Origin: Candidatus Obscuribacteraceae bacterium
GTDB lineage: Bacteria; Cyanobacteriota; Vampirovibrionia; Obscuribacterales; Obscuribacteraceae
DNA length: 64,000 nt
Assembly (NCBI GenBank): GCA_044226015.1
Contig: JBGAHS010000010.1
Location: 128,001 to 192,000, forward strand
Reading direction: 5' to 3'
Shown: piece by piece, positions 1-64,000 of the stretch
How positions within the stretch are numbered: position 1 is the first letter of the stretch
Layout: each line of letters opens with the position of its first letter
The notes under the pieces: generated by a model
Told to the model about the DNA's origin: nothing
Seen by the model: the letters and a program-made list of their open reading frames with translations, nothing else
Databases searched by the model: none
Translations under genes and position numbers: made by a program

Positions 1-67
1 TTCGCTCCGAGTTCAGAGTAAGAATGCCCAGATTCTCGCGAACTTCTGTTGAAATTAGTCTATACAT
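1..67 (-). CDS. N-terminus of a gene running off the window edge, possibly crotonase/enoyl-CoA hydratase family
   Basis: ATG at 67 (minus) reads MYRLISTEVRENLGILTLNSER, resembling crotonase N-termini; only 22 codons are visible. Confidence 0.4.
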   Translation of the reverse strand, partial: MYRLISTEVRENLGILTLNSER

Positions 68-375
68 TTGATTGTAGATTACCGGTAACTATGACTCGAC
101 AGTTTACATCAAAAGGGCTCAAGTAATCCCACAGTTGCCAGAATGTAAAGGCTGCACAAAAGCGCAACAAAAAGAGAGTCAAAATGATCGCAGCAAAATA
201 GCTGCAGCACAAAGATTCCCCGCGGTGCTAAGCAAAGTTAATCGCACCAAAAGGGCTGCGAAACAAATAGCGCAAAGTGAATCACATTAGAAGTCCAGCA
301 AAGCACGGCGTTTCCAACTGTCTGAACCAAAGCGAATTGCACTTAGCGCGGCGCTTCCGAATGCGCCTAGCTCAT

Positions 376-1632
376 CTAATCTTCGTTGACCTTTTGTTTC
401 GTGGTCTGAAAAAATCGAATAATGCCAGCGGCAAGCAGCAGCGCATCGAACAACGCATAGACCTTTGCAAAAGGCTTTGTGTCATTGTCACTTAGCGGCA
501 AGAAAATTAGCCAACTTATGATTGGATAAAAATAGAGCGAGTAAAACCAAAATTTATTCGCAAAACCCGCTAGTTTTGAGCCTGCACTATCTACCAGCTT
601 ATCGACATCGCTAAGCTGATAACCTGGCAGCGTCAACGCTGCCGCGATGAAAACAATTAAGCAGTCATAAACCATACTATGAGGACTGAACAAAATTGCA
701 GTCATTATGGTCAGTGCAATCGGCCAGTTGAAGCTGTCTGGAGCATCCGACCCTCTTGTTGCTTTTCGCCAAATGAAAAACAAGAGCACAAGCGCAGCCA
801 AATACAAGAATGCAGCAGCATAAAGTGCAATCTCCGACGGCAAAAACGCGCTGAACAATCCTCGCAAGCTTATCATCGCTCCAGCATTCGCCTGCATCTG
901 ACCCGCTTGCTTTTCTGCAGAAAGAAGCGTCTGATGGTAGTTCAAAACAGAATCAGTCCCTATGGAAAATGCCGCAAGTCCTAGTAATAAGAGCTCGGTG
1001 CAAACAGCAGTTACAATCAACTTTGTACGCTTCAGAAAGAGAGCTGGAAACGCCACTGGGAAAATGTACTGAGGTTTTATGCAAAGTAGGGCCAGACAAA
1101 TCCCCGCAAGGATATCCTTTTTCCTTTTCAGCGAAAGAAAATACAAACCCATCAAGGTAAGGTAAAACCAGGCGAATTGCCCCCACCAGACATTGAACCA
1201 GGCAGGAAAGCACGCCGTTGCAGCTAGCAAAAACGCAAAGATCGCTGGCGCGGGCCACTTCCTTTCCGTCAGCGTTTGAAACAAAATGTAAGAACCACTG
1301 GCAATCGAAATTACGCACCAGACCAGATATGAGGTGCCCAATCCCATTAGTGCAAATGGCACCATCAGTGGAAACACAAAGGGGACAAACTGAATGAACC
1401 AGAGTTCCGTCACATGCTGCGGACTGATAACTTTGTTCGTCCATGCTAGCTGAACCTGGGGATCGTAGACATGGAAACGATCCGGCGAAAGAGCCATTGC
1501 TCCACACTGGTAGTAATGTATAAAATCCCAACAAAGCGGCCAACGTTCAACGCTGAAATGAATCAAGCATGCGTATGCAAGCAGATTCCAGACTACAAGC
1601 AAAATCACATACAGCACTGTTGAAGCTTTCAT
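376..1632 (-). CDS. Membrane glycosyltransferase, GT87/DUF2029-like
   Basis: Polytopic protein with WDF.hYY, GQ, GICLALLCIKPQY and SPHSMVYD motifs; start ATG 1632 (MKAST) has an AAGGAG RBS. Confidence 0.8.
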   Translation of the reverse strand: MKASTVLYVILLVVWNLLAYACLIHFSVERWPLCWDFIHYYQCGAMALSPDRFHVYDPQVQLAWTNKVISPQHVTELWFIQFVPFVFPLMVPFALMGLGTSYLVWCVISIASGSYILFQTLTERKWPAPAIFAFLLAATACFPAWFNVWWGQFAWFYLTLMGLYFLSLKRKKDILAGICLALLCIKPQYIFPVAFPALFLKRTKLIVTAVCTELLLLGLAAFSIGTDSVLNYHQTLLSAEKQAGQMQANAGAMISLRGLFSAFLPSEIALYAAAFLYLAALVLLFFIWRKATRGSDAPDSFNWPIALTIMTAILFSPHSMVYDCLIVFIAAALTLPGYQLSDVDKLVDSAGSKLAGFANKFWFYSLYFYPIISWLIFLPLSDNDTKPFAKVYALFDALLLAAGIIRFFQTTKQKVNED

Positions 1633-1908
1633 TGCGCAAGCTCCTTGTGCAATGGTGAGTGCCACCAGTCAATATTCGTTGAAGCTTTCACTGAGCAAGC
1701 TCCTTGAGCAACGGTGAGTGCCACCAGTCAATATTCGTTGAAGCTTTCATTGCGCAAGCTCCTTGTGCAATGGTGAGTGCCACCAGTTAATATTCGTTGA
1801 AGCTTTCATTGTGGAAGCTCCTTATGCAATGGTGAGTGCCAGTCAATATTCGTTGAAGCTTTCATTGTGGAAGCTCCTTAATCAAAGGTGATTTCCAGTC
1901 AATATTTG
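1619..1908 (-). repeat. Tandem 56-59 bp repeat (about 5 copies) of the gene junction, encoding four coupled mini-ORFs
   Basis: Unit gttgaagctttcattgcgcaagctccttgtgcaatggtgagtgccaccagtcaatattc repeats head-to-tail; the last copy is the 3' end of the upstream CDS. Confidence 0.95.
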
Positions 1909-3520
1909 GCGAGCCTAATTTTAGAAAGACAGGAAATCCGTCAACCAGAAATTTTTTATACTTTCCTTCCAAATAGGGCTGGGCATCTTGCGGCAACGCC
2001 CATAACTCCACCACCACATCTGGTGCCAGATCGCCAATCGAGTGTTTGTAGTCCCATTTCATATGACCGGGGTAAAACCAGCGCGACGAAGCTTCTTCGG
2101 GTGCGATCTTCTCCAAACTATGCATGTCCTCTTTGGCTACGACAGTATCGCATTTGCCGAGTATATCTATGCAATTGCGACCGACATAGTATGGCAATAT
2201 TCCGCACAATGTGGCTGCAATATGTCCATGTTCGAGTACGACCTTCTTCAGTGACAATGCTAACTCTAGTCGGTTTTTGTTTGGCTCCCAGGAAATAGGA
2301 TGGTCCAGTAATATCAGGTTTCGTAACCCCGGGACATTGTTGAACGATGGTAACGCTATCAATGCAATCAGAACTGCGACTTTTGCTGGTAACGATTCTA
2401 ATTTGCCCGCAGCTTTCAATTTTATTTGCGACAAAGCTCGAATACCACATGTGAAAATGATGAAAAACAACGGTATCGCCTGCGTGATGTATCTATTTCC
2501 CCACGCTTCCCAGGCGTCTCCGCCAACATAACTGCTGTACGCAAATTGTCCAGCAACAATCATTGCCAGATAGAGCGTGAAGCTTTGAGCGCGCTCTTTG
2601 AAAACTCCAAAGGCTGCAATGGCAAACAGCCACGGATTAGATTGCACGACAAATCGGTAAACGTTGAACAATCCCTGCGCAATTCTAGCCATCGGCGGAT
2701 AGCCCGTTACTTTTAAGTAGTACGTATTAGGAAGAAGATCGTGGTAATAACTGTAGCGGAACAGCTCCAGCAGTCCGAGTGAAGATCCCAACGCTATGCC
2801 GCCCTGAAGCAGATGCTTCATTCGCTGACTCTTGTCGAAAAGAAAAAGGAAGATGGTAGTACCAAGCAAAGGAACCACAGAATCCATGCGTACAAAAATT
2901 GCAAACCAGAAAAGTATGAATGCAATCAATGCCGATTTTCCAGTGGCAAGACATTCTTGAATAACGAAAGCCGCGGCAGTCAAAAGAAGCGCTAAAACTC
3001 CTACTTCCATACCCTGCAACGACCAGTTGTTTAGTGGCAGATAGAAAGCCGTCAAAACAACTGGAAGCAAAACCAACCAACTCTCCTTGCCAAAAATACC
3101 AACAGAGATCTTCTTCACCAGAAAAATGGTGGCAAGTTGAACAAATACGCCTGTAATATGAATCGCCAGGCAGATTCTTGATTCTGGAATTGGCAGAAGA
3201 TGAAAAATGCTCATGTACAAAGTCCAGAGCAGGTTGGTGAAGCCTTCGACTGGCTGTTCTCCAGGATTCCATACCAATCCCGCACCATGCGCCAAATTGT
3301 ATGCATAGCGCATCGAAATCATGGCATCATCGAATAAAACGAAATACCTTTCGCCGCTTGCGATAGTAATGGAGCACGAGTAGATGAATAAGCTTGCATA
3401 GACGACATACGCGAGCATTATCACTCCTGTAAGCAAGTCGATCTTTCTGGAGTGATTGATAGAACTGCTATTTGGGCTTTCGGTCTCTATCTTGAAATTC
3501 CTGCAATTAATACCAGCCAT
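1862..3520 (-). CDS. GT-C-type polytopic membrane glycosyltransferase (arabinofuranosyltransferase/PMT-like)
   Basis: DDAMISMRYA, VEGFTNLLW, GME, RMD, LLPNTYYLK and GGD motifs, many TM helices; start uncertain (ORF is open to 3646). Confidence 0.7.
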   Translation of the reverse strand: MAGINCRNFKIETESPNSSSINHSRKIDLLTGVIMLAYVVYASLFIYSCSITIASGERYFVLFDDAMISMRYAYNLAHGAGLVWNPGEQPVEGFTNLLWTLYMSIFHLLPIPESRICLAIHITGVFVQLATIFLVKKISVGIFGKESWLVLLPVVLTAFYLPLNNWSLQGMEVGVLALLLTAAAFVIQECLATGKSALIAFILFWFAIFVRMDSVVPLLGTTIFLFLFDKSQRMKHLLQGGIALGSSLGLLELFRYSYYHDLLPNTYYLKVTGYPPMARIAQGLFNVYRFVVQSNPWLFAIAAFGVFKERAQSFTLYLAMIVAGQFAYSSYVGGDAWEAWGNRYITQAIPLFFIIFTCGIRALSQIKLKAAGKLESLPAKVAVLIALIALPSFNNVPGLRNLILLDHPISWEPNKNRLELALSLKKVVLEHGHIAATLCGILPYYVGRNCIDILGKCDTVVAKEDMHSLEKIAPEEASSRWFYPGHMKWDYKHSIGDLAPDVVVELWALPQDAQPYLEGKYKKFLVDGFPVFLKLGSPNIDWKSPLIKELPQ

Positions 3521-3684
3521 TCTAACCTGGCAGATCATTGACTGCAAGCAGTCCTGTGGCAGCTCCCTCGTAATTGGCAGCAAGCAGTCCTGCGTGCGCC
3601 CTCGCTGGTGCTTGCAACTTGCTATGGGGAACAGGAACTCAAGCATTGCGTCACATTAGCGGTAATTCTATGAGGTTTAATATA

Positions 3685-3996
3685 ATGCACTCCAAAATTG
3701 CTAAATTCGGAATTGCTTTGAGTTTGCTCACTGCAACCAGTCTATCTGCTGCTATTGCGAGCGATACGGAAGAAACTACAATCAAGGTAAAAGGTGCTCC
3801 GACTGCTGAAACGACAACCACCACGTCGTCTTCGCCGGTGGTGATTCAAGATGACTTCGGAAACACTACAGTGGTGCCTGGCGATAAAACTGTGGAAACC
3901 ACAACAAGTGGACGTATTAAGGAAGAGAAAGTCCATACAAAGAAGAAAAAATCATCGCACCATTTAATCAACCTTTTTGGCGTCAAAGTTCTTTAA
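3685..3996 (+). CDS. Small secreted hypothetical protein
   Basis: Signal peptide MHSKIAKFGIALSLLTATSLSAAIA, Thr-rich body, basic C-terminus. Confidence 0.65.
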   Translation: MHSKIAKFGIALSLLTATSLSAAIASDTEETTIKVKGAPTAETTTTTSSSPVVIQDDFGNTTVVPGDKTVETTTSGRIKEEKVHTKKKKSSHHLINLFGVKVL

Positions 3997-4064
3997 TGGC
4001 TATCGGTTGTTCCGCAGCATAAGTAGGTCTACAAAAAATCTGCTTGACGCGTTAGCGGAGCAAT

Positions 4065-4772
4065 TTATTCCGCCACTTTCATCATGATTACTGGAGCAGT
4101 CTCTGCCTCTGGTGCCACAGTATTCGTTGCCTTTTCCCCGCGCTCGGCAGTCTGTCCTGCAGCCTCAGGCGTTAACCTCTGTGACATTCTGGCTGAACTT
4201 GCACCACCGGTGGTGTTATATGGCGATGTTTCGTCCTCTACAGATTGTCCGTTAGGATGAATAATCTCTGAGTGCACAGACTCAGTAGCTCGATATCTTC
4301 TCTTAGGAGCTGAATCAGCTGTTGGAACCACTTCCGGAGCTGCAGGCTGGGCTGCACGAGCCTGAGGCTGTTCTTGCTCGTCATCCATGAACCAGTCGCT
4401 ATTATCAGATGCTCTCTGTCTTCTAACTGGCGTTGCCGCTGTTCTAATGGGTTGCGCTTCTTCGTGACTGCGCTCGTATTGCGGTGGCGGTTGTGGTGGC
4501 ATCGCCGCCTCTTGCGCCGTCGGCTGATTTGCTGGTACTTCCTTTTGAGCTTCTTTTCTGTGCAGAAGATGCGGTTTCGGCATTTCGACAACCACCTGCT
4601 TGATCATCAGAGGAATCATCGGAACCGTGGTTAGCACTATGGGCAATACTATTGGTATCAGTCTGGTGGCTAACCCGACGAGCGGCTCGGCTTGAGCTCT
4701 AGCAGGGATTTGAGTCTGCGACAAACTGCAAATCAGTAAGCACAAAACTAGTAGACGTTTCCTGGAACTCAT
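4065..4772 (-). CDS. Hypothetical secreted/membrane protein with Pro/Ala/Gln-rich tail
   Basis: 235-aa ORF with signal peptide, a hydrophobic segment and a low-complexity region. Confidence 0.65.
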   Translation of the reverse strand: MSSRKRLLVLCLLICSLSQTQIPARAQAEPLVGLATRLIPIVLPIVLTTVPMIPLMIKQVVVEMPKPHLLHRKEAQKEVPANQPTAQEAAMPPQPPPQYERSHEEAQPIRTAATPVRRQRASDNSDWFMDDEQEQPQARAAQPAAPEVVPTADSAPKRRYRATESVHSEIIHPNGQSVEDETSPYNTTGGASSARMSQRLTPEAAGQTAERGEKATNTVAPEAETAPVIMMKVAE

Positions 4773-5074
4773 GTAACACCTTTAGCTTGCCGTTTTTACG
4801 GACGCTCAATGCCTTGAACGACACAGCCCCTAGTTTAGCATCAGTTGTTAATAGGACGTGGATCTTAGATTTTTCTTGCTCTTATCAAGACATAGATTGC
4901 AAAAATGTAAGCGCGCCTCTTTACTTCTTTGCCGATAAATCAATTCTAATCATCGCTTGCCACAGCCGGAAACAGTTAGGACTGTTGGCATTCCCGCTTG
5001 GACCTTTCGGAAGCAGATGAAGGTCGGAGCCGAATAAACCGTGTATTCGAGTCCAATAGTAGACGAGCCTGATG

Positions 5075-5285
5075 TGATGGATCCGAGTCTGATGGATCCG
5101 AGCCTGATGGATCCGAGCCTGATGGATCCGAGCCTGATGGATCCGCGTCCATCTGGTCCGGGCCCATCTGGATTCGGTCCACCGTGATTCGAGTCTGATG
5201 GATCCGAGCTTGATGGATCCGCGTCCATCTGGTCCGGGCCCCTGGATCCGGTCCACCGTGATTCGAGTCCGTCGAATTCCGAATC
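5075..5285. repeat. 15-bp minisatellite (about 14 units) with a higher-order 5-unit duplication
   Basis: tgatggatccgagcc-type units; block 5120-5195 recurs at 5196-5269. Confidence 0.9.
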
Positions 5286-5315
5286 CACCTACAGCAGCGC
5301 ATCGCCGACGCTATG

Positions 5316-6353
5316 CTACGGACCCGGAGCCTCCTCGCTCGATTCGCTATTCTCTTCCAATTTGGGTCTGATCGTGAATTGTTCTGAATTCAAACTGTAG
5401 CCATAAAGCACCGATTCACTGGTAAGCGCCTTCGGCAGAATATGCGCGTGCAGCTTCGCCTCCGGAAATTTGCTAAAAAGCGAAAGCCAAAATTCGTCGC
5501 TATCACTGAAGATCCGTTCGCTTACTAAGTATGAGCCGTAAAACGAACCCTGGTACACAAAGCTCAGCGCCATTGGCGTATCTGTTTCCTCATCCAAAAG
5601 GTTCAGGCAAGAGGTTTCTTTATGGTCCGAGAAATGGTGAAGCATACTCTTACAATAAGCAAATTCATTCGAATCGCTCTTGGTTTGATCCACATAGCCC
5701 AGGAAAAGTGCGGACATGGAAAGAATTATCTCTTTTGGGAGTTCATACATTTCCATCTCAGCATCGGTGTCATCTTGCGAGAGATCTTCCATCAATTTTT
5801 TGATGCCAATCTCAAACGGGTAGGGATCCCTGTTCGGCTTCTTTGTGTAGATTGAGCCAACGACACGCCCTGCATAGAAAATGAGTGCCGCGCGTGACAA
5901 GCTGCTTTGGCAGTAAATCTTCGTACATCCTGTGAAGCTCGTTTCCTCGAGTGATGGTATGAATTCTAAGGCTCGCTGTTTGTCAAGCTTTACCATCATC
6001 GGTGCATTCTGCAGTGGTGGCATAATCACGTCAACAGCACGACGAAGGGAAATGTACTTGGGATGGGCTTCGGCCCAAACCGAGAAGGCGTTCTCTGCAT
6101 CGCTCGCTGTGCTGTGTTGCACGCGAGAAGATGTGCCCATCGTGAATGCAAATGTGAAAAGCGCCTGCTCACCGTCCATACAAACGAAAGTTGTTGGAAC
6201 CACCTTCCCGATTTCAATTGGATGGGTGCTTGGCAAAAATCCTTTTAATGGTCCCGGCACTACCGATACGCGATAGCCACCAGGTTCCGGCGACTCGACT
6301 CGGCACCAAATGCACTCTCCAGGTTTGAGTTTTGGCTTAGCTGATTTTCCCAT
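5316..6353 (-). CDS. Hypothetical protein with S1/OB-like N-terminus and two DUF4388-like domains
   Basis: N-terminus KPGECIWCRVESPEPGGYRV...GFLP; FTGCTKI...RAALIFYAGRVVGS motif with a second degenerate copy. Confidence 0.6.
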   Translation of the reverse strand: MGKSAKPKLKPGECIWCRVESPEPGGYRVSVVPGPLKGFLPSTHPIEIGKVVPTTFVCMDGEQALFTFAFTMGTSSRVQHSTASDAENAFSVWAEAHPKYISLRRAVDVIMPPLQNAPMMVKLDKQRALEFIPSLEETSFTGCTKIYCQSSLSRAALIFYAGRVVGSIYTKKPNRDPYPFEIGIKKLMEDLSQDDTDAEMEMYELPKEIILSMSALFLGYVDQTKSDSNEFAYCKSMLHHFSDHKETSCLNLLDEETDTPMALSFVYQGSFYGSYLVSERIFSDSDEFWLSLFSKFPEAKLHAHILPKALTSESVLYGYSLNSEQFTIRPKLEENSESSEEAPGP

Positions 6354-6705
6354 CGCTATATATTATCACTGTATTTTCGATGTCGACGTAAATTTCATAC
6401 AGCATAACCGAATAGTACCTTGCTATTAACTCTCTATTTCTGTCTCCGCGAGATGCAGATGTAACCCCTCATGGAATTGCTCAATGAGGATTTGGTGCCG
6501 TTTTTCGGTCTAGTGCTTCCGTGTTCGGATTCTGCAATTCACTCAAACATGCAGTTCAGTCAGACAAAAACACCGATCGCTTCGAACAATCCCGATCCTG
6601 AAACATGGGAATCTTCTATTGCAAACCGGTGTTCAGTTGCTTTGTTAGCTATGGTCGAATCAAACTGAGAGCATCTTTCCGCTCAACACATAAGAATCGA
6701 GAATG

Positions 6706-7101
6706 TTAAAACGCGTTGGCTCCAGCTTCGGCTACTGAATGGTCTTGTTCTCCAGATCCACCACTTACACCAATTGCGCCAACAACTTTTCCATCGCGCT
6801 TCAATGGAATGCCACCAGCAAAAATCATCACGCGCCCATCATTGCTCGCATTGATGCCAAAGAATTGATCGCCAGATTGGCTGTGTGTTGCAAGATCTTT
6901 CGTTGAAATGTCGAAGGCTCTGGAAGTCCATGCTTTCTTGATGGAAATGTCGATGCTGCCCATCCAGGCATTGTCCATGCGCACGTGTGCAACCAGGTTT
7001 CCACCAGCATCTGCAACAGCAATGTTCATTGGTTGACCTATTTCTTCTGCCTTCTTTTCAGCCGCGGCAATAACTTTTCTGGCTTCAGCAAGAGTAACTA
7101 T
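6706..7101 (-). CDS. GlcG/HbpS family heme-binding protein
   Basis: MNIAVADAGGNLVAHVRMD, KKAWTS, GGIPLKRDGKVVGAIGVSGG..EQD motifs; family-like sequence extends upstream of ATG 7029 to an ATA codon at 7101. Confidence 0.9.
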   Translation of the reverse strand: MVTLAEARKVIAAAEKKAEEIGQPMNIAVADAGGNLVAHVRMDNAWMGSIDISIKKAWTSRAFDISTKDLATHSQSGDQFFGINASNDGRVMIFAGGIPLKRDGKVVGAIGVSGGSGEQDHSVAEAGANAF

Positions 7102-7309
7102 TGTCCTGTCCTCGATTAGTAATCTTTCTCATTTTCTCACAGCATCGTTCTCGAATCTTTCCAGGTGCTGGCGAATTTTCCAAATATTACAGTAATGGAA
7201 ATACACTGCCGCAAATAGCAGTAGTCCTGTGTCGTTTCTTGTCCAAGCTCTGGACTGGCGAGCAATAGTGGTGTATTTTATCGTTCGCGATACAGCGCTG
7301 GTGGCAAGC

Positions 7310-7801
7310 ATGGCTAAATCAACTGACTTTCCTATGACTCCTGCAATTCGAGTGCTCCAGGCAAACAAAGTTTCTTTCGAACCTCACTTGTATAAGTATG
7401 AAGAGAAAGGTGGAACAAAGCATTCTGCCAGTGAACTTGGAGTCGAAGAACACTGTGTGGTCAAGACTTTAATCATGGAAACAGATACTAAAGAAGCTAT
7501 CATTGTGCTAATGCATGGTGACAAGCAAGTATCGACAAAACAGCTAGCACGAATCATCGGTGTTAAATCCGTTCAGCCCTGCAAGCCAGATCTTGCCGAC
7601 AAAAAATCAGGATACAAAGTTGGCGGCACATCACCATTTGGCACTAAAGCAAATATGCGAGTTTTCATGGAAGAATCAATCGCCCAGCTTGACAAAATCT
7701 ACATCAATGGTGGCGGTCGAGGGTTTCTCGTGAGCATCTCTCCGCAAGATGCTATTCGTGTCCTCAATCCTCAACTTGTTGCCATCGGAATTGACGAGTA
7801 A
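7310..7801 (+). CDS. ybaK: Cys-tRNA(Pro) deacylase YbaK
   Basis: TPAIRVL, VVKTLI and GYKVGGTSPFG, INGGGRG motifs. Confidence 0.9.
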   Translation: MAKSTDFPMTPAIRVLQANKVSFEPHLYKYEEKGGTKHSASELGVEEHCVVKTLIMETDTKEAIIVLMHGDKQVSTKQLARIIGVKSVQPCKPDLADKKSGYKVGGTSPFGTKANMRVFMEESIAQLDKIYINGGGRGFLVSISPQDAIRVLNPQLVAIGIDE

Positions 7802-7816
7802 TTTGTTGGCTTACAT

Positions 7817-8602
7817 CTACTTTGCCTTCTTTTCTGCAACCAACAAGAGTTTGTCTGAGCCCAGCACATAAGGGTCTGCCTCGGTAGATGAATATAGCTC
7901 AAGTATTTCAAAGCCAGCTTGAGTAAGCATCGTGCAAACTTCCCCAGTACTGAAAATCCAGTGTCGCGCAGTCTTCGTTTGTGTGGCACCGTCAGTGATG
8001 AACGTGAAATCCGTTTCTAAACTGCTAGTCTTGCAATCATACTTGTTTTCCACAAGCATGAAAGTTTTGCCAACTTGCGTCCATTCTTTTTCGGCTCCAT
8101 TTACAAGAAATGACTCGGACAGCATCTCAGTTTCCAGTACGAATCGCGCAGATGGCTTTAATGCATCTGCTATCGAACTCAAGAACTTCGCAGTGCCTTC
8201 TCTATCAAAATATCCGAAACTGTTGCCCATGCAAAATGCACCATCGAACTCACTTCGCCAGGGCAGACTACGCATATCTCCTTGTTGAAATCTGCAATTT
8301 ACTTCACTTGCTATTGCCGCTGTTTTCGCCTCTTCTACAAACTCAATACTAAAATCAATTCCCTGGACTTCAAACTCAAGCAGCCCCAGTGGAATACTCA
8401 ATCGTCCGTTTCCACAAGGGACATCCAATAATTTGCAGTTTTCAAATACCTGTAAGAACTCACAGAGGAATTCAATTTCTTCCTGTGTTTGTTCTAACGG
8501 AATCGCCCGGCGCCATAGGTCAAGTGTTGCACCTGTATAGAATTCGGCAAACCAGTTCTCGCTTTCGCCCGTTTTTGACATCGTTACTCCTTCGGAAGCC
8601 AT
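7817..8602 (-). CDS. Class I SAM-dependent methyltransferase
   Basis: LLDVPCGNGR motif I, GDMR, CMGNSFGYF. Confidence 0.9.
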   Translation of the reverse strand: MASEGVTMSKTGESENWFAEFYTGATLDLWRRAIPLEQTQEEIEFLCEFLQVFENCKLLDVPCGNGRLSIPLGLLEFEVQGIDFSIEFVEEAKTAAIASEVNCRFQQGDMRSLPWRSEFDGAFCMGNSFGYFDREGTAKFLSSIADALKPSARFVLETEMLSESFLVNGAEKEWTQVGKTFMLVENKYDCKTSSLETDFTFITDGATQTKTARHWIFSTGEVCTMLTQAGFEILELYSSTEADPYVLGSDKLLLVAEKKAK

Positions 8603-8786
8603 GATTTTAGCAAATTGCGGCTTGCTTCATCGATGGAAAATTGCCTCCTCATACCTTCGCCGTTAATTCCATGGTGGTATTGGACAATAAGTCGGCGGGG
8701 TTAACCCTACATTTTCTTCCGCAGTTTAGACCTCAGAAGAGGAGGTCCGAAATGCAATAATTTCAACAGTATCTTGGAGATTGTCT

Positions 8787-11700
8787 ATGTCACGTCAGTG
8801 GATCTATTTAGGGCTGTCAGTTTCTGCCGCATGTGCGGTCATACTTCTCAGCTTAAGCTGCGCTAATTCAAACCAATTAGAAGTTCCAGTGGGGAAAAAC
8901 GATAAGATGAGAACTAATGAGAAACTAACATCAGCACTCGGTGGCGAGCAAAGATATCTCACTTTTGTAAGTACAGACAAACCAATCTATAAAATTGGCG
9001 AAAAGGTTTATGTGAAAGGTGTACTGTTGAGCGCAGGCAGTCACAAACCTCTCGATGATAAAACCACTGTTCGTCCGCACATTCAAATTCTTGGTCCAAA
9101 AGGAGATGTGATCGCATCCGGGGGAAGCTCGACAAATGAGAGCATTTGGTCCTTTGGCTGGGATGTTCCAGCAGGACAGGCTGGCGGTGAATATAAGGTT
9201 AAAGTAACTTATCCTTCTGAAGGTTATTGCCCTGCGGAAAGAAAATTCGATGTGCGCGCCTACAGGGCACCAAGGCTGAAATCCCAGATCACATTTATGA
9301 GAGATGGCTACGCTCCGGGAGATAAAGTCACAGCAACACTCGATGTTCATCGTGCCGAAGGTGGCGCGCCCGTAGGAGCTAATGTTTCAGTAAATGCGGT
9401 AGTTGACGGCATTTCGCTGAGTGGAACCTCGTCAAAAGTTGATCAGAATGGATTGGCTTCCATTAGTTTTGACCTTCCGAATAATATTCCGCGCGGCGAA
9501 GGAACTCTTGCGCTTGCCATCGAAGATGGTGGCGTGCTTGAAACAGCATCTAAGACTATTCCCATCCTGATGCAAACCGTTGATCTGCAAATTTTTCCCG
9601 AGGGCGGAGAGCTGGTTTCTGGTTTCAAAAACAGAGTGTACATTCAAGCTAAACAACCGAACGGTAAACCCGCAGATCTAGCTGGGAAAATAATCTGTGA
9701 AAGCGATAACTCTACAGCAGGTTCTTTTAAGACAGAGCACGAAGGACGAGGAAGGTTTGAGTTTAGTCCAGAGCGCGGTAAGAAATACTATTTGACCATA
9801 GATCAACCTTCGGGAATTAAGACGCGCTTCAAATTGCCTGAGGTAATAGCAAGCGGAGCTGTAATTAAAACGGATAAGGATGTCTACGATAAGGCAAGCC
9901 CAATCAAAGTTCACATCGGGTGCAGCGAGAAAGAATATCGGGTGAGCATCTCACAAAAGGAACATGAGCTTGCAGCACAAATAGTTGATAATTCTGTTTC
10001 GGGGAAATCGCAAGCGCTGTCATTTGATTTGCCCGAAAATATTGACGGCGTCTTGACGCTTACGGTTTGGAGCAAAGATGACAAACCACTAGCTGAAAGA
10101 CTTCTGTTCCGCCGTTCAGCTCATCCATTGAATATCACTTTGAAAACGGACATGGACCATTATGTTCCTGGTGATCAAGCTAAAGTTACGGTAAAAGCTA
10201 CTGACGATAAAGGCAAACCTGTTTCAGCAGTTGTAGGTTTGACTATTACAGATGATAGCGTTCTTGAAATGATTGAAAAACGTGAACAGGCGCCTCGTCT
10301 TCCAGTTATGGTATATCTGGAACCCGAAGTAGAAGACTTGGCTGATGCCCATGTTTACATGGACGAGACCAACCCAAATGCCGGAATGGCGACCGACCTC
10401 TTGTTAGGAACTCAGGGGTGGCGTCGGTTTGCCCTAAAAAACTTAAGTGAATTTGTTGCTAGCCATGGTGACAAAGCTAGAAGGGCTGTTGCCCTCAAAA
10501 TCGTTGTGCCCAGCGAGCAACAGGCTGCATGGCACGGTGGTGGCGTGGCTTTCGCTGTTCCACCAGGCGGAATTGCAGATATGAATGCTGTGCGGGCAAT
10601 GCCAGTACCAATGCCGTTAGCTGCTCCTGTGCCTGAAGCTGTGCCTAAATCTGCCGTGCTGGCGATAAAGGAAAATAAGCCAGTGGCAAAACAAGAAGTC
10701 GCAATGGATATGCCAGTTGGTGAATTGAAAAAAATTGCTCAAGCTAAAGATGCCTTCGCTGATGGTGATCAAGGGAAATTGCAAGATGCAATAATGGTCG
10801 CTGATAAGCGCGCTCGTAGAGCGGTTGGTGCTGGATTTGGAGTAGCATTTGACGAAATAGCCCCTGTTAGAAATGATTTTGTTTTTGTTCGTGAATATGC
10901 ACACCAAAACAGAGAAAATAGAGAAGCTAATGATCGCCGTGATTTTACCGAAACTGTTTACTGGAATGCCGGTGTAAAGACGGATGCCACCACAGGTGAG
11001 GCGACTGTTAGTTTTGCCTTGAATGACAGTGTGACGACTTTCAGAATGTTTGCTGACGGGTTTACTCAGGGTGGAGCCATTGGTTCAACTAGCGGTGGCA
11101 TTGAGTCTGTAAGACCATTCTATGCTGAGGCGAAGTTGCCCCTGGAAGTTACGGCGGGTGATCAGATTCTCCTTCCCATCAGTCTTGTTAATTCTGGCAC
11201 CAGTGATCTCACCGAGTTGGGTGTGGGCGTCAATTTGACTGGAGACTTCAAACTAATGGACCTGCAGAGAGTTTCCCAATCTCTCAAAGCCAACGAAAGA
11301 CAACGTTGGATTCAACCAATCAATGTAGGATTTGGAAATGGAAACAAAGAATTTGTTTTAGACACTAAGGCTGGCAAGTATTCCGACAAAGTGACCCGCA
11401 CTCTGCTGGTTAAGCCTAAAGGATTCCCAATAGAAGTGCCTTGCTCTGGTATTTTGGAGGCTGGCAAACCCGCCATTCACACCATCAAGATTCCGGCTGC
11501 GCTCGTGACAGATAGTATTGTTTGTAATACCGCAGTTTATCCTACACCGCTGGCTAATATGACAGAGGCGCTTCAACGTTTAATTCAAGATCCCTATGGT
11601 TGTTTTGAGCAGACCTCCTCAACAAGCTATCCACTGACCATGGCTCAACAATATTTCGTGTCGCATACTGGTGTAGATCCGAAATTAGTGCAAAGTTCTA

Positions 11701-13016
11701 AAGAGAAGTTAGACGCCGGATATAAGCGTCTAGTTAGTTTCTGGTGTCCAGATAAAGGTTACGAATGGTTTGGCGAGAATCCAGGACATGAGGCTCTAAC
11801 AGCTTTCGGTTTATTGCATTTTTCCGATATGTCACAAGTTCGCGATGTCGATAAGACCATGGTGTCTTCAACTCGTGAATGGTTGCTTAAGCAAAGAGAT
11901 GGCAAAGGTGGATTCAATCGCAAACGCCGCGCATTACATTCATGGATTGAGGACAAAGACTGTTCTGATGCTTATATCACCTGGGCGCTGCTTGAGACAG
12001 GTGTACCGCGTGGAGATCTTTCTGCAGAAATTGATCGCCTCAAAATAGCAGCAAAAGAAAGCAAGAATTCTTATGTAAAAGCACTTGCTGCGATTGCTTT
12101 CATCAAGGCTGGTGAAGCAAGCACTGCTGCGCCTCTTCTAGACGAGCTTGCAAAGAAACAGAAGCCAGATGGTAGCGTAGACAGTATTACTGCTTCCATC
12201 GTTGGGTCCGGCGGCGAGTCGCTAATCATTGAAGGAACTTCACTTGCTACCTTAGCCTGGATGTCCGACCCACGCTATACGGGCAACGTCGAGCGCAGCA
12301 TAAAATTCCTTGCTGATTCCTGTCAATCTGGAAGATATGGCTCAACTCAAGCCACGGTTCTTGCTCTACGCGCCATCGTTCAATACGATAAGAATAGAGC
12401 AAGACCAAAGGCAGATGGCAAAGTAAGGGTATTTGTAGATGGACATGCAGTTGGTGATTGGGTTGAATTCACCCCCACAACGCAAGGTGCAATTAAGCTC
12501 CCCGACATTAGTGAATTGTTGACGCCGGGTGAGCATAAATTGGAGTTGCGAATGGAAGGTGGAGGAGCCATGCCATATTCGATGTCCGTGAATTACAATA
12601 CAACTCTTCCAGTAAGCTCAGCAGATTGTAAGTTGGATATTGCTGTGAAACTTGCCGCAGACAAATTGCAAGAAGGCAGTGCGACTGTAGCAAATGTCGT
12701 TGTTCAAAATAAAACCGCTGAAGTTGTGCCCACACCTGTTGCCATTTTGGGGCTACCAGGTGGTCTTGAACCTCGGCATGACCAACTCAAAGAACTCGTG
12801 AAGAAGGGCACCATCGCAGCATATGAAGTTATAGGCAGAGAAGTCGTACTCTATTGGCGCGACATGCAGCCAAACGAGAAAGTTGAGGTGCCTGTCTCTC
12901 TGATTGCAGCGATTCCGGGTAAATACAAGGCTCCGGCAAGTCGAGCCTATCTGTATTACACCGACGAGAATAAGACGTGGGTAGACGGTCTAGAGGTTGA
13001 GATTGCTGCCAAGTAA
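8787..13016 (+). CDS. Alpha-2-macroglobulin family thioester protein
   Basis: TDKPIYKIGE (MG domain), FTETVYW, thioester PYGCFEQ, STQATVLAL, PGKYKAPASRAYLYY; GGAG RBS before ATG 8787. Confidence 0.92.
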   Translation: MSRQWIYLGLSVSAACAVILLSLSCANSNQLEVPVGKNDKMRTNEKLTSALGGEQRYLTFVSTDKPIYKIGEKVYVKGVLLSAGSHKPLDDKTTVRPHIQILGPKGDVIASGGSSTNESIWSFGWDVPAGQAGGEYKVKVTYPSEGYCPAERKFDVRAYRAPRLKSQITFMRDGYAPGDKVTATLDVHRAEGGAPVGANVSVNAVVDGISLSGTSSKVDQNGLASISFDLPNNIPRGEGTLALAIEDGGVLETASKTIPILMQTVDLQIFPEGGELVSGFKNRVYIQAKQPNGKPADLAGKIICESDNSTAGSFKTEHEGRGRFEFSPERGKKYYLTIDQPSGIKTRFKLPEVIASGAVIKTDKDVYDKASPIKVHIGCSEKEYRVSISQKEHELAAQIVDNSVSGKSQALSFDLPENIDGVLTLTVWSKDDKPLAERLLFRRSAHPLNITLKTDMDHYVPGDQAKVTVKATDDKGKPVSAVVGLTITDDSVLEMIEKREQAPRLPVMVYLEPEVEDLADAHVYMDETNPNAGMATDLLLGTQGWRRFALKNLSEFVASHGDKARRAVALKIVVPSEQQAAWHGGGVAFAVPPGGIADMNAVRAMPVPMPLAAPVPEAVPKSAVLAIKENKPVAKQEVAMDMPVGELKKIAQAKDAFADGDQGKLQDAIMVADKRARRAVGAGFGVAFDEIAPVRNDFVFVREYAHQNRENREANDRRDFTETVYWNAGVKTDATTGEATVSFALNDSVTTFRMFADGFTQGGAIGSTSGGIESVRPFYAEAKLPLEVTAGDQILLPISLVNSGTSDLTELGVGVNLTGDFKLMDLQRVSQSLKANERQRWIQPINVGFGNGNKEFVLDTKAGKYSDKVTRTLLVKPKGFPIEVPCSGILEAGKPAIHTIKIPAALVTDSIVCNTAVYPTPLANMTEALQRLIQDPYGCFEQTSSTSYPLTMAQQYFVSHTGVDPKLVQSSKEKLDAGYKRLVSFWCPDKGYEWFGENPGHEALTAFGLLHFSDMSQVRDVDKTMVSSTREWLLKQRDGKGGFNRKRRALHSWIEDKDCSDAYITWALLETGVPRGDLSAEIDRLKIAAKESKNSYVKALAAIAFIKAGEASTAAPLLDELAKKQKPDGSVDSITASIVGSGGESLIIEGTSLATLAWMSDPRYTGNVERSIKFLADSCQSGRYGSTQATVLALRAIVQYDKNRARPKADGKVRVFVDGHAVGDWVEFTPTTQGAIKLPDISELLTPGEHKLELRMEGGGAMPYSMSVNYNTTLPVSSADCKLDIAVKLAADKLQEGSATVANVVVQNKTAEVVPTPVAILGLPGGLEPRHDQLKELVKKGTIAAYEVIGREVVLYWRDMQPNEKVEVPVSLIAAIPGKYKAPASRAYLYYTDENKTWVDGLEVEIAAK

Positions 13017-13127
13017 TGCCCGCTGCCTTGAATTGTAGATTCAGAATTAAGACTTGCTTACAGCCCCGGGGCGCCTGCGGTATATGGGTTAGGCTAATGA
13101 CTGAAAAATAGTTTCAAGGAGCATCTC

Positions 13128-13988
13128 ATGCGTAACCCTGCAGTTCCCGAGTCGCTAGATAGTTGGTGGATTCTTCACCGCATGTTCGCATTTGATCGTC
13201 TTGCCTGGGACAAATTACAACAAGACGAACGCACGGGAATAATCAAAGAAGCTATCGCCGCCTTCGAAAAATTGAAGAACGGCGCTGAAACCGACCTCGG
13301 TTTAGCCCAGATGTTGGGACATAAAGCTGATTTGATGCTTACACACTACAGCAAGAATTACGAGGGACTTGCACACGCTCAAACGGTGCTCGATAAGCTT
13401 CATCTTTCTGAATTCCTGATTGCGACGACTTCATATGTTTCGATTTTGGAACTTGGACTGTATGATGCGACCGGCAAAATCCACGCCACTCTGGCAGAAC
13501 AAGGTTTGGCTCCTCATTCTGATGAATGGACGAAGGCTTTTGACGAGTGGCTCGCTGGACAGGAAAAGGTTCCTCATCATGCCGGACGCCTCTGGGCTCG
13601 CATACCTCAACGTCGTTATGTGTGCTTCTACCCAATGAACAAGAAGCGCGGCGAAGAAGTGAATTGGTACATGTTGCCATTCGGCGAACGCGCAAAATTG
13701 ATGCTTGATCATGGACGTATTGGACGTACCTTCAGCGGACTAGTCACCCAAGTTATTTCTGGTTCGATTGGCTACGATGAGTTTGAATGGGGCGTAGACC
13801 TCTACTCTGACGATCCGGTTGTATTCAAGAAACTTGTGTACGAAATGCGATTTGATGAAGCCAGCGCTAAATATGGCGAATTTGGCGACTTCTATTCTGG
13901 TGTTCAATTCTCAATCGACCAGTTGGCTACATACCTCGATGGAGATGCTGTTCCTGCTTTGAATACACTTCAGACATCGCATCGCTAG
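13128..13988 (+). CDS. hemQ: Coproheme decarboxylase (HemQ/ChdC), chlorite dismutase family
   Basis: GHKADLM, CFYPMNKKR, NWYMLP, HG..GR, VTQVISGS.G.D..EWGV, FKKLVYEMRFDE.SA.YGEFG. Confidence 0.88.
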   Translation: MRNPAVPESLDSWWILHRMFAFDRLAWDKLQQDERTGIIKEAIAAFEKLKNGAETDLGLAQMLGHKADLMLTHYSKNYEGLAHAQTVLDKLHLSEFLIATTSYVSILELGLYDATGKIHATLAEQGLAPHSDEWTKAFDEWLAGQEKVPHHAGRLWARIPQRRYVCFYPMNKKRGEEVNWYMLPFGERAKLMLDHGRIGRTFSGLVTQVISGSIGYDEFEWGVDLYSDDPVVFKKLVYEMRFDEASAKYGEFGDFYSGVQFSIDQLATYLDGDAVPALNTLQTSHR

Positions 13989-14018
13989 TAAGCTGAAATC
14001 GAGTTAAGTAAAAACGTG

Positions 14019-14045
14019 TGAGACGCGCTTAATTAGCGCGTCTCA
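14019..14045 (+). terminator. Hairpin downstream of hemQ, probable terminator
   Basis: tgagacgcgct-taatt-agcgcgtctca, 11-bp perfect stem; U-tail is weak. Confidence 0.55.
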
Positions 14046-14316
14046 TTAGTATTACCCGCAATTGATCCACAGATTGGAGAGTCATCGAAAAGCTGTGTCC
14101 TCAGCCTTCTATAGTCCTGACTTTTTACGACCGTAAGATTGGCAATTCGTACTGCACGTTTATACATATAGCTTTGAGTTTGACATTCCTAAAGTGAACT
14201 TGGGGAGCGTTTAGTTCTTTCTGCATTGCCGATTTTCAATAATCGCAAGCTGATGCTGAGACTAAGCGGATGGCGTGAACTAATTTACGTTGAGTGAAAG
14301 CTCAACAGGAGAAACC

Positions 14317-16986
14317 ATGGCTGAACTGGAAAAAGATTCAAACACGAAGAATGAAGCGCACTCAAAACCAAATTCCCACTTGGCTGCAGAAGCCATGGAA
14401 GACTACCAGATCGGTGATAAGACAGTTCGATTACCCGGTGGGTTTCAGAGGAATGAACCAAAAGAAGATCGCACATATTTTCCGGCGCCAGACCTGAACA
14501 AAAACCTTGTTCCGAAAGGAAGTCCTGATGCCACCACAGGTGCGGCGCCTCGTGGCACTCTAGACTCACTCAAGCATAACGTTGGTGAAACAATAGGTGA
14601 TATTCTTGGCTATTCTGTGCGCTGGAAGGCGCAGCTAGCAGACAAATTCACTCAAGATAAATCATGGGAAGAATTTGGCAAAGACCGTAGCTTCTTTGGA
14701 CGAGCTCTAGATCTTGCGCGTCCAGTTAATCGAAGAAATCAGATTGAAGATCATAACCTGCAATCTGCCTACCCGAAAAACGAACAAACAGGTCATGTGT
14801 CAAAAGACATGGCGTGCTCGGCCGCATCTGAGGTCTCAAGAAGTGTTGATGGTACATGCAATGATTTGAAAGACCCGGCAATGGGCGCAGCTGGAACACG
14901 CTTCCAGTACAATACTCGTCCTGACGATAAATACGCAATAAACGATCCACCATTGATGGATGCTGCAAAGCTGTTGGATCGAAAGGAATTTAAAGAGCTA
15001 CCAGTATTGAATCTTCTTGGTGTTGCCTCTCTGCAAGGCAATGTTCATGACTGGATGGATCATGGCAAACACCAGAATATGGCTGGTGGCATGCACACGA
15101 TTGAACTTCCTGATGATCATCCTATTCGACAAAAGTACGGTCAAACGGAAATGAAGATTCCGAAGCTTTTGATCGATTCGACCCGCACCGAAAGTGATGG
15201 CAAAGAACAGATTCGGCAGACTTATGAGAACACTGTCACTCACTGGTGGGACGCCTCTGAAATTTATGGCTCTGACGCAGAAACCGCATCAAGGCTTCGT
15301 GCTCATAAAGATGGCAAAATGCGTCTCACCGACGATGGATTGCTTCCTATAGGCCCGCAAGGAGTGCCAGACACAGGGTTTAACCAGAACTGGAATCCTC
15401 TTCTTGAAGTGGTGCATACGCTTTACGTTCGAGAGCATAATTCTGTTGCTGATATGCTCACGAAAGCATATCCACAAAAAGATTTTGAGCAATGGAAGGG
15501 CAAGTTGCCCGAAATACTCAAACCTATGTTCGGTGAAAAGCTGCCCGACAAGCTAAGCGATGAACAATACGATGAATTTATCTATAGTCGCGCTCGGCTC
15601 ATCACCGCCGCAGAAAAGGCGAAGATTCACACCGTTGATTGGACGCCAGTCGCTCTGAACAATCCAACAATGACTGAAGCTATGCGCGACAACTACGGGC
15701 AAGAGAAAGTCGGCTGGAGAGCAAACGTCAACGAACATGAAATTGGCGGTATCTGGGGCAACAAAACTCATCAAGCTGGTGTTCCCTATGCGATGGAAGA
15801 AGACTTTGTGCAGTCGTATCAGCAGATGCATGGGCTGGTTCCTGATCAGTTCAAACTTTATGACCACAACTCTGGCAAGCAAATTGCTGATATCCCCATG
15901 GGAGCAGCCTTGCAGGCAAACTCACGCAAAGTCATTGAAGCAGCTGGCTTTGATAATGTTCTCTATTCCATGGGAGTCGATAAGGCGGGTCAGATAACTG
16001 CTGGCAACCATCCGAATTTTATGCGCGATTTGAACGTTCGTGGCAATTATGTCGATATGGCCGCGGTTGATATTTTGCGCGGGCGTGAGAAACATCTGCC
16101 AAGGTACAACGAATACTTGCGGCAGATGCATGAAAAACCTGTTAGCAGTTTCGAAGAACTGGTTCCCAATAACGTTGAATTGCGCGAAGCTATTCGCAAA
16201 GTCTACAACAATGATATTGAGAAAGTTGATACCGTCATCGGTTCATTGGCTGAATGGCCGGATCGCACTCCCAAGACAATGGGATTCTCTGCTTCGACTT
16301 TCCTCGAGTTTATATTGATGGCGTCTCGCAGAGTCCAGGCTGACCGCTTCTACACTGAAGACTTTCGTCCCGAAATATATACTCCCGAGGGAATCGCCAG
16401 AATTCGTAATCTCAATGGTATGCGGGACGTAATCGAGCGCAACGCTCCAAATCTAAAAGAAGCTGTGAGCACCAGAGATAGTTCCTTCCACCCTCTCGGA
16501 AAGGATCCAATTCCGCTGAATAACTCAGGCATCGATATGTTGCCCACCAATGACCTGCAATCACAGCTTGCCGCTTTCGATGCAGATCGAAATGGTGAGC
16601 TGAGCTACGGAGAGTTAGCCGATGGATATAGAGCAATGGGCTATAACGCTGCGCACGCCTACTTGAAAGCTGCTGATGCTCGCTACCAATTCGGTAAGGT
16701 TATTGCTGATTTTAAGCCAACTACCGCAGGAATTTATAAAGCAGATGGCAGTATAGATCAGACTCGAATTGATTCGCTTTTCAAAGGGCGCGACTCTGTG
16801 TCTATTTCTGAGGCTGAGAATTTTGCTGGACTACGCTCAAATGGACCTGTGTCACAGGAATTTGCACTGAGCCAACTCGGTGTTCTAAAGTCCGCTGGGT
16901 CAAAATCAGTCACCAGAGACGCTTTCGTCAAGGCGATGAGAGGCGACATCTTGCGCCAGAAGATCGCAGAACAGAAAGCAAAATAG
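14317..16986 (+). CDS. Peroxidase-cyclooxygenase superfamily heme enzyme (alpha-dioxygenase-like) with C-terminal EF-hand/caleosin-like domain
   Basis: RSVDGTCND, HDWMDH, WWDASEIYG, REHN, AKIHTVDWT, VPY...F...Y..MH, DILRGRE..LPRYNE; EF loop DADRNGELSYGE; AGGAG RBS. Confidence 0.88.
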   Translation: MAELEKDSNTKNEAHSKPNSHLAAEAMEDYQIGDKTVRLPGGFQRNEPKEDRTYFPAPDLNKNLVPKGSPDATTGAAPRGTLDSLKHNVGETIGDILGYSVRWKAQLADKFTQDKSWEEFGKDRSFFGRALDLARPVNRRNQIEDHNLQSAYPKNEQTGHVSKDMACSAASEVSRSVDGTCNDLKDPAMGAAGTRFQYNTRPDDKYAINDPPLMDAAKLLDRKEFKELPVLNLLGVASLQGNVHDWMDHGKHQNMAGGMHTIELPDDHPIRQKYGQTEMKIPKLLIDSTRTESDGKEQIRQTYENTVTHWWDASEIYGSDAETASRLRAHKDGKMRLTDDGLLPIGPQGVPDTGFNQNWNPLLEVVHTLYVREHNSVADMLTKAYPQKDFEQWKGKLPEILKPMFGEKLPDKLSDEQYDEFIYSRARLITAAEKAKIHTVDWTPVALNNPTMTEAMRDNYGQEKVGWRANVNEHEIGGIWGNKTHQAGVPYAMEEDFVQSYQQMHGLVPDQFKLYDHNSGKQIADIPMGAALQANSRKVIEAAGFDNVLYSMGVDKAGQITAGNHPNFMRDLNVRGNYVDMAAVDILRGREKHLPRYNEYLRQMHEKPVSSFEELVPNNVELREAIRKVYNNDIEKVDTVIGSLAEWPDRTPKTMGFSASTFLEFILMASRRVQADRFYTEDFRPEIYTPEGIARIRNLNGMRDVIERNAPNLKEAVSTRDSSFHPLGKDPIPLNNSGIDMLPTNDLQSQLAAFDADRNGELSYGELADGYRAMGYNAAHAYLKAADARYQFGKVIADFKPTTAGIYKADGSIDQTRIDSLFKGRDSVSISEAENFAGLRSNGPVSQEFALSQLGVLKSAGSKSVTRDAFVKAMRGDILRQKIAEQKAK

Positions 16987-17004
16987 GTATGAAGTGGAAT
17001 CCGT

Positions 17005-17103
17005 ATGGGAACGCCGGCTTCCGGGCTGGGAGCAACTGCATCTCTATTTCGTACTAGCTAAGTTCATGAATCCAAAAGCCGCCCGGATTGCGGCGCTCAC
17101 AGG
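17005..17103. repeat. Inward-facing pair of REP-like palindromic elements
   Basis: atgggaacgccggcttccgggct and aagccgcccggattgcggcgctcacagg, related to elements at 62531-62637. Confidence 0.6.
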
Positions 17104-17141
17104 TGTAAGAGTCCCCTTATCCCAGGCAATATCTCACCCGC

Positions 17142-17175
17142 AAGAAGAGCACTTCTATGAGAGGTGCCCTTCTTT
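17142..17175. terminator. Probable bidirectional terminator between convergent genes
   Basis: aagaagagcac...gtgcccttctt imperfect stem. Confidence 0.45.
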
Positions 17176-17214
17176 GTTTCATTCAGTCATCGCTTTAAAC
17201 AAGCGCTAACTGAC

Positions 17215-18603
17215 TTATTTCATCGAGATCGATTGACTCGTTGAAGGTGATCTGTGCGCTGTGCTCTTTGCTCTTTCTGCAGCATTTATGCCAGCGAGAT
17301 ACTTCGCAAGATCTTTTATTTCTGCATCGTTAGCTGCCAGTGGTGGCATGATGTTGGAATAGTTGTTCTTTTGAGGGTCTCGCTCCTTGAGGATTTGGAG
17401 GAAGCTCACAATCGCCTGCTCATCACGCTCTCCTATCAGCTTCTTCATGCTGCGGTAGCCTTTTTCAGTATGACACGCCATGCACTGATATCGGAAAACA
17501 ATCTCACCGTTGTGCATTTGGTCTGTCGGAGTAGCAGCTGTTAGTGCAGTCGACCACTTACCTCTGTGAAGGAATCCCTCATCAGCTATCTGTGCGACTT
17601 CATCTTTATGGATTCCATTTGAGTATATGTAATTGTAGACCACGTATGGTTTACGCAACATCTCTCTCATCCACTCTGTTGTACCTGTTGCAGCAAAACC
17701 GCAGATCATGAAAAGCATCGCGATCTTAAAGGTGAAGCCCTTCGGATTCAAGAATGGTCCGAAAAATGCAAATAGAAGAATTGTTCCTGATAGCACAAGA
17801 CTTGTATAAAGCGCTCGTGCGAGAATCGAGAAGTTGCCGACTCCAGAATTCTGAATTCCAGTAAAAATGGTTTGCGCCACAGAATGCGGAATTTGTGTCA
17901 AAAACCAGATCATGCAGAGAGGTCCAAGCAGGAATACTGGAAGGAGCCATTTTGCGCAGTATCTGACCATGAATGTTCTGAATTTTGGTTCTTCGATTCT
18001 GGTGCAGGTAACAAGTGCGTACATTCCGGCAATCGCCAACATGATGAGAAGTCGAATGGCAAGCGACGGGAAGTATGTCGGGTTGAATACTCCATCAAAC
18101 CACCAGTGGCTTGTTAACCACTTGCCAGGCGTTAGCATGAATGTAAGAACGCCGTTGATGATTACCAGCGTAAACACCGAGAATATTGCATATAGTCGAG
18201 CTAGCAGCAAGTGTTGTTCGCGCGAAATGCGGTCCCAAGTGTAGTAGTACGCAAATGCTGTGGCGAGCTCAGCCACGAAGAATAGGTACTCTTCTGCCCA
18301 AGCTAACGTGAAACATTGAATCAATGAAGCAATGCCGTCGGGGCTGACAAGGCTGACGGAAAACCAGATGGCCACACCTGTTACTGCACCAGCCACGGTG
18401 GTCAGCAATACGAAGAAACGCGAGTGCGTTTTTAAGAAGTTGTAGATTCGTTCATCCTTCTTTTTGTAAGCAAGCTGCTCAGCAAATGCGAGATAGATGC
18501 CACCGCCCACCGCGAAATGGGAGATGAAGATGTGAATGATCGAAATGATACCAATTACCCAGGTACCGCCTAGATTTGGTACGACCCAGAGCGGATAGTT
18601 CAT
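17215..18603 (-). CDS. Cytochrome bd subunit I (CydA)-like protein fused to a C-terminal monoheme cytochrome c
   Basis: HIFISHFAVGGG, WAEEYLFFVAE, EWMREMLRKPYV (GW...E.GRQPW-like), CMACH...MPP; ATG 18603 overlaps the cytochrome b stop (ATGA). Confidence 0.85.
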   Translation of the reverse strand: MNYPLWVVPNLGGTWVIGIISIIHIFISHFAVGGGIYLAFAEQLAYKKKDERIYNFLKTHSRFFVLLTTVAGAVTGVAIWFSVSLVSPDGIASLIQCFTLAWAEEYLFFVAELATAFAYYYTWDRISREQHLLLARLYAIFSVFTLVIINGVLTFMLTPGKWLTSHWWFDGVFNPTYFPSLAIRLLIMLAIAGMYALVTCTRIEEPKFRTFMVRYCAKWLLPVFLLGPLCMIWFLTQIPHSVAQTIFTGIQNSGVGNFSILARALYTSLVLSGTILLFAFFGPFLNPKGFTFKIAMLFMICGFAATGTTEWMREMLRKPYVVYNYIYSNGIHKDEVAQIADEGFLHRGKWSTALTAATPTDQMHNGEIVFRYQCMACHTEKGYRSMKKLIGERDEQAIVSFLQILKERDPQKNNYSNIMPPLAANDAEIKDLAKYLAGINAAERAKSTAHRSPSTSQSISMK

Positions 18604-19694
18604 GATAAAGCTCCCCACAATGAAAAGAAGATCACACCAAGTAAGACGAGAATTCCAAATGCCGTAGACATCTTAGAACGTGATTCGTCTGCTCCGGTGT
18701 CGTAAAGCGGAACCAGGATAAAGCCCAGTCCAACCAGCGCCATGAGTATGATGCCGAACAATTCACCCTCGATAGGTCCAACCATTGGAGGAATGAGCTT
18801 GAGGAATTGGAATGGGGCAAGGAAGTACCATTCTGGCTTAATTCCAAGCGGAGCAGCTCCGAATGGATCGGCTTCAGGTCCGATTCCCCATGGACATAAC
18901 ATAGTTAGAACGAATAGTACATTACAAGCAAATATCCAAACCAGAATGTCTTTGAAAACAAAATCTGGGAAGAATTTCTCGTACTTTTTCTTCTCGTCAG
19001 ATAGCTTTTTGAAGAATGCTGGTTCGGACATACCAAGCACCTGAATGAAAAGTAAATGTGCTCCCAGTATTGCCATTGTCACCAGCGGTAATACTGCGAC
19101 GTGAATCATGAAAAAGCGCGAGATAGTAGCCTGCGAGACCATATCTCCGCCTCTCAACATGTATGCGATAAGTCCACCAACTAGAGGGACCTTAGATGCT
19201 ACGTCGATACCAATCTTTGTTGCAAAGAAAGAAACGTCGTCCCATGGAAGGAGATAGCCAGTGAAACCAAATGCCAGGCATACAACAAGCATTACAAGCC
19301 CAGTCCACCAGGTGAACTCTCTTGGTGCTCTGTAGGCTTTCATAAAATAGGTGCTGAACAAGTGAACGATGACCACAGCGATCATCAAATTAGCACTCCA
19401 GCTATGTAGCGAGCGTATAAACCAACCAAAGTTGATTTGTGAGTTGATCTTTAGAATGCTCGCATGTGCCGAGTTGATTTCGGGGACGTAATAGACCATT
19501 AGTAGTACACCGGTTATTACTTGCACCGCGAACAAAATCGCCGCAATGCCTCCCATGTAGTACCAGACCGAATGCTTGTGGACCGGTACCTTTTTCTTCT
19601 CGGCTAAGTGTTGCAATTCTGCAATTGGCAGTCTTTCAGCCAGAAAGTTTTGCAGGAAATTGCCATTTCTCGATCGTGATGATTCTGATACCAC
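18600..19694 (-). CDS. Cytochrome b of a Rieske/cytochrome b complex (b and subunit IV in one chain)
   Basis: YYMGG, RSLHSWSAN...VH, FTGYLLPWD, second His pair, PEWY. Confidence 0.95.
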   Translation of the reverse strand: MVSESSRSRNGNFLQNFLAERLPIAELQHLAEKKKVPVHKHSVWYYMGGIAAILFAVQVITGVLLMVYYVPEINSAHASILKINSQINFGWFIRSLHSWSANLMIAVVIVHLFSTYFMKAYRAPREFTWWTGLVMLVVCLAFGFTGYLLPWDDVSFFATKIGIDVASKVPLVGGLIAYMLRGGDMVSQATISRFFMIHVAVLPLVTMAILGAHLLFIQVLGMSEPAFFKKLSDEKKKYEKFFPDFVFKDILVWIFACNVLFVLTMLCPWGIGPEADPFGAAPLGIKPEWYFLAPFQFLKLIPPMVGPIEGELFGIILMALVGLGFILVPLYDTGADESRSKMSTAFGILVLLGVIFFSLWGALS

Positions 19695-19696
19695 TT

Positions 19697-20236
19697 CTAT
19701 GCCCTCGAAACAATGATTTTGCCGTTAACCACTTCGGCTTTTAGTGCAGCCAGTGGTTTCGGCGGCGGTCCCGCTATGTTCTTTCCTGTATTCGGATCGT
19801 ACTCGCCGCCGTGACATGCGCAGTAAATTTTTTGCATATCATTGCGGAACTGAACCGTACAGCCTAAATGGGTGCAAATTGCATTGAATGCATGGAGTTG
19901 CCCATCATCTGTATGAATCAGCAATGCGGGGAACGAACCAAAGCGAAAGTTTCTGCCAGTTCCTTTTGGCAGTTCTTCCACCTTGCAAACTTCCAGGCTT
20001 GTAACGTTGGCTTTTCCGTCATTGTCGCCAGGTGGAGGATTCAGATAAGCCACGATGGGGGAGATCGTCAGTCCGCCCCAGGCAACAGCGCAAGTGGCAA
20101 AGCAGCCTTTGATGAATTTGCCTCTGTCCAGGCCTTCGTCATCGTCATGACCATTTGAACAAGCACCGCCACCGCATGAGCGTTCGCAGTTCTTGCTTGA
20201 GGCAAGATCTTCGTTTTCTGTCTGGGTCTTATCCAT
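19697..20236 (-). CDS. Rieske 2Fe-2S subunit
   Basis: CTHLGC and CACHGG boxes, GPPPKPL, N-terminal TM helix. Confidence 0.95.
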   Translation of the reverse strand: MDKTQTENEDLASSKNCERSCGGGACSNGHDDDEGLDRGKFIKGCFATCAVAWGGLTISPIVAYLNPPPGDNDGKANVTSLEVCKVEELPKGTGRNFRFGSFPALLIHTDDGQLHAFNAICTHLGCTVQFRNDMQKIYCACHGGEYDPNTGKNIAGPPPKPLAALKAEVVNGKIIVSRA

Positions 20237-21404
20237 GACTTACTTCTCCTAAAGTGGCAGCTGCTGTGAGTTCTGAGATTGGCTTCTGGTAGCTTCTTAG
20301 AACCAGAGCTGAGAGCCAGACCAGGTACCAGATTAGAGCCACTGTTGAAATGAGGAATACAGCAAGCAGATCCCATTGTGTTGAGACTGCCACTAAATCC
20401 GGTTTCACATGTGGGTTTAGGTGAAATAGACGTAGCTGGTGTCGGTTGACAATCATCGCCAGAATAATTAGTGCATTCGTGATCAGCGTGGCCAGAAATG
20501 CTTTGCCATTTCCATTTCCTGATGCGATAGTGCTAGTGCAAATCGCTACTAGAGTGAGAGCCATCGATAGTCCAAATACTGCAGTAGCGATTTGATCGCC
20601 TCCCATGAAGTTTGCTGCGAATTCAGGCGGCATAACTTTTAGGAACCAGAGCCCCACAGGAATTTGAATTACAGTAGAAATGAGGAATATTTTTGAGCCT
20701 GTTTTGATCATCCACTTTGAGAATTCTGCTTCCTTTTTCGCAATGTAGAGACCAAACATACCTAGAGTCATACCTGCGACGGCAAACGACGCGACGAAAA
20801 AGTGGAGATAACGAGGAATCAACGTGACCTCAGTAGAGTTCAAGTTCATTCCCTTCGCGCTATGTTGGTACATCGCTAGCCATTTTTCAGGATGCAACAT
20901 AAGCGTCATATTGTTAGAGAAAAGATATCCAACTAATGCAAAACCTACGCTCATGAATAAAAGGAGCATAGAAGCTCTGGCGGCTGTCTTTTCATTTTCT
21001 TGTCCCTTCAATGTGCGGTAGACCACAATGTAGGACAGGTAATAGGAAATCAATATGAGCAAGAGTACTGAGATCCAGGGTACTGCCATAATGATTGATG
21101 ATGTATAGAATGCAGGACCGTAAATTAGTTGCAAGAATAAGAGCGGAACAATGCCCTGCGTTATTGCAAATGAGATGAATAGCGGTAGCGATATAGCTAG
21201 CGCTTTAGCAGCTCGGTATGCATACGAGGTTTGATCTTTCTTTCCTAATGCAAACAGGGCGGTGGTTATAAATCCTCCGCCCAAAACAACATTCATCGGT
21301 AGTGCATGCAAGAAAAAGCCTAGAACCAGTAGCGTCTGCATCAGCCAAACAGGCAGTGGGAACGGTAGCGGTTGGTAGCTTGGGATTAAGTGCGCAAGAT
21401 CCAT
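20229..21404 (-). CDS. Second CydA-like polytopic membrane protein
   Basis: HALPMNVVLGGG, PRYLHFFVASFAVAG (CydA R.hH-like), about 9-10 TM helices; first gene of the operon and overlaps the Rieske start. Confidence 0.65.
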   Translation of the reverse strand: MDLAHLIPSYQPLPFPLPVWLMQTLLVLGFFLHALPMNVVLGGGFITTALFALGKKDQTSYAYRAAKALAISLPLFISFAITQGIVPLLFLQLIYGPAFYTSSIIMAVPWISVLLLILISYYLSYIVVYRTLKGQENEKTAARASMLLLFMSVGFALVGYLFSNNMTLMLHPEKWLAMYQHSAKGMNLNSTEVTLIPRYLHFFVASFAVAGMTLGMFGLYIAKKEAEFSKWMIKTGSKIFLISTVIQIPVGLWFLKVMPPEFAANFMGGDQIATAVFGLSMALTLVAICTSTIASGNGNGKAFLATLITNALIILAMIVNRHQLRLFHLNPHVKPDLVAVSTQWDLLAVFLISTVALIWYLVWLSALVLRSYQKPISELTAAATLGEVSHG

Positions 21405-21631
21405 TTATGCTTCCAGTTTGTTTGTTTTTTTGTTTGTGATTTCCAACATACGATTGGACAGCTCTAAAATCTCAAAATTCCAACTATTTGCCATCGTTCT
21501 AAGGGATACGGATTTAGGAAAATACATGATGCTCAAATGTATTGCGACACAAGGGCTTCTGGTCGCGTATTCTCGGGTTCATGTTTGGTCTTCTAATCCT
21601 TTAGATTGATCAAACATCCATCGGAATTATT

Positions 21632-21645
21632 TTGATCGAATTCAA
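21632..21645. promoter_or_regulatory. FNR/CRP-like box upstream of the respiratory operon
   Basis: TTGAT-CGAA-TTCAA, one mismatch to TTGAT-N4-ATCAA. Confidence 0.35.
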
Positions 21646-22200
21646 ATCATTCGCATTACCGATGGTGCGATAGCATTTTTCTTCTATGATGATCTCATAG
21701 AAAAGAACAGCGCCGCCAAGCAAAACCCTCTTAAGGGCTCATTAAATGGACGGCGCTGTTCTTCCTTTGGAATCAATTTTGGATCAAAATCGAATCAGCT
21801 TTCATTCAATTTTGATTTCGAAATTGGATAAGTTTGTCTGATTTGTTTTGCGAAAATTCTTTGAGCTTAACGTTAATTGGATTTTTGCAATCTAGCCGGA
21901 AAGGGCTCTATTGCTGCTTTTGCAACCAGTGCATGAACTTTGATCAAGGCTTTTGTATTTAGGACGAGTTTGTCCAATTTGTTTTTGAAAAATTGCTTTT
22001 TTCAACCAATCGAATGATCAATTGGCTGAAAGGAGAAGCCAATTGCCTACAAAATCCCCAAAATGAGCTGCTTTTCGAGTTTACTCAGTCCCGCAGAATT
22101 CTGGACAACTTTGTCCTTTTGTCGCCAATCTTCTCGCTCTCTTTCTGATTGTATGGAACTCAAAGAGCAAAAAGACTTTCACTTTTATGTGGCTTGCGCA

Positions 22201-22587
22201 TCATGCTTCGTACAGCTCAAGCGGCAAATCATCGGGATCGAAAAAGAATGCGAATTTCTTGTTGGTGTATTCATCAACTCTGACTGGCTCGACTCTTACA
22301 CTGTTTTTTTTCAAATGTTCAACGGTCGCTTCCACATCGCTCACAACGAATGCCAGATGCCTTAGACCTCTTGCTTCTGGATTGCTCACTCGCTGCGGTG
22401 GGTCGGGAAATGAAAATAGTTCGATCTGATTATTCTCTCCAACCTGCAAATCGAGTTTATATGACCGTCTCTCCTCACGATAATTTTCCGCGATTATCGG
22501 CAAGCCTAAAATTTGCGTGTAAAAGTGCTTAGACTTTGAGTAGTCCGAGCAAATTATTGCTACATGGTGAATTTGTTTTATTTGCAT
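22201..22587 (-). CDS. VOC/glyoxalase family protein (YaeR/GloA2-like)
   Basis: IHHVAIICSDY, SYKLDL, IELFSFP, GLRHLAF, DPDDLPLELYE. Confidence 0.92.
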   Translation of the reverse strand: MQIKQIHHVAIICSDYSKSKHFYTQILGLPIIAENYREERRSYKLDLQVGENNQIELFSFPDPPQRVSNPEARGLRHLAFVVSDVEATVEHLKKNSVRVEPVRVDEYTNKKFAFFFDPDDLPLELYEA

Positions 22588-22670
22588 TTGCACTTCGTTC
22601 CAAGAAAAAAGCAAAATGCTTGAATCCACCAAATGATGAATGCAAGCATCTTGCCCAAGATAACTAAGTT

Positions 22671-22859
22671 CTATTTCAAAAATTCAAAAGCTTCGTTGAG
22701 CTTCTTTTGAATTGCCGGGTTGGTTGCTTCGTTCATTCGCGAAACTGCTTCGAAGATTGCTTTCAAAGCACTCTCTGCTTTCATCAAGCGTTTTGAAATC
22801 TCATTATCCGTTTTATTTAATTGATCGAGATGATATTTCACATCGAGTTCTTCTGACAT
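22671..22859 (-). CDS. Small helical hypothetical protein
   Basis: 62-aa ORF with GGAGG RBS, coiled-coil-like. Confidence 0.6.
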   Translation of the reverse strand: MSEELDVKYHLDQLNKTDNEISKRLMKAESALKAIFEAVSRMNEATNPAIQKKLNEAFEFLK

Positions 22860-23089
22860 GTGGCCTCCGGACCTTTATGAAACTGGGCTTAGTATATCTT
22901 CTTTGTAACTATTGAATAGTGAGTGGAACGGGGTGGCACCCTGACTGTCCTGAATTGAATTCTTTCCACCAGAATGAACCTCTGGGCAGCTATCCATGGC
23001 GATGTTGCCAATGCGCTTCGGTCGAATCAAAATATTCCGCATAGCAAACAGCTGAATCTGATCTTTGCTGGTTGAAAAGCGACCCTGAA

Positions 23090-24595
23090 TTAGTTAACTG
23101 GCATTGTCGTAAAGACGAAATCACTCACCGGAGCCAATGCCCGCTCATAACTTTTGACTGATGCTAAAAGGGTTTTGACATCCTTCTTGTCAGAGTCTGT
23201 GTCTGGGTTCAGTTCCAATGCCTGATGAAGTGCAGCAGCTGCAGCATTCAACTTATTTGGGTCGCCTTTGTCTCTTTTGTACTCATGAAATAACGAGACG
23301 CCAAGAGTGTGCCAGAGCTTCCAGTCATCTGGACGGTAACTTATTGCGTGCACGCAACATAATTCGGCTGTGAAATAGTCACCTAGATCTGAACACGCAA
23401 TTGCCAGGTTGTGCCAGCAGCGACCATAGGTAGGGTACAGTTTAAGGGCATTCTGATAATGTGCAATCGCCGAAGTGTAATTGCTGTTTGTGAGGTCCTT
23501 ATTGCCAGCTTCATACTCTGGGACAGCGGAATTATAGGCATCTTCAGAGCCAATACCAGAATAACCACTTGGTGTCGATGGAAGCCCTTTATTAGCTGTT
23601 TCGAAATCCCTTATTGCTTCCTTGTACTTCGAAAGGTGCATGTAAGCCATTCCCCGGTCTCTGGAAGCTTCTCTATCACCAGGTTTTTGCTTCAATATGT
23701 CGTTATAAATTGAAAGGGAATTCTTCAAATCATCGACGATTTGTGCGCCAAGATTGTATTCAGGGTCTGGAATGATGTCGGCTAGAGTGGCTTTCTCTCC
23801 AATGTATTTGTCCAGTGCGAGTAAATCATTCGCATCATGAAACTTGATGGCGTTGTTGCAATCTTGCAGTGCCTCATCAAACTTGCCCAGTTTGTAGTAG
23901 CTCCAGGCTCTTCCTAACAAAGCTGGTCTGTAATCAGGATTTAACGCTATGGCTTGTGAGTAATCATCAACTGATTTTTGGAACTCGTTTGTGTTCTGAT
24001 ATGCTTCTGCTCGCCAATAGAAAGCTCGATCTATCTTTGGATTTGCTTTGATCGCGGCAGACAAATCTGTGATAGCTTCCGGGTATTTTTTCATTCCTTC
24101 ATATGCCGCACCTCTGAGGTAAAGTGCGTATGAAGAGTTTGCATCAAGTTGCAGCAGAGCATTTGCATCTGAAACAGCTTTGTCGAACTCTCGCATCTTG
24201 AGATAGGAACTTGAGCGCAATGCCAGGGCGCTTAATGCATTCGCATCAATCTTCAATGCTGCATCGAGGTTTGCTACAGCATCAGGAAACATGCCGTCTT
24301 CAAAATAGATCTTTCCTTTTAGAATTAGCGAACTAGCGTTTGACGGTTCTAGGCTAAGCGCTTGATTGAGGTCATCCACTGCTTCTTTTCTTAGCCCAAG
24401 CTCGCGCAGCGCTGCAGCTCGTCTCTGATAATTTTCCGAATTGGGTGTTGTTTTGATCTGGTCATTTAATTGTTGAACCAGTGGAGAGGTTCTGACTGGA
24501 AAACCCTGCATCATAACCTGATCTGCACAGACCGGCGTCGAGCTAACAAGTCCTATCAACGCGGACAATACGATGGTTGATTTAAGTTTTTGCAT
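23090..24595 (-). CDS. Secreted TPR-repeat protein
   Basis: Signal peptide and many TPR units (e.g. AFYWRAEAY...SVDDYSQAIALNPD). Confidence 0.88.
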   Translation of the reverse strand: MQKLKSTIVLSALIGLVSSTPVCADQVMMQGFPVRTSPLVQQLNDQIKTTPNSENYQRRAAALRELGLRKEAVDDLNQALSLEPSNASSLILKGKIYFEDGMFPDAVANLDAALKIDANALSALALRSSSYLKMREFDKAVSDANALLQLDANSSYALYLRGAAYEGMKKYPEAITDLSAAIKANPKIDRAFYWRAEAYQNTNEFQKSVDDYSQAIALNPDYRPALLGRAWSYYKLGKFDEALQDCNNAIKFHDANDLLALDKYIGEKATLADIIPDPEYNLGAQIVDDLKNSLSIYNDILKQKPGDREASRDRGMAYMHLSKYKEAIRDFETANKGLPSTPSGYSGIGSEDAYNSAVPEYEAGNKDLTNSNYTSAIAHYQNALKLYPTYGRCWHNLAIACSDLGDYFTAELCCVHAISYRPDDWKLWHTLGVSLFHEYKRDKGDPNKLNAAAAALHQALELNPDTDSDKKDVKTLLASVKSYERALAPVSDFVFTTMPVN

Positions 24596-24809
24596 CCGCA
24601 ACCTCTCAGCTCCTCTAATTGCCAATACTTACTCTGGAACATGAGATTATATAGCAATGCCGTGACTTTTTGCATGCCATAGATGTGACTGAGGTTATTA
24701 GCTAACGAGCGCTCAGCGCTGTAGGATGAGATTGTTCCCCTTTACTAAAGTACTTGAGCAGTTCAGCAGCCGCTGAAGTGACGCTTTTTGATGTTTCTTG
24801 AGGTGTGCA

Positions 24810-26492
24810 ATGAAGAAATCAGATTCTGACAGGCTTTCACGAATCTCCCAGTTGGAGAGAATGTATAAAGATGACTGCGAAGACCGCTATGACAGCTGCT
24901 ACGACGGACCGAGAGAGTACTCCAAATTTAGAAAAAAAGAGCCAAGATATAGTGTAATGTTTAGCATCCTGATTGGACTCAGCGGTGGCATGATGTTAGG
25001 CAATCTTTGTTCTGCTCATGAGTCAACATTCGAGCCTTTTGGAATGGCTATGGTATCACCAGCCTTTATTCCTGCAGGCAGCTCAGAAAGCCAGGTGCAT
25101 ACTTCCATGCAGAATGGCATTGTAAATGTCAGCGACTCTTTGATCACTGGAATTGTCGATAGCGAACACCAAACAGCTTCACTTTACTGGACTTTGAAAT
25201 TGAAGAACAACGAAGGGCAGGATAGAGAAGCTCGAATTTCGATTGACTTGCCAGAGGGGTCAGCAATATCTCGCGCAACTTTATGGATAAACGGGGTTCC
25301 ACAAGAAGCCACATTTGATGCTAAAGGTAAGGTAGAGGCTGCCTACGATTACATCGTTGTAAAACATCGAGACCCTCTCCTCGTTAAGCAGATTGGTCCA
25401 AATAAAGTTCAAGTTCTGGCGGCTCCAGTAAGCGCAAACGGCGGTGAAATGCAACTGCGAATTGGATTGACTGCTCCTGTAAATAAGGTCGACGGAGTGA
25501 CCAGCTTGCAAATGCCAAGCATAGCTGAATCGAATTTGCATTTCGATAAAAAGCAGAACATTCATCTTACTTCAAAAGATCCATTGAGCGGAACAGGTCA
25601 GGTGGAAAACACTGGTATTTACACGCTACGTGCTACCCTGCCTATCGAAGATATGAAAAACGCAAAAGTAAACGTGCCTGAGCAAAGTACGAGAGAATTT
25701 GCCACCAGGCTTACTCACACCAATCCTCCAGAGTATGTGGTGGCGAAACGAGTTGACGGTAGGCTAAGTCTCAAGCGTACTACTGCTCCCGATTGTCCCG
25801 TTGTCAAAGATGAGGACCTTGCTTTTCGTCTTTCGAACCTCTGGGCGCATCAAGAGATAGAATGGCAAGCTCAACAAGGCAACGTAAAACAAGCCTGTGA
25901 TCTAGCGAACATTTACCGAATCGTTTCCTCAGTTTCATCTGCGGCAGTTTTGGAACAAGAGTCCGACTATTCGCGATTCAATCTAAACCGCAATCGGTAT
26001 CAGAATATACAAAGTTCAGCAGACTCGACATCAGCTATATCAATGCCTTCCATTCCTTTCTTTGGTACAGCGCGATCGGCTGAATTGTTTGATTCCCAAT
26101 CAGATACCAATAGTTTATCAGCACCGGTGCAGAACACCGGAAACTACACTGGTTCACAGACTCAGTCTGGTGGAAGCTCAAGTCTTCCAGTGCTACAAGG
26201 TGCCACGAATGGAACTATTGGACCTCAGGGAGTTGATGCTACAGTGATTCAGGGCATGAATGCCAATGGCATTGTTCGAATCGATAACGGCGTTCAGCAA
26301 TATCGCTTACTGTCTCAAATTTTCCAATTCGCTTGTTATGCTCTTGCATTATTTTTCTGTAGCGAATTGGTGCGAAATAGGGCAGGTCAACTTTCGCAAA
26401 ACAAAGGCACCATTCTATGGATCGTTTCATTCACTGCAATGGGGCTGGGCTTGCCATCTCTGATCGCTTGTTTGTTGCATTTCTTCGCTTAA
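24810..26492 (+). CDS. VIT-domain membrane protein
   Basis: EARISIDLPEGSAISRATLWING...EA...AY.....RDPLL (VIT-like); N- and C-terminal TM segments. Confidence 0.75.
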   Translation: MKKSDSDRLSRISQLERMYKDDCEDRYDSCYDGPREYSKFRKKEPRYSVMFSILIGLSGGMMLGNLCSAHESTFEPFGMAMVSPAFIPAGSSESQVHTSMQNGIVNVSDSLITGIVDSEHQTASLYWTLKLKNNEGQDREARISIDLPEGSAISRATLWINGVPQEATFDAKGKVEAAYDYIVVKHRDPLLVKQIGPNKVQVLAAPVSANGGEMQLRIGLTAPVNKVDGVTSLQMPSIAESNLHFDKKQNIHLTSKDPLSGTGQVENTGIYTLRATLPIEDMKNAKVNVPEQSTREFATRLTHTNPPEYVVAKRVDGRLSLKRTTAPDCPVVKDEDLAFRLSNLWAHQEIEWQAQQGNVKQACDLANIYRIVSSVSSAAVLEQESDYSRFNLNRNRYQNIQSSADSTSAISMPSIPFFGTARSAELFDSQSDTNSLSAPVQNTGNYTGSQTQSGGSSSLPVLQGATNGTIGPQGVDATVIQGMNANGIVRIDNGVQQYRLLSQIFQFACYALALFFCSELVRNRAGQLSQNKGTILWIVSFTAMGLGLPSLIACLLHFFA

Positions 26493-26530
26493 GTAGTGGT
26501 GGTCTACATAGCGATTAAATGCTGCATAAA

Positions 26531-26561
26531 ATGATGAGTCCGCCTGCAGCGGACTCATCAT
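26531..26561. terminator. Bidirectional terminator hairpin
   Basis: atgatgagtccgc-ctgca-gcggactcatcat, 13-bp stem between convergent genes. Confidence 0.7.
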
Positions 26562-26621
26562 GCCTTTTAAAGCATCTATTTGAGGTCCCAGTAGTGCGAC
26601 ATATGAGGCTTTCTATTAAAA

Positions 26622-27485
26622 CTATTGCTTGAGCCCTGAAGGAACACCGTTAGGATAGCGCTCTGCGATAGCCTCCTTAATGTGCTCGATTCGATGCTCT
26701 GGGTTGGGATGTGTTGAGAAAAATTCCGGCGTCTTGCTGGAGCTAGATTTTTGCAAGATTTCCATCACGCGAATCATACTGTTAGGATCGTATCCCGCTT
26801 CAGATAAAAATCTTACACCTAGGCTGTCGGATTCAATTTCATCGTTCCGTCCGTACTTCATGTTAACTGCAGAGCCAATCATTGCTGCAACCGCTGCTGT
26901 CGCTCTGCTATTGTTGTTATCTGGATCGTATGTTGCGATTACTGCTGCACCAGTGAGTCCTTGCGTCAATTCCTGTTTCGCGATGTGTTGCGCCGAGTGG
27001 CGAGCAACTACATGTCCAACTTCGTGTCCGAGCACTCCCGCTAATTCACCTGTGCTGCCTAGCTTCTTGTACAACCCTTCGGTTATGAATATTTGTCCAC
27101 CGGGCAAAGCGAAGGCATTTATCGTTTGACTGTCTTTAAGCAAATGGAAATCAAATTTGTACGGTGTTTTCGCTGCTGAAGAGTGTGAAACTATGTAATT
27201 GCCAATCTCTGATACCTTTGATTGTCCGCCGGGGTCGTTTGCAGCTGTGCCACCATATTGCTCTGCCATTTGCGGAGCCGCTTGCAGACCTAGTGCGATT
27301 TCCTGGTTAGGACTCATACTCAGGTGCTGGTTCTTTTCCGTTATGGGGTTATATTCATTGTGACTGAGGAATCCGATTATTGAGAATGCGGCTACTCCAA
27401 GAGCAAGAAGTAGCTTTAGCCCAGGACCCGATCGACGCTCGCTGCCATAACGAATATCTTGTCTATCTGACAGTAGTATTCCCAT
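26622..27485 (-). CDS. M48 family Zn metallopeptidase
   Basis: NAFALPGG, HEVGH, E..SD, FFSTHP. Confidence 0.93.
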   Translation of the reverse strand: MGILLSDRQDIRYGSERRSGPGLKLLLALGVAAFSIIGFLSHNEYNPITEKNQHLSMSPNQEIALGLQAAPQMAEQYGGTAANDPGGQSKVSEIGNYIVSHSSAAKTPYKFDFHLLKDSQTINAFALPGGQIFITEGLYKKLGSTGELAGVLGHEVGHVVARHSAQHIAKQELTQGLTGAAVIATYDPDNNNSRATAAVAAMIGSAVNMKYGRNDEIESDSLGVRFLSEAGYDPNSMIRVMEILQKSSSSKTPEFFSTHPNPEHRIEHIKEAIAERYPNGVPSGLKQ

Positions 27486-27492
27486 CTTTACC

Positions 27493-28062
27493 TCAGTTTG
27501 GTTTTTCTCGATTGGTGTTCAAATAGTCCTTAGCATTCTCGAATAGTTCTTCGAGCGGGACATGATCTGTGGAGTCGTTTTTGTTTTTTAGCTGATCTTC
27601 AATTCGCTTTTCGCATTCTTCTGTAAGAATTCGCTGTGCACCTGAATTGCTGATGGCAGCATTTCTCTCACATGACCTGCTTACGTGGTTGAAGTCTTGC
27701 CAGAAATCATCCAGTTCATCTGGTTTATCCACTTGCTTGCTAGGGGGTGAATCCCAGATACGTTCAAAGTGAGCCAGCGAGATGTTCTTGCCTGCGGATT
27801 TAGCAACTGTGTCGTAGGGGTTATATACCAGTGGAGCGTTTTTGTTAGTTACCCCTTTGTTGCAAACAAACCAGTGGTTAAGAGCTGCATCTGTGACCAT
27901 TCTGTTGCGTTTTACATTCTCTACTGATTGGGCAGAGCGCCAGGTGTTGGTTCTTACAAGAGCATCAGCATCTGCTGTCGTTTGCTCTGTTTCTTTTGTT
28001 GCTTTGGAAGTACTAATGAGTTTTGGAAATACATCTATGATCTGCTGAAAAAGCCCTGTCAT
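27493..28062 (-). CDS. Hypothetical protein
   Basis: 189-aa ORF with GGAG RBS, 7 bp upstream of the M48 gene. Confidence 0.6.
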   Translation of the reverse strand: MTGLFQQIIDVFPKLISTSKATKETEQTTADADALVRTNTWRSAQSVENVKRNRMVTDAALNHWFVCNKGVTNKNAPLVYNPYDTVAKSAGKNISLAHFERIWDSPPSKQVDKPDELDDFWQDFNHVSRSCERNAAISNSGAQRILTEECEKRIEDQLKNKNDSTDHVPLEELFENAKDYLNTNREKPN

Positions 28063-28254
28063 GATTTGCTCTCCGCAATGAGATTGGTAAAATGAGCTAG
28101 ATGGGAAATCTAGTTCAACTGCGGTTTCCTGTATCTTTCTGTGGGATTCATGACGCCGTCCAGCTCAGCCGGTTCCGCAATTTTTGTAAGTTAATTTGCT
28201 GATTTTAGTGTTCGGAATTTGCCTCCTTCCATCCATTAATCAGATGAGGACAAA

Positions 28255-28286
28255 AGAAAGGGCTCCAACAATTGGAACCCTTTTCT
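28255..28286 (-). terminator. Rho-independent terminator
   Basis: aaagggctccaa-caa-ttggaaccctttt stem flanked by A/T tracts. Confidence 0.6.
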
Positions 28287-28322
28287 ATTTCTTGGAACCC
28301 GGGGGATTCGATTGAAATATAT

Positions 28323-29135
28323 CTAGTGTTTTTCGTAGCGCTCAAGCTGAGTAGCGACCTTGTCCATAGCAACGTAAATCAAGCGCGCTTCGTGATCAGT
28401 CATCGCACCTTTGACTCGGAATGCGTCTTCTTGTGCTGCTATATTGTTGAGTTCGGCTCGAAGCAAGTTACACTCGTCACTTGTTATTCGTCCTTGCGCA
28501 TACTTATCTAGAATCTTGATTTCAAGATTGACACGGCGCACAGCTGGCTCGTCCAACTGAATTACGCGACCGTTTATAATCGTGAAGTGTGTGCCTTCAA
28601 TGATTGGTACATATGTAAGGGTTGTAATTACTGGTTTCATTCTCACAGCGAGAATGTCCAGATCTTGTCCAACTACTATTGAACGGCTCAGGCTCGGTGC
28701 GCCTTGTCCTTTCAAGAATGCAATTTCAGCTCCGATGCGATCTAACTCGCGGCGGAAATCAGCTGCTTGTGTTTCACTTAGAGATCCGGCAGAACGTGCG
28801 TCTACAATCGCTTTGTCCAGAACAGCGCGTCTGTCATCAACTGTTTGAAGAACAATTTGTGCGTCGCTGACAGTGATAGGTACTACTTTCGTGTTCACTG
28901 TCACTACCTTGTTAACAGGAACGACCATACCGGGTGCTACCGGTACACCTTCGACTACAGCCTCTCTTTCGATGACTGTTTTTTGTTCAGTTACAGGTAC
29001 CGTTGATGTGCTGGTTGTTTCTGTTGTAGTTCTGGTCACTTGCATAATTTCGTCAGCGCAAACGCGCGGTGCAAGCGATATGCTGCCGGCTATAGCGACG
29101 GCGATTGTTATGGCTGTGTAGAACAGTTTTTGCAT
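28323..29135 (-). CDS. Secreted hypothetical protein with Thr/Val-rich N-part and two helical repeats
   Basis: Signal peptide; repeated G.(L/I)(S/T)..(Q/E)...(F/L)R.EL..I motif; GAGG RBS. Confidence 0.7.
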   Translation of the reverse strand: MQKLFYTAITIAVAIAGSISLAPRVCADEIMQVTRTTTETTSTSTVPVTEQKTVIEREAVVEGVPVAPGMVVPVNKVVTVNTKVVPITVSDAQIVLQTVDDRRAVLDKAIVDARSAGSLSETQAADFRRELDRIGAEIAFLKGQGAPSLSRSIVVGQDLDILAVRMKPVITTLTYVPIIEGTHFTIINGRVIQLDEPAVRRVNLEIKILDKYAQGRITSDECNLLRAELNNIAAQEDAFRVKGAMTDHEARLIYVAMDKVATQLERYEKH

Positions 29136-29282
29136 TTCATAATCCTCTTTGTATAGCCGCAATGGCTTTAATGCTCATTGTGTTGCCGCTTGTGAGACTA
29201 AGCAAAATTGGCAAAGTTCCTGCATCGCAATCTGTTTTTACAAATGAAAAATCAGACTAACCATTACAAAAAAGGTAAACGA

Positions 29283-31145
29283 TTACTCAATTTTTTTTGT
29301 TTTCAGCTTTTGTATCTTGTCCAAGGTTTCTTGTGCCAGGGTAATATTGCTATCAATAGCCAACGCTCGTTGCGAGAGTTCTTCAGCTTCTGCGATTTTT
29401 CCCTGTTGAAAGCGAATCGCACCTTGTAATGACAGTACATGCGCGTTAGTGCCGCGAAATGAAGCCGCTATTGCAGCGGCTTCATCAGCTTCCTTGATGT
29501 GCCCTAAAGCTAGTTGCGCACGTGCCAGGTTATGAAAGGCTTGATAATTTGGTTTACTCTTCAATGATTCCTTTGCATATCGAATTGCTTCTTCAAATCT
29601 GTTCATTCGAACATTCAAGTGGGCCATTTGATTGTATGTGTCGTATGCTGGGCTCATTGCTAGCGCTATCTTGGCTGATTTTTCAGACTGTTCCAGGTCT
29701 CCAAGCTTTGCTAGAGCAATTGATTTGTTAAGATACGCCGCGGCGTTGTTGTTATGGTCATTGTTCGGATTGAGTTCAATTGCTTTATCGCAGTCCTCAA
29801 TTCCTTTTTTGTAATTGTCCAGGCAGTTTTCAGCTGCAGACGCTTGTATCCAGGCTTGATGCGTAGTTGGAGCCAGCTTAATTGCTGCATAAGCATCATC
29901 ACGTGCTGCGGCGTATGCCCCCATCCTGAGGTTCGAAGCGGAGCGCCATATGTAGGCCATCACATCGGTTGGATTTATTTGCAAGGCTTTTGTGTAGTCA
30001 ACGACGGCCTTTCGATCCTCACCAAGTCTTTCGAATAGTCTGCCTCTGCTGATATATGCTTCGGCGACGCCAGGGTTACATGTAACACGCCAGTTCGCTC
30101 TGTCGAGCTCATTCATGAATGCAAATCGTGCAAAAATTCCAGTGGCTAGCAGAATACAAATCAGAGCGAAAATTTGCACATTACGCTTGTCTTTGTCCTT
30201 GATTGAGAGTGACGAACGTTTCTTTCCGTAAGCGGGTTTCTCGCCACGTTTTACACGCTCTAAATCATCTTTCAGGTCGCGAACACTCTGGTAGCGCTGA
30301 TCTGGGTCGCGCTCGAGGCATCGGATAATAACTGACTTTAGTTCACCAGATATGGTGCGATTTTTAAATTCCGCTGGGCTTTCGTTTAGCTTCTTCATAA
30401 GTAGCGGTAGAGCTGCATCTGCCTCGAATGGTAATTTCCCATTAACAAGTTCGTACATCAGTACGCCGAGTGAGTAGATATCAGTTGTTTCTTTAAGTTT
30501 TCGTCCTTCAATTTGTTCGGGGCTCATGTAGGCGGGGCTGCCGACGGTGTCGCCGGTTTTTGTGAGCGTTGGCGATGATTCTTCTCGTTCAATTGATTTT
30601 GCTATTCCAAAATCAATGAGCTTGCACGTTTCATTATCGCCTGAGCTTTTGACTAACACATTTGAAGGCTTTATGTCTCGATGTAGAATTCCATTTGAGT
30701 GGGCACAATCCAGAGCATCGCAAAGCTGGGTTGAGATATTGAGTATTCTGTTTATTCCTATTTCTTGTGAATTCTTCAACTCATCCGAGAGGTTTCTGCC
30801 CTGAACATACTCCATCACGATGAAAGGTCGGCCGTCTTCGGTTATGCCAAAGTCATTGATTGAAGCGAGGTTAGGATGCTTTAACTTTAAGGCTGTTTTT
30901 GCTTCAGATTTGAAGCGTTCGAAATCTGAAGAACGAACATTGTCTTTTGCCAGAAACTTTATCGCGCAGTCTTCATCGATTAGCACGTGACGCGCCTTGT
31001 AAACCTGACCCATTCCGCCATGCCCAATAATAGATTCAATAAGATAGTGACCACCAATGGTCTTACCAATAACAGAATCTTCTGGTTCGGATATTTCTAA
31101 GAGGTCGATTTTGGACTCAAGGTCTTCTTTGAATGGTTCTGACAT
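29283..31145 (-). CDS. Hanks-type Ser/Thr kinase with TM helix and C-terminal TPRs
   Basis: GHGGMG, AIK, HRDIKPSN, DFG, YMSPEQ, DIYSLG. Confidence 0.95.
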   Translation of the reverse strand: MSEPFKEDLESKIDLLEISEPEDSVIGKTIGGHYLIESIIGHGGMGQVYKARHVLIDEDCAIKFLAKDNVRSSDFERFKSEAKTALKLKHPNLASINDFGITEDGRPFIVMEYVQGRNLSDELKNSQEIGINRILNISTQLCDALDCAHSNGILHRDIKPSNVLVKSSGDNETCKLIDFGIAKSIEREESSPTLTKTGDTVGSPAYMSPEQIEGRKLKETTDIYSLGVLMYELVNGKLPFEADAALPLLMKKLNESPAEFKNRTISGELKSVIIRCLERDPDQRYQSVRDLKDDLERVKRGEKPAYGKKRSSLSIKDKDKRNVQIFALICILLATGIFARFAFMNELDRANWRVTCNPGVAEAYISRGRLFERLGEDRKAVVDYTKALQINPTDVMAYIWRSASNLRMGAYAAARDDAYAAIKLAPTTHQAWIQASAAENCLDNYKKGIEDCDKAIELNPNNDHNNNAAAYLNKSIALAKLGDLEQSEKSAKIALAMSPAYDTYNQMAHLNVRMNRFEEAIRYAKESLKSKPNYQAFHNLARAQLALGHIKEADEAAAIAASFRGTNAHVLSLQGAIRFQQGKIAEAEELSQRALAIDSNITLAQETLDKIQKLKTKKIE

Positions 31146-31197
31146 GAAATCTGCCGACGAGTATTAGAACCATTATATACAAAGAACGAATCTAGAC

Positions 31198-32355
31198 CTA
31201 ATGTCCTCGCTTACCTACTTCGAAGACACCTAATACAGCGCGGTGGTCAGATGGGTATGGCGTTACGACAATATCAGCGGATTGTTTGTCTTCGCCTATT
31301 ACGTCCACTTCTTTTGCTTTTATACCTTTGCCACGATAGAGGATGAAGTCAATGCGATCATGATGGTCTTTGGGATCATCTCCCTTTGTAGTAGGTGTCC
31401 AGGTGTAGCCAGGGTTTGCAATCTCATCGGGATGCGTTTCTCTGTAAGAGTCTTTGAATCCGTCATCGGCAAAAGCCTTGCTTGCGGGCCATTCTACTTT
31501 GATAGGGTGTCGTCCGGCTTTTGCTGCAGCTTCAGTCCAATCCAAGTGAGATGGCTCATTGAAATCGCCTACAAGTATGGTCGGTAAGCCCAGGTCTTTG
31601 AGGGAATCGATATCTTTTCTGACATCATCAACGTCTTTTTTTCTTGCTTTGTTTGCCTCTGAGATAGCCTCTTGTTCTGTCTTTATCAGAGCACCATTCT
31701 CATATGGAATGCCAAGTAATTGATAGGGTTGATACGGCGCATAGTAGAGGTGCTTGTCAAAGAACGCCACCTTATGACCATGCGCTGTGTGAGTTATTAT
31801 GCCATCGCCACCAGGAGTGGTGCCGTCTATATCTAGCTTTGTTAGTATCGCTCCGTGCCCAGTCTTTTGGATGAATTTGTAGCCGCTAGCGTTTGCTATT
31901 TTCTCAGTTACCTGGTTCGACTCTTGCAAGCCAACAATGTCTGCGTCGCTTTTCTTGATGAGGTCAATTACCCCTTCTATACCGAGGTGACCGTCCACTG
32001 CGATATTAAAGGTGAGAACTTTCAATTGGTCAGGAGTGTCGTCTTCCTTTTCCGCATTTGATTTACTGGATTCACCAGGTTTAGCTGCAATCGTATCTAA
32101 GACTTCATTTCTCAGCGCGTCATTCGATGAAGATGCGTTAGCTGCATTTTTTTCACTGACATTGGTTGAATCGAGCATAGCAACACCCCTCACGATATTC
32201 GATTTGACATCCGTTGTGGGGGTATGGATGCTCAGCTTTGTTTCGTCTGCCAGGACAGCTGATATCGATAATGTAGCGGAAGTCAGCGTTAGATACAGCA
32301 GGCGCCTTGCGGTTATTCCCAATGCAGTAGTACCAAATGAGAAATTTTGAAACAT
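31198..32355 (-). CDS. Secreted endonuclease/exonuclease/phosphatase family protein
   Basis: TFNI, GLQE, GDFN, RIDFI, SDH motifs; signal peptide. Confidence 0.9.
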   Translation of the reverse strand: MFQNFSFGTTALGITARRLLYLTLTSATLSISAVLADETKLSIHTPTTDVKSNIVRGVAMLDSTNVSEKNAANASSSNDALRNEVLDTIAAKPGESSKSNAEKEDDTPDQLKVLTFNIAVDGHLGIEGVIDLIKKSDADIVGLQESNQVTEKIANASGYKFIQKTGHGAILTKLDIDGTTPGGDGIITHTAHGHKVAFFDKHLYYAPYQPYQLLGIPYENGALIKTEQEAISEANKARKKDVDDVRKDIDSLKDLGLPTILVGDFNEPSHLDWTEAAAKAGRHPIKVEWPASKAFADDGFKDSYRETHPDEIANPGYTWTPTTKGDDPKDHHDRIDFILYRGKGIKAKEVDVIGEDKQSADIVVTPYPSDHRAVLGVFEVGKRGH

Positions 32356-32542
32356 ACAAGCACCCGTATTCTTGAGTCAGCAAGGAGAATGCCAGTTTTT
32401 TGCTTCATTTGTCAAGCTGTTTCTACAACAGTGTTTGACTGTGATTTATTCACTCTTTCTCTTAAGTGGCTATTATTTTGGTGGTTTGTCTTCGATTTGT
32501 TGGGACATTCGAGATTAGAAGAAGTTTGCAGCAATCAGTTGA

Positions 32543-34600
32543 TTAGTCGAAAAATGATTTGAATAGTTTGCCTACAGAATGAAACAGTCCGTGCTTTTTG
32601 CGATTAATTGCCTTTTCCACTTTTTCAACCTTGGAGCTGACTCTATCAGCACTTTCTTCAAGTGTGCCCTCGATATCTGGACTTGCGATGAAGCGAATAC
32701 TTGAGTCCATTGGAGTTTCAGGAGCATCAAATTTGCCTGGAGGAATAGCGTGTGAGCTGTAATATGATAGGTTGTATGATTTCCAAATTCCTGCCATGAC
32801 AGAGCCTCCTGTGGCAGAGCTTCCGGGAATTGGGTTATTCTCGTCATTTCCTCCCCAAGTGGCTGTCACCATATCTGGTGTAAATCCGACAAACCAGAGG
32901 TCTTTTGATTGGTCTGCAGTGCCAGTCTTGCCTGCTACAGGACGACCAGGCAACTTAGCTGCGGTAGCTGTACCTGACTGAACAACGGTTTGCATCATAT
33001 CCACGAGCTCGGCTACTGGTTCCTTTTCGAACACCTTTTGTGAATCCGATTTTTCCTTGAGGAGTTCGTGCCCGCTGAAGTCTTTAACAGAGCGTATTAA
33101 TCGAGGCGTCACGCGCACTCCGCCCCTGGCTAATGTAGAGTATGCTGCTGCCATTTCAAGCGGCGATACCGCGCAGCTACCTAATGCGATAGATAGGTTC
33201 GGCTCGAGGTTTTCATTGATACCAGCTTCTTTTGCCACATTAATAACTTTGTCGATTCCTGTGTCCGCTGCAACCTTAACGGCACAAACGTTTCTCGATT
33301 TTGCGAGAGCATCGCGAACTGTCAGCGCGCCAAGATATTCGTGGTCGAAATTTCTGGGACTATACGGTTTTGTTTGTCCCTGAGTGATAGTCAATGGCTC
33401 ATCTTGCAGAACTGTATCTGTATGAATTGCACCAGATATAATACCTGCCAGATAAACAAATGGCTTGAATGCCGACCCAACCGTATGTGGGTTTGTCGCG
33501 CGGTTGAACTGGTGTTTCCAAAAATTTCCGGCTCCGCCGACCAGTGCTAAGACGGACCCATCCTTAACATTGATTGATACTAGTGCTGCCTGCCGTACTC
33601 CCTTTGGCGCTTTTCTTACTCCATTGTTTATAGCAATCACAGCTTGCTTCTGGGCAGCTGAGTCCATGTTGGTATAAACGCTAAACCCATCCATGCTCTC
33701 TCTGTCTTTGCCAAGGCTGTGTTTTATCTCATCCATTACCGCATCGACGTAGTACAAATAATAAGAATCAAGTGACCCTACACTTCTGATATTTAGCTTT
33801 GTTGCTTTAGCTTTCGTTGCTTGAGCACGGCTGACATAGCCGTATTCAACCATCTGATCAAGAATTCTTGCTTGTCTTTCTTCTGCATCATCGCGGTTGT
33901 CCTTGCGACTGAGTGACGATGGTGCATTTATTATGCCAGCAAGAAATGCGGACTCGGGCAGCGATAGTTTAGCTGCGGGTTTTGCAAAGTATAGTTCTGC
34001 CGCTCGTTCTACTCCGTAAGCACCTCGACCAAAATAGACCTGGTTGAGGTAAGACTCCAGTATTTTGTCTTTTGAGTATTTACCTTCGAGCTGCAGAGCA
34101 ATTAACGCCTCTTTAATTTTCTGCTCTATATTGCGTTCTTCGCCTTCACTATATAACGTCTTGGCTAATTGCTGAGTAATAGTCGAGCCGCCTTCTCTCA
34201 CTCGACCTGAGCGCAAGTTCACCAGGGCAGCTCGAACGATACTCTCAGGGTTTACACCGTGGTGTTTATAGAAATCGTGGTCTTCCGCAGCGATTACTGC
34301 CTCGCGCATAAATGGAGCTATCTGTTTGATGTTTACGGGCACTCTGTCTTCGTTGCCACTAATCGTACAGACAATTTTGTCATTCTTATCGTAGATGCGA
34401 ATGGTATCACTCTTTCCTGCTTCCAGTGGTGATACCAGTTTGGAAACATCGCTCCAACTCCTAATCAATAATGTTCCTGCAATTACAACAATGATCGCAA
34501 GGGCTGTTGTAATAAAGAGCCCATTTTTGCTGCTGAATGATTTGACTTTCCGAATCAGCCGTGGGGCTCGCCGTGCGGTAGATGGCGTGGAAGATGGCAT
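32543..34600 (-). CDS. Class A penicillin-binding protein (PBP1A family)
   Basis: EDHDFYKHHG and GGSTITQQL (GT51); SAFK, SRN, KTG (transpeptidase). Confidence 0.95.
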   Translation of the reverse strand: MPSSTPSTARRAPRLIRKVKSFSSKNGLFITTALAIIVVIAGTLLIRSWSDVSKLVSPLEAGKSDTIRIYDKNDKIVCTISGNEDRVPVNIKQIAPFMREAVIAAEDHDFYKHHGVNPESIVRAALVNLRSGRVREGGSTITQQLAKTLYSEGEERNIEQKIKEALIALQLEGKYSKDKILESYLNQVYFGRGAYGVERAAELYFAKPAAKLSLPESAFLAGIINAPSSLSRKDNRDDAEERQARILDQMVEYGYVSRAQATKAKATKLNIRSVGSLDSYYLYYVDAVMDEIKHSLGKDRESMDGFSVYTNMDSAAQKQAVIAINNGVRKAPKGVRQAALVSINVKDGSVLALVGGAGNFWKHQFNRATNPHTVGSAFKPFVYLAGIISGAIHTDTVLQDEPLTITQGQTKPYSPRNFDHEYLGALTVRDALAKSRNVCAVKVAADTGIDKVINVAKEAGINENLEPNLSIALGSCAVSPLEMAAAYSTLARGGVRVTPRLIRSVKDFSGHELLKEKSDSQKVFEKEPVAELVDMMQTVVQSGTATAAKLPGRPVAGKTGTADQSKDLWFVGFTPDMVTATWGGNDENNPIPGSSATGGSVMAGIWKSYNLSYYSSHAIPPGKFDAPETPMDSSIRFIASPDIEGTLEESADRVSSKVEKVEKAINRKKHGLFHSVGKLFKSFFD

Positions 34601-34718
34601 GTTGAACTCCGGGGAGAGGTTCTAATGGACTGGCCTGCTTTGACGCATATTAAACTCAGAAGTTCCAGCAATGAGCCACGAGCATCTGTGGCGCTTTAGA
34701 AATTGGGAAAGAGTCAGC

Positions 34719-35186
34719 TTAAGACTGTACATCTCTAGGCACCACTATAGTTGATTCCATAATCTGCACGGTTTCATCTCGATGATTCTTTGTGACACTG
34801 CGCATGGTGACAGTTCCCCTATCAGGACGCGAGCGAGAAGGGCGAATCTGTGTTATCTCTGTTTCAACATGCAAGCTATCGTCTGGACGGACGGGTTTCT
34901 TCCAGCGAACATCTGAACCTGCACCGATTAAGCCTCCTTCGATGGGCACGCTTCCGACAAACAATCGCATCGTGACTGCTGCGGTTTGCCAGCCACTAGC
35001 GGCGATGCCGCCAAAGAATGAATTTTTTGCACCTTCTTGGCTGAGGTGAAATGGTTGAGGGTCATATTTGGATGCGAATTCGATAATCTCGGCTTCTCTT
35101 AAAGTGTATGTGTCGCTTTTAAAAATTTGCCCTATCTTCAGGTCGTCGAGCATCAGTTTCTTGCCTGAGGCATTCTTTGAATTCAT
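34719..35186 (-). CDS. MaoC family dehydratase
   Basis: FASKYDPQPFH, ASGWQTAA, WKKPVRPDD. Confidence 0.9.
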   Translation of the reverse strand: MNSKNASGKKLMLDDLKIGQIFKSDTYTLREAEIIEFASKYDPQPFHLSQEGAKNSFFGGIAASGWQTAAVTMRLFVGSVPIEGGLIGAGSDVRWKKPVRPDDSLHVETEITQIRPSRSRPDRGTVTMRSVTKNHRDETVQIMESTIVVPRDVQS

Positions 35187-35259
35187 TTTTCACCGCGTAT
35201 GAAGGTCGCAACATATTAATGAATGCATTCGAAATCTGCCAGATAGATTAGTAAATGAA

Positions 35260-35291
35260 TTGTTGACTAATTTCAAAAATTGGTCAACAAT
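35260..35291 (+). promoter_or_regulatory. Palindromic operator overlapping a sigma70-type promoter of tetR
   Basis: ttgttgacta-N11-tggtcaacaa; TTGACT-17-AACAAT. Confidence 0.75.
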
Positions 35292-35307
35292 AAACTCGGA
35301 GGCAGTT

Positions 35308-35925
35308 ATGGCGCGTACTAAGTCAATTCCCGACAGAGCCGAAAAAATCGTTGAGGCAGCCATTGAGCTGTTTTCTCGATATGGCTATGAACGCACCAGT
35401 ATAGAGGACATTGCTAAACATCTGGGCATCGGCAAGGGTTCTGTCTATCTCGACTTTCGTACAAAAGAAGACATTCTCATGCGCATTATTGAAACACATG
35501 CCATGCGAATACAGGCATCGCTTGATGAACGTATGCAGAACATTGAGGGCTCACCGCTTGAGTGTCTAAGTGATATGTTCTCGTCTTGTGCAGTTACTGT
35601 TTACGACAATGTTACTCGGGACATTCACACGCCTGAAACTTTGTTGCATACGTCTTTGCAATTTAAGCCGCGCTTTGCGCATTTTTATGTGCGAAAACGC
35701 GAACGAGTTTTGAAGTTGTTGAAACTGGCTGCTGAAGCTGGAGAAATTGAACCTGGAAAAGCTACGGAAGACAATGCCGTTGCATTTCTAATGGCAATTT
35801 CCAGCCTCTTTCCTCCCTACTTTAATAACTACACGGAATCCGACGGGCAGATTACTCGTGCTGAATTAGAGAAGCGTTCGAGACAAGTAATGGACCTCGT
35901 AATCAGCGGTTTGCGTAAGCGTTAA
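35308..35925 (+). CDS. TetR/AcrR family regulator
   Basis: AAIELFSRYGYERTSIEDIAKHLGIGKGSVYLDFRTKEDI HTH; GGAGG RBS. Confidence 0.95.
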   Translation: MARTKSIPDRAEKIVEAAIELFSRYGYERTSIEDIAKHLGIGKGSVYLDFRTKEDILMRIIETHAMRIQASLDERMQNIEGSPLECLSDMFSSCAVTVYDNVTRDIHTPETLLHTSLQFKPRFAHFYVRKRERVLKLLKLAAEAGEIEPGKATEDNAVAFLMAISSLFPPYFNNYTESDGQITRAELEKRSRQVMDLVISGLRKR

Positions 35926-35980
35926 TCGACACCTGCAAGACCTGGACTGATGGCAGTCTTGCTTTGGAGAACTTGATTTA

Positions 35981-37573
35981 ATGGCGACCTTTTTTCAGGA
36001 AGAACTTCAGCGCCGGGTTGAAGAAGAAGGCGAAATCGTTCGTTGGTTGATGCTAGTTGGAGTTGCGATTGCAGCTCTGATGGAGGTTATTGACACAAGT
36101 ATCACTAACGTGGCATTGCCTCATATTCAGGGAAACCTGGGTGCCACCACTAGTGAAGCGGCCTGGGTAGTGACATCGTATTCGATTGCCAATGTCATAA
36201 CGATGCCTCTTGCCGTGATGTTTGGCGATATCTTCGGCAAAAAGCGTTACTTCGTTTTCTCGATGATAGGTTTTACTATTGCCTCCATTGCCTGTGGACT
36301 TGCGGGCGACCTCTTAAGTCTGGTGCTCGCTCGAGTTGCTCAGGGACTTTTCGGGGGCGGTCTGCTAGCTAAGGCGCAGGCTTTTTTATTTGAAGGCTTT
36401 CCTCCCGAGAAGCAAGGTTTTGTACAGGCTGTCTTTGGCATATGCGTCATCGTCGGACCCGTGCTCGGTCCTACGCTTGGTGGCTGGTTAACAGACAATT
36501 ACAACTGGCGATGGATCTTCTTCATCAATATTCCTGTTGGAATTCTTGCTACGATTTTGTGTCAGGCGTACATACCAAAAGACAAACCTTTTGACCCTTC
36601 TGCATCTAAAACACCTGTTGATTGGTTGGGAATTGCCTCGATGAGCCTTATGTTGGGTTCCTTGCAATACGTACTGGAGAAGGGGCAAGATGAAGACTGG
36701 TTTTCGTCAAAGTTGATTTGTTGGTGTGCAGCAGCCACCGTACTCGGTGCCGTAGTCTTCTTCGTACATGAATTGCGAACCAAATTTCCTGCAGTGAATT
36801 TGCGAATCGTTAGATTTCGCTCAGTCGCGATTGGTCTATTGTTTCAATCTGTAATTGGTTTTGTTCTTTTCGGCATCAATTATGTAATACCGAATTTTGC
36901 GCAATTGATGTTAGGCTACACCGCCTTGCAGGCAGGCTTATTGCAGATGCCAGCATCGTTAGTTACAGGCTTCATGTTTCCTGTCGTGGGCGCTATGGTC
37001 GGCAAAGTTGATGCTCGCGTAATGGTCGCTATAGGAATAACTCTTCTGAGCATATCTAACTGGTGCCTGGTGCCCATTACTCTCGATTGGGGCTGGAACA
37101 ATTTTCTTGCCGCCAGTTTGATACGGGGATTTGGGCTAGTTCTCGTCTTCTTGCCTCTCACAATCGCAGCTGTTGGAGACTGTCCCCCAGAGGACATTCA
37201 AACAGCAGCATCGATGCTGAGTTTAGTGCGCACTTTGGGTGGTGGCGTGGGCATCGCAATGTTGGCGACAATACTTGTGCGTCGTGAAGACTTTCACCGA
37301 GCTGTGCTTGTGGAAAAAATCACGCCTTACGGAACTCAGGCTATGGCACACCTTTCTCAGCTAATCGAAATGTTCAAGGCGGAAGGCTGGTCGTTTGCAG
37401 ACGCGAGGATGCGTGCACTAAAACTAATGAGTGAACAAGTGGAAAGGCAGGCAGCCGCGCTCTCATTCTCCGATATAGCTTGGCTTTTGACGTTTTTTAC
37501 CGCTGTAACCCTGCCATGTTGTCTTTTGTTGACCTCTGGAAAGCGCAAAGGACAGGCTGTAGAGATGCATTAA
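35981..37573 (+). CDS. emrB: DHA2 MFS efflux permease (EmrB-like)
   Basis: DTSITNVALPHI, WVVTSY, GPVLGPTLGGWLTDNYNWRWIFFINIP. Confidence 0.93.
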   Translation: MATFFQEELQRRVEEEGEIVRWLMLVGVAIAALMEVIDTSITNVALPHIQGNLGATTSEAAWVVTSYSIANVITMPLAVMFGDIFGKKRYFVFSMIGFTIASIACGLAGDLLSLVLARVAQGLFGGGLLAKAQAFLFEGFPPEKQGFVQAVFGICVIVGPVLGPTLGGWLTDNYNWRWIFFINIPVGILATILCQAYIPKDKPFDPSASKTPVDWLGIASMSLMLGSLQYVLEKGQDEDWFSSKLICWCAAATVLGAVVFFVHELRTKFPAVNLRIVRFRSVAIGLLFQSVIGFVLFGINYVIPNFAQLMLGYTALQAGLLQMPASLVTGFMFPVVGAMVGKVDARVMVAIGITLLSISNWCLVPITLDWGWNNFLAASLIRGFGLVLVFLPLTIAAVGDCPPEDIQTAASMLSLVRTLGGGVGIAMLATILVRREDFHRAVLVEKITPYGTQAMAHLSQLIEMFKAEGWSFADARMRALKLMSEQVERQAAALSFSDIAWLLTFFTAVTLPCCLLLTSGKRKGQAVEMH

Positions 37574-37587
37574 TGTTAGAAAACTAA

Positions 37588-37619
37588 TTGTTGACCAGAA
37601 AGGAAAATTGGTCAATAAT
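37588..37619 (+). promoter_or_regulatory. Second copy of the operator/promoter, internal to the operon
   Basis: ttgttgacca-N11-tggtcaataa; TTGACC-17-AATAAT. Confidence 0.75.
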
Positions 37620-37658
37620 TGTACTTACTGGACGGAAACCTAAGCGATAAAACGTGCG

Positions 37659-39044
37659 GTGTATGACATGGACAATAGAAACGAGGAATTGGGGGACGCG
37701 GCTGTGGGAAATGAAAAAATTTCTGAATCGCCATCGAACAGTGCCACTGTTACTGCTGAGCCATCGAGCGCGTCCGGATCTCCGAAAGCATCAGTCAAGA
37801 AAGTTCATCCTGAAATGACAGCAAAAAAGAAAAGTCGATTCGTGATGCCTGCGGTTCTGAGCATGATCCTTCTTGTCGCCGGTGTAGGCGCTTACAGATG
37901 GTGGCAGCATGCATCTTCTGTTGAAGAAACTGATGATGCCACCATCGTTGGTCGCGTTCACCAGCTGAGTTCTCGCGTAAGCGGAACAGTCACGAAAATT
38001 CTTGTGGATGATAATGACCATGTTAAAGCCGGTCAATTGTTAGTTCAAATCGATCCTAAAGACTTTGAGATTGGCGTAAATGCAGCCAAAGCTGCTGCTG
38101 CTGAGGCAGCCTTTAAGTCAGGCGAAATCGAGTCATCTATAGTTGCGCACCAACGAGAAGCTGAAGCAAGAGATTACGAAGCTCAATCGGCTCTTGCCAG
38201 TGCTAAAGCTGGCGTTGACAAAGCACGTGAAATGCTCAACGAAACTAAGCTAGGAGTTAGTCTGGCAAAGACGGAAATCCGACAGCGAGAAGCAGAGCTG
38301 ACGCGCGCGAAATCTGACTTTGAACGCTATGAGTCACTGGTTAAAGATCGCGCGGCGACTATGCAGAGTTTTGATAAAGCAAAGCAGGACAAAGAGGTCG
38401 CCGAGGCAAATCTTCAGTCTGCTCATGAACAATTTAAGCAAGCTCAAGTTAGAGTTCAGCAGTCAATGCAGGCTCTGGCTAATGCTGAGTCTGAGGTGAC
38501 AAGAGCCAAAGGTGCTTCAAGAAATGCAGAGGCTGCCGATGCAACAACTGAAACCACAAAGAGAAAATTGGCGGTTCAGGAAGCAGCTGTGGCAAAAGCA
38601 AAAAGCGATTTTGATAATGCGATGACGCAATTATCGTACACAAAGTTGACTGCGCCTGTAACTGGTAAAGCGGGGCATCGCACCGTTGAAGTAGGACAGC
38701 AGATTGAGCGTGGACAAGCCCTCATGAGTGTTGTCTCTGATGATAAATGGGTCGTCGCAAATTTCAAGGAAACGCAGCTGGGTCGAATGCGACCAGGTCA
38801 GAGAGTTGACATCAAAATAGATGCGTTTCCAAAAGCACATTTTCAAGGAGTGATTGACTCCATTTCACCGGCTTCCGGAGCCCAATTTGCTCTGTTGCCG
38901 CCCGACAATGCAAGCGGTAACTTCACCAAAGTGGTACAGCGCTTGCCAGTCAAAATTGTGTTTGATAAGGAATCTATCAAAGGGTACGAAAATCTTATTG
39001 CACCCGGTATGTCTGTTATTCCAGAAGTGCACGTAGGTCAGTAG
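37659..39044 (+). CDS. emrA: HlyD/EmrA membrane fusion protein
   Basis: ETDDA, VANFKETQL, FALLPPDNASGNFTKVVQRLPVKI. Confidence 0.93.
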   Translation: MYDMDNRNEELGDAAVGNEKISESPSNSATVTAEPSSASGSPKASVKKVHPEMTAKKKSRFVMPAVLSMILLVAGVGAYRWWQHASSVEETDDATIVGRVHQLSSRVSGTVTKILVDDNDHVKAGQLLVQIDPKDFEIGVNAAKAAAAEAAFKSGEIESSIVAHQREAEARDYEAQSALASAKAGVDKAREMLNETKLGVSLAKTEIRQREAELTRAKSDFERYESLVKDRAATMQSFDKAKQDKEVAEANLQSAHEQFKQAQVRVQQSMQALANAESEVTRAKGASRNAEAADATTETTKRKLAVQEAAVAKAKSDFDNAMTQLSYTKLTAPVTGKAGHRTVEVGQQIERGQALMSVVSDDKWVVANFKETQLGRMRPGQRVDIKIDAFPKAHFQGVIDSISPASGAQFALLPPDNASGNFTKVVQRLPVKIVFDKESIKGYENLIAPGMSVIPEVHVGQ

Positions 39045-39063
39045 GACAGCGTTTTCCTTTTGG

Positions 39064-40761
39064 ATGACGCCACGAAAGGTGCTTATGTTCTTTCCTCGAA
39101 ACTTAGTTTCTTCGCATTCTGCATTTTTGCTTTTATCGTTATCGATAAGCACGGCTAGTGCTAGCGCTGCGATCGATGCAAGCAGTGAAAATAGAAGTGC
39201 CATAGACTCGTCTATGCGCGCTCTTAAAACACGCATGCCGACAGAGAGCGATAAGAAGCCAACAAAATACATTCTTGAACTGCAGGCTACTCAGAATGTG
39301 CGACCTTTTGGCAATGAACCGTTGCACAAAATTGAAGTTCCTCTGGAACGAATTGATTCTGGTGGCATCAATCTTGATACGGGCAAGGATGACACTGGCG
39401 TTATAATCGAGACGCCTCCTATAACTTCTTTGATAAAGCTGAGGGATCATTTGAACCCCTTCTCGCTCGATGCCACTTATGTCACTCGCATTGACCTGAA
39501 GGAAGTTCTGGAGACGGTGCTGAATCAAAATCTTGATATTGACAGTGCCTTTGTTCGAAGCAAATCTCAGAAGTGGCAGACACTATCAACCGCGAGTGGG
39601 TTTTTGCCGAACATAAATACTGGCTACAGCATATTTGGCATCAAGGGATCCTTTCCTGGTGCAGTGCTCGGTGGTGGCAGTGGGGCTGCGAAATTACCCA
39701 GTTTTGCCCAACTTCTGACTGCAGGTTTCACCTACAATGCCTACCAGGGCGGCAAAATTTTGTTTGGTACTCTGGCTGAACGTCATCGATACAGAGCCAC
39801 ACGCGCAGGGCTCAAAACAAATATCAACGACGCCCTTCTTCAATCTGCAAGACGCTACTACGAACTTTTAAACAGCGAAGCACTATTGGCTATTCGAACC
39901 AGAGCAGTTTCGATATCTGAGGAGCAGGTTCGACTGAACACTGCCCACGAGAAAGCTGGTATTGCGACAGGTCTTGATGTTTTGCAGTCTCAAGCTCAAC
40001 TTGCCAGTGATGAGCAAAACTTGATTGAGCAGCAGAATAGCCGGCGACAATCTGCCATTCAATTAGCGCACCTGATGAATTCGAGCTTTACTGAAGATTT
40101 TAAGTCTGCAGACAAATACTTGCAAATGAAGAGACTGGTGCCGAATACGATACCGGTAGAGCAATTGCTCAAGTTGGCTATCGACCAGCGCCCAGAGTTA
40201 AAACAGTACGAAGAACTGCGTCTTGCTGCGAAGCGTTCAATCATGGTTGCTGCTTCGCCGTTGCAGCCAAACGTCTCTTTGGGTGGAACCGTATATGGTA
40301 TTGGCGCCTCGGGGTCCAATATTGATTCGATTTATACATTGAATCTTGGTGTTAAGTGGTTTCTTGGTGGTTTAGGAACTACAGACCTTGCAAACATACA
40401 AAAAGCTCGCTGGGAAGCGCGGCAGGCAGCCATTCAAGCTAAGCAAACATTTTTGACCGTGTTTGAAGAAGTCCGTACATCTTACAATTCAAGTCTGGCT
40501 GCAGACAAGAAAGTCGACCGCGCAACTGTACAGATTCAAGCTGCAGAGGAAGAGCTTCGTATCGCGAGGAAGCGAATGGACGCTGGAGTGGGTTTGAATA
40601 TCGATGTATTGAATGCACAGCGCGATTTGACTCAGGCAAGCATCAACAAGGCTAGAGCAATTTTGGAATACAACGTTGCTCAGGCGCAACTGCTTCGTGA
40701 TATAGGTTCAATTTCGGTGACTGGTCTATTGAGCGGCATCAAACAGAGCGACATCAGATAG
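39064..40761 (+). CDS. TolC family outer membrane efflux protein
   Basis: Two OEP repeats (GIATGLDVLQSQAQL; GVGLNIDVLNAQRDL). Confidence 0.9.
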   Translation: MTPRKVLMFFPRNLVSSHSAFLLLSLSISTASASAAIDASSENRSAIDSSMRALKTRMPTESDKKPTKYILELQATQNVRPFGNEPLHKIEVPLERIDSGGINLDTGKDDTGVIIETPPITSLIKLRDHLNPFSLDATYVTRIDLKEVLETVLNQNLDIDSAFVRSKSQKWQTLSTASGFLPNINTGYSIFGIKGSFPGAVLGGGSGAAKLPSFAQLLTAGFTYNAYQGGKILFGTLAERHRYRATRAGLKTNINDALLQSARRYYELLNSEALLAIRTRAVSISEEQVRLNTAHEKAGIATGLDVLQSQAQLASDEQNLIEQQNSRRQSAIQLAHLMNSSFTEDFKSADKYLQMKRLVPNTIPVEQLLKLAIDQRPELKQYEELRLAAKRSIMVAASPLQPNVSLGGTVYGIGASGSNIDSIYTLNLGVKWFLGGLGTTDLANIQKARWEARQAAIQAKQTFLTVFEEVRTSYNSSLAADKKVDRATVQIQAAEEELRIARKRMDAGVGLNIDVLNAQRDLTQASINKARAILEYNVAQAQLLRDIGSISVTGLLSGIKQSDIR

Positions 40762-40877
40762 GGCGAGATAGGGCGGTATCAATTAGAGCGACATCAGATA
40801 GGGCGACATCAAGTTGAGCGGCGTTCAAGTTGAGTGGCATTCAATAGAGCGACATTCAAGTTGAGCGACATCAATTA
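40731..40877. repeat. Degenerate 15-bp minisatellite (10 units) starting inside the TolC 3' end
   Basis: gagcgacatcagata / gagcgacatcaatta / gggcgacatcaagtt variants. Confidence 0.85.
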
Positions 40878-40882
40878 GGACG

Positions 40883-41674
40883 CTACTTGATGGCAGTTTG
40901 CGGATCAAGCCCCCATGAGCGCAAAATTTCACGCTCTTCATCACTCGATTTCGCTTTCTTGAACTTTGCGTTTCGTCCCTTCACGACCCTTTCGCATTCT
41001 GTCCATGTTTTGTGCCGCTGGACGACCCCTCCGTAATAGCTGAGGTAGGTAACCGGACCACTTGCGCCACCAGAACTGCTTCGCGATACGCTTTTGCTGC
41101 CGCCTGTGCTTTTGCTGCTGCTGCCTTTGTTTTGTTGTGGAAGATCCTCTCCACCTGGTACTTGAGAGAGGTCTACGAAATAGCCATCTTTGTCTCCGAT
41201 ATACAGGCTTTCCATTTTGCCTTTTGCAAATGCCACCGCGATTTCGTCGCAGCGTTCGTTACCAGGAAATCCGGCATGGCCCCGTACATAACGCCAATCT
41301 ACCGTTGCAGGCTTCAAGCGCGTGACCTGACGCAGAAGTTCTTCCCATAGGGCACGATTTGCTACCTCACCACCTTCGGAATTTTTCCATCCCTTGTTTC
41401 GCCATCCCCAAATCCACTGCGTGATGCCTTTGATAACATACGTAGAGTCTGTGTAAAGTATGATGGGCTGCGGCTCAGTTATTTCAAGCGAGGCTAGTGC
41501 TCGTATTGCGGCAGTCATTTCCATCTTGTTGTTTGTGGTCTGTTTATCGCCTGCACCAAGTTCGCGAATACTGCCGTCTGGCAGGGAAACAATGCTCGCC
41601 CAGCCGCCTGGACCAGGGTTGCCCGTGCAGGCGCCGTCAGTGAAAATCAAAATCGCATTAGCCGGAACGGTCAT
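40883..41674 (-). CDS. rnhA: Ribonuclease HI with C-terminal hybrid-binding-like domain
   Basis: TDGACTGNPGPGGW, TTNNKME, YTDSTY, VRGHAG..GNERCD; GAGG RBS before ATG 41674. Confidence 0.93.
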   Translation of the reverse strand: MTVPANAILIFTDGACTGNPGPGGWASIVSLPDGSIRELGAGDKQTTNNKMEMTAAIRALASLEITEPQPIILYTDSTYVIKGITQWIWGWRNKGWKNSEGGEVANRALWEELLRQVTRLKPATVDWRYVRGHAGFPGNERCDEIAVAFAKGKMESLYIGDKDGYFVDLSQVPGGEDLPQQNKGSSSKSTGGSKSVSRSSSGGASGPVTYLSYYGGVVQRHKTWTECERVVKGRNAKFKKAKSSDEEREILRSWGLDPQTAIK

Positions 41675-42044
41675 ATTCGCCTCTGCAAACAAGGGTGACA
41701 GCGCTGATCTTAGCGAAGTTCGCAAAGAAACACATTTGGATAATCCAAGGGTGTGATATCCATTGTATATCTTTGGGGCGTGCCTGTCGCAGCGGGAATG
41801 CACGTATTACATGTGTCATACCGAGATTTGCTTTGCAGCAGCAGAGCGAGGTCCGAGGGCTCTCTTGATCAGTTTAAACTTTTCAAATGCCATCAAAGCT
41901 TGTTCACTGTGCTGGCGGTTCCGTCAAACTAATAGATGATTTTTAGAAGATAGCTCTTATCGTGAATAGCTAAGTTTGTTACAACTACAATTGAGACGGC
42001 GATTAGCATGTTCTTTATTGCGATTGATGTTTTGGTTTGCATAA

Positions 42045-42377
42045 TTATTGTCTCCATACTACGAGTGCTTGTCGAGCTAATCTAGCTCTGCGGCGGAAAT
42101 TTTCATCAGGACAGTTTTCAGCAATCGTCAGAAATATTTTTGCAGCTGCTGCCTCTTGCTTCGATTGAGCAAGCGACATACCAAGGAAAAATTGAGCATC
42201 CCAGTTCTGTGGATTCTTTTTCACAGCGTGTCTAAAACAATCGGCTGCAAGATCGAAGTCACCACTTTTGTATGCTGATACACCAGACTCATAGTTCTCA
42301 TAGAGTCCGATGTTGCTTGACTCGAAATTGCTTATCATTTTGGCGACCCTCCAGATTTCTTTGAACATTTTGATCAT
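42045..42377 (-). CDS. Small TPR protein
   Basis: YESGVSAYKSGDFDLAADCFRHAVKKNPQNWDAQFFLGMS; GGAGG RBS. Confidence 0.8.
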   Translation of the reverse strand: MIKMFKEIWRVAKMISNFESSNIGLYENYESGVSAYKSGDFDLAADCFRHAVKKNPQNWDAQFFLGMSLAQSKQEAAAAKIFLTIAENCPDENFRRRARLARQALVVWRQ

Positions 42378-42542
42378 CCCTCCTGGCTGTGAGCGATTCG
42401 TGAGGACTGGTTGGGGTCTGGTGATGCTTACCTGGTCTGGCTCAAGCTCCTCTTGGCAATAAAAGCGGTGAGATGGAAAGGTTCTTTTGGAATTCGTTTG
42501 TGAGGATTCTGTGAGGCAAATTCATTTTGTTTCAGGTTCCTT

Positions 42543-44090
42543 CTACTTCTTTTGGGTGAATATTCCTTCGACAAAACTTGTTAGCGGAGCGGCACTTAGT
42601 TGAGAAGGTAACGTGATGCCGAACAATGTTGTCGTTGTTGACGCTGCAGTAGTCTTCTGAATAGATACGGTTGTGGAAGCTGAACCCTTTGCAAAAAGCA
42701 ATGGCGCAACTACACGTGGTGGCTTAATTGGTAGTGGAGTTGGTGTTCGCAAGGGTGGTCTCAAGCCAGGCGACCTCGCCGGAATAGTCGGTATCGGTAA
42801 CGGTCGGGGGGTTAGCACTGGTCGAGGGATTCTCGGCGTGGGAGTTGGAGTCGGAGTTGGAGTTGGAGTTGGAGTTGGAGTCGGAGTTGGAGTCGGAGTT
42901 GGAGTTGGAGTTGGAGTCGGAGTCGGAGTTGGAGTTGGAGTCGGAGTTGGAGTCGGAGTTGGAGTCGGAGTTGGAGTTGGAGTGGGAGTTGGAGTCGGAG
43001 TTGGAGTTGGAGTTGGAGTTGGAGTCGGAGTCGGAGTTGGAGTGGGAGTTGGTGTCGGAGTCGGAGTCGGAGTTTGATTTTTTGCAAGATTTGCAATCAG
43101 AACTTTCATCTGCGGTGTGTCCTGTCCGTTGACAGGTTCCACTCCAAATACATATGCTTGCCACCATGGACCTGCAGACCAGTATGTGTAGCCGTCCCAC
43201 TGTGCCTTGTTTGCATAGATGTATTTCAGCATCGCGTCAAGATCATCCAGCCCACCCGTGCTAGCTGGTACCCCGATTTCGCCAAGAAAACCTGTGCGGT
43301 TGTTTGCTTTCAACCATGCTGTGAATCCCGTTAAGTACGAAACGGCTTCCGCAACACTCACTGTATCTGTTGTGTTTCCGGAACCGTCGTAATTGACGTA
43401 TTCATGAACTTCAAATGTAAAATTGTTCGCAGAGTCTGTGAGCTTTAACATCTCCGCCCCAGTAGTTTCTACGAAGTTTCGTGCATGGTTCCAATATGGT
43501 GCAGACACAACTATCAGGCTGGTATTCCCTGCAGCTCTAATTGCATTGATTGCTTCCTGAGTCGAAATACGCCAGGTCTCAGAAGTCATGCCTGCACCAT
43601 TTGGTTCCCCCATCAAACTTAGAATTACTTTTGAGTTGTTCTTATATCTGGTTCCTATCTTGCTCCAGAAGTCTGCGAAAACTGAGTTAGCAACGCCACC
43701 GGGAACGCCCACAATCGCACCATAATACTCACCGTGATTATGAAGTTCGATCATTGTGGTCATGCCTTTTGCTGCGGCATAGTTTACGACTGCGTCTATC
43801 TGCGCAAGGTAGTTCGGTTCAAGGGCACCATTGGCGGTGGGTTGTGTTCGTTCCCATGCGATGGGAAGCCGAATTATGTTCATACCCCTTGCAGCAAAAT
43901 AGTCTAGTTCTGCTGTAGTAGGAAATACATAGTCGTAATTATTGACGCCAGGAAAAACGCCAGCACCCCATTCAGCGCCTGATATGCTTACGCCCTCGTA
44001 CTTCATTCCGCCAGTGGCAGCAATTGAGCTATTGTCCACCAGGAGGGCGAAGGAAAGCGCTGTGACTATTGGAAGGAATTTTCGCAGCAT
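42543..44090 (-). CDS. Secreted GH5 glycoside hydrolase (endoglucanase-like) with long Pro-Thr linker
   Basis: [38 protein letters not shown]. Confidence 0.9.
42838..43074 (-). repeat. Coding hexamer repeat (about 39 Pro-Thr units)
   Basis: ggagtt/ggagtc/ggagtg hexamers varying mostly at the synonymous position. Confidence 0.95.
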
Positions 44091-44307
44091 GAAGGTCTCC
44101 CTTGTTACGGCGACCCTTTCCGCTTTGAAGAGTGTATATAGGTGTGTTTGCGTCGTCGACGTTTTCGACCACGCATATTAGTGACTTTTCCATTGAATCA
44201 ATTTGTATTCCAACAACACTATTGGAATAAGAATCTGCAATCAATCATTAAATCAAAGAATCAATCAGGGAACTAAACTGCTGGACCTGCTTCATCAGTC
44301 GGAAGAA

Positions 44308-44820
44308 CTAAAGTTTTTCGCCACCACTCAACACTGACCATATGACGCCTGATACTACAGCCACTGTAATGTATTTCAAAATTCGCGGCATTGATTTAAC
44401 AGGAAATAGCGCCAGTTGTACCAATGTTGCTGCGGACACAGAGCCGACAGCTTCTCGGGCGAGCATCGATCCAAGGGACCCTGAAGGCATGAATATCGCA
44501 AACAACAGAGCGATTGCAGAAAGGGCAAGACCAACTTGATAAAAAATCTTCAAAGCTTTTGTCGCAGTCAAATTATTGTTTGAGTGTAGCGGTCCGATCT
44601 GCTCTTCTTGATGTTTGGCGTCTTTGTTATAGATTGAAGCTCTGAGCGCTTTTGCTCTTGCCGTTGCGTTGGCGGCATCTAATAATTGTCCGGAATCTTT
44701 GAGAGCGGTTGCAAGCTCATCAAGCTTGTAAGAAACTTCAAGACTATTTGAGCCGAACTGATGTTCAGTTGAAGCCAGTTCTGACTTTAATTCATCGATT
44801 GACTTGCCTAGATAACTCAT
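44308..44820 (-). CDS. Hypothetical membrane protein with a TPR-like N-terminus and 3 C-terminal TM helices
   Basis: FGSNSLEVSYKLDELATALKDSGQLLDA; hydrophobic C-half. Confidence 0.65.
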   Translation of the reverse strand: MSYLGKSIDELKSELASTEHQFGSNSLEVSYKLDELATALKDSGQLLDAANATARAKALRASIYNKDAKHQEEQIGPLHSNNNLTATKALKIFYQVGLALSAIALLFAIFMPSGSLGSMLAREAVGSVSAATLVQLALFPVKSMPRILKYITVAVVSGVIWSVLSGGEKL

Positions 44821-44936
44821 TTGCTGCCAAATTTCTGCTTGCTCGATTTTATCATTGTTCTCGCACTTTCAGGTTCCTCACGAATTACTCACTCGGCCGA
44901 TCGAGAATGAATTTAAGCTATTAGGAGAAATAAGCC

Positions 44937-45233
44937 GTGACAAATTTGGAACACACTTTGAACAAATCGAACAGCAGTTTTATTTACGAAACTGGGTTAC
45001 ACGCTTACTACAAACATAATTACAAACTTGCAACCGAATACTTTATCAATTGCCTCAAAAGAGATCATCGCAACTGGAACGCAAGACTTTATCTTGGTAT
45101 GTGCTATACCCATACTAAGCAGTTCTCAGATGCGATGAGCCAGTTTCAAATGATTGAAGACGGCTGCTCCGATCCATCGATAAAGAATAGAGCCATTCTG
45201 GCTGGACTAGCACTCAACTCAATAGCCCAGTGA
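44937..45233 (+). CDS. Small TPR protein, paralog of 42045-42377
   Basis: YETGLHAYYKHNYKLATEYF...NWNARLYLGM; AGGAG RBS. Confidence 0.8.
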   Translation: MTNLEHTLNKSNSSFIYETGLHAYYKHNYKLATEYFINCLKRDHRNWNARLYLGMCYTHTKQFSDAMSQFQMIEDGCSDPSIKNRAILAGLALNSIAQ

Positions 45234-45234
45234 A

Positions 45235-45609
45235 TCATCCGACGAAGTCAGGGTCATCGGCTAGCAGAACTTGAAGCAAGCGTTTCTTCACGCCCAAGAC
45301 TGCTTTTGTTCTGAGGGAGTCATCGGCGTTTTTCCAAAACTCTGAAATCTTTAGAATCGACTCTATCTCGCTAACGTTGCCTGCGTTCAATAGCTCGTAC
45401 ACATTCTCGAAGCTTCTCTGTTCCGGCTCCTGGTGCCTAATTTGGTGAATCAGCAGAATCAACAAATAATCATGTTCTGCTTGTTCTTGCTTTGCATCCA
45501 GCGAGTCATCAGATGTGGCCAGTACGATCAAGTGCGAAAAGTGTTCGGCATCGATAGGACCATTTGCTCGGGTGAGAGCTTTCTGAAAGAGCATTGGCGA
45601 TTTTGACAT
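45235..45609 (-). CDS. Hypothetical protein
   Basis: 124-aa ORF with AAGG RBS. Confidence 0.55.
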   Translation of the reverse strand: MSKSPMLFQKALTRANGPIDAEHFSHLIVLATSDDSLDAKQEQAEHDYLLILLIHQIRHQEPEQRSFENVYELLNAGNVSEIESILKISEFWKNADDSLRTKAVLGVKKRLLQVLLADDPDFVG

Positions 45610-45798
45610 GAGTACCTTTTATCATTGACATGCGAAATTACATTCGACATCATTATCACACAACTGACCGTTGGATAATCGAACTTTCACGCGAAATTGG
45701 CAATCATGAAATCGCTAGTTCAGCTGGGTTGCCCGGTATGGCATTAGAAAAATCTCCTGTGAATTGTGCGTTTTTGGATTAGGCTCAAAGCTAGGACT

Positions 45799-46671
45799 AT
45801 GAATTTTCTGCAAATGAAATCTCTGAGCCGGGCTAAAACTGTCGCACTTATTGCGACGGTTATTGCATTCCTTTATGTTTTTCTTTCTCCATTCAATTCC
45901 CCTTTGTATGAATTGATTATGTTTCCTTGCCCTGACTTTCGAACTCCCGATGTTTCCAAAATGCTGATCAGTTTGAGACCTTATGGCATTGATGCAAGCG
46001 AAATCGAATTTAAATCACTGAACGGAAAAGTTCTTCGAGGCTTATTTCTTGAAAAAAAAGGTAGCAAAAGAGTCTTTCTCTTCAGCCACACAAAGGGTAA
46101 TAACGCGTACTTTCAGATAGAAAAAGCACGGTGCATGTGCGCTTTCAATGCATCCGTATTTCTATATGACTATCAAGGTTTTGGGAAGAGTGAAGGGCGC
46201 ATGTCAGTGAATAACAGCTGCGATGATGCTTTAGCGGCATATGATTATTTGCAAAAGGTCCGAAACTACAGCGCGGAAAATATCATCGCTGTTGGGCAGT
46301 CTTATGGCTCAGGGGTCTCCGGCCAGCTTTGCAAACGCCGAAAGCTTGCTGCCGTAATTATGCTTTCTGGGTTCTCATCACTTTCTTCAGCGGGAAAGAA
46401 ATCTTTGTTGTGGTTGCAGGCTTATCCTGATGCCGCATTCCCAAAACAAGATTTGGATAATGTAGAGGTGTTTTCAAAACCGCATCCGCCTCTGCTAATT
46501 GTTCATGGAGATCAAGACAGAGTTATTTCGGTAGAAGAGGCTAAACGATTATTTGCTAAAGCGATAGAACCAAAGCAACTCTTAATTCTTCGTGGCGGTC
46601 ACTGTTCTTTTGGTGATGGTGCTGATTTTGCTGTTTGTGTTTCTGACTTTTTGAAAAAGCATGGTATTTGA
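45799..46671 (+). CDS. Alpha/beta hydrolase
   Basis: DYQGFGKS, GQSYG nucleophile elbow, HGDQD, GGH. Confidence 0.9.
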   Translation: MNFLQMKSLSRAKTVALIATVIAFLYVFLSPFNSPLYELIMFPCPDFRTPDVSKMLISLRPYGIDASEIEFKSLNGKVLRGLFLEKKGSKRVFLFSHTKGNNAYFQIEKARCMCAFNASVFLYDYQGFGKSEGRMSVNNSCDDALAAYDYLQKVRNYSAENIIAVGQSYGSGVSGQLCKRRKLAAVIMLSGFSSLSSAGKKSLLWLQAYPDAAFPKQDLDNVEVFSKPHPPLLIVHGDQDRVISVEEAKRLFAKAIEPKQLLILRGGHCSFGDGADFAVCVSDFLKKHGI

Positions 46672-46763
46672 TCCGGGAATTGGTCGTGATTGCTTGATCG
46701 TTACCTGATGCTCTCCGGGGCTTAGATGCTCATTTCTCTGCATTCTATGATGAGCTATTTGCA

Positions 46764-47855
46764 TTACCTGGAATTTGAATCGGGAATTCTCTTTGTAGGA
46801 TTTTTCGTCTGAATCCTCTTCATTTGGTCTTGCAGCCAGTAATCTTTTGCAAGTGTGGAAAAATCCTGAGCTTCAGATTCGGATGAGAAGCAACGCATTG
46901 GAATAACAACGGTACGACCATTCTCAAGCTTAAACATCAAGTTTTTGTTCCAGATCCATATGTTCTTGATGGATGACCAGACTAAGCGATTGTCGGTTCC
47001 CCCTAACTCTGTCGTTGATTCAAAAAACTCTGGAGTAATTGTGGTGCGAGCCTGCATCCACTCAGGATGATTTTTGAATTTGTTTCTGGCTCCGATTAAG
47101 GGCGAAAATAGCATTAGCAGCCCTGATGTTGTGCAGATAATTGCGGTGCTAAGCTCGATTTGGGGAATTTGCATTAGCGCAAACAAGCATAATCCGATTC
47201 CCAAAAACGCCTGGGCTTTAAGCAAGTAGTAATCGACAATTATTAGCTCTTTCAACGTTAGATTAGCTACAACGTGACGCCCATTGGGTGGTAAATCGCT
47301 TTCTTGTTCCTCTTTATCGAATGATAGACTATGACGCAGGTTCTCCCAATATTCTTTCGCCTTTTCAAAGAAATGTTCGGCATCGGCTGCGGAGGCGAAC
47401 CTATTGAAGGGAATCCAGTAATACATGTCGGGCTTGCGAGAAATGCGTAAAATAACTGCTCCATGTCGTTTTGCAATCAAGGAAACATTTTTCCATTCCA
47501 GATCGCTTTCGGCACCAGCAGGAGTCCTAACTTTGATGCGCTCTCTTGTCAGTGTTATGTTTGCTTCTAGCTTTTTCTTTTGCGCTTGATGAGTGAAAAG
47601 TGCAGTTACTGGATACAAAAGTAGATAGAAAAGAAATAAAAGGACTACGGTTTCGAGGAAAAACGGAGATGTTAGATTTGAGCCTCCGAGAAACAGTCCA
47701 GCAATAGAAAGACCTGCCAACATACCTGCAACCTGCAGCGAACGAACCAGCGGATGAAACGGCATGGATTGGCAATAGAGCAGGTCCATATATGACAGCG
47801 CATTTTGCACTGATGGCGATTCTTCTTTTGCGGGCAAGCTGTCTTCGTAATTCAT
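46764..47855 (-). CDS. Membrane protein with two YcxB-like domains
   Basis: Two repeats of 2TM followed by W..(V/I)..I...IP...F.S...A..F. Confidence 0.75.
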   Translation of the reverse strand: MNYEDSLPAKEESPSVQNALSYMDLLYCQSMPFHPLVRSLQVAGMLAGLSIAGLFLGGSNLTSPFFLETVVLLFLFYLLLYPVTALFTHQAQKKKLEANITLTRERIKVRTPAGAESDLEWKNVSLIAKRHGAVILRISRKPDMYYWIPFNRFASAADAEHFFEKAKEYWENLRHSLSFDKEEQESDLPPNGRHVVANLTLKELIIVDYYLLKAQAFLGIGLCLFALMQIPQIELSTAIICTTSGLLMLFSPLIGARNKFKNHPEWMQARTTITPEFFESTTELGGTDNRLVWSSIKNIWIWNKNLMFKLENGRTVVIPMRCFSSESEAQDFSTLAKDYWLQDQMKRIQTKNPTKRIPDSNSR

Positions 47856-47956
47856 GCTAGGAAATCGTTCTGAAATGCACGGACCTAATTGGGATCTGAA
47901 AGTTAGTCTTGTGCGTGCTGCAACTTAGATTTGCGCCAATAATGTCCTAGTATACA

Positions 47957-47988
47957 CAAAGAGGAGTTGGTCGCCCTACTCCTCTTTG
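47957..47988 (-). terminator. Terminator hairpin after the giant gene
   Basis: caaagaggagt-N10-actcctctttg. Confidence 0.65.
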
Positions 47989-48049
47989 CTAACTATTCTT
48001 CCAGCTCTTTTATTACTGCGCTTGAGCTTGAGCTTTAAACAACAGCATA

Positions 48050-51000
48050 CTAGTTCATCGCTATGTTCTCCGGATTTGTTCTGCGATATTCGCGATAGCT
48101 GCCTGAAGACTTGCGAACTTGCATGATGATCGCGGCGTTCTTCAGGACTGTGTGAACGATGTGGACATCATTTCTGTCTTTCGATTGCTTCATCGCAGCC
48201 CAGGTCTTCATACCTCCAAGTGCTGACATGATGGAGAACTCAGATGTATGAACAGCTGACGAGCCAACAAGGCTAGATGTTAGTGTGCGGTGACCGATGC
48301 AAGCTATTGGATTGACTTGATCGAACGTACCCATTTGTCCGCTCACCGTAAGGTGATGTCCCGGTGCAAGTTTGATTTCTTGCTTACCAATTGTAGTTGC
48401 GACACTGCCAGAATGGTTGTCGTGGAAATTGTAAATTGACACACCCTCTGGTTTCGCTACTACCAGTACCACTGCCCCGGCGTTCACCTTGATGCTACCG
48501 AAAGCGGTTTCGACTGTTGTGTCTTGTTTTGGCACCATCAAAACGCTTCCGCGTTGCAAGTTAAGCTTGCCAGCATTCATTCTTCCATCGACCCCGAGCT
48601 TGCCGAAGTCTCTTACAGAGCCATTCTTCATGCCTGTTGGCATTTGTGGCGCCAGCAGTGTATGCAAGCCCGCCGGCTTGAATTCAGAGCTGATTTCAAC
48701 AGTGTCGCTTGCTGGATCAACCATCAACTCTGCACTGCTGTTGGTGCGCACATTTGTCCCATCAAACAGAATGAAGTTTTCTGGAATGAAGCTGAACTCG
48801 TCTCTTGTTGCAGAAGTCGAAGGCAGGTATTGTGAGACAGCTGATTTAACCGCCTCAGCCATCTTGTTTGCCGTCGCCGCTGTCTGAGTGGCTACGTTGT
48901 TGACCCACGAGGTGAATCCATTCATCGCATTACCATTGTTGACACTGTTGTTCGTGCTGGGTGCTGCGGCGGGAGCTGCATTGGCTGGACTCACAGTAAC
49001 TGCGTTTGTTGGACTTAGCAGGCTGCCACCAACTCGAGTTGGTGCATCCAATGGAATAGGGTCTGCCTTGACTGTTGCACCGGCTCCGATTGTGATGGTT
49101 CGTCCAGCTGTTGTGGTGTCGAATATGACATCAGCACCAATTGCTTGCAAGTTTGCGGTCTTACCAGGAGTCGCAGGCTGAATATTGCCAGCGTTGGCGC
49201 CAGCAAATATGCCGCCACCATTCTTGGTGGTGATGACAAACCCTGGTAGTGAGGTGACCTGTCCAGATTTCGCAGCCAGTACGTTGGCAATTCCTATGGT
49301 TACAGAACCCTGGCTTGTATTGGTCGCCCCCTTGATGATTGTTGTTACCTGCTTACTCGCTGCTATGTTGATAGTACCGGAAGCAGTGTCTTTGTTCTGA
49401 AGGATGATATTGCCACCTGATGCCTGCACATTACCATTGATGTTCATTGCACCAGCAGCGTTGACTAAGGTGATGTTTCCAGCGCCAGTCAGCGAAGTGC
49501 TAGGTGCCTTGGTCGAAACACCAAGAGCAGTAAGTGTTCCAGTTGTCTGGAATCCGAAGGAAAGCCCAGCTGTTGAGACTCCCAATGTGACAGCAGCACC
49601 TGTGTTGCTCACATTCACCAGAGCATTGGTCAATGTCGACAATGTGATGGTTCCGCCGTTGACGGTGGTAGCCAATGGTGCGGAGGACGAACCTATGTTT
49701 GACACACCTGTGGTCTTCAGTGTCAGAGCACCTGCATTTGTTGTGATCGAGCCGCCGACACTTCCAAGGTTTGTTGCATTGAACAATGATGTGCTTACGT
49801 TGTAGCTGGAGACTGCGGTGCCCACGGGAGCTGAACTTGTTCCCACCGTAGATGTAGCGCCACCATTGATGGTGAGCAATCCATTACCGATAATTTTGGT
49901 TCCGCTTCCGGTCAGGCTGCCGCTAACATTGAATGTGATGTCGCTTGCACCAGCTACACCTGCAACTACGCCATTCAAGAGTATGTTGTTGGCACTGCCA
50001 GAGTTCGCAGTCAGTGTTATCGAACGAGCGCTTATCGAGCCAACGGTCATTTTGCTTGCAGCTGTAGCGGTTTGTGTGACCACAAAGGAGGCACCCCCAC
50101 TAGAGTTGCCCAGGGTAAGTGCTGCAGAGCTATCTGACACTGCTACTGGTCCTGAGGAGTTTATGGTCAGGAGTGGAGCATTCGTTGCAGTTGCCAGTGA
50201 CACACCTTGCGTTCCTGCATTTATTGTCAACGATTTAGCTGCTTTGATGTCGCCAGATGTTTGGGTGACATCACCTTTGCCCGAAGCTGTCAATGTCACA
50301 ATTCCGTTTGTTGTGGTTATGAGCTTGAATGCACCGAGATGAACTGAACCGCTAGTCGCGTCAGTTGCGGCAAGGTTGATGCTAGTGGTGGCATTGATGT
50401 CACCCCCTAAGGTTATCGCAGCGGTGCTGTCTTGTGCCTTGCTGACGAGACTGAAAATAGTTCCCTTTGAGGCAAGCAATGTACCGACGGAGTTGTTCTG
50501 TAAGTAAACTGCGTTTGTCGTGTTTGCGCTCAGGTTGGAAGCTGCCACCACTATGGGGCTCTTCGTAGCTCCGATCGCTCCAGTACCAGAAACTAAGGTT
50601 ACCTTGTTGGCAGTTACCACTCCCTTATTAAGGACGGATGTGATAGTTCCTGTACCTGAGGCATTTAATGCTGCGTTGCCAGATTCGTTAATAGCAGAAC
50701 CAATAACGATGCTTCCCTTGCCTGGGTCAGTCATATTTATTGTTAGGTTTGTACCGCTGATGTTGCCAGTTGTCGTGACGACTCCTGATTTCGCATTGTT
50801 GTTAACAACCAGGTCGGTAACTGTAGAGTTGCCCAGGCTGAATGAAGCCGTGGCGTTGAGTGTGAGAGTTCCTGGGAAAGAAAGTGAGACAGTTTTTGCA
50901 CTCGTATTGACGGTCGCCGGCACGCCGAACCCACCGGCTCCTGCACCTAGAGTCAAAGCAGTGACAGTAGGTCCGAATGTGAGACCAGATAAGCCGGTGA

Positions 51001-54000
51001 TGCCACCATTGGAGCCACCAGCCGTTAAGGTGAAGGTGGCTGGCAGCACCGCCGGCAGATTTGAACCTACTGCGATGTTACCCGTAGTGAGGCTTCCGAC
51101 AGTTGAAATTGTCAGAGCACTCTTCGGGTTGAGGGCTCCGTTGAGAGTGACAGTACCGCCCTTGATGCTGACGATTGTGCCGCCAGATACGGTGCCCGTG
51201 TTCACCGCGCCACCAACATTGATGGTCAGGTTTTTCACGCCCATCGTGATTGTTTGACCTGTGCTGGTGAAAGAGGCGGATGTCTGATTAGCGGACACGA
51301 ATGATAGGTTCAATTTGCTTGAGTCAATATTGCTTCCTACCGTCATCGTACCGGTATTGTTGCCATCCCCAATTTGTAGTGTTCCTGCGGTGATGGCGGC
51401 TATGTTTGCAGGGCTTACGTTGAAAGCCGCTGCGCCACCCAGAGATATTGCCTGGTTGAAAGTAGATGGAGATAAAGTGACTGTGCTTGAGCCAGCAGCC
51501 ACTTTTCCATTTAGTTGCAGCTGACCTCCAGAAGAAGGTACTTCCAGGGTAATCGGTGAGTTGCTAGAACTTATGGTTGTGCCTAGATTCTGAGAGAAAT
51601 TCGGTAACGAGTTTATCGTCACGCCCTTGCTGCCTGAAATGTTAGCTCCTACACTCGTATTTTCGGTGAGCACTGACGATGAGTTTGTCAGGACGATTGA
51701 ACCGCCCGTCGAACTCAGCGCACCATTTATAGTGACTTTGTTTGAACTCGACGACCAGTTTATGCCACCAGTTGATGCAACGGTTGACCCTGAATTCACC
51801 GTAATACCATTAGTAGCGGTAAGCGAAAATAGTCCAGCTGTATTGGTTACCGCAGCCTTCACTAGAGAGTTGGTGCCAAACTGCACCGCGGCTGCGCTGA
51901 CGTTTATGCCCGTGCCGGCCGTTTTCAGAGCTCCGCTTCCAAGAATGAAGTCGCCATCATTGGTGATTGCAGAGAACCCTTTAGAAGCAGTTATTGTGGA
52001 TGTTATGTTGATGGGTGCTTGTTTTACACTGTTATTGATATTTATAGTTCCAGCACTAGCTGTGATGGCGCCATTAATGATGGTGCTTCCCTGAACGTTG
52101 AAGGTCAAACTGCCGGACGTAGTTATCGCTCCCTTTCCTGCAAGTGCAGCTCCAGTTGTTGGGTCAATGTTTATTCCGAATGTCGAACCCTGGTTGCTGC
52201 TTACATTGAACGCTAATGGTTGTGTGCTTCCTGTAAGAATCAACGGGCTGTTAATTACAACATTGTTTGATGTGCTTGAGTCGCTGATATTTACATTAAT
52301 AGGATTGACCGATTGGAAATTGGTGAGGGTTACGCTTAGTGGCAATGCTGGATTCGGTATGTTCAATGCGGACAAACGCGAACTCAGGTTAATCGGGTAG
52401 AGAATCATCGTTCCTCCCGTCACTGCAAAAACGTTGTTGTTTTTGGTGAAGGTCAATGCCCCGCCGATGACCCCGCTGGTTTGCTGAGCCGTGATTGTTT
52501 GAATCGTACTTGAATCAGTCAAATCGAGGCTCGAAATAGGAGTGCTGTTTGAAGCCCCTAGCTGCGTGCCACCACCGAGGGTGATTGAGTTCTTGTTACC
52601 GCCAGTAACACCACCGCTCTGGAATGCAACTTGTAATGGCGTTGTACCGAGCGCAAAAATCGTGTTCTGAGGTCCTTGAGCTGTTATGCCTGCCGTTCCA
52701 AACGCGATGAAGTTTGCAGGCTTTGTGGTTGGAGAAATAACTGTGAATACGTTGGCAGGATTCGAACCTTGAACAGCTGGTACCGGTGATTTCTGGAACC
52801 AGGTTGGCAGTCCAATTGAAACGGACAGTCCATATTGTCCGCCATTGTGCGCAAATATTTGGGAATTCGAGCCAATGCTGATTAGTCCTGAGGTATTGTC
52901 ATTCTCAAGTATTATTCTTCCGGAATAGGTGTTTATGGTCGTTGAGGAATTGACAACCAGGTTTCCGCTCAGGGTTGAGCCCACCCAGGCTGTGATTGCA
53001 CAATTGGTGCAGTTCGGGTTAGGAGATGAACCAGAGTACTTTCCACTCGCTAACAAATTTCCAGTGATGGTGAGATTGCCAGCGCCGGTGCTGCCGACGC
53101 CGTTAGTCTTCAGGAAGATGTTTCCTGCCGTTATGTTACTTGGGGTAGAGAAGGTGTTGGCTGTCATTGTGACAATACCATCACCTGCACCAGTTGTGGT
53201 GACAGCATCAGCCCCTGGCAATCCGAAGGCGTCTTTCTCGCCTTGGACGGCTGGTACGTACGAGGTATTTGCTGATGCGCCTCCAGACCCACCATTTGCA
53301 AAAGTACCGCCGATAGCAGACGGTAGAAGTGTCGTTGTTCCGCTGGAAAGCAATCCACTGTCTGTGTAGTAGTGTCCACCGAAGCCGCCGACATTTCCAC
53401 TGCCGCTAGTTGCTGTTGAAAAATAGGGTAACCCATTTGTCGGCGAGGTTAGTGATTCATTTGGCGCCCCACCGAAGACACCGGCAGCATATACTCCAGA
53501 AGCTTGGCTCTTGTTTCCGAGTATTGGAAGGTAGGCTCCACCTCCCCATCCGCCGAAACCTGACTGTTGCTGAGGGATAGCGGCTGTCGATGCGATGTTC
53601 TGGGTGTCGCCACCGCCGCCACCGTATGTACCACCACCGCCAGCGCCTCCGAGTCCTGAGAAGTTCGCGGAAGTTGGCTCAAGTACACCGGCGCCTCCGC
53701 CGCCACCACCAGCGCCGTAGCTGCCACCGCCGCCACCGCCTGACCCACCATATATGCCTGATTTAGAGTTGGTCATGCCGGTTCCACCATTGCCACCTCG
53801 CCCGCCTGCGACGGCGAAGATATCACCGGCTACTTGAATGGTTGTTCCGAGTTGATTACCTCCTGTGACTGTGATGTCACCAGCGGAGCCTCCGGAGCCT
53901 CCAGTGCCTCCGGCACCATGTTCGGTGATACCAGAACCGCCGACACCTCCGCCGCCTCCTCCGCCGCCTCCTCCGGAGGAATTGATACCTCCGTTGACGA

Positions 54001-57000
54001 GAACATAACCATTTGATTGAATCGCCACTACTCCACCTGCGCCGCCATTGCCTCCGTTGCCTCCAACAAGGAGCCCACCTGCAAACGGTGCTCCAGTGCC
54101 ACCACCACCTCCTCCTCCAAAAGACTGAACTCCTCCGTTTACGCTTACTCCCAGGTTGCCATTAACATAGACAGCTCCACCGGCACCACCTGCGTAACCG
54201 TTGAGACCTGTACTGCCTGGCGCAGGCTGATAGGGGGGCGCGATGTTCGTGGTGACCGGAGTAGAACCCGAAAGTCCTATAGATACTAGCTCTTGCGTGC
54301 TCACAAAACCGCCCGCTACGATTGATATACCGGATTGAGTGAGCCCGATCTCCGACACCTTGTTATTGACTGCGCTTCCCGCGCCAGAGGCGGATACTTT
54401 CTGGGTCGAAATTGATCCGTTTGGGAGATTCCCTGTGAAAAATTTAGTGGAGTAATCACCAGTGTTTATGCCAATAGACACTGGTGCTACTACGCTTCCG
54501 GCCGGAGTAGCTGTCGCAATGTTAACGCTGCCGACTCCTCCGTAGACATTCCCTGTCGAGATGGTTACGTCCGCAGTTGGTCCGCCGGATGCCTCACCAA
54601 CGATAGCGATCCCAAAAGACCCCCGAGCCGAGGTATCTGTGCCTGAAGGGCTGTATGCTCCTATTGTTGAGCTAGACGGAATTGTAATTGTTCCGCCGAT
54701 GAGACCTGCAACTGTATTCGAATACGCAACAACCGCGATGTCTCCGCCAAATCGACTTCTGTCCGTCTGCGTGTTGAAAGAGTTGTTATCCGTTATAAGT
54801 GGTAGGGATATGTCTCCGCCAATTCCTGAACGGCCGAGAACAGACACGCTGTTGCTAGCCATGGTGGCAGTAGCGCCAGCCAACAGGAAGATACTGCCTC
54901 CGCCACCAGGAATGGGGCTCGTCCCTGAGCGTTCTGTAGCCGTGAGGCTGGCCTTCACACCTGTGGTGCTTATACTTCCAGCGGCTGCTAAGAAGATGTT
55001 ACCGTAAGGCGTGTCTATAGCATTTGTAAAGGTAATTGAGCCCTGGTTTTGTGAAAATGGTGTCGAAATTAGCACCATGTTTCCAGTTGAGTTATTACCA
55101 GGTGATACTCCAGTGTATATTATTTTCGTCGTGCTTATATTGTCCAGGTACAAGTTACCGTTGGCTTGTATAGCAAAACTTCCCGCTGCGGAATCGTGGA
55201 AGCTGACTCCATCGCCTCTGCCCTGAATATTGAGTGGACGTCCAGGGTTGTTAGTGAAGTCGCCTACGGCACCGTTTGAATTGATTTGAAGATTATTTGT
55301 GAAAATCGGCAGCAAGGTGCTGGAGTTATAGGCGATCGTGCCTCCGGGTCCGGTTCCTGGAGTCGCGCCACCGACAGAGTCAAGGTATACTTGCGAGGCC
55401 GAAATTGTTCCCTGTAAGCTTATGTTCTGAGGGATGGTGGCGCTGAATTTTGCTGGGGTTACAATTGTTCCCAAATTCAAGGCTGAAGCCTGAAGTGATG
55501 TGCTAGTTATACTTATGTTGCCGGGTGAGACAGCCGTCATGGCGTTTTGGAATCTATTAGAGTTTCCGCCTATCGTGACGCTAGTTCCAAAAAATGCCAG
55601 TGTTACTGTCGAAATACTTGAAGCTGACGCTGAATTGTTCCAGGTAAGTCCGCTAGGACTGAGTGAGACAATTGGAACTATCAATCGAGAGTCACCAGTA
55701 ATTGCCAGGTCCGTTGCCGGATTGTTTATGCTGGTGAATCCGCCTGCACTATAAAATACTGGTTTGATATTGCTTGGACCTTGCGTCTCTTGGATGCTAG
55801 ATGGCGCCCCGCTCGAGAATGCTAAAGTGGTTGTAGGCAAACCGGGCAAAGCACCTGGAGCTGTCGAGTAAAATGCGGGAAGATTGCTTGAATTCAGAGA
55901 CACGCTAATGTTGCTGGTAGAGGCGCTGTTGAAGGTTGCTGCTCCTTTTCCAGTTGCTGCATTGTTGATTCCAATAGAAGTAAGAACACTTCCTGTGTAA
56001 CTAAGGCTGGTGATGAATGTGCCTGCAGGTACTCCAGCGCCTGAGACAGTCATTCCCAACGCGAGTTGCGTTGGAGCGCTGGATATGGCGATGGTTTTGT
56101 CACCAATATTCGCGATGCTGCCGTCGAATTTCGAAGCTACTGTGTTGTTGAAAAATCCGAATAGATTGCCTTGATTCGAACCTGACCCGGTACTAGCATC
56201 CACGGCCGCTACAATTGTAGTACCAGAAGCCGCACCGGCAGATAGGAATGCGTAACCAGCTCTACCTAGAGAAAGAGCAGCTTTCATGGAAATGTTTGTG
56301 ACGCTGATGCCGCCTGGGGTCGATATCATGACTGACCCGGCATCACCAGAAGCTACGGACGAGTTTTGGTCCGTGTTGATCAAGGTTCCACTGATGGCGC
56401 CAGAGGTACCTATCGATACAATTTCTACGTCTCCTCCAGCGCCTGTGTTGTTTATGCCATTGTTGGTGCTTCCGCCTTTAGTGGAGATGGTGCCGAAACT
56501 GACGTTGCCTGTACCTAATGTGGTGTCTCCCGCGAAGAGGATGACGGTGCCTCCGTTAGCGCCCGATCCTGAAGTTGCTGAAGTGCTGTCACCCGTGGTG
56601 ATGTCGACAACGTTAATGTCTGCGGGTGTGAGTATAGCCACGTTGCCACCTACTCCTGTGACAGGCTTCGCGCCGACCCCAGGGTCTGTGATGGTGAATC
56701 CTTGCGTTGAGATGTTTCCAGTGACTCTTATACTGGTATTGCTCGTAGCCTTGTCTAAGCCGGAAGTCAAATAGACAGCTCCACCTGAACCACCGAGAGT
56801 AGAGTTTGCATGTGTATCAATGCTGGCTAAGTCGATTGCAAATGTACTATTGTTTGAACCAGCATTGACTGTTACAGAGCCACCGTTTGTTGCGAGATTT
56901 CCAGCCTTGACACCACCACTAACGTAGGACGTACCGGTAGCATTTCCAGAAAGTACGTTGCCTGAGAGGTCGTTTATGACCAGTGGCTGTCCTGCAGTTG

Positions 57001-60000
57001 CCCCGGGGGAGGCGGTCGAGAGTATTATGGTGCCTGTGCCATTAACTGTTCCATTAGTGTCGATGTTCTGAATATTTATCGTAGGTCCGGAACTGTTTGG
57101 ACCCTCTGCCACAACGATGACATTACCGCTGCCGCCAATGTACGTTGTTATTTTAGTAGAGGAATTAAATATTCCATTGAAGTAAGAACCTGTCGAGATG
57201 TCACCTGTTAGAGTGACTTTGCCGGTACCAGCTGCGGTGCCATACGCCAACATTGTAACTGCGCCGCCAGAACCAGTAACGTTTGAGAAAAGACCAGAAA
57301 AGGTTGTGTCAATAACCGTTGAGCTTCCGCTGGTTAGTGTTATGTTGCCACCAAAACCTGATGAACCATTGATTGAAATAGTGGGTGCTGTACCGATTTT
57401 TCCGGTCGTTGCTGATGCGCCAGCCACCAGAATAACGTTACCGCCGTTTCCGTTTTGGTTTGTGATTGAACCACTGGAATCTATCTCAAGTCCGGTAAAC
57501 GTCGATGAAATATTTCCGCTGGCAATCATTTCGACTGCACCACCGAAGATGCCGGTAGTGCTGACATTCTTAAAGGTGATATTGCCTTTCTGAGAGCTAC
57601 TACCTGCCAGTAGTGTGACGGAGCCGCCGCCGGCACCGGAGCCAGAAGTTCCAGTTGTAACTGTGCTAGCTGACAAATTCAAATTAGTTCCCGCAATGAT
57701 GCGCACCTCTCCACCGGTCGCTGCAGAGCTGTAGCCCGTGGTCGTGATATTGCCACCGATTACGATGTCTTCGTTTACATTCGCGCCAAGAATGCCTGAG
57801 GTGATAATCACATTACCGCCAGAACTCGATGCAGCGGTGACCCCACCCGGTCCAAGTGTTGAGGACCCTGTGGAGATAGACCCGGTGCTGATAGCCGTCG
57901 CGGCTGATATGTTGCGTCCCGCAGTGATCGTTACGTTACCGCCGGTAGAGCCGGTAGCGACGATGTTCGCACCGGTGGTGGAGATGTTGCCGACACTGAC
58001 TGCTCCGGTGATGTTTGCTCCGCTATTTGGGTCTCCTGATTGCAGGGCACCGCTGGCGGTGAAAGCCAGATTGCTGCCAACCTGACCAGTCTTTATCGTG
58101 ATGTCACCGCCGCCGGCTTGGGTTCCGTTGGTAGTGTCCATGTTTTGAAGAACTATGGTCACAGGGTTGGTAGCATTTGTAATTTCACCAGCAGAGACGA
58201 ACACGTTACCGCTCTTCCCGACTGAGGCGGGAAGCTGACCCCCTTCTGCCTCGATTGAGCCGGCGATGCTTATTCGGCCTGCTGTGTTGCTAACTCCGCC
58301 AGCAGCCAGAGTAATGTTGCCTGCATTGCCTGCAATGTTGTTCGCTCCAACTGAACTTCTGATTGCAGTTGCCTGACCGCTGAACAGAAGATCGCCGCCG
58401 CTTGAAGATACCGTGGTGGTGCTGAGTGTACCATCGCTATTCAGTGTCGATTTGACACCTGCCAGGACAATGATGTTGCCTGCTGAACCGGTGGTTTCAC
58501 CACCCGAATTGATATTGTATTGACTAGCGCCAAGTGAGGCGGCGTTCGAGGTGATCGAACCAGATGCCACCACTTCAACCAGACCGCCAGATGTGCCCGT
58601 AGCTGAAATTCCTGTAAATGTAATGGCTTTCGAGCCAGTGCCTCCGGCGTTTAGAATGACGTTACCTGCAGCGCCTGTTGGACTGACAGAATGGTCGCTG
58701 CTGTCGATAGCTTGCAAAGACAAGGTTCCTGGACTTGCTACCGTGACATTACCACCGTGAATTAAGCTGGTAGTTGTTATGTTTCCTGTGACGGTGATGT
58801 TTGATCCTGTTGTGTTCGTGGCTGTCAGAGACACGTTGCCCGCGGCTTTTGTCGTGCTCGAAGTGTCGATAGCACCTGTCACGGTAATTGCAGCTCCAGC
58901 GTTGGCGTTGCCGCCTGCAGCGATCGTGACATTGCCTCCGCTCGTAGTGAGCGCCCCTGTCGTTACAGCTCCATTAACAGGAGTTCCACCTATAAAGGAT
59001 CCTGACTTTACAGTTCCGAGTGTAGTGTCGATGGTGATAGCTTTTGCAGCGGTATTTGGGGTGCTTGTGTATACACCGATTGAGCCCGTTCCTGACGCAC
59101 CACCAGCGGTGTTAATGTTGCCCAACTGCACAGTTATCGGTGTTCCAACTGTACTTTGTGCGCCTGCTACTACGAGTACATCACCATTCTTGCCTGTGCC
59201 GTTGCCGGCGGTTTTGATTGTCGTAGTCGAGCCTAACAAGACATGACCTCCAACGGTCGCATCGTTAGGGTTAGCAAAAGCAAACAGAGTTACATTGCCA
59301 CCAGCTGAATTGAGTTTGCTGGAACTGCTATCGATTATGGTGCCCTTCAGGTTGCTGAGCAAAATGTCGCCGCCAGTCTTTGATGGACCCAGAATGCTCG
59401 GAGACTTGTAGTTGACACCGGCGCCGAGCATCACCGTGCCCCCAGCTTTCGCATTTGAGGAGGTGTTGATCGTGAATGTATCGGTGTTAGACGTGATGTT
59501 GCCGCCAGCTAGAATGACGTATTCAGTTCCAGACAGAGCTGCGGTTTGTGAGATGTCGATATTTCCAGTGTTCGAAATGAGAGGGTCGCCTGAAACATCC
59601 CAAACACCCAGGCTGAGGTTCTCAGTCTCGGACCAGAAATGCGCTTCGCAACCGCTGACGTTAACGGTACCTGTCACATCGCCTACGTTGACCTCAATGT
59701 TTGAGCCTTTGAGGTTCAATGCTTGTGAAAGGTAATTTCCATCCTTCATGTTCAAGTTGTTGCTCAGGCTCGAACCTACATTAATGGAGCCCATTAGCGC
59801 TGAAAGTGTGCCACCAAGTCCATCTACTGAAGTAGCCGTTGATGCTGTTGCACTTGCGATGTTGATATTGCCTGTCGATGCCGTGATGTTTCCGCTGTTG
59901 ATGTAATTTCCAATGGCGGAATTCAAATTGACATTGTTATTTGCGAGCAAGTTGCCCGAGTTATTAATGGTTCCACCTGCGTTCAAAGTCAGGTTGCCAC

Positions 60001-60679
60001 CAGATGTGATGCTGCCTGCATTGTTGATGTTCTGCACCGCATGCAGTGTCAGATTCTGACCTGCCTGCAGCGAGGCAATCACACCTCCAGCCAGGTTATT
60101 AATGTTATTGGCGTTAACATCGAGTTGTTGTCCGTTACCCGAGAAGTAAAGTGCACCAGCATTGGTCAGATTACCAGTGATATTGAGAACATTGTCTGTG
60201 AGCAAGCTGGTGACCTTCACATTGTGTGGAATCACCATGTTGCTCAACGTATTGTTGGTGCCTGCACTGATGGTTGCAGAACCGCCGACGGCGCTTCCAA
60301 GTCCGCTGATGAGCAGGTTCTGTTGTCCCGAGGTCAAAACTTGATTTACTGCGAGCACTTGTGCCGGCGTCAGTAGGCTGTTTGCATTGACTAGCTGCAT
60401 CAGCCCGCCAGTCTTGATTGCGGTAGGATGGAAACCGGCAATTCCTCCGGCTAGGACGCTCTTGGTGGTTGCCCCCAGGTTCAGGTTGGAAGGCAGTGCG
60501 CCCGTCATTGCTGATTTTTGCGATACAGGCACTGTGACCGCTGTAGCGGGCAACATGCCTGAGTCAGGCCGCAGAGTCTGTTCTGCCATGGCCTGCGGTG
60601 AGGCAACGAGTTGTAATAAACATAGAAAACTCGGCCAGGTGACCATTTCCCGGGAAGTTTTGGTACGCAAGAATTGCAT
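48050..60679 (-). CDS. Giant (4209 aa) secreted beta-strand-repeat (haemagglutinin-like) surface protein with FecR-like C-terminal domain
   Basis: Signal peptide ...PQAMA; G/S/T/N-rich GG.(V/I).(L/I) repeats; Gly-rich core; globular C-terminus. Confidence 0.85.
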   Translation of the reverse strand: MQFLRTKTSREMVTWPSFLCLLQLVASPQAMAEQTLRPDSGMLPATAVTVPVSQKSAMTGALPSNLNLGATTKSVLAGGIAGFHPTAIKTGGLMQLVNANSLLTPAQVLAVNQVLTSGQQNLLISGLGSAVGGSATISAGTNNTLSNMVIPHNVKVTSLLTDNVLNITGNLTNAGALYFSGNGQQLDVNANNINNLAGGVIASLQAGQNLTLHAVQNINNAGSITSGGNLTLNAGGTINNSGNLLANNNVNLNSAIGNYINSGNITASTGNINIASATASTATSVDGLGGTLSALMGSINVGSSLSNNLNMKDGNYLSQALNLKGSNIEVNVGDVTGTVNVSGCEAHFWSETENLSLGVWDVSGDPLISNTGNIDISQTAALSGTEYVILAGGNITSNTDTFTINTSSNAKAGGTVMLGAGVNYKSPSILGPSKTGGDILLSNLKGTIIDSSSSKLNSAGGNVTLFAFANPNDATVGGHVLLGSTTTIKTAGNGTGKNGDVLVVAGAQSTVGTPITVQLGNINTAGGASGTGSIGVYTSTPNTAAKAITIDTTLGTVKSGSFIGGTPVNGAVTTGALTTSGGNVTIAAGGNANAGAAITVTGAIDTSSTTKAAGNVSLTATNTTGSNITVTGNITTTSLIHGGNVTVASPGTLSLQAIDSSDHSVSPTGAAGNVILNAGGTGSKAITFTGISATGTSGGLVEVVASGSITSNAASLGASQYNINSGGETTGSAGNIIVLAGVKSTLNSDGTLSTTTVSSSGGDLLFSGQATAIRSSVGANNIAGNAGNITLAAGGVSNTAGRISIAGSIEAEGGQLPASVGKSGNVFVSAGEITNATNPVTIVLQNMDTTNGTQAGGGDITIKTGQVGSNLAFTASGALQSGDPNSGANITGAVSVGNISTTGANIVATGSTGGNVTITAGRNISAATAISTGSISTGSSTLGPGGVTAASSSGGNVIITSGILGANVNEDIVIGGNITTTGYSSAATGGEVRIIAGTNLNLSASTVTTGTSGSGAGGGSVTLLAGSSSQKGNITFKNVSTTGIFGGAVEMIASGNISSTFTGLEIDSSGSITNQNGNGGNVILVAGASATTGKIGTAPTISINGSSGFGGNITLTSGSSTVIDTTFSGLFSNVTGSGGAVTMLAYGTAAGTGKVTLTGDISTGSYFNGIFNSSTKITTYIGGSGNVIVVAEGPNSSGPTINIQNIDTNGTVNGTGTIILSTASPGATAGQPLVINDLSGNVLSGNATGTSYVSGGVKAGNLATNGGSVTVNAGSNNSTFAIDLASIDTHANSTLGGSGGAVYLTSGLDKATSNTSIRVTGNISTQGFTITDPGVGAKPVTGVGGNVAILTPADINVVDITTGDSTSATSGSGANGGTVILFAGDTTLGTGNVSFGTISTKGGSTNNGINNTGAGGDVEIVSIGTSGAISGTLINTDQNSSVASGDAGSVMISTPGGISVTNISMKAALSLGRAGYAFLSAGAASGTTIVAAVDASTGSGSNQGNLFGFFNNTVASKFDGSIANIGDKTIAISSAPTQLALGMTVSGAGVPAGTFITSLSYTGSVLTSIGINNAATGKGAATFNSASTSNISVSLNSSNLPAFYSTAPGALPGLPTTTLAFSSGAPSSIQETQGPSNIKPVFYSAGGFTSINNPATDLAITGDSRLIVPIVSLSPSGLTWNNSASASSISTVTLAFFGTSVTIGGNSNRFQNAMTAVSPGNISITSTSLQASALNLGTIVTPAKFSATIPQNISLQGTISASQVYLDSVGGATPGTGPGGTIAYNSSTLLPIFTNNLQINSNGAVGDFTNNPGRPLNIQGRGDGVSFHDSAAGSFAIQANGNLYLDNISTTKIIYTGVSPGNNSTGNMVLISTPFSQNQGSITFTNAIDTPYGNIFLAAAGSISTTGVKASLTATERSGTSPIPGGGGSIFLLAGATATMASNSVSVLGRSGIGGDISLPLITDNNSFNTQTDRSRFGGDIAVVAYSNTVAGLIGGTITIPSSSTIGAYSPSGTDTSARGSFGIAIVGEASGGPTADVTISTGNVYGGVGSVNIATATPAGSVVAPVSIGINTGDYSTKFFTGNLPNGSISTQKVSASGAGSAVNNKVSEIGLTQSGISIVAGGFVSTQELVSIGLSGSTPVTTNIAPPYQPAPGSTGLNGYAGGAGGAVYVNGNLGVSVNGGVQSFGGGGGGGTGAPFAGGLLVGGNGGNGGAGGVVAIQSNGYVLVNGGINSSGGGGGGGGGGVGGSGITEHGAGGTGGSGGSAGDITVTGGNQLGTTIQVAGDIFAVAGGRGGNGGTGMTNSKSGIYGGSGGGGGGSYGAGGGGGGAGVLEPTSANFSGLGGAGGGGTYGGGGGDTQNIASTAAIPQQQSGFGGWGGGAYLPILGNKSQASGVYAAGVFGGAPNESLTSPTNGLPYFSTATSGSGNVGGFGGHYYTDSGLLSSGTTTLLPSAIGGTFANGGSGGASANTSYVPAVQGEKDAFGLPGADAVTTTGAGDGIVTMTANTFSTPSNITAGNIFLKTNGVGSTGAGNLTITGNLLASGKYSGSSPNPNCTNCAITAWVGSTLSGNLVVNSSTTINTYSGRIILENDNTSGLISIGSNSQIFAHNGGQYGLSVSIGLPTWFQKSPVPAVQGSNPANVFTVISPTTKPANFIAFGTAGITAQGPQNTIFALGTTPLQVAFQSGGVTGGNKNSITLGGGTQLGASNSTPISSLDLTDSSTIQTITAQQTSGVIGGALTFTKNNNVFAVTGGTMILYPINLSSRLSALNIPNPALPLSVTLTNFQSVNPINVNISDSSTSNNVVINSPLILTGSTQPLAFNVSSNQGSTFGINIDPTTGAALAGKGAITTSGSLTFNVQGSTIINGAITASAGTININNSVKQAPINITSTITASKGFSAITNDGDFILGSGALKTAGTGINVSAAAVQFGTNSLVKAAVTNTAGLFSLTATNGITVNSGSTVASTGGINWSSSSNKVTINGALSSTGGSIVLTNSSSVLTENTSVGANISGSKGVTINSLPNFSQNLGTTISSSNSPITLEVPSSGGQLQLNGKVAAGSSTVTLSPSTFNQAISLGGAAAFNVSPANIAAITAGTLQIGDGNNTGTMTVGSNIDSSKLNLSFVSANQTSASFTSTGQTITMGVKNLTINVGGAVNTGTVSGGTIVSIKGGTVTLNGALNPKSALTISTVGSLTTGNIAVGSNLPAVLPATFTLTAGGSNGGITGLSGLTFGPTVTALTLGAGAGGFGVPATVNTSAKTVSLSFPGTLTLNATASFSLGNSTVTDLVVNNNAKSGVVTTTGNISGTNLTINMTDPGKGSIVIGSAINESGNAALNASGTGTITSVLNKGVVTANKVTLVSGTGAIGATKSPIVVAASNLSANTTNAVYLQNNSVGTLLASKGTIFSLVSKAQDSTAAITLGGDINATTSINLAATDATSGSVHLGAFKLITTTNGIVTLTASGKGDVTQTSGDIKAAKSLTINAGTQGVSLATATNAPLLTINSSGPVAVSDSSAALTLGNSSGGASFVVTQTATAASKMTVGSISARSITLTANSGSANNILLNGVVAGVAGASDITFNVSGSLTGSGTKIIGNGLLTINGGATSTVGTSSAPVGTAVSSYNVSTSLFNATNLGSVGGSITTNAGALTLKTTGVSNIGSSSAPLATTVNGGTITLSTLTNALVNVSNTGAAVTLGVSTAGLSFGFQTTGTLTALGVSTKAPSTSLTGAGNITLVNAAGAMNINGNVQASGGNIILQNKDTASGTINIAASKQVTTIIKGATNTSQGSVTIGIANVLAAKSGQVTSLPGFVITTKNGGGIFAGANAGNIQPATPGKTANLQAIGADVIFDTTTAGRTITIGAGATVKADPIPLDAPTRVGGSLLSPTNAVTVSPANAAPAAAPSTNNSVNNGNAMNGFTSWVNNVATQTAATANKMAEAVKSAVSQYLPSTSATRDEFSFIPENFILFDGTNVRTNSSAELMVDPASDTVEISSEFKPAGLHTLLAPQMPTGMKNGSVRDFGKLGVDGRMNAGKLNLQRGSVLMVPKQDTTVETAFGSIKVNAGAVVLVVAKPEGVSIYNFHDNHSGSVATTIGKQEIKLAPGHHLTVSGQMGTFDQVNPIACIGHRTLTSSLVGSSAVHTSEFSIMSALGGMKTWAAMKQSKDRNDVHIVHTVLKNAAIIMQVRKSSGSYREYRRTNPENIAMN

Positions 60680-61119
60680 CGCTTTTCACCTAATGACTGC
60701 GAGGAGACAACAAATGGCTAAAAGTTTAACATAATTTATACTGAAGGCTTTGCAGCACCCAAGAATTTATCTTAGGCTGCTGAAGCGCTTCTCTAATGAC
60801 AACGCTAACCTGGCACATTTTGTATTGCAGCTTACAATGCGCTTCTAGTTTGTATTCCAGGTAACAATGCATCAGGGGAAACACCTCTAAAACTAAGCCA
60901 GACAGTGCTTTCGGCGGCTGTGGTGAAATCTGCAGTGAATCCACAACAAGCCGTTCCTTATAATATGTTTTCCCATCATCTAATGGAGAATCACACTTTT
61001 TTCCGAAGATGATTTTGACCAATTTGTGGAACAAAAAATCACGAGACCAATCCTCCTTTTTCATTGATTGATCAAGGTTTCGCTTGTTATTTCGAGCAAC
61101 TCATACCCCGAGAGAAAAA

Positions 61120-62472
61120 ATGACAGATATCGATAGAAAAATGCTCAAAATGAAATTGGAGAAAGAGCTTGAGGCTTTTGTGGAGAAGCATCCGCGTTCC
61201 AAGGCAATGTATGAGCGCGCTCAAAAGAATATGGTTTCTGGTGTGCCTATGAACTGGATGGTCAAATGGGCCGGAGCTTTTCCGGTTTTCGTTCAGGAAG
61301 CGAAGGGTGCGCACTTCGTTGACGTTGATGGTCACAGATATCTTGATCTTTGTCTCGGAGACACTGGGGCGATGACCGGGCACGCCCCTGCAGCAGCTGT
61401 CGAAGCGATTCAGAATCAAATTGCTCAAGGCGCAACTTTTATGTTACCGACTGAAGATTGTTTATGGGTTGCTGACGAACTGAAACGCCGCTTTCGTCTG
61501 CCATATTGGCAGTTCGCAATGACAGCAACCGATGCAAATCGTTTTTCAATTCGATTGGCCAGGCACCTTACTGGGCGGAAGAAAATTCTTGTATTCAACT
61601 GGTGCTACCACGGCACCGTTGACGAAACTTTTATCGTTCTGCGTGATGGGAAAGGTGTCAGTCGAAATGGCAACATAGGTGCTGCCGTCGACCCAGCTAT
61701 AACGACAAAGGTCGTTGAATTCAATGACATTTCTGCTTTAGAACAGGCGCTCGCAGATGCTGATGTGGCTTGCGTTCTTGCAGAGCCGGTGCTTACAAAT
61801 ATTGGTATTGTTCATGCTATGCCTGGGTTTCATGATGCTTTGCGTCGGCTTACCAGAGAGACCGGAACACTGCTCATTCTCGATGAAACCCACACAATAT
61901 GCACCGGACCTGGTGGCTATACTGCTGCGTATGGATTAGAACCCGACATTTTGACCTGTGGCAAGCCTATAGCTAGCGGCATTCCCGCTGCCGCCTATGG
62001 TTTCACGGCTGAACTTGCGGAGAAAATTGAAGCGAAAATTAAAGTGGAAGATTCTGATACTGGTGGCATTGGTGGCACGCTGGCTGCTAATGCGCTTTCC
62101 ATGTCAGCTATGCGAGCAACTTTGCAGCATGTGCTTACTGAAGATGCTTACGCGAAATCTATTCCCCTTGCGCAGAGATTCACTGAGGGCGTGCAATCGG
62201 TGATTGATGAGTACAAATTGCCCTGGTCTGTTCAACAACTGGGCTGTCGTGCCGAATATTGGTTTCGCGAAAAAGCTCCTATAAATGGCTCTGAGGCAGC
62301 AGCAGCGGTTGACTATGAATTAGATCGCTTTATGCACCTGGCTGCATTGAACAGAGGCATTCTAATGACGCCTTTCCACAATATGGCGCTGGTATCTCCT
62401 GCCACATGCGCGGCTGATATCGATGAACATACGCGTGTTTTTGCAGAATCTGTGCGTCTGCTTCTAAGCTGA
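61120..62472 (+). CDS. Class III PLP aminotransferase (glutamate-1-semialdehyde aminomutase-like)
   Basis: DVDGHRYLD, YHG, EPV, LILDETHT, CGKPIASG, GGTLAAN; substrate cannot be assigned. Confidence 0.88.
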   Translation: MTDIDRKMLKMKLEKELEAFVEKHPRSKAMYERAQKNMVSGVPMNWMVKWAGAFPVFVQEAKGAHFVDVDGHRYLDLCLGDTGAMTGHAPAAAVEAIQNQIAQGATFMLPTEDCLWVADELKRRFRLPYWQFAMTATDANRFSIRLARHLTGRKKILVFNWCYHGTVDETFIVLRDGKGVSRNGNIGAAVDPAITTKVVEFNDISALEQALADADVACVLAEPVLTNIGIVHAMPGFHDALRRLTRETGTLLILDETHTICTGPGGYTAAYGLEPDILTCGKPIASGIPAAAYGFTAELAEKIEAKIKVEDSDTGGIGGTLAANALSMSAMRATLQHVLTEDAYAKSIPLAQRFTEGVQSVIDEYKLPWSVQQLGCRAEYWFREKAPINGSEAAAAVDYELDRFMHLAALNRGILMTPFHNMALVSPATCAADIDEHTRVFAESVRLLLS

Positions 62473-62530
62473 GCGTTGTTTTTTTTGATTCTTCAGCAAG
62501 TGCCACCATTCCAGCGTTATAGAGTTCATA

Positions 62531-62637
62531 AGCCGGGTGAAAGCCGGCGCTCCCATGCCTTATTTTAGATGACGTAATACAGGTCAGCTTATTGCTAGCC
62601 TCCTTTGAGCCTGGGAGTGCCACCATCCTGGCGGCTT
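62531..62637. repeat. REP-like palindromic elements
   Basis: agccgggtgaaagccggcgctcccat and cctgggagtgccaccatcctggcggctt, reverse-complement relatives of 17005-17103. Confidence 0.6.
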
Positions 62638-62861
62638 CTGCGTTCGGGAAAATATTTTCGGCACTGTTAAAGCTGTGTTGGTTTTCTTACTCTGCTATTA
62701 CAAAGTACTTCGTTTTTAGCGGCTAATTAACAGTGTTCTTACGAATAGCGAGATCTTTCGAGACTCTTATACTGGGCTTTACATGAGCCTTACGCTATGC
62801 CACGAATTCGTACCGTTCAATGAGTAGTGTGAATGTTGTATGCAACTCGGAGGCACTAAAA

Positions 62862-63887
62862 ATGAAACCAGGTAAGAGAGCTCTACTTGTACTTCCTGCA
62901 ATTCTCTTCTTCTTAAGTCAATCAACATTCGCGCAAGATATTTCGACTGTGGTTTCGAGCACTCAGTTGCCAGCACCATATACAATGGCAACCATTCCAT
63001 TCACTGGTATCGCTCCTGCTCTTCCGATTGCTCCGCGAACACCTCTACCTGGTCCGCGGTCTATCCCTACTCGAAAACAGTCTGTTTCCAAACCTGGCAG
63101 TACGGCTGCTGCGGCCGTGACGGAAGTCGAAAGAGTTAGAGCTGTCGTGAGAACTCCGAAAAAAGCAAGTTCTTCCGTTAGATCCATAAACCGCTTTGAC
63201 AGAGTTGGCAAAGTAACCAGGGTTCCGGAAACAGAAACGAAGCCTTTGCCTTTCCTTGACCCTTCGACGAATATTTCAACTGAAGTGATAACAAAAGCTC
63301 AATCCGTTCCAAACAATCCCGAAGCTAAGACAGTAGCGCTCACATTCGACGATGGTCCTAGCCCCGTATACACACGGCAAGTTTTAGCGATTCTAAAGGA
63401 GAATCAAGTCCATGCCACATTCTGCGTTGTTGGAAGGCAAGTGAAACTGTGCCCGGATTTGGTCAGGCAAATTGTCGCAGAGGGGCATAAAATCGCAAAC
63501 CATTCGATGAATCATGACGAGAGCATCGCTAAAAAGTCTGGCAAGAAAATCAAGACTGAGGTATTAGCTGAAAACGAGTTGATTCTATCGTGTGCGCCGG
63601 AAGCCAAAATAGAATATTTTCGTGCACCTGCTGGTAATTGGAATATGAAACTGCGGAAGATGTCTGCAAGCTGGGGGATGAAAGCTCTTGGTTGGAGCAT
63701 TGACACAAAAGACTGGCAGCATCCTGGTGTTGATGCAATCGTGAACCATGTCACAAAATACATCCACTCGCGAGGCGTAGTTCTCATGCATGATGGTGGC
63801 GGTGACAGATCTGAATCGGTCGCAGCGCTAAAGCGTATCATCCCATTGTTGAAAGCTTCTGGTTATGAATTCACCTTCCCAGAGTAA
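62862..63887 (+). CDS. Secreted polysaccharide deacetylase (CE4/NodB)
   Basis: TFDDGP, NHSMNH, FRAPAG, DTKDW, LMHD; GGAGG RBS. Confidence 0.93.
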   Translation: MKPGKRALLVLPAILFFLSQSTFAQDISTVVSSTQLPAPYTMATIPFTGIAPALPIAPRTPLPGPRSIPTRKQSVSKPGSTAAAAVTEVERVRAVVRTPKKASSSVRSINRFDRVGKVTRVPETETKPLPFLDPSTNISTEVITKAQSVPNNPEAKTVALTFDDGPSPVYTRQVLAILKENQVHATFCVVGRQVKLCPDLVRQIVAEGHKIANHSMNHDESIAKKSGKKIKTEVLAENELILSCAPEAKIEYFRAPAGNWNMKLRKMSASWGMKALGWSIDTKDWQHPGVDAIVNHVTKYIHSRGVVLMHDGGGDRSESVAALKRIIPLLKASGYEFTFPE

Positions 63888-63962
63888 AAATGTCGAGCCA
63901 GCGCAATTTGCTGCAATATTCTCTCGTGTTGCTGTGCTATCCTTTTCGCCACGAGGTGTAAG

Positions 63963-64000
63963 ATGCAGATTTGGATCGACGCAGACGCTTGCCCTGTAGT
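63963..64000 (+). CDS. Start of a YaiI/YqxD (UPF0178) family protein, partial
   Basis: MQIWIDADACPV signature; GAGG RBS. Confidence 0.8.
   Translation, partial: MQIWIDADACPV

Follow-up and report, generated by a model that had tools for sequence, protein, structure and literature searches.

In a 64,000-nucleotide stretch of DNA from a Candidatus Obscuribacteraceae bacterium (the window, whose first letter is position 1), a tandem array bridges the gene for an AftB-like GT-C glycosyltransferase and the gene for a glycosyltransferase of family 87 (GT87). We consider it likely that this array, a tandem repeat that varies between strains and is made of copies of the overlap where one gene stops and the other starts, is tolerated because its mini-ORFs pass ribosomes on to GT87, with relay-breaking variants being purged. 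The strains probably put up with the array as a variable repeat and do not need it for control, and the handing on of ribosomes probably explains its tolerance but not its existence. If so, the locus would be a clean example of translational coupling deciding which junction duplications survive.

The array, placed by TRF at positions 1619 to 1879 with a period of 59 nt, 4.5 copies, and 92% matches, is the sole locus of its kind in the genome. The upstream gene (1862 to 3418, minus strand, 518 amino acids) ends in a TGA that overlaps the ATG of mini-ORF 1; the downstream gene (376 to 1632, minus strand, 418 amino acids) starts at 1632. Between them, the minus strand carries starts at 1865 (ATG), 1809 (ATG), 1750 (ATG), and 1691 (GTG), defining units of 56, 59, 59, and 59 nt in that order and mini-ORFs of 19 to 20 codons each. 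In all five hand-overs of the chain the stop ends 3 nt past the next start, giving a 4-nt NTGA overlap in terms of geometry, and AAGGAG stands 8 nt before every start, including that of GT87. The short repeated unit thus lies at a gene junction and has the geometry of -4-nt ORF coupling. An earlier note on this DNA had described four coupled mini-ORFs here; its coordinates and peptides, along with the AAGGAG motifs and the 4-nt overlaps, were all reproduced, and the five NTGA overlaps support its view that the geometry, as predicted from sequence, would preserve coupling.

Each unit joins the first five codons (15 nt) of GT87 to a copy of the upstream gene's final 14 codons (41 to 44 nt), a fusion that supports the proposed origin by amplification of the junction. 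Mini-ORF 1 (1806 to 1865, minus strand; 56-nt unit, 19 amino acids) is nearest to the gene tail, with 5 differences in the 48 nt compared. Mini-ORF 2 (1747 to 1809, minus strand; 59-nt unit, 20 amino acids) has a D-to-N change and an extra Trp codon, and the last codon of mini-ORF 3 (1688 to 1750, minus strand; 59-nt unit, 20 amino acids) turns the next start into GTG. Mini-ORF 4 (1629 to 1691, minus strand; 20 amino acids), which begins with that GTG, contains the GT87 SD, and its stop overlaps the GT87 ATG. The units differ from one another at 7 positions and by one indel. The synonymous differences listed in the earlier note are present, but its list left out those that alter amino acids, namely D/N, H/L, and P/A among units, and K to H, I to H/L, and an added W relative to the real tail of the upstream gene; altogether, 6 of 11 substitutions in the units change a residue. 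Tandem Trp codons are present in units 2 to 4, the second Trp codon having arisen by TGG duplication in these three units.

The assignment of the downstream gene to GT87 rests on a match to PF09594 (E = 1.2e-19; 71.5 bits against a curated cutoff of 25). Its start at 1632 is represented in the protein collection, where a longer frame starting with GTG at 1665 is absent. A GT87 relative that is 94% identical (P0003) begins MKMKAST, which, at the protein level, points to an independent duplication of 6 nt at this start. The upstream protein, used as a single query, had no Pfam match, and a single-sequence search of the PDB gave no hits. A profile of 67 homologs, drawn from a pool of 116 full-length homologs plus the query, matched AftB (9dlf; E = 3.5e-9), and 16 of the 67 homologs matched PMT_2. 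The AlphaFold model of the upstream protein (pLDDT of 93) has AftB, ArnT, and PglB as its top fold matches. Together with the profile, the model supports a GT-C enzyme with an AftB-like N-terminal half; GT-C enzymes work outside the cytoplasm, on lipid-linked donors. We rejected the candidate assignment as an AftB equivalog (NF041481; E = 0.004, 15.2 bits against a cutoff of 1050). An atlas search with the upstream protein returned unnamed clusters and a PMT_2 lead on 38% of the members of one cluster. Of the homologs of the upstream protein, the nearest two (61% and 64%) carry the label Candidatus Obscuribacterales. The protein belongs to a widespread unnamed GT-C family, with at least 583 and 569 encoding stretches in two scans, many of whose carriers are Chloroflexota or Acidobacteriota; the family has an AftB-like fold and the invariant motifs FDDAM, GGDxW, and PGHxK.

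The source of the window is a metagenome assembly, and no listed piece covers the whole stretch, as one might expect if the array were an assembly artefact. We regard this as a negligible prospect. The units are mutually distinct at 7 positions and by an indel, and pieces from run X4 (1661 to 1749, 1720 to 1818, and 1789 to 1874) tile 1661 to 1874 with 0 differences to the window, so that the order of the units is real, although X4 may itself be the source sample. A second study, P2, contains an 86-nt piece of the array, which matches 1795 to 1880.

The number of units differs between close strains. In run X2, which belongs to a different study from X4, a 5,995-nt contig with a depth of 11.6 joins position 1613 to position 1850 with three letters between. 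It skips 236 nt and inserts 3, a net difference of 233 nt, equal to 56+59+59+59, or exactly four units (1633 to 1865, minus strand). In this zero-copy junction, the upstream tail runs through ATGA directly into GT87, and the two genes are coupled without an intermediary. Neither frame is affected: no truncation is seen in the variant proteins P0002, P0005, and P0006, and the real tail of the upstream gene is identical in P0004, P0005, and P0006. Since the main contig of run X2 has no array and leaves both proteins intact, the array is dispensable in one strain. Run X2 also contains an 86-nt array piece at a depth of 2.2; the two alleles differ at further sites and hence look like distinct strains. 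A contig from run X3 has the four unit-3 letters at the unit-4 position, with a unit of the unit-3 type directly before GT87, which starts with GTG; a three-unit allele is the simplest reading of that contig. Because the contigs of X3 have five of the flank differences listed for X2 (1431, 1551, 2051, 2219, and 2237), junctions with and without the array occur on closely similar backgrounds. The alleles thus comprise four units, another unit order, and zero units, the four runs concerned amounting to at most two samples from two studies; runs X5, X6, and X12 had no pieces over 1200 to 1676. Variation in copy number between strains, which the earlier note had offered as something to look for, is borne out by the zero-copy main contig of X2 and the other unit order in X3.

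The sequence of these alleles bears on the age of the array. The units retain codon states of the X2 allele (CCA in the tail and ACG at GT87 codon 5), while the window's own gene ends have changed, and P0003 has Ile6 in common with the X2-type protein. Junctions with and without the array show approximately 12 differences in approximately 100 nt, nearly all silent and five of them known as tool counts rather than as individually listed sites, versus approximately 1% in the flanks. From this pattern, we infer that the array is old and did not arise by a recent slip, and that recombination has exchanged or removed the block at the junction. The age of the array and its coexistence with a zero-copy allele likewise fit a maintained polymorphism.

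One rival reading is a copy-number rheostat, in which the balance between GT87 and the upstream transferase, and through it a surface glycan, would depend on how many units there are and of which type (start codon ATG or GTG, strength of the hairpin), with fluctuating selection such as phage keeping the alleles. There are at least three alleles, two of them within one run; both flanking genes encode GT-C enzymes; and the excess of junction differences over the flanks is as in an old polymorphism. In the available part of one study of a different organism, tandem-repeat copy number changed expression 12.5-fold, by means of promoter repeats and not of a relay (PMC12817950). We nevertheless find it doubtful that copy number sets GT87 output in this way, for reasons that appear below, and equally doubtful that strains with 0, about 3, or 4 units show different surface glycans and coexist under fluctuating selection. 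If it were true, the locus would be a case of phase variation at the level of translation, not of frame or promoter, and the zero-copy allele beside array alleles makes the question directly testable.

Outside this species, we found neither the array nor its setting. DNA of the window matched 2 of 103 other genomes of the family, in both cases within the body of the upstream gene, and the array matched none of the 103. The upstream gene has matches in 8 of 41 genomes, including the one that holds the window; in three congeners inspected, the upstream homolog has a different tail and no GT87 within 1.5 kb. GT87-family matches occur in 18 of 25 genomes, with 22 to 38% identity outside the genome's own gene. 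Among the matches listed, there were 154 homologous loci, of which the 128 with a full tail and 300 nt downstream were examined. In this set, no array spans the stop and no GT87 match occurs, and 8 loci have a -4/-1 overlap to an ORF of at least 100 amino acids. Thus, neither the array nor the pairing of an AftB-like GT-C gene with a GT87 gene was found in the other species searched. Confinement of the array to one species among those searched speaks against a rheostat on GT87. There is no second copy of the unit in the genome (the best other match has an E value of 0.015 over 37 nt), and viral contigs gave 0 matches; a mobile or dispersed repeat family was rejected on these grounds and because the unit derives from the flanking genes.

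To put the array in context, we surveyed the tandem arrays of the same genome, which has 584 such loci covering 118,486 bases, or 1.4% of its length; 164 of them have a period of 30 to 150, three or more copies, and matches of 80% or higher. That the genome makes such arrays by the hundreds is a further point against a device for setting GT87 output. Among the 493 arrays with a period of at least 20, chance chains of at least 3 overlapping mini-ORFs occur in 70, and chains of at least 4 in 29. The plus strand of the array at 1619 to 1879 likewise yields a chain of coupled mini-ORFs. Such chains are therefore not rare by chance. The relay in this array is largely a matter of arithmetic: a period of 2 mod 3 keeps both halves of a unit, which were already coding, in their original frames, so both halves are free of stops, and each unit is open and has its stop on the next start. 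Of the possible periods for a duplication that spans an ATGA junction, a third give a relay. What sets this array apart is its position. It is the only one of the 493 with an SD on three or more starts, and it is alone in having an SD on every start and linking two real genes; of 498 crudely called starts, none but that of GT87 lies within an array. The mini-ORF chain itself is cheap by chance, and the special part is its location at a real coupled junction.

Several further arrays were observed in the course of this survey. Intergenic arrays of differing period share short palindromic cores and are clustered regionally, with one core family on C4 at about 18 to 126 kb, another on C1, C7, and C12, and another at the C10 and C11 ends; these regional arrays may represent an undescribed repeat family. 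In two further cases, the 3' end of a gene has been duplicated: just past the left end of the window (G000:C4:126760-126917), where a 77-nt unit lies at the end of the enoyl-CoA hydratase-like gene that follows GT87, and at C7:701001-701073, where the unit has 34 nt. The stop of an ORF of at least 200 codons falls inside 48 of the 493 arrays, some of these ORFs being shadow frames. The window holds additional arrays at 5075 to 5269 (nested 15-nt and 76-nt units), 40733 to 40878 (15- to 16-nt units), and 42841 to 43074 (a 6-nt unit in 39 copies). Elsewhere in the window, by sequence impression, a 1,411-amino-acid ORF (8781 to 13016, plus strand) resembles a bacterial alpha-2-macroglobulin, and an 898-amino-acid ORF (14290 to 16986, plus strand) resembles a heme peroxidase or dioxygenase whose C-terminal part is caleosin-like.

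We next asked how far the array could be a strictly neutral minisatellite, with incidental mini-ORFs, GT87 initiating at its own SD, and no selection on the relay. In its favor, a relay arises by construction at one period in three, and chance chains are present in 70 of the 493 arrays. The 11 substitutions and the single indel, of 3 nt, leave every start, stop, reading frame, and SD core undisrupted. From substitutions alone, the probability of no break is 0.22 to 0.35, a range that fits neutrality; when the SD core is also required to stay intact, it falls to 0.07 to 0.16. Among units, 5 of 8 substitutions are synonymous, versus 22 to 28% expected (P = 0.016 to 0.046), and inclusion of the three fixed changes relative to the tail gives 5 of 11 (P = 0.07 to 0.18). 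All of these tests are post hoc, and the same bias would result if the units had picked up synonymous variants and an intact SD from the real gene ends by recombination. Selection preserving the relay is thus weakly suggested by the sequence of the units. The 3-nt length of the sole indel, the intact SD core, and the synonymous excess among units all count against strict neutrality, as does the age of the array: it has been there long enough to decay, since its units hold X2-allele codon states that have since changed in the gene ends of the window. Strict neutrality seems unlikely to us. Neutral slippage, the fallback of the earlier note, nonetheless comes closest to our favored reading, once the array is taken to be old and its relay to have probably been kept intact by filtering.

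RNA structure offers a reason why GT87 might depend on the relay. A stem between the SD and codons 2 to 4 is predicted at all five starts of the chain, with an opening cost of 7.7 to 9.7 kcal/mol. At GT87, where the cost is 9.7 kcal/mol, the SD (AAGGAG, 1646 to 1641) and its predicted 7-bp stem occupy 1622 to 1646 on the minus strand. The median opening cost is 5.3 kcal/mol for 116 coupled junctions, of which 20 reach 7.6 and 9 reach 9.7 kcal/mol, and 5.9 kcal/mol for 382 uncoupled SD starts as identified by crude start calls, of which 101 reach 7.6 kcal/mol. The predicted occlusion of the GT87 start is thus above the median, yet not extreme. Occlusion of the SD would be a reason for GT87 to need an arriving ribosome, and the place of GT87 among the more occluded starts is another point against strict neutrality; retention of the full AAGGAG before GT87 is a point for it. 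A stronger SD hairpin in the later units would suit a rheostat, but when random variants were folded, with the indel scored as substitutions, 0.07 to 0.31 of them folded as well, which is within chance; the gain that bears on the rheostat, at 0.07 to 0.10, is no exception.

The earlier note had suggested that the tandem Trp codons could tune GT87. In such a trpL-type arrangement, Trp scarcity would stall ribosomes at the Trp-Trp codons of units 2 to 4 and shut GT87 down, and the gain of the second Trp codon in three units by TGG duplication is what one would look for. We consider this highly improbable, and the analysis did not support the proposal. The coding strand from 1865 to 1629 contains no terminator-like site, and the array folds no better than its shuffled versions (z-score of 0.01). 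The SD is hidden in either of the two predicted local folds, which leaves no room for a switch. GT87 itself has 15 Trp codons, one Trp-Trp pair among them. Rfam gave no match at the gathering score; the only hit, mir-753, at 25 bits against a gathering score of 62, was taken as chance.

Polarity was considered as a filter on the relay. Rho was above the family cutoff in none of 8 genomes of the genus (the genome of the window and seven others, 70 to 95% complete), versus 8 of 14 controls, and Rho polarity was rejected as the filter. The failure to find Rho in these genomes is in keeping with a neutral array. The searches returned weak partial matches in the genus, which are probably other ATPases.

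A loss of coupling is another way in which a broken relay could matter. According to the portion available of one study, spacing of about 20 nt nearly abolishes coupling (PMC10666635), so that the 233 bases of the array, if untranslated, would be expected to uncouple the gene pair. We therefore picture the history of the junction as follows. In a genome rich in such tandem arrays, slippage or unequal recombination would have multiplied and rearranged one junction duplication, of the 56-nt unit 1 type. At each of five successive overlaps, ribosomes finishing the frame before it would reinitiate, or open the SD hairpin so that new ones can start. Were the relay broken, GT87 would be left on a partly occluded SD, its output would drop, and the variant would likely be lost. 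Extra units, because every one brings an SD of its own, could push GT87 output down or up, or buffer it.

The peptides themselves are likely degraded by-products in this scheme. The earlier note had raised small peptides as a possible product, and the alternative is that these 19- to 20-amino-acid peptides are functional, as regulators or substrates of both transferases. Each start does have a strong SD, and 5 of the 8 changes among units are synonymous. Set against this, 6 of 11 substitutions change a residue in the units, when the real tail remains identical in P0004, P0005, and P0006; the units are missing from the main X2 allele and from all other species and loci searched; and the peptides have no hydrophobic or signal segment, whereas GT-C enzymes work outside the cytoplasm. 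Nor does the locus resemble a small-peptide or RiPP precursor array, in which the peptide would be conserved across species together with its enzymes: 0 of 128 homolog tails and 0 of 103 other family genomes have it. A function for the peptides is accordingly not supported, and we hold it to be very unlikely.

The literature, chiefly non-subscription papers, yielded no description of relay arrays born from their own junction, nor of phase variation by translation set by copy number, and no paper combined Obscuribacter with tandem repeats. The special value of the array lies in a natural allelic series (0 units, 4 units, and another order) on near-identical flanks. Such a series is a ready-made test of how much signal survives serial termination-reinitiation and of whether SD-bearing fillers raise, lower, or buffer translation.

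Several known systems resemble the array in part. Attenuators of the trpL type have a short leader ORF with tandem Trp codons and a terminator with a competing antiterminator. Units 2 to 4 are likewise short ORFs with tandem Trp codons, but the array has no terminator/antiterminator pair, lies in mid-operon, and is unlinked to Trp metabolism. Glycosyltransferase contingency loci are examples of phase-variable tandem repeats. As with the phase-variable copy-number repeats described in the available part of PMC12817950, copy number varies here beside genes that likely shape the surface; the array differs in that no frame switch or promoter role was seen, and any effect is predicted at translation. 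Bicistronic designs and ribosome-delivering uORFs, as covered in the accessible text of PMC12548453, share with the array a short ORF that likely does nothing more than bring ribosomes to the gene coupled to it, whereas the array is natural, operon internal, repeated, and dispensable in a close strain. Translational coupling at -4 overlaps, through termination-reinitiation or RNA unfolding, offers the NTGA overlap, an SD within the upstream frame, and a predicted hairpin over the start as points of likeness, to judge from the parts available of PMC10666635 and PMC12548453; in place of one hand-over, the array is predicted to make five in series via four filler ORFs.

The closest parallel is the MIRU (mycobacterial interspersed repetitive unit). 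In the available portion of PMC12548453, MIRUs are apparently mobile units that insert at start codons; each is a short repeat whose internal ORF has a -4-nt coupling to the gene after it, likely with little consequence for expression. The junction array is also a short repeat between two genes of an operon, and its ORFs have the same -4-nt geometry. It is not a MIRU: as its sequence indicates, it occupies a single locus, was built from its own two neighbors, and sits in another host, the closest homologs of the upstream gene being labelled Candidatus Obscuribacterales and not mycobacterial, where the MIRUs of the same partly available source are apparently mobile. By analogy, the best reading of the array is a locally born VNTR that would work like a mycobacterial MIRU, yet outside Actinobacteria and in a genome without detectable Rho.

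Follow-up and report, generated by a model that had tools for sequence, protein, structure and literature searches.

A Putative Alpha-Dioxygenase Joined to a Probable Caleosin-Derived Tail without Haem Ligands in an Obscuribacterales Bacterium

Introduction

The partnership of plant alpha-DOX1 with a caleosin on lipid droplets is supported by co-location and by product chemistry. A bacterial gene that appears to join the same two families raises the question of whether one chain can perform both plant steps, as a sequence-only reading of the locus had proposed. The gene lies in a stretch of 64,000 nucleotides, called here the window. Bacterial alpha-DOX (in passages of PMC8720084 and PMC9305512) and bacterial caleosins (in a passage of PMC5957377) have been described previously.

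An Intact Fusion Gene

The open reading frame is free of stops over its 889 residues, and an AGGAG-like site lies immediately 5' of its ATG (Table 1). A search for the same architecture found the alpha-DOX/caleosin fusion in 3 of 401 genomes of the class. Single contigs covering the entire gene were obtained from two of three runs, both possible sources of this DNA, and the third run, X4, covered the gene piecewise only. Because the fusion recurs in the class genomes and whole-gene contigs exist in two runs, an artefact of assembly joining is ruled out, and the earlier claim of a real fusion stands. The motifs cited in its support lie where they had been placed, with HDWMDH at 15046, WWDASEIYG at 15244, AKIHTVDWT at 15619, LQSQL at 16555 and GIYKADG at 16729. 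Three features went unremarked in that reading: the YxxxH register, the paralogues without a tail and the leader at the N-terminus.

NCBIfam returned no match for the whole protein and matched the tail at the level of the EF loop only. Scans for promoters and terminators stayed at chance level (4 vs. 4.8 and 4 vs. 3.2, respectively). Grouping of the fusion gene into an operon with the chlorite-dismutase-family gene upstream of it was rejected, since in two relatives the latter lies about 4 kb away on the opposite strand.

Table 1. Features of the fusion gene (positions in the window; residues of the encoded protein)
Feature	Position	Strand	Basis or remark
Whole gene: leader, base region, alpha-DOX-type catalytic domain, linker, caleosin-derived tail (probable)	14317..16986	+	889 aa
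Leader at the N-terminus, charged, some 31 aa with ..LAAEA.. at its end	14317..14409	+	Profile of clade leaders
Base region, aa 75–170, homologous to the segment ahead of the catalytic domain in other bacterial alpha-DOX-like proteins	14539..14826	+	hhalign 97.8%, E 9e-13; no Pfam match
Peroxidase-cyclooxygenase domain (PF03098), aa 175–714, alpha-dioxygenase type	14839..16458	+	Pfam E 1e-82; structure relatives
Distal Q240, H244, D245 (rice Q153, H157, D158)	15034..15051	+	Invariant, 15/15 clade rows
T308-x-W310-x-D312-x-S314 loop, presumably the structural Ca2+-site motif of the superfamily	15238..15258	+	Invariant, 15/15 clade rows
H438, W442, T443: positioning of fatty-acid carboxylate and C-alpha (rice H311, W315, T316)	15628..15645	+	Alignment
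F497, catalytic Y501, proximal H505; one extra residue, YQQMH vs. rice YRMH	15805..15831	+	Alignment
F662, F665, I666, A669, R672: residues lining the channel, with R672 as the carboxylate Arg (rice F549, F552, I553, A556, R559)	16300..16332	+	Alignment
Linker; tailless paralogues end a few residues beyond	16501..16545	+	Comparison with tailless paralogues
Probable caleosin-derived tail, aa 744–889, haem-less, with shortened central hydrophobic segment	16546..16983	+	Pfam, profile and ESM Atlas comparisons
Q750, site of the first caleosin haem His	16564..16566	+	His in 9/13 tails, Gln in 4/13
Canonical 12-residue EF-hand loop DADRNGELSYGE	16579..16614	+	D1, D3, N5, G6, L8, S9, E12
GIYKADG, equivalent to caleosin GxYDxxG; the preceding caleosin His motif is missing	16729..16749	+	Motif alignment

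Catalytic Domain

The body of the protein is of the alpha-dioxygenase type, in agreement with the first reading: Pfam assigns it to PF03098, and its closest solved relatives are the alpha-DOX of rice (4kvj; E 1e-79) and Arabidopsis (4hhr; E 5e-76), with matches to COX being far weaker (E 1e-5 or weaker). The protein belongs to a clade of 15 rows that is found in a single Obscuribacterales genus. Both haem histidines (H244 and H505; rice H157 and H382), the catalytic tyrosine with its stacking phenylalanines (Y501, F497 and F665; rice Y379, F375 and F552) and the carboxylate clamp (H438, T443 and R672; rice H311, T316 and R559) are invariant throughout the clade, and I666 is replaced by Val in one row. 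Eleven of the 13 channel positions given in passages of PMC8720084 can be mapped, with Y379 read for its 'F379' and with rice L53 and R57 unmapped; ten of them carry the rice residue, and A331 is replaced by Asp.

The distal helix reads SLQGNVH where rice has WIQFMVH, an insertion of 27 residues relative to plant alpha-DOX occurs near residues 390–416, and rice R380 is replaced by Gln. The spacing between the tyrosine and the proximal histidine is YxxxH in all 15 clade rows. Among the 107 other relatives, 106 have YxxH, and so do 76 of 80 metagenome loci, the remaining four having no readable motif. P0063, a relative from outside the clade, also has YxxxH and keeps the carboxylate clamp. In other PF03098 peroxidases of class relatives (L014 and L015) the motif is F-R-F-G-H, which places an aromatic residue four positions ahead of the histidine. 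The YxxxH register together with Gln at the R380 position could uncouple the tyrosine from the haem. Judged by its residues, the core is nonetheless probably an active alpha-DOX.

Caleosin-Derived Tail

The comparison of the tail with Caleosin and EF-hand models was indecisive for the window copy alone, which in Pfam scores 17.1 bits for Caleosin, below the cut-off of 27, and 18.9 bits for EF-hand models, EF-hand_6 standing slightly above Caleosin. The orthologous tails point to caleosin, since two of the three tested pass the PF05042 cut-off of 27 with 30.0 and 31.3 bits, the third scoring 23.9. A generic EF-hand domain with an accidental resemblance to caleosin would agree with the window scores, and also with a search of the tail profile against 1.84 billion proteins, in which most of the 73 matches are multi-EF proteins aligned at the loop only; of the eight non-fusion matches that span the full tail, seven pass the Caleosin cut-off and P0125 scores 22.4. 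Against this alternative, the tail is colinear with four two-His caleosins over 141 columns (98.7%), and the part behind the EF-hand on its own retains the match to caleosins (95.9%) and loses it against multi-EF proteins (5.3%), with the qualification that these caleosins were chosen for their resemblance to the tail, which inflates the scores. The Pfam and ESM Atlas comparisons are free of that bias, and the best tail matches in ESM Atlas are Caleosin clusters (0.90). No caleosin chain occurs among the 60 of 190 PDB matches listed. The generic reading is thus largely refuted by sequence comparison and very improbable, and the tail very probably derives from a caleosin; the earlier description of it as a degenerate caleosin module holds, given the orthologues that pass the Pfam cut-off and the match beyond the EF-hand.

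Alignment also bears out the claim that both caleosin haem histidines and the proline knot are gone from the window tail. The second histidine and the proline knot are missing in all 13 tails, the corresponding segment of the window tail containing one Pro, and the full knot is likewise missing from the bacterial two-His caleosins compared. Gln has replaced the first histidine in four tails, which lie on no fewer than three branches, as expected if the residue is no longer needed. Because the second histidine and the knot are lost from every tail and the first histidine from four, including that of the window, the tail would not be a peroxygenase, and in the window protein it is very probably non-catalytic. 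The proposal that one chain performs both plant steps is not borne out, as the tail is without the haem histidines required for caleosin peroxygenase activity.

The EF loop is canonical, as had been stated from the sequence, and remains so in 10 of the 13 tails, the other three being degenerate. Apart from this loop, the core carries a Ca2+-site motif of its own. The segment from the EF loop to GxYDxxG is 40 residues long, compared with 54–61 in two-His caleosins, and its best 19-residue hydropathy is 0.27, compared with 0.66–1.36; a search of the tail for a strongly amphipathic helix found none that is prominent. The tail is under purifying selection (pN 0.22–0.39 and pS 0.66–0.91 in six pairs), and the window copy, on a long branch (0.67), evolves faster than the core (pN 0.35–0.39 vs. 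0.11–0.13). With three of the 13 tails carrying a degraded EF loop and two of the 15 members carrying no tail, Ca2+ regulation is unproven, and it is rather doubtful that Ca2+ on the tail switches activity.

Leader and Base Region

Alpha-dioxygenases have amphipathic membrane helices near the N-terminus; the base region, which does not align to the plant chains, contains one helix (residues 124–141) with a moment of 0.52. No Sec signal is visible in the leader by eye. A profile of the clade leaders, run against the 3690 ORFs of the genome, found nine other N-termini at E < 1 and four at E < 0.1, compared with 0–4 and none, respectively, in ten shuffles and with one and none in internal segments. 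Eight of these nine proteins were scanned and comprise two M4 proteases, a GH25 lysozyme, an RHS protein, an ABC transporter and three without a Pfam match. Iteration of the profile gave 22 matches that are circular and were not counted. The stand-alone tail P0123 opens with a stretch that appears leader-like by eye.

Scans of the genome, which is 92% complete, found no FlhA/T3SS, T6SS sheath, VirB4, phage-sheath, tail-tube or WXG100 proteins, the control of one scan being also without a match; the only secretion-related finds were pilus/T2SS ATPases. We infer that the leader may be an export tag, and export of the window protein is conceivable at somewhat less than even odds.

Distribution of the Tail and a Second Fusion

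Two of the 15 clade members have lost the tail, with the catalytic core intact and the break at the same linker, and the other 13 keep it complete and in frame; the synonymous sites there are close to saturated. In the best tree, built from the 15 rows including P0013 and P0014 and rooted on the most divergent row with no outgroup, the tailless members are not sisters, but the tree test does not reject a single common loss (p-AU 0.067). Variants with and without the tail, with and without the first His, and with a broken EF loop are 56–77% identical. The tail is useful yet dispensable.

A separate second peroxidase-caleosin fusion is encoded in the same genome. Its family acquired the caleosin half independently and is also without the caleosin haem site. 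Tail-type domains also stand alone, in P0123 and P0125. A Pfam Caleosin search across 107 genomes of the order gave matches in two, both of them fusions, with no intact stand-alone caleosin found there; a word-based search for stand-alone tails returned one fusion fragment only, and a region search returned two proteins, both being outdone by the profile search. The match in G215 is a small EF-hand ORF. No caleosin-like ORF was found near the 80 metagenome alpha-DOX loci, many of which are short.

Discussion

The best explanation of the locus, to which we assign a probability of roughly 0.55, is a fatty-acid alpha-dioxygenase with a non-catalytic, caleosin-derived accessory domain. The steps of its mechanism are those of known alpha-DOX, the residues being present here and the activity inferred. 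Peroxide would oxidise the haem held by H244 and H505, and the haem would oxidise Y501; the tyrosyl radical would abstract the C2 hydrogen of a fatty acid positioned by H438, T443 and R672; and addition of O2 would give a 2-hydroperoxide that decarboxylates to the Cn-1 aldehyde. The tail would fold into helices around its EF-hand and bind Ca2+, and most likely it serves to dock or tune the enzyme, helping it to sit on a lipid surface or a partner. Having no haem ligands, it would be unable to reduce the hydroperoxide as proposed for the plant caleosin. The weakly hydrophobic segment and the want of a prominent amphipathic helix count against lipid docking by the tail.

The unusual register of the tyrosine leaves some room for a different chemistry, in which the extra residue would turn an enzyme that still binds fatty acids into a peroxidase, a slow oxygenase or the source of another product. 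The near-exclusive occurrence of YxxxH in the clade, the aromatic residue of L014 and L015 and the altered distal helix agree with such a change; the tyrosine, both stacking phenylalanines and the full carboxylate clamp are nevertheless invariant, which would be superfluous for a plain peroxidase, and P0063 combines the same spacing with an intact clamp, so that we regard this alternative as unlikely. A two-step single chain after the scheme proposed for alpha-DOX1 and CLO3, in which the tail would bind haem through the first histidine and reduce the 2-hydroperoxide, giving a 2-hydroxy acid, could draw on the nine tails that keep this histidine, on stand-alone caleosins without the second one, and on the naming of the N-proximal histidine as the haem ligand in a passage of PMC5216026. 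Dioxygenases fused to hydroperoxide-using domains do exist, as in DOX-P450 (passages of PMC4420034 and PMC13049297) and in the relatives P0113, fused to a P450, and P0073, fused to a catalase. The window protein, however, has neither caleosin histidine, the first was replaced repeatedly, and the lipid-binding segment is shortened; removal of that segment from AfPXG abolished or severely reduced activity, according to a passage of PMC5808235. Two-step catalysis is accordingly most improbable.

Clean loss of the tail at one linker in two members, decay of the EF loop in three and the fast change of the window lineage would also suit a passenger of an old fusion whose one remaining use is in folding or oligomer stability and which is now being lost. 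The 13 members in which the tail stays whole despite near-saturated synonymous sites, the stand-alone tails and the separate gain of a caleosin half by the second family argue against a mere passenger, and we consider it improbable. An exported enzyme that attacks prey or host lipids, with the leader exporting it, the caleosin module targeting membranes or lipid droplets and external Ca2+ arming it, would fit the excess of leader-like N-termini over the shuffles, several of them on hydrolases or toxin-type proteins, and the opening of P0123. The leader signal is weak, with one clear false match among the nine, and the genome offers pilus/T2SS ATPases in place of the secretion families sought; such an attack is not likely. 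Its chemistry is compatible with that of the best explanation.

The window protein shares its domain, haem ligands, tyrosine, clamp and channel residues with plant alpha-DOX (rice 4kvj/4kvk and Arabidopsis 4hhr) and with cyanobacterial CsDOX, CalDOX and LepDOX, and differs from them in YxxxH, Gln for R380, the changed distal helix, the 27-residue insertion, the charged leader and the caleosin-derived C-terminus. With caleosin/peroxygenases (PF05042; AtCLO1, AfPXG and the Sorangium cellulosum copies) the tail shares a colinear EF-hand helix pair, GxYDxxG and the C-terminal helix; unlike them, it has neither histidine, no proline knot and a short, weakly hydrophobic centre, and it is placed behind a dioxygenase. 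The same two families are combined in the formation of 2-HOT by Arabidopsis alpha-DOX1 and CLO3 on leaf lipid droplets, but as two proteins with a catalytic caleosin (as relayed in a passage of PMC13247531), whereas the window protein is one chain with a disarmed caleosin. An oxygenase is also paired with a domain for the next oxylipin step in fungal DOX-P450 (linoleate diol synthases) and in Nostoc 10S-DOX with its separate catalase-related lyase (parts of PMC13049297 and PMC4420034); here the partner is a caleosin that is no longer a haem enzyme. Dual oxidases likewise carry a PF03098 domain and an EF-hand in a single chain (PMC4420034, in part), but the window protein is without the transmembrane/NADPH-oxidase part (best 19-residue hydropathy 0.85; no NADPH-oxidase domain in the Pfam scan), its peroxidase ligands are intact, and its EF-hand is of caleosin origin.

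The architecture is new, although its component domains are known; in a literature search that covered few subscription papers and no supplements, neither a peroxidase-caleosin fusion nor oxylipin enzymes of Obscuribacterales turned up. The host is an uncultured sludge bacterium. Significance is limited by its uncultured state and by the tiny clade. A more speculative and rather improbable idea is that the caleosin fold docks alpha-DOX-type enzymes physically, apart from its peroxygenase role, and that the window version is exported by means of an undescribed N-terminal tag, armed by Ca2+ and directed against lipids of other cells. This idea draws on a haem-less caleosin having been fused twice to such an enzyme in one bacterial order. 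If it is true, plant CLO3 would bring alpha-DOX1 to lipid droplets through direct contact, and the YxxxH register would still permit tyrosyl-radical catalysis.

Insolubility is an obstacle in fatty-aldehyde biocatalysis with alpha-DOX (a passage of PMC9305512), and a weakly hydrophobic alpha-DOX may be easier to use. The YxxxH spacing is a natural probe of the rigidity that COX/DOX enzymes require in their Tyr-haem geometry, and the tailed, tailless, His-bearing, His-less and EF-broken members are natural controls for one enzyme. Two natural fusions, both without the caleosin haem site, hint at a structural side to the alpha-DOX/caleosin partnership.

The Fusion Gene and Its Catalytic Body

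The gene translates as a single open frame, and motif mapping placed every motif named in the sequence-only reading at its claimed position. The GC content is 0.45–0.49 along its length, versus 0.46–0.50 for the genome. Metagenome runs carrying most of the gene derive from bioreactor and activated sludge, and unbroken single contigs cover it in two of the three runs examined, both possible sources of the window DNA. A literature search found no report of a peroxidase–caleosin fusion; the cited parts of earlier papers already describe bacterial alpha-DOX (PMC8720084), bacterial caleosins (PMC5957377, section 17) and P450 fusions of DOX (PMC4420034, PMC13049297), and an alpha-DOX1/CLO3 link is relayed in PMC13247531.

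The closest solved structures to the body are rice alpha-DOX (E 1e-79) and Arabidopsis alpha-DOX (E 5e-76), with lactoperoxidase and COX being far weaker structural relatives. Residues were mapped onto the rice enzyme, whose chain numbering equals that of the paper +3, as verified on the Y-to-F mutant chain 4kvl, and roles in the channel and active site were taken from the relevant part of PMC8720084. Invariant in all 15 clade rows are H244, Y501 and H505 (rice H157, Y379 and H382), H438, W442, T443 and R672 (H311, W315, T316 and R559), M452, F497 and F662 (M325, F375 and F549), and F665 and A669 (F552 and A556). The position of rice I553 is Val in one row, and that of A331 is variable.

The gap between the catalytic Tyr and the proximal His is one residue longer than in rice, and rice R380 is replaced by Gln. 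This YxxxH spacing occurs in 15/15 clade rows, whereas 106 of 107 other relatives show YxxH, as do 76 of 80 metagenome alpha-DOX loci (the remaining four lack a readable motif). The exception, P0063, is an alpha-DOX-like protein outside the clade that apparently gained YxxxH separately. Because the carboxylate clamp and both stacking Phe residues are invariant, the alignment argues that Y501 probably holds its alpha-DOX position despite the longer spacing. Other bacterial alpha-DOX-like fusions carry an N-terminal TPR, a catalase-like domain or a C-terminal P450 (P0073, P0113 and many of P0015–P0121).

Features of the fusion proteins, their relatives and neighbouring genes
Feature	Location	Details
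Window gene	14317–16986 (+)	889 aa
PF03098 domain	aa 175–714 of window protein	E 1e-82 (Pfam)
Charged leader	14317–14409	also on unrelated proteins L122–L141
Alpha-2-macroglobulin-family protein, bacterial	8781–13016 (+)	1411 aa (Pfam)
Chlorite-dismutase-family haem protein	13128–13988 (+)	PF06778
Four-gene respiratory cluster	17215–21404 (−)	membrane protein, Rieske, cytochrome b, fusion protein (Pfam)
Second fusion	L005:6942–11090 (G000:C1)	1382 aa; same genome as window gene
Second-family relatives	L010, L011, L012, L022, L027, L028	chains of 1200–1400 aa
Low-complexity protein	L005:14787–16391	534 aa; ~21-residue tandem repeats, charged N-terminus
Catalase-related protein, stand-alone	G000:C6:828852–829832	327 aa; 28% identity to second family's catalase-like domain
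Family X members	L030:8598–9311; L031:5278–5931; L031:9201–9794; L047; L052; L091; G000:C6:678522–679103	195–216 aa

Origin of the Tail

By itself, the window tail is ambiguous in Pfam (Caleosin 17.1 bits versus EF-hand_6 18.9 bits), and it is the relatives that decide for caleosin: two of three orthologous tails tested pass the Caleosin cut-off. A tail profile built from four sequences and run over 1.84 billion representative proteins gave 73 matches. Clade members and a stand-alone tail account for three of them, and most others are multi-EF proteins aligned over the EF loop. Eight align continuously from end to end of the tail, and seven of these lie above the Caleosin cut-off, in a scan that took in 15 of the 73. 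Profile–profile comparison with four caleosins retaining both haem His residues gave 98.7% over 141 columns; with the EF-hand removed, the values were 95.9% (E 6e-9) against these caleosins versus 5.3% against eight multi-EF proteins. The two-His caleosins were chosen for likeness to the tail, so these scores run high, whereas Pfam and the ESM Atlas, which agrees with a caleosin origin, are free of this bias. The alignment is a graded series from two-His caleosins through stand-alone proteins without the second His and stand-alone tail-like ones (P0123, P0125) to the fused tails. The degenerate caleosin module proposed by the sequence-only reading was thus borne out, as orthologous tails and the region after the EF-hand match caleosins rather than EF proteins.

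By the cited parts of PMC5957377 and PMC5216026, a caleosin must have two haem His besides its EF-hand, and a centre that binds lipid. The second His is missing in 13/13 tails and the first in four, the window's included, and the tail centre is short (40–50 aa), weakly hydrophobic and lacks a proline knot. From its sequence, the tail is classified as caleosin-derived and, given these losses, not a peroxygenase. The stand-alone caleosin-like proteins P0123, P0125, P0143, P0150, P0168, P0186 and P0187 keep the first His and lack the second, and would form a haem-altered or haem-less caleosin subfamily.

Distribution, Retention and Calcium

The clade comprises 13 proteins of 56–100% identity (next relatives ≤40%) and two genome copies. 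A search of 41 genomes recovered it from four, which belong to a single genus. One genome holds a tandem pair of clade genes, and another a tailed and a tailless copy. The fused tail was recovered in 3 of 401 genomes of the class; none of 107 genomes of the order has a stand-alone caleosin above the cut-off.

Thirteen of the 15 rows have the tail; in P0010 and P0011, a true stop comes shortly past the linker, with no tail downstream. This absence looks like secondary loss, since a tail is present in all three of the rows that diverge most. The two are apart in the tree, and one shared loss is still compatible (p-AU 0.067). Purifying selection acts on the tail codons, less strongly than on those of the core. 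Ten of the 13 tails have a canonical EF loop, and the loop is broken in P0012, P0013 and P0014. The window tail likely binds Ca2+; the proposed Ca2+ control of catalysis cannot be general in the clade.

Genomic Context

The chlorite-dismutase-family protein of the window is presumably of the coproheme decarboxylase type, and in two relatives such a gene lies within 4 kb of the clade gene on the opposite strand. The fusion protein of the respiratory cluster joins cytochrome c to a part resembling cytochrome bd subunit I. The unnamed ORF family X abuts three of six gene copies, has members close to 3 of 80 other alpha-DOX loci and forms the C-terminus of the L022 frame of the second family; it is not adjacent to the window gene. 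Its core (~150 aa) has no Pfam or PDB match, and Atlas scores are 0.93 to unnamed bacterial clusters and 0.85 to GXWXG/DUF4334. It is a possible product-handling partner of alpha-DOX-like enzymes.

The first 31 residues of the window protein resemble other N-termini of its genome, with nine matches at E<1 versus 0–4 in shuffles; these include two M4 proteases, a GH25 lysozyme, an RHS protein and also an ABC transporter. The leader-bearing proteins at L122–L141 include M4, M28 and S8/S53 proteases, GH25, RHS and a deaminase-toxin domain. The leader is possibly an undescribed export tag, and export of the window protein is a lead, short of a result. Pilus/T2SS ATPases are present in this genome; T3SS/flagellar, T6SS, VirB4, phage-sheath and WXG100 markers were searched for there and none was found.

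A Second Fusion and Proposed Function

Frames of the second-fusion kind were found in 7 of 41 genomes. In the second fusion, a catalase-like domain is combined with a PF03098 domain, whose spacing is YxxH, and with hydrophobic helices; its C-terminal piece matches Caleosin weakly. By eye, the catalase-like stretch of L012 follows the caleosin half instead of preceding it. A profile of six second-family C-termini scored 91.5% (100 columns) against two-His caleosins, versus 2.2% against window-type tails and 1.5% against EF proteins. By profile, this terminus is the C-terminal half of a caleosin, without His or EF-hand, and the family most likely arose by a fusion separate from the window type.

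In known alpha-DOX, a tyrosyl radical takes the C2 hydrogen, and the resulting 2-hydroperoxide spontaneously loses CO2 to yield the Cn-1 aldehyde (as outlined in PMC9305512). We estimate a probability of roughly 70% that the window protein carries out this chemistry despite YxxxH. It would abstract hydrogen at C2 of a fatty acid through its tyrosyl radical, and the 2-hydroperoxide would decay to the Cn-1 aldehyde by spontaneous CO2 loss. The tail itself would be non-catalytic, binding Ca2+ and serving to dock or tune the enzyme. The original observation is confirmed, and its interpretation stands in part only. The second family is a candidate multi-step oxylipin enzyme. Mainly because two fusions, both haem-less, have been found, we infer that the caleosin fold may serve as a docking partner of alpha-DOX-type enzymes.
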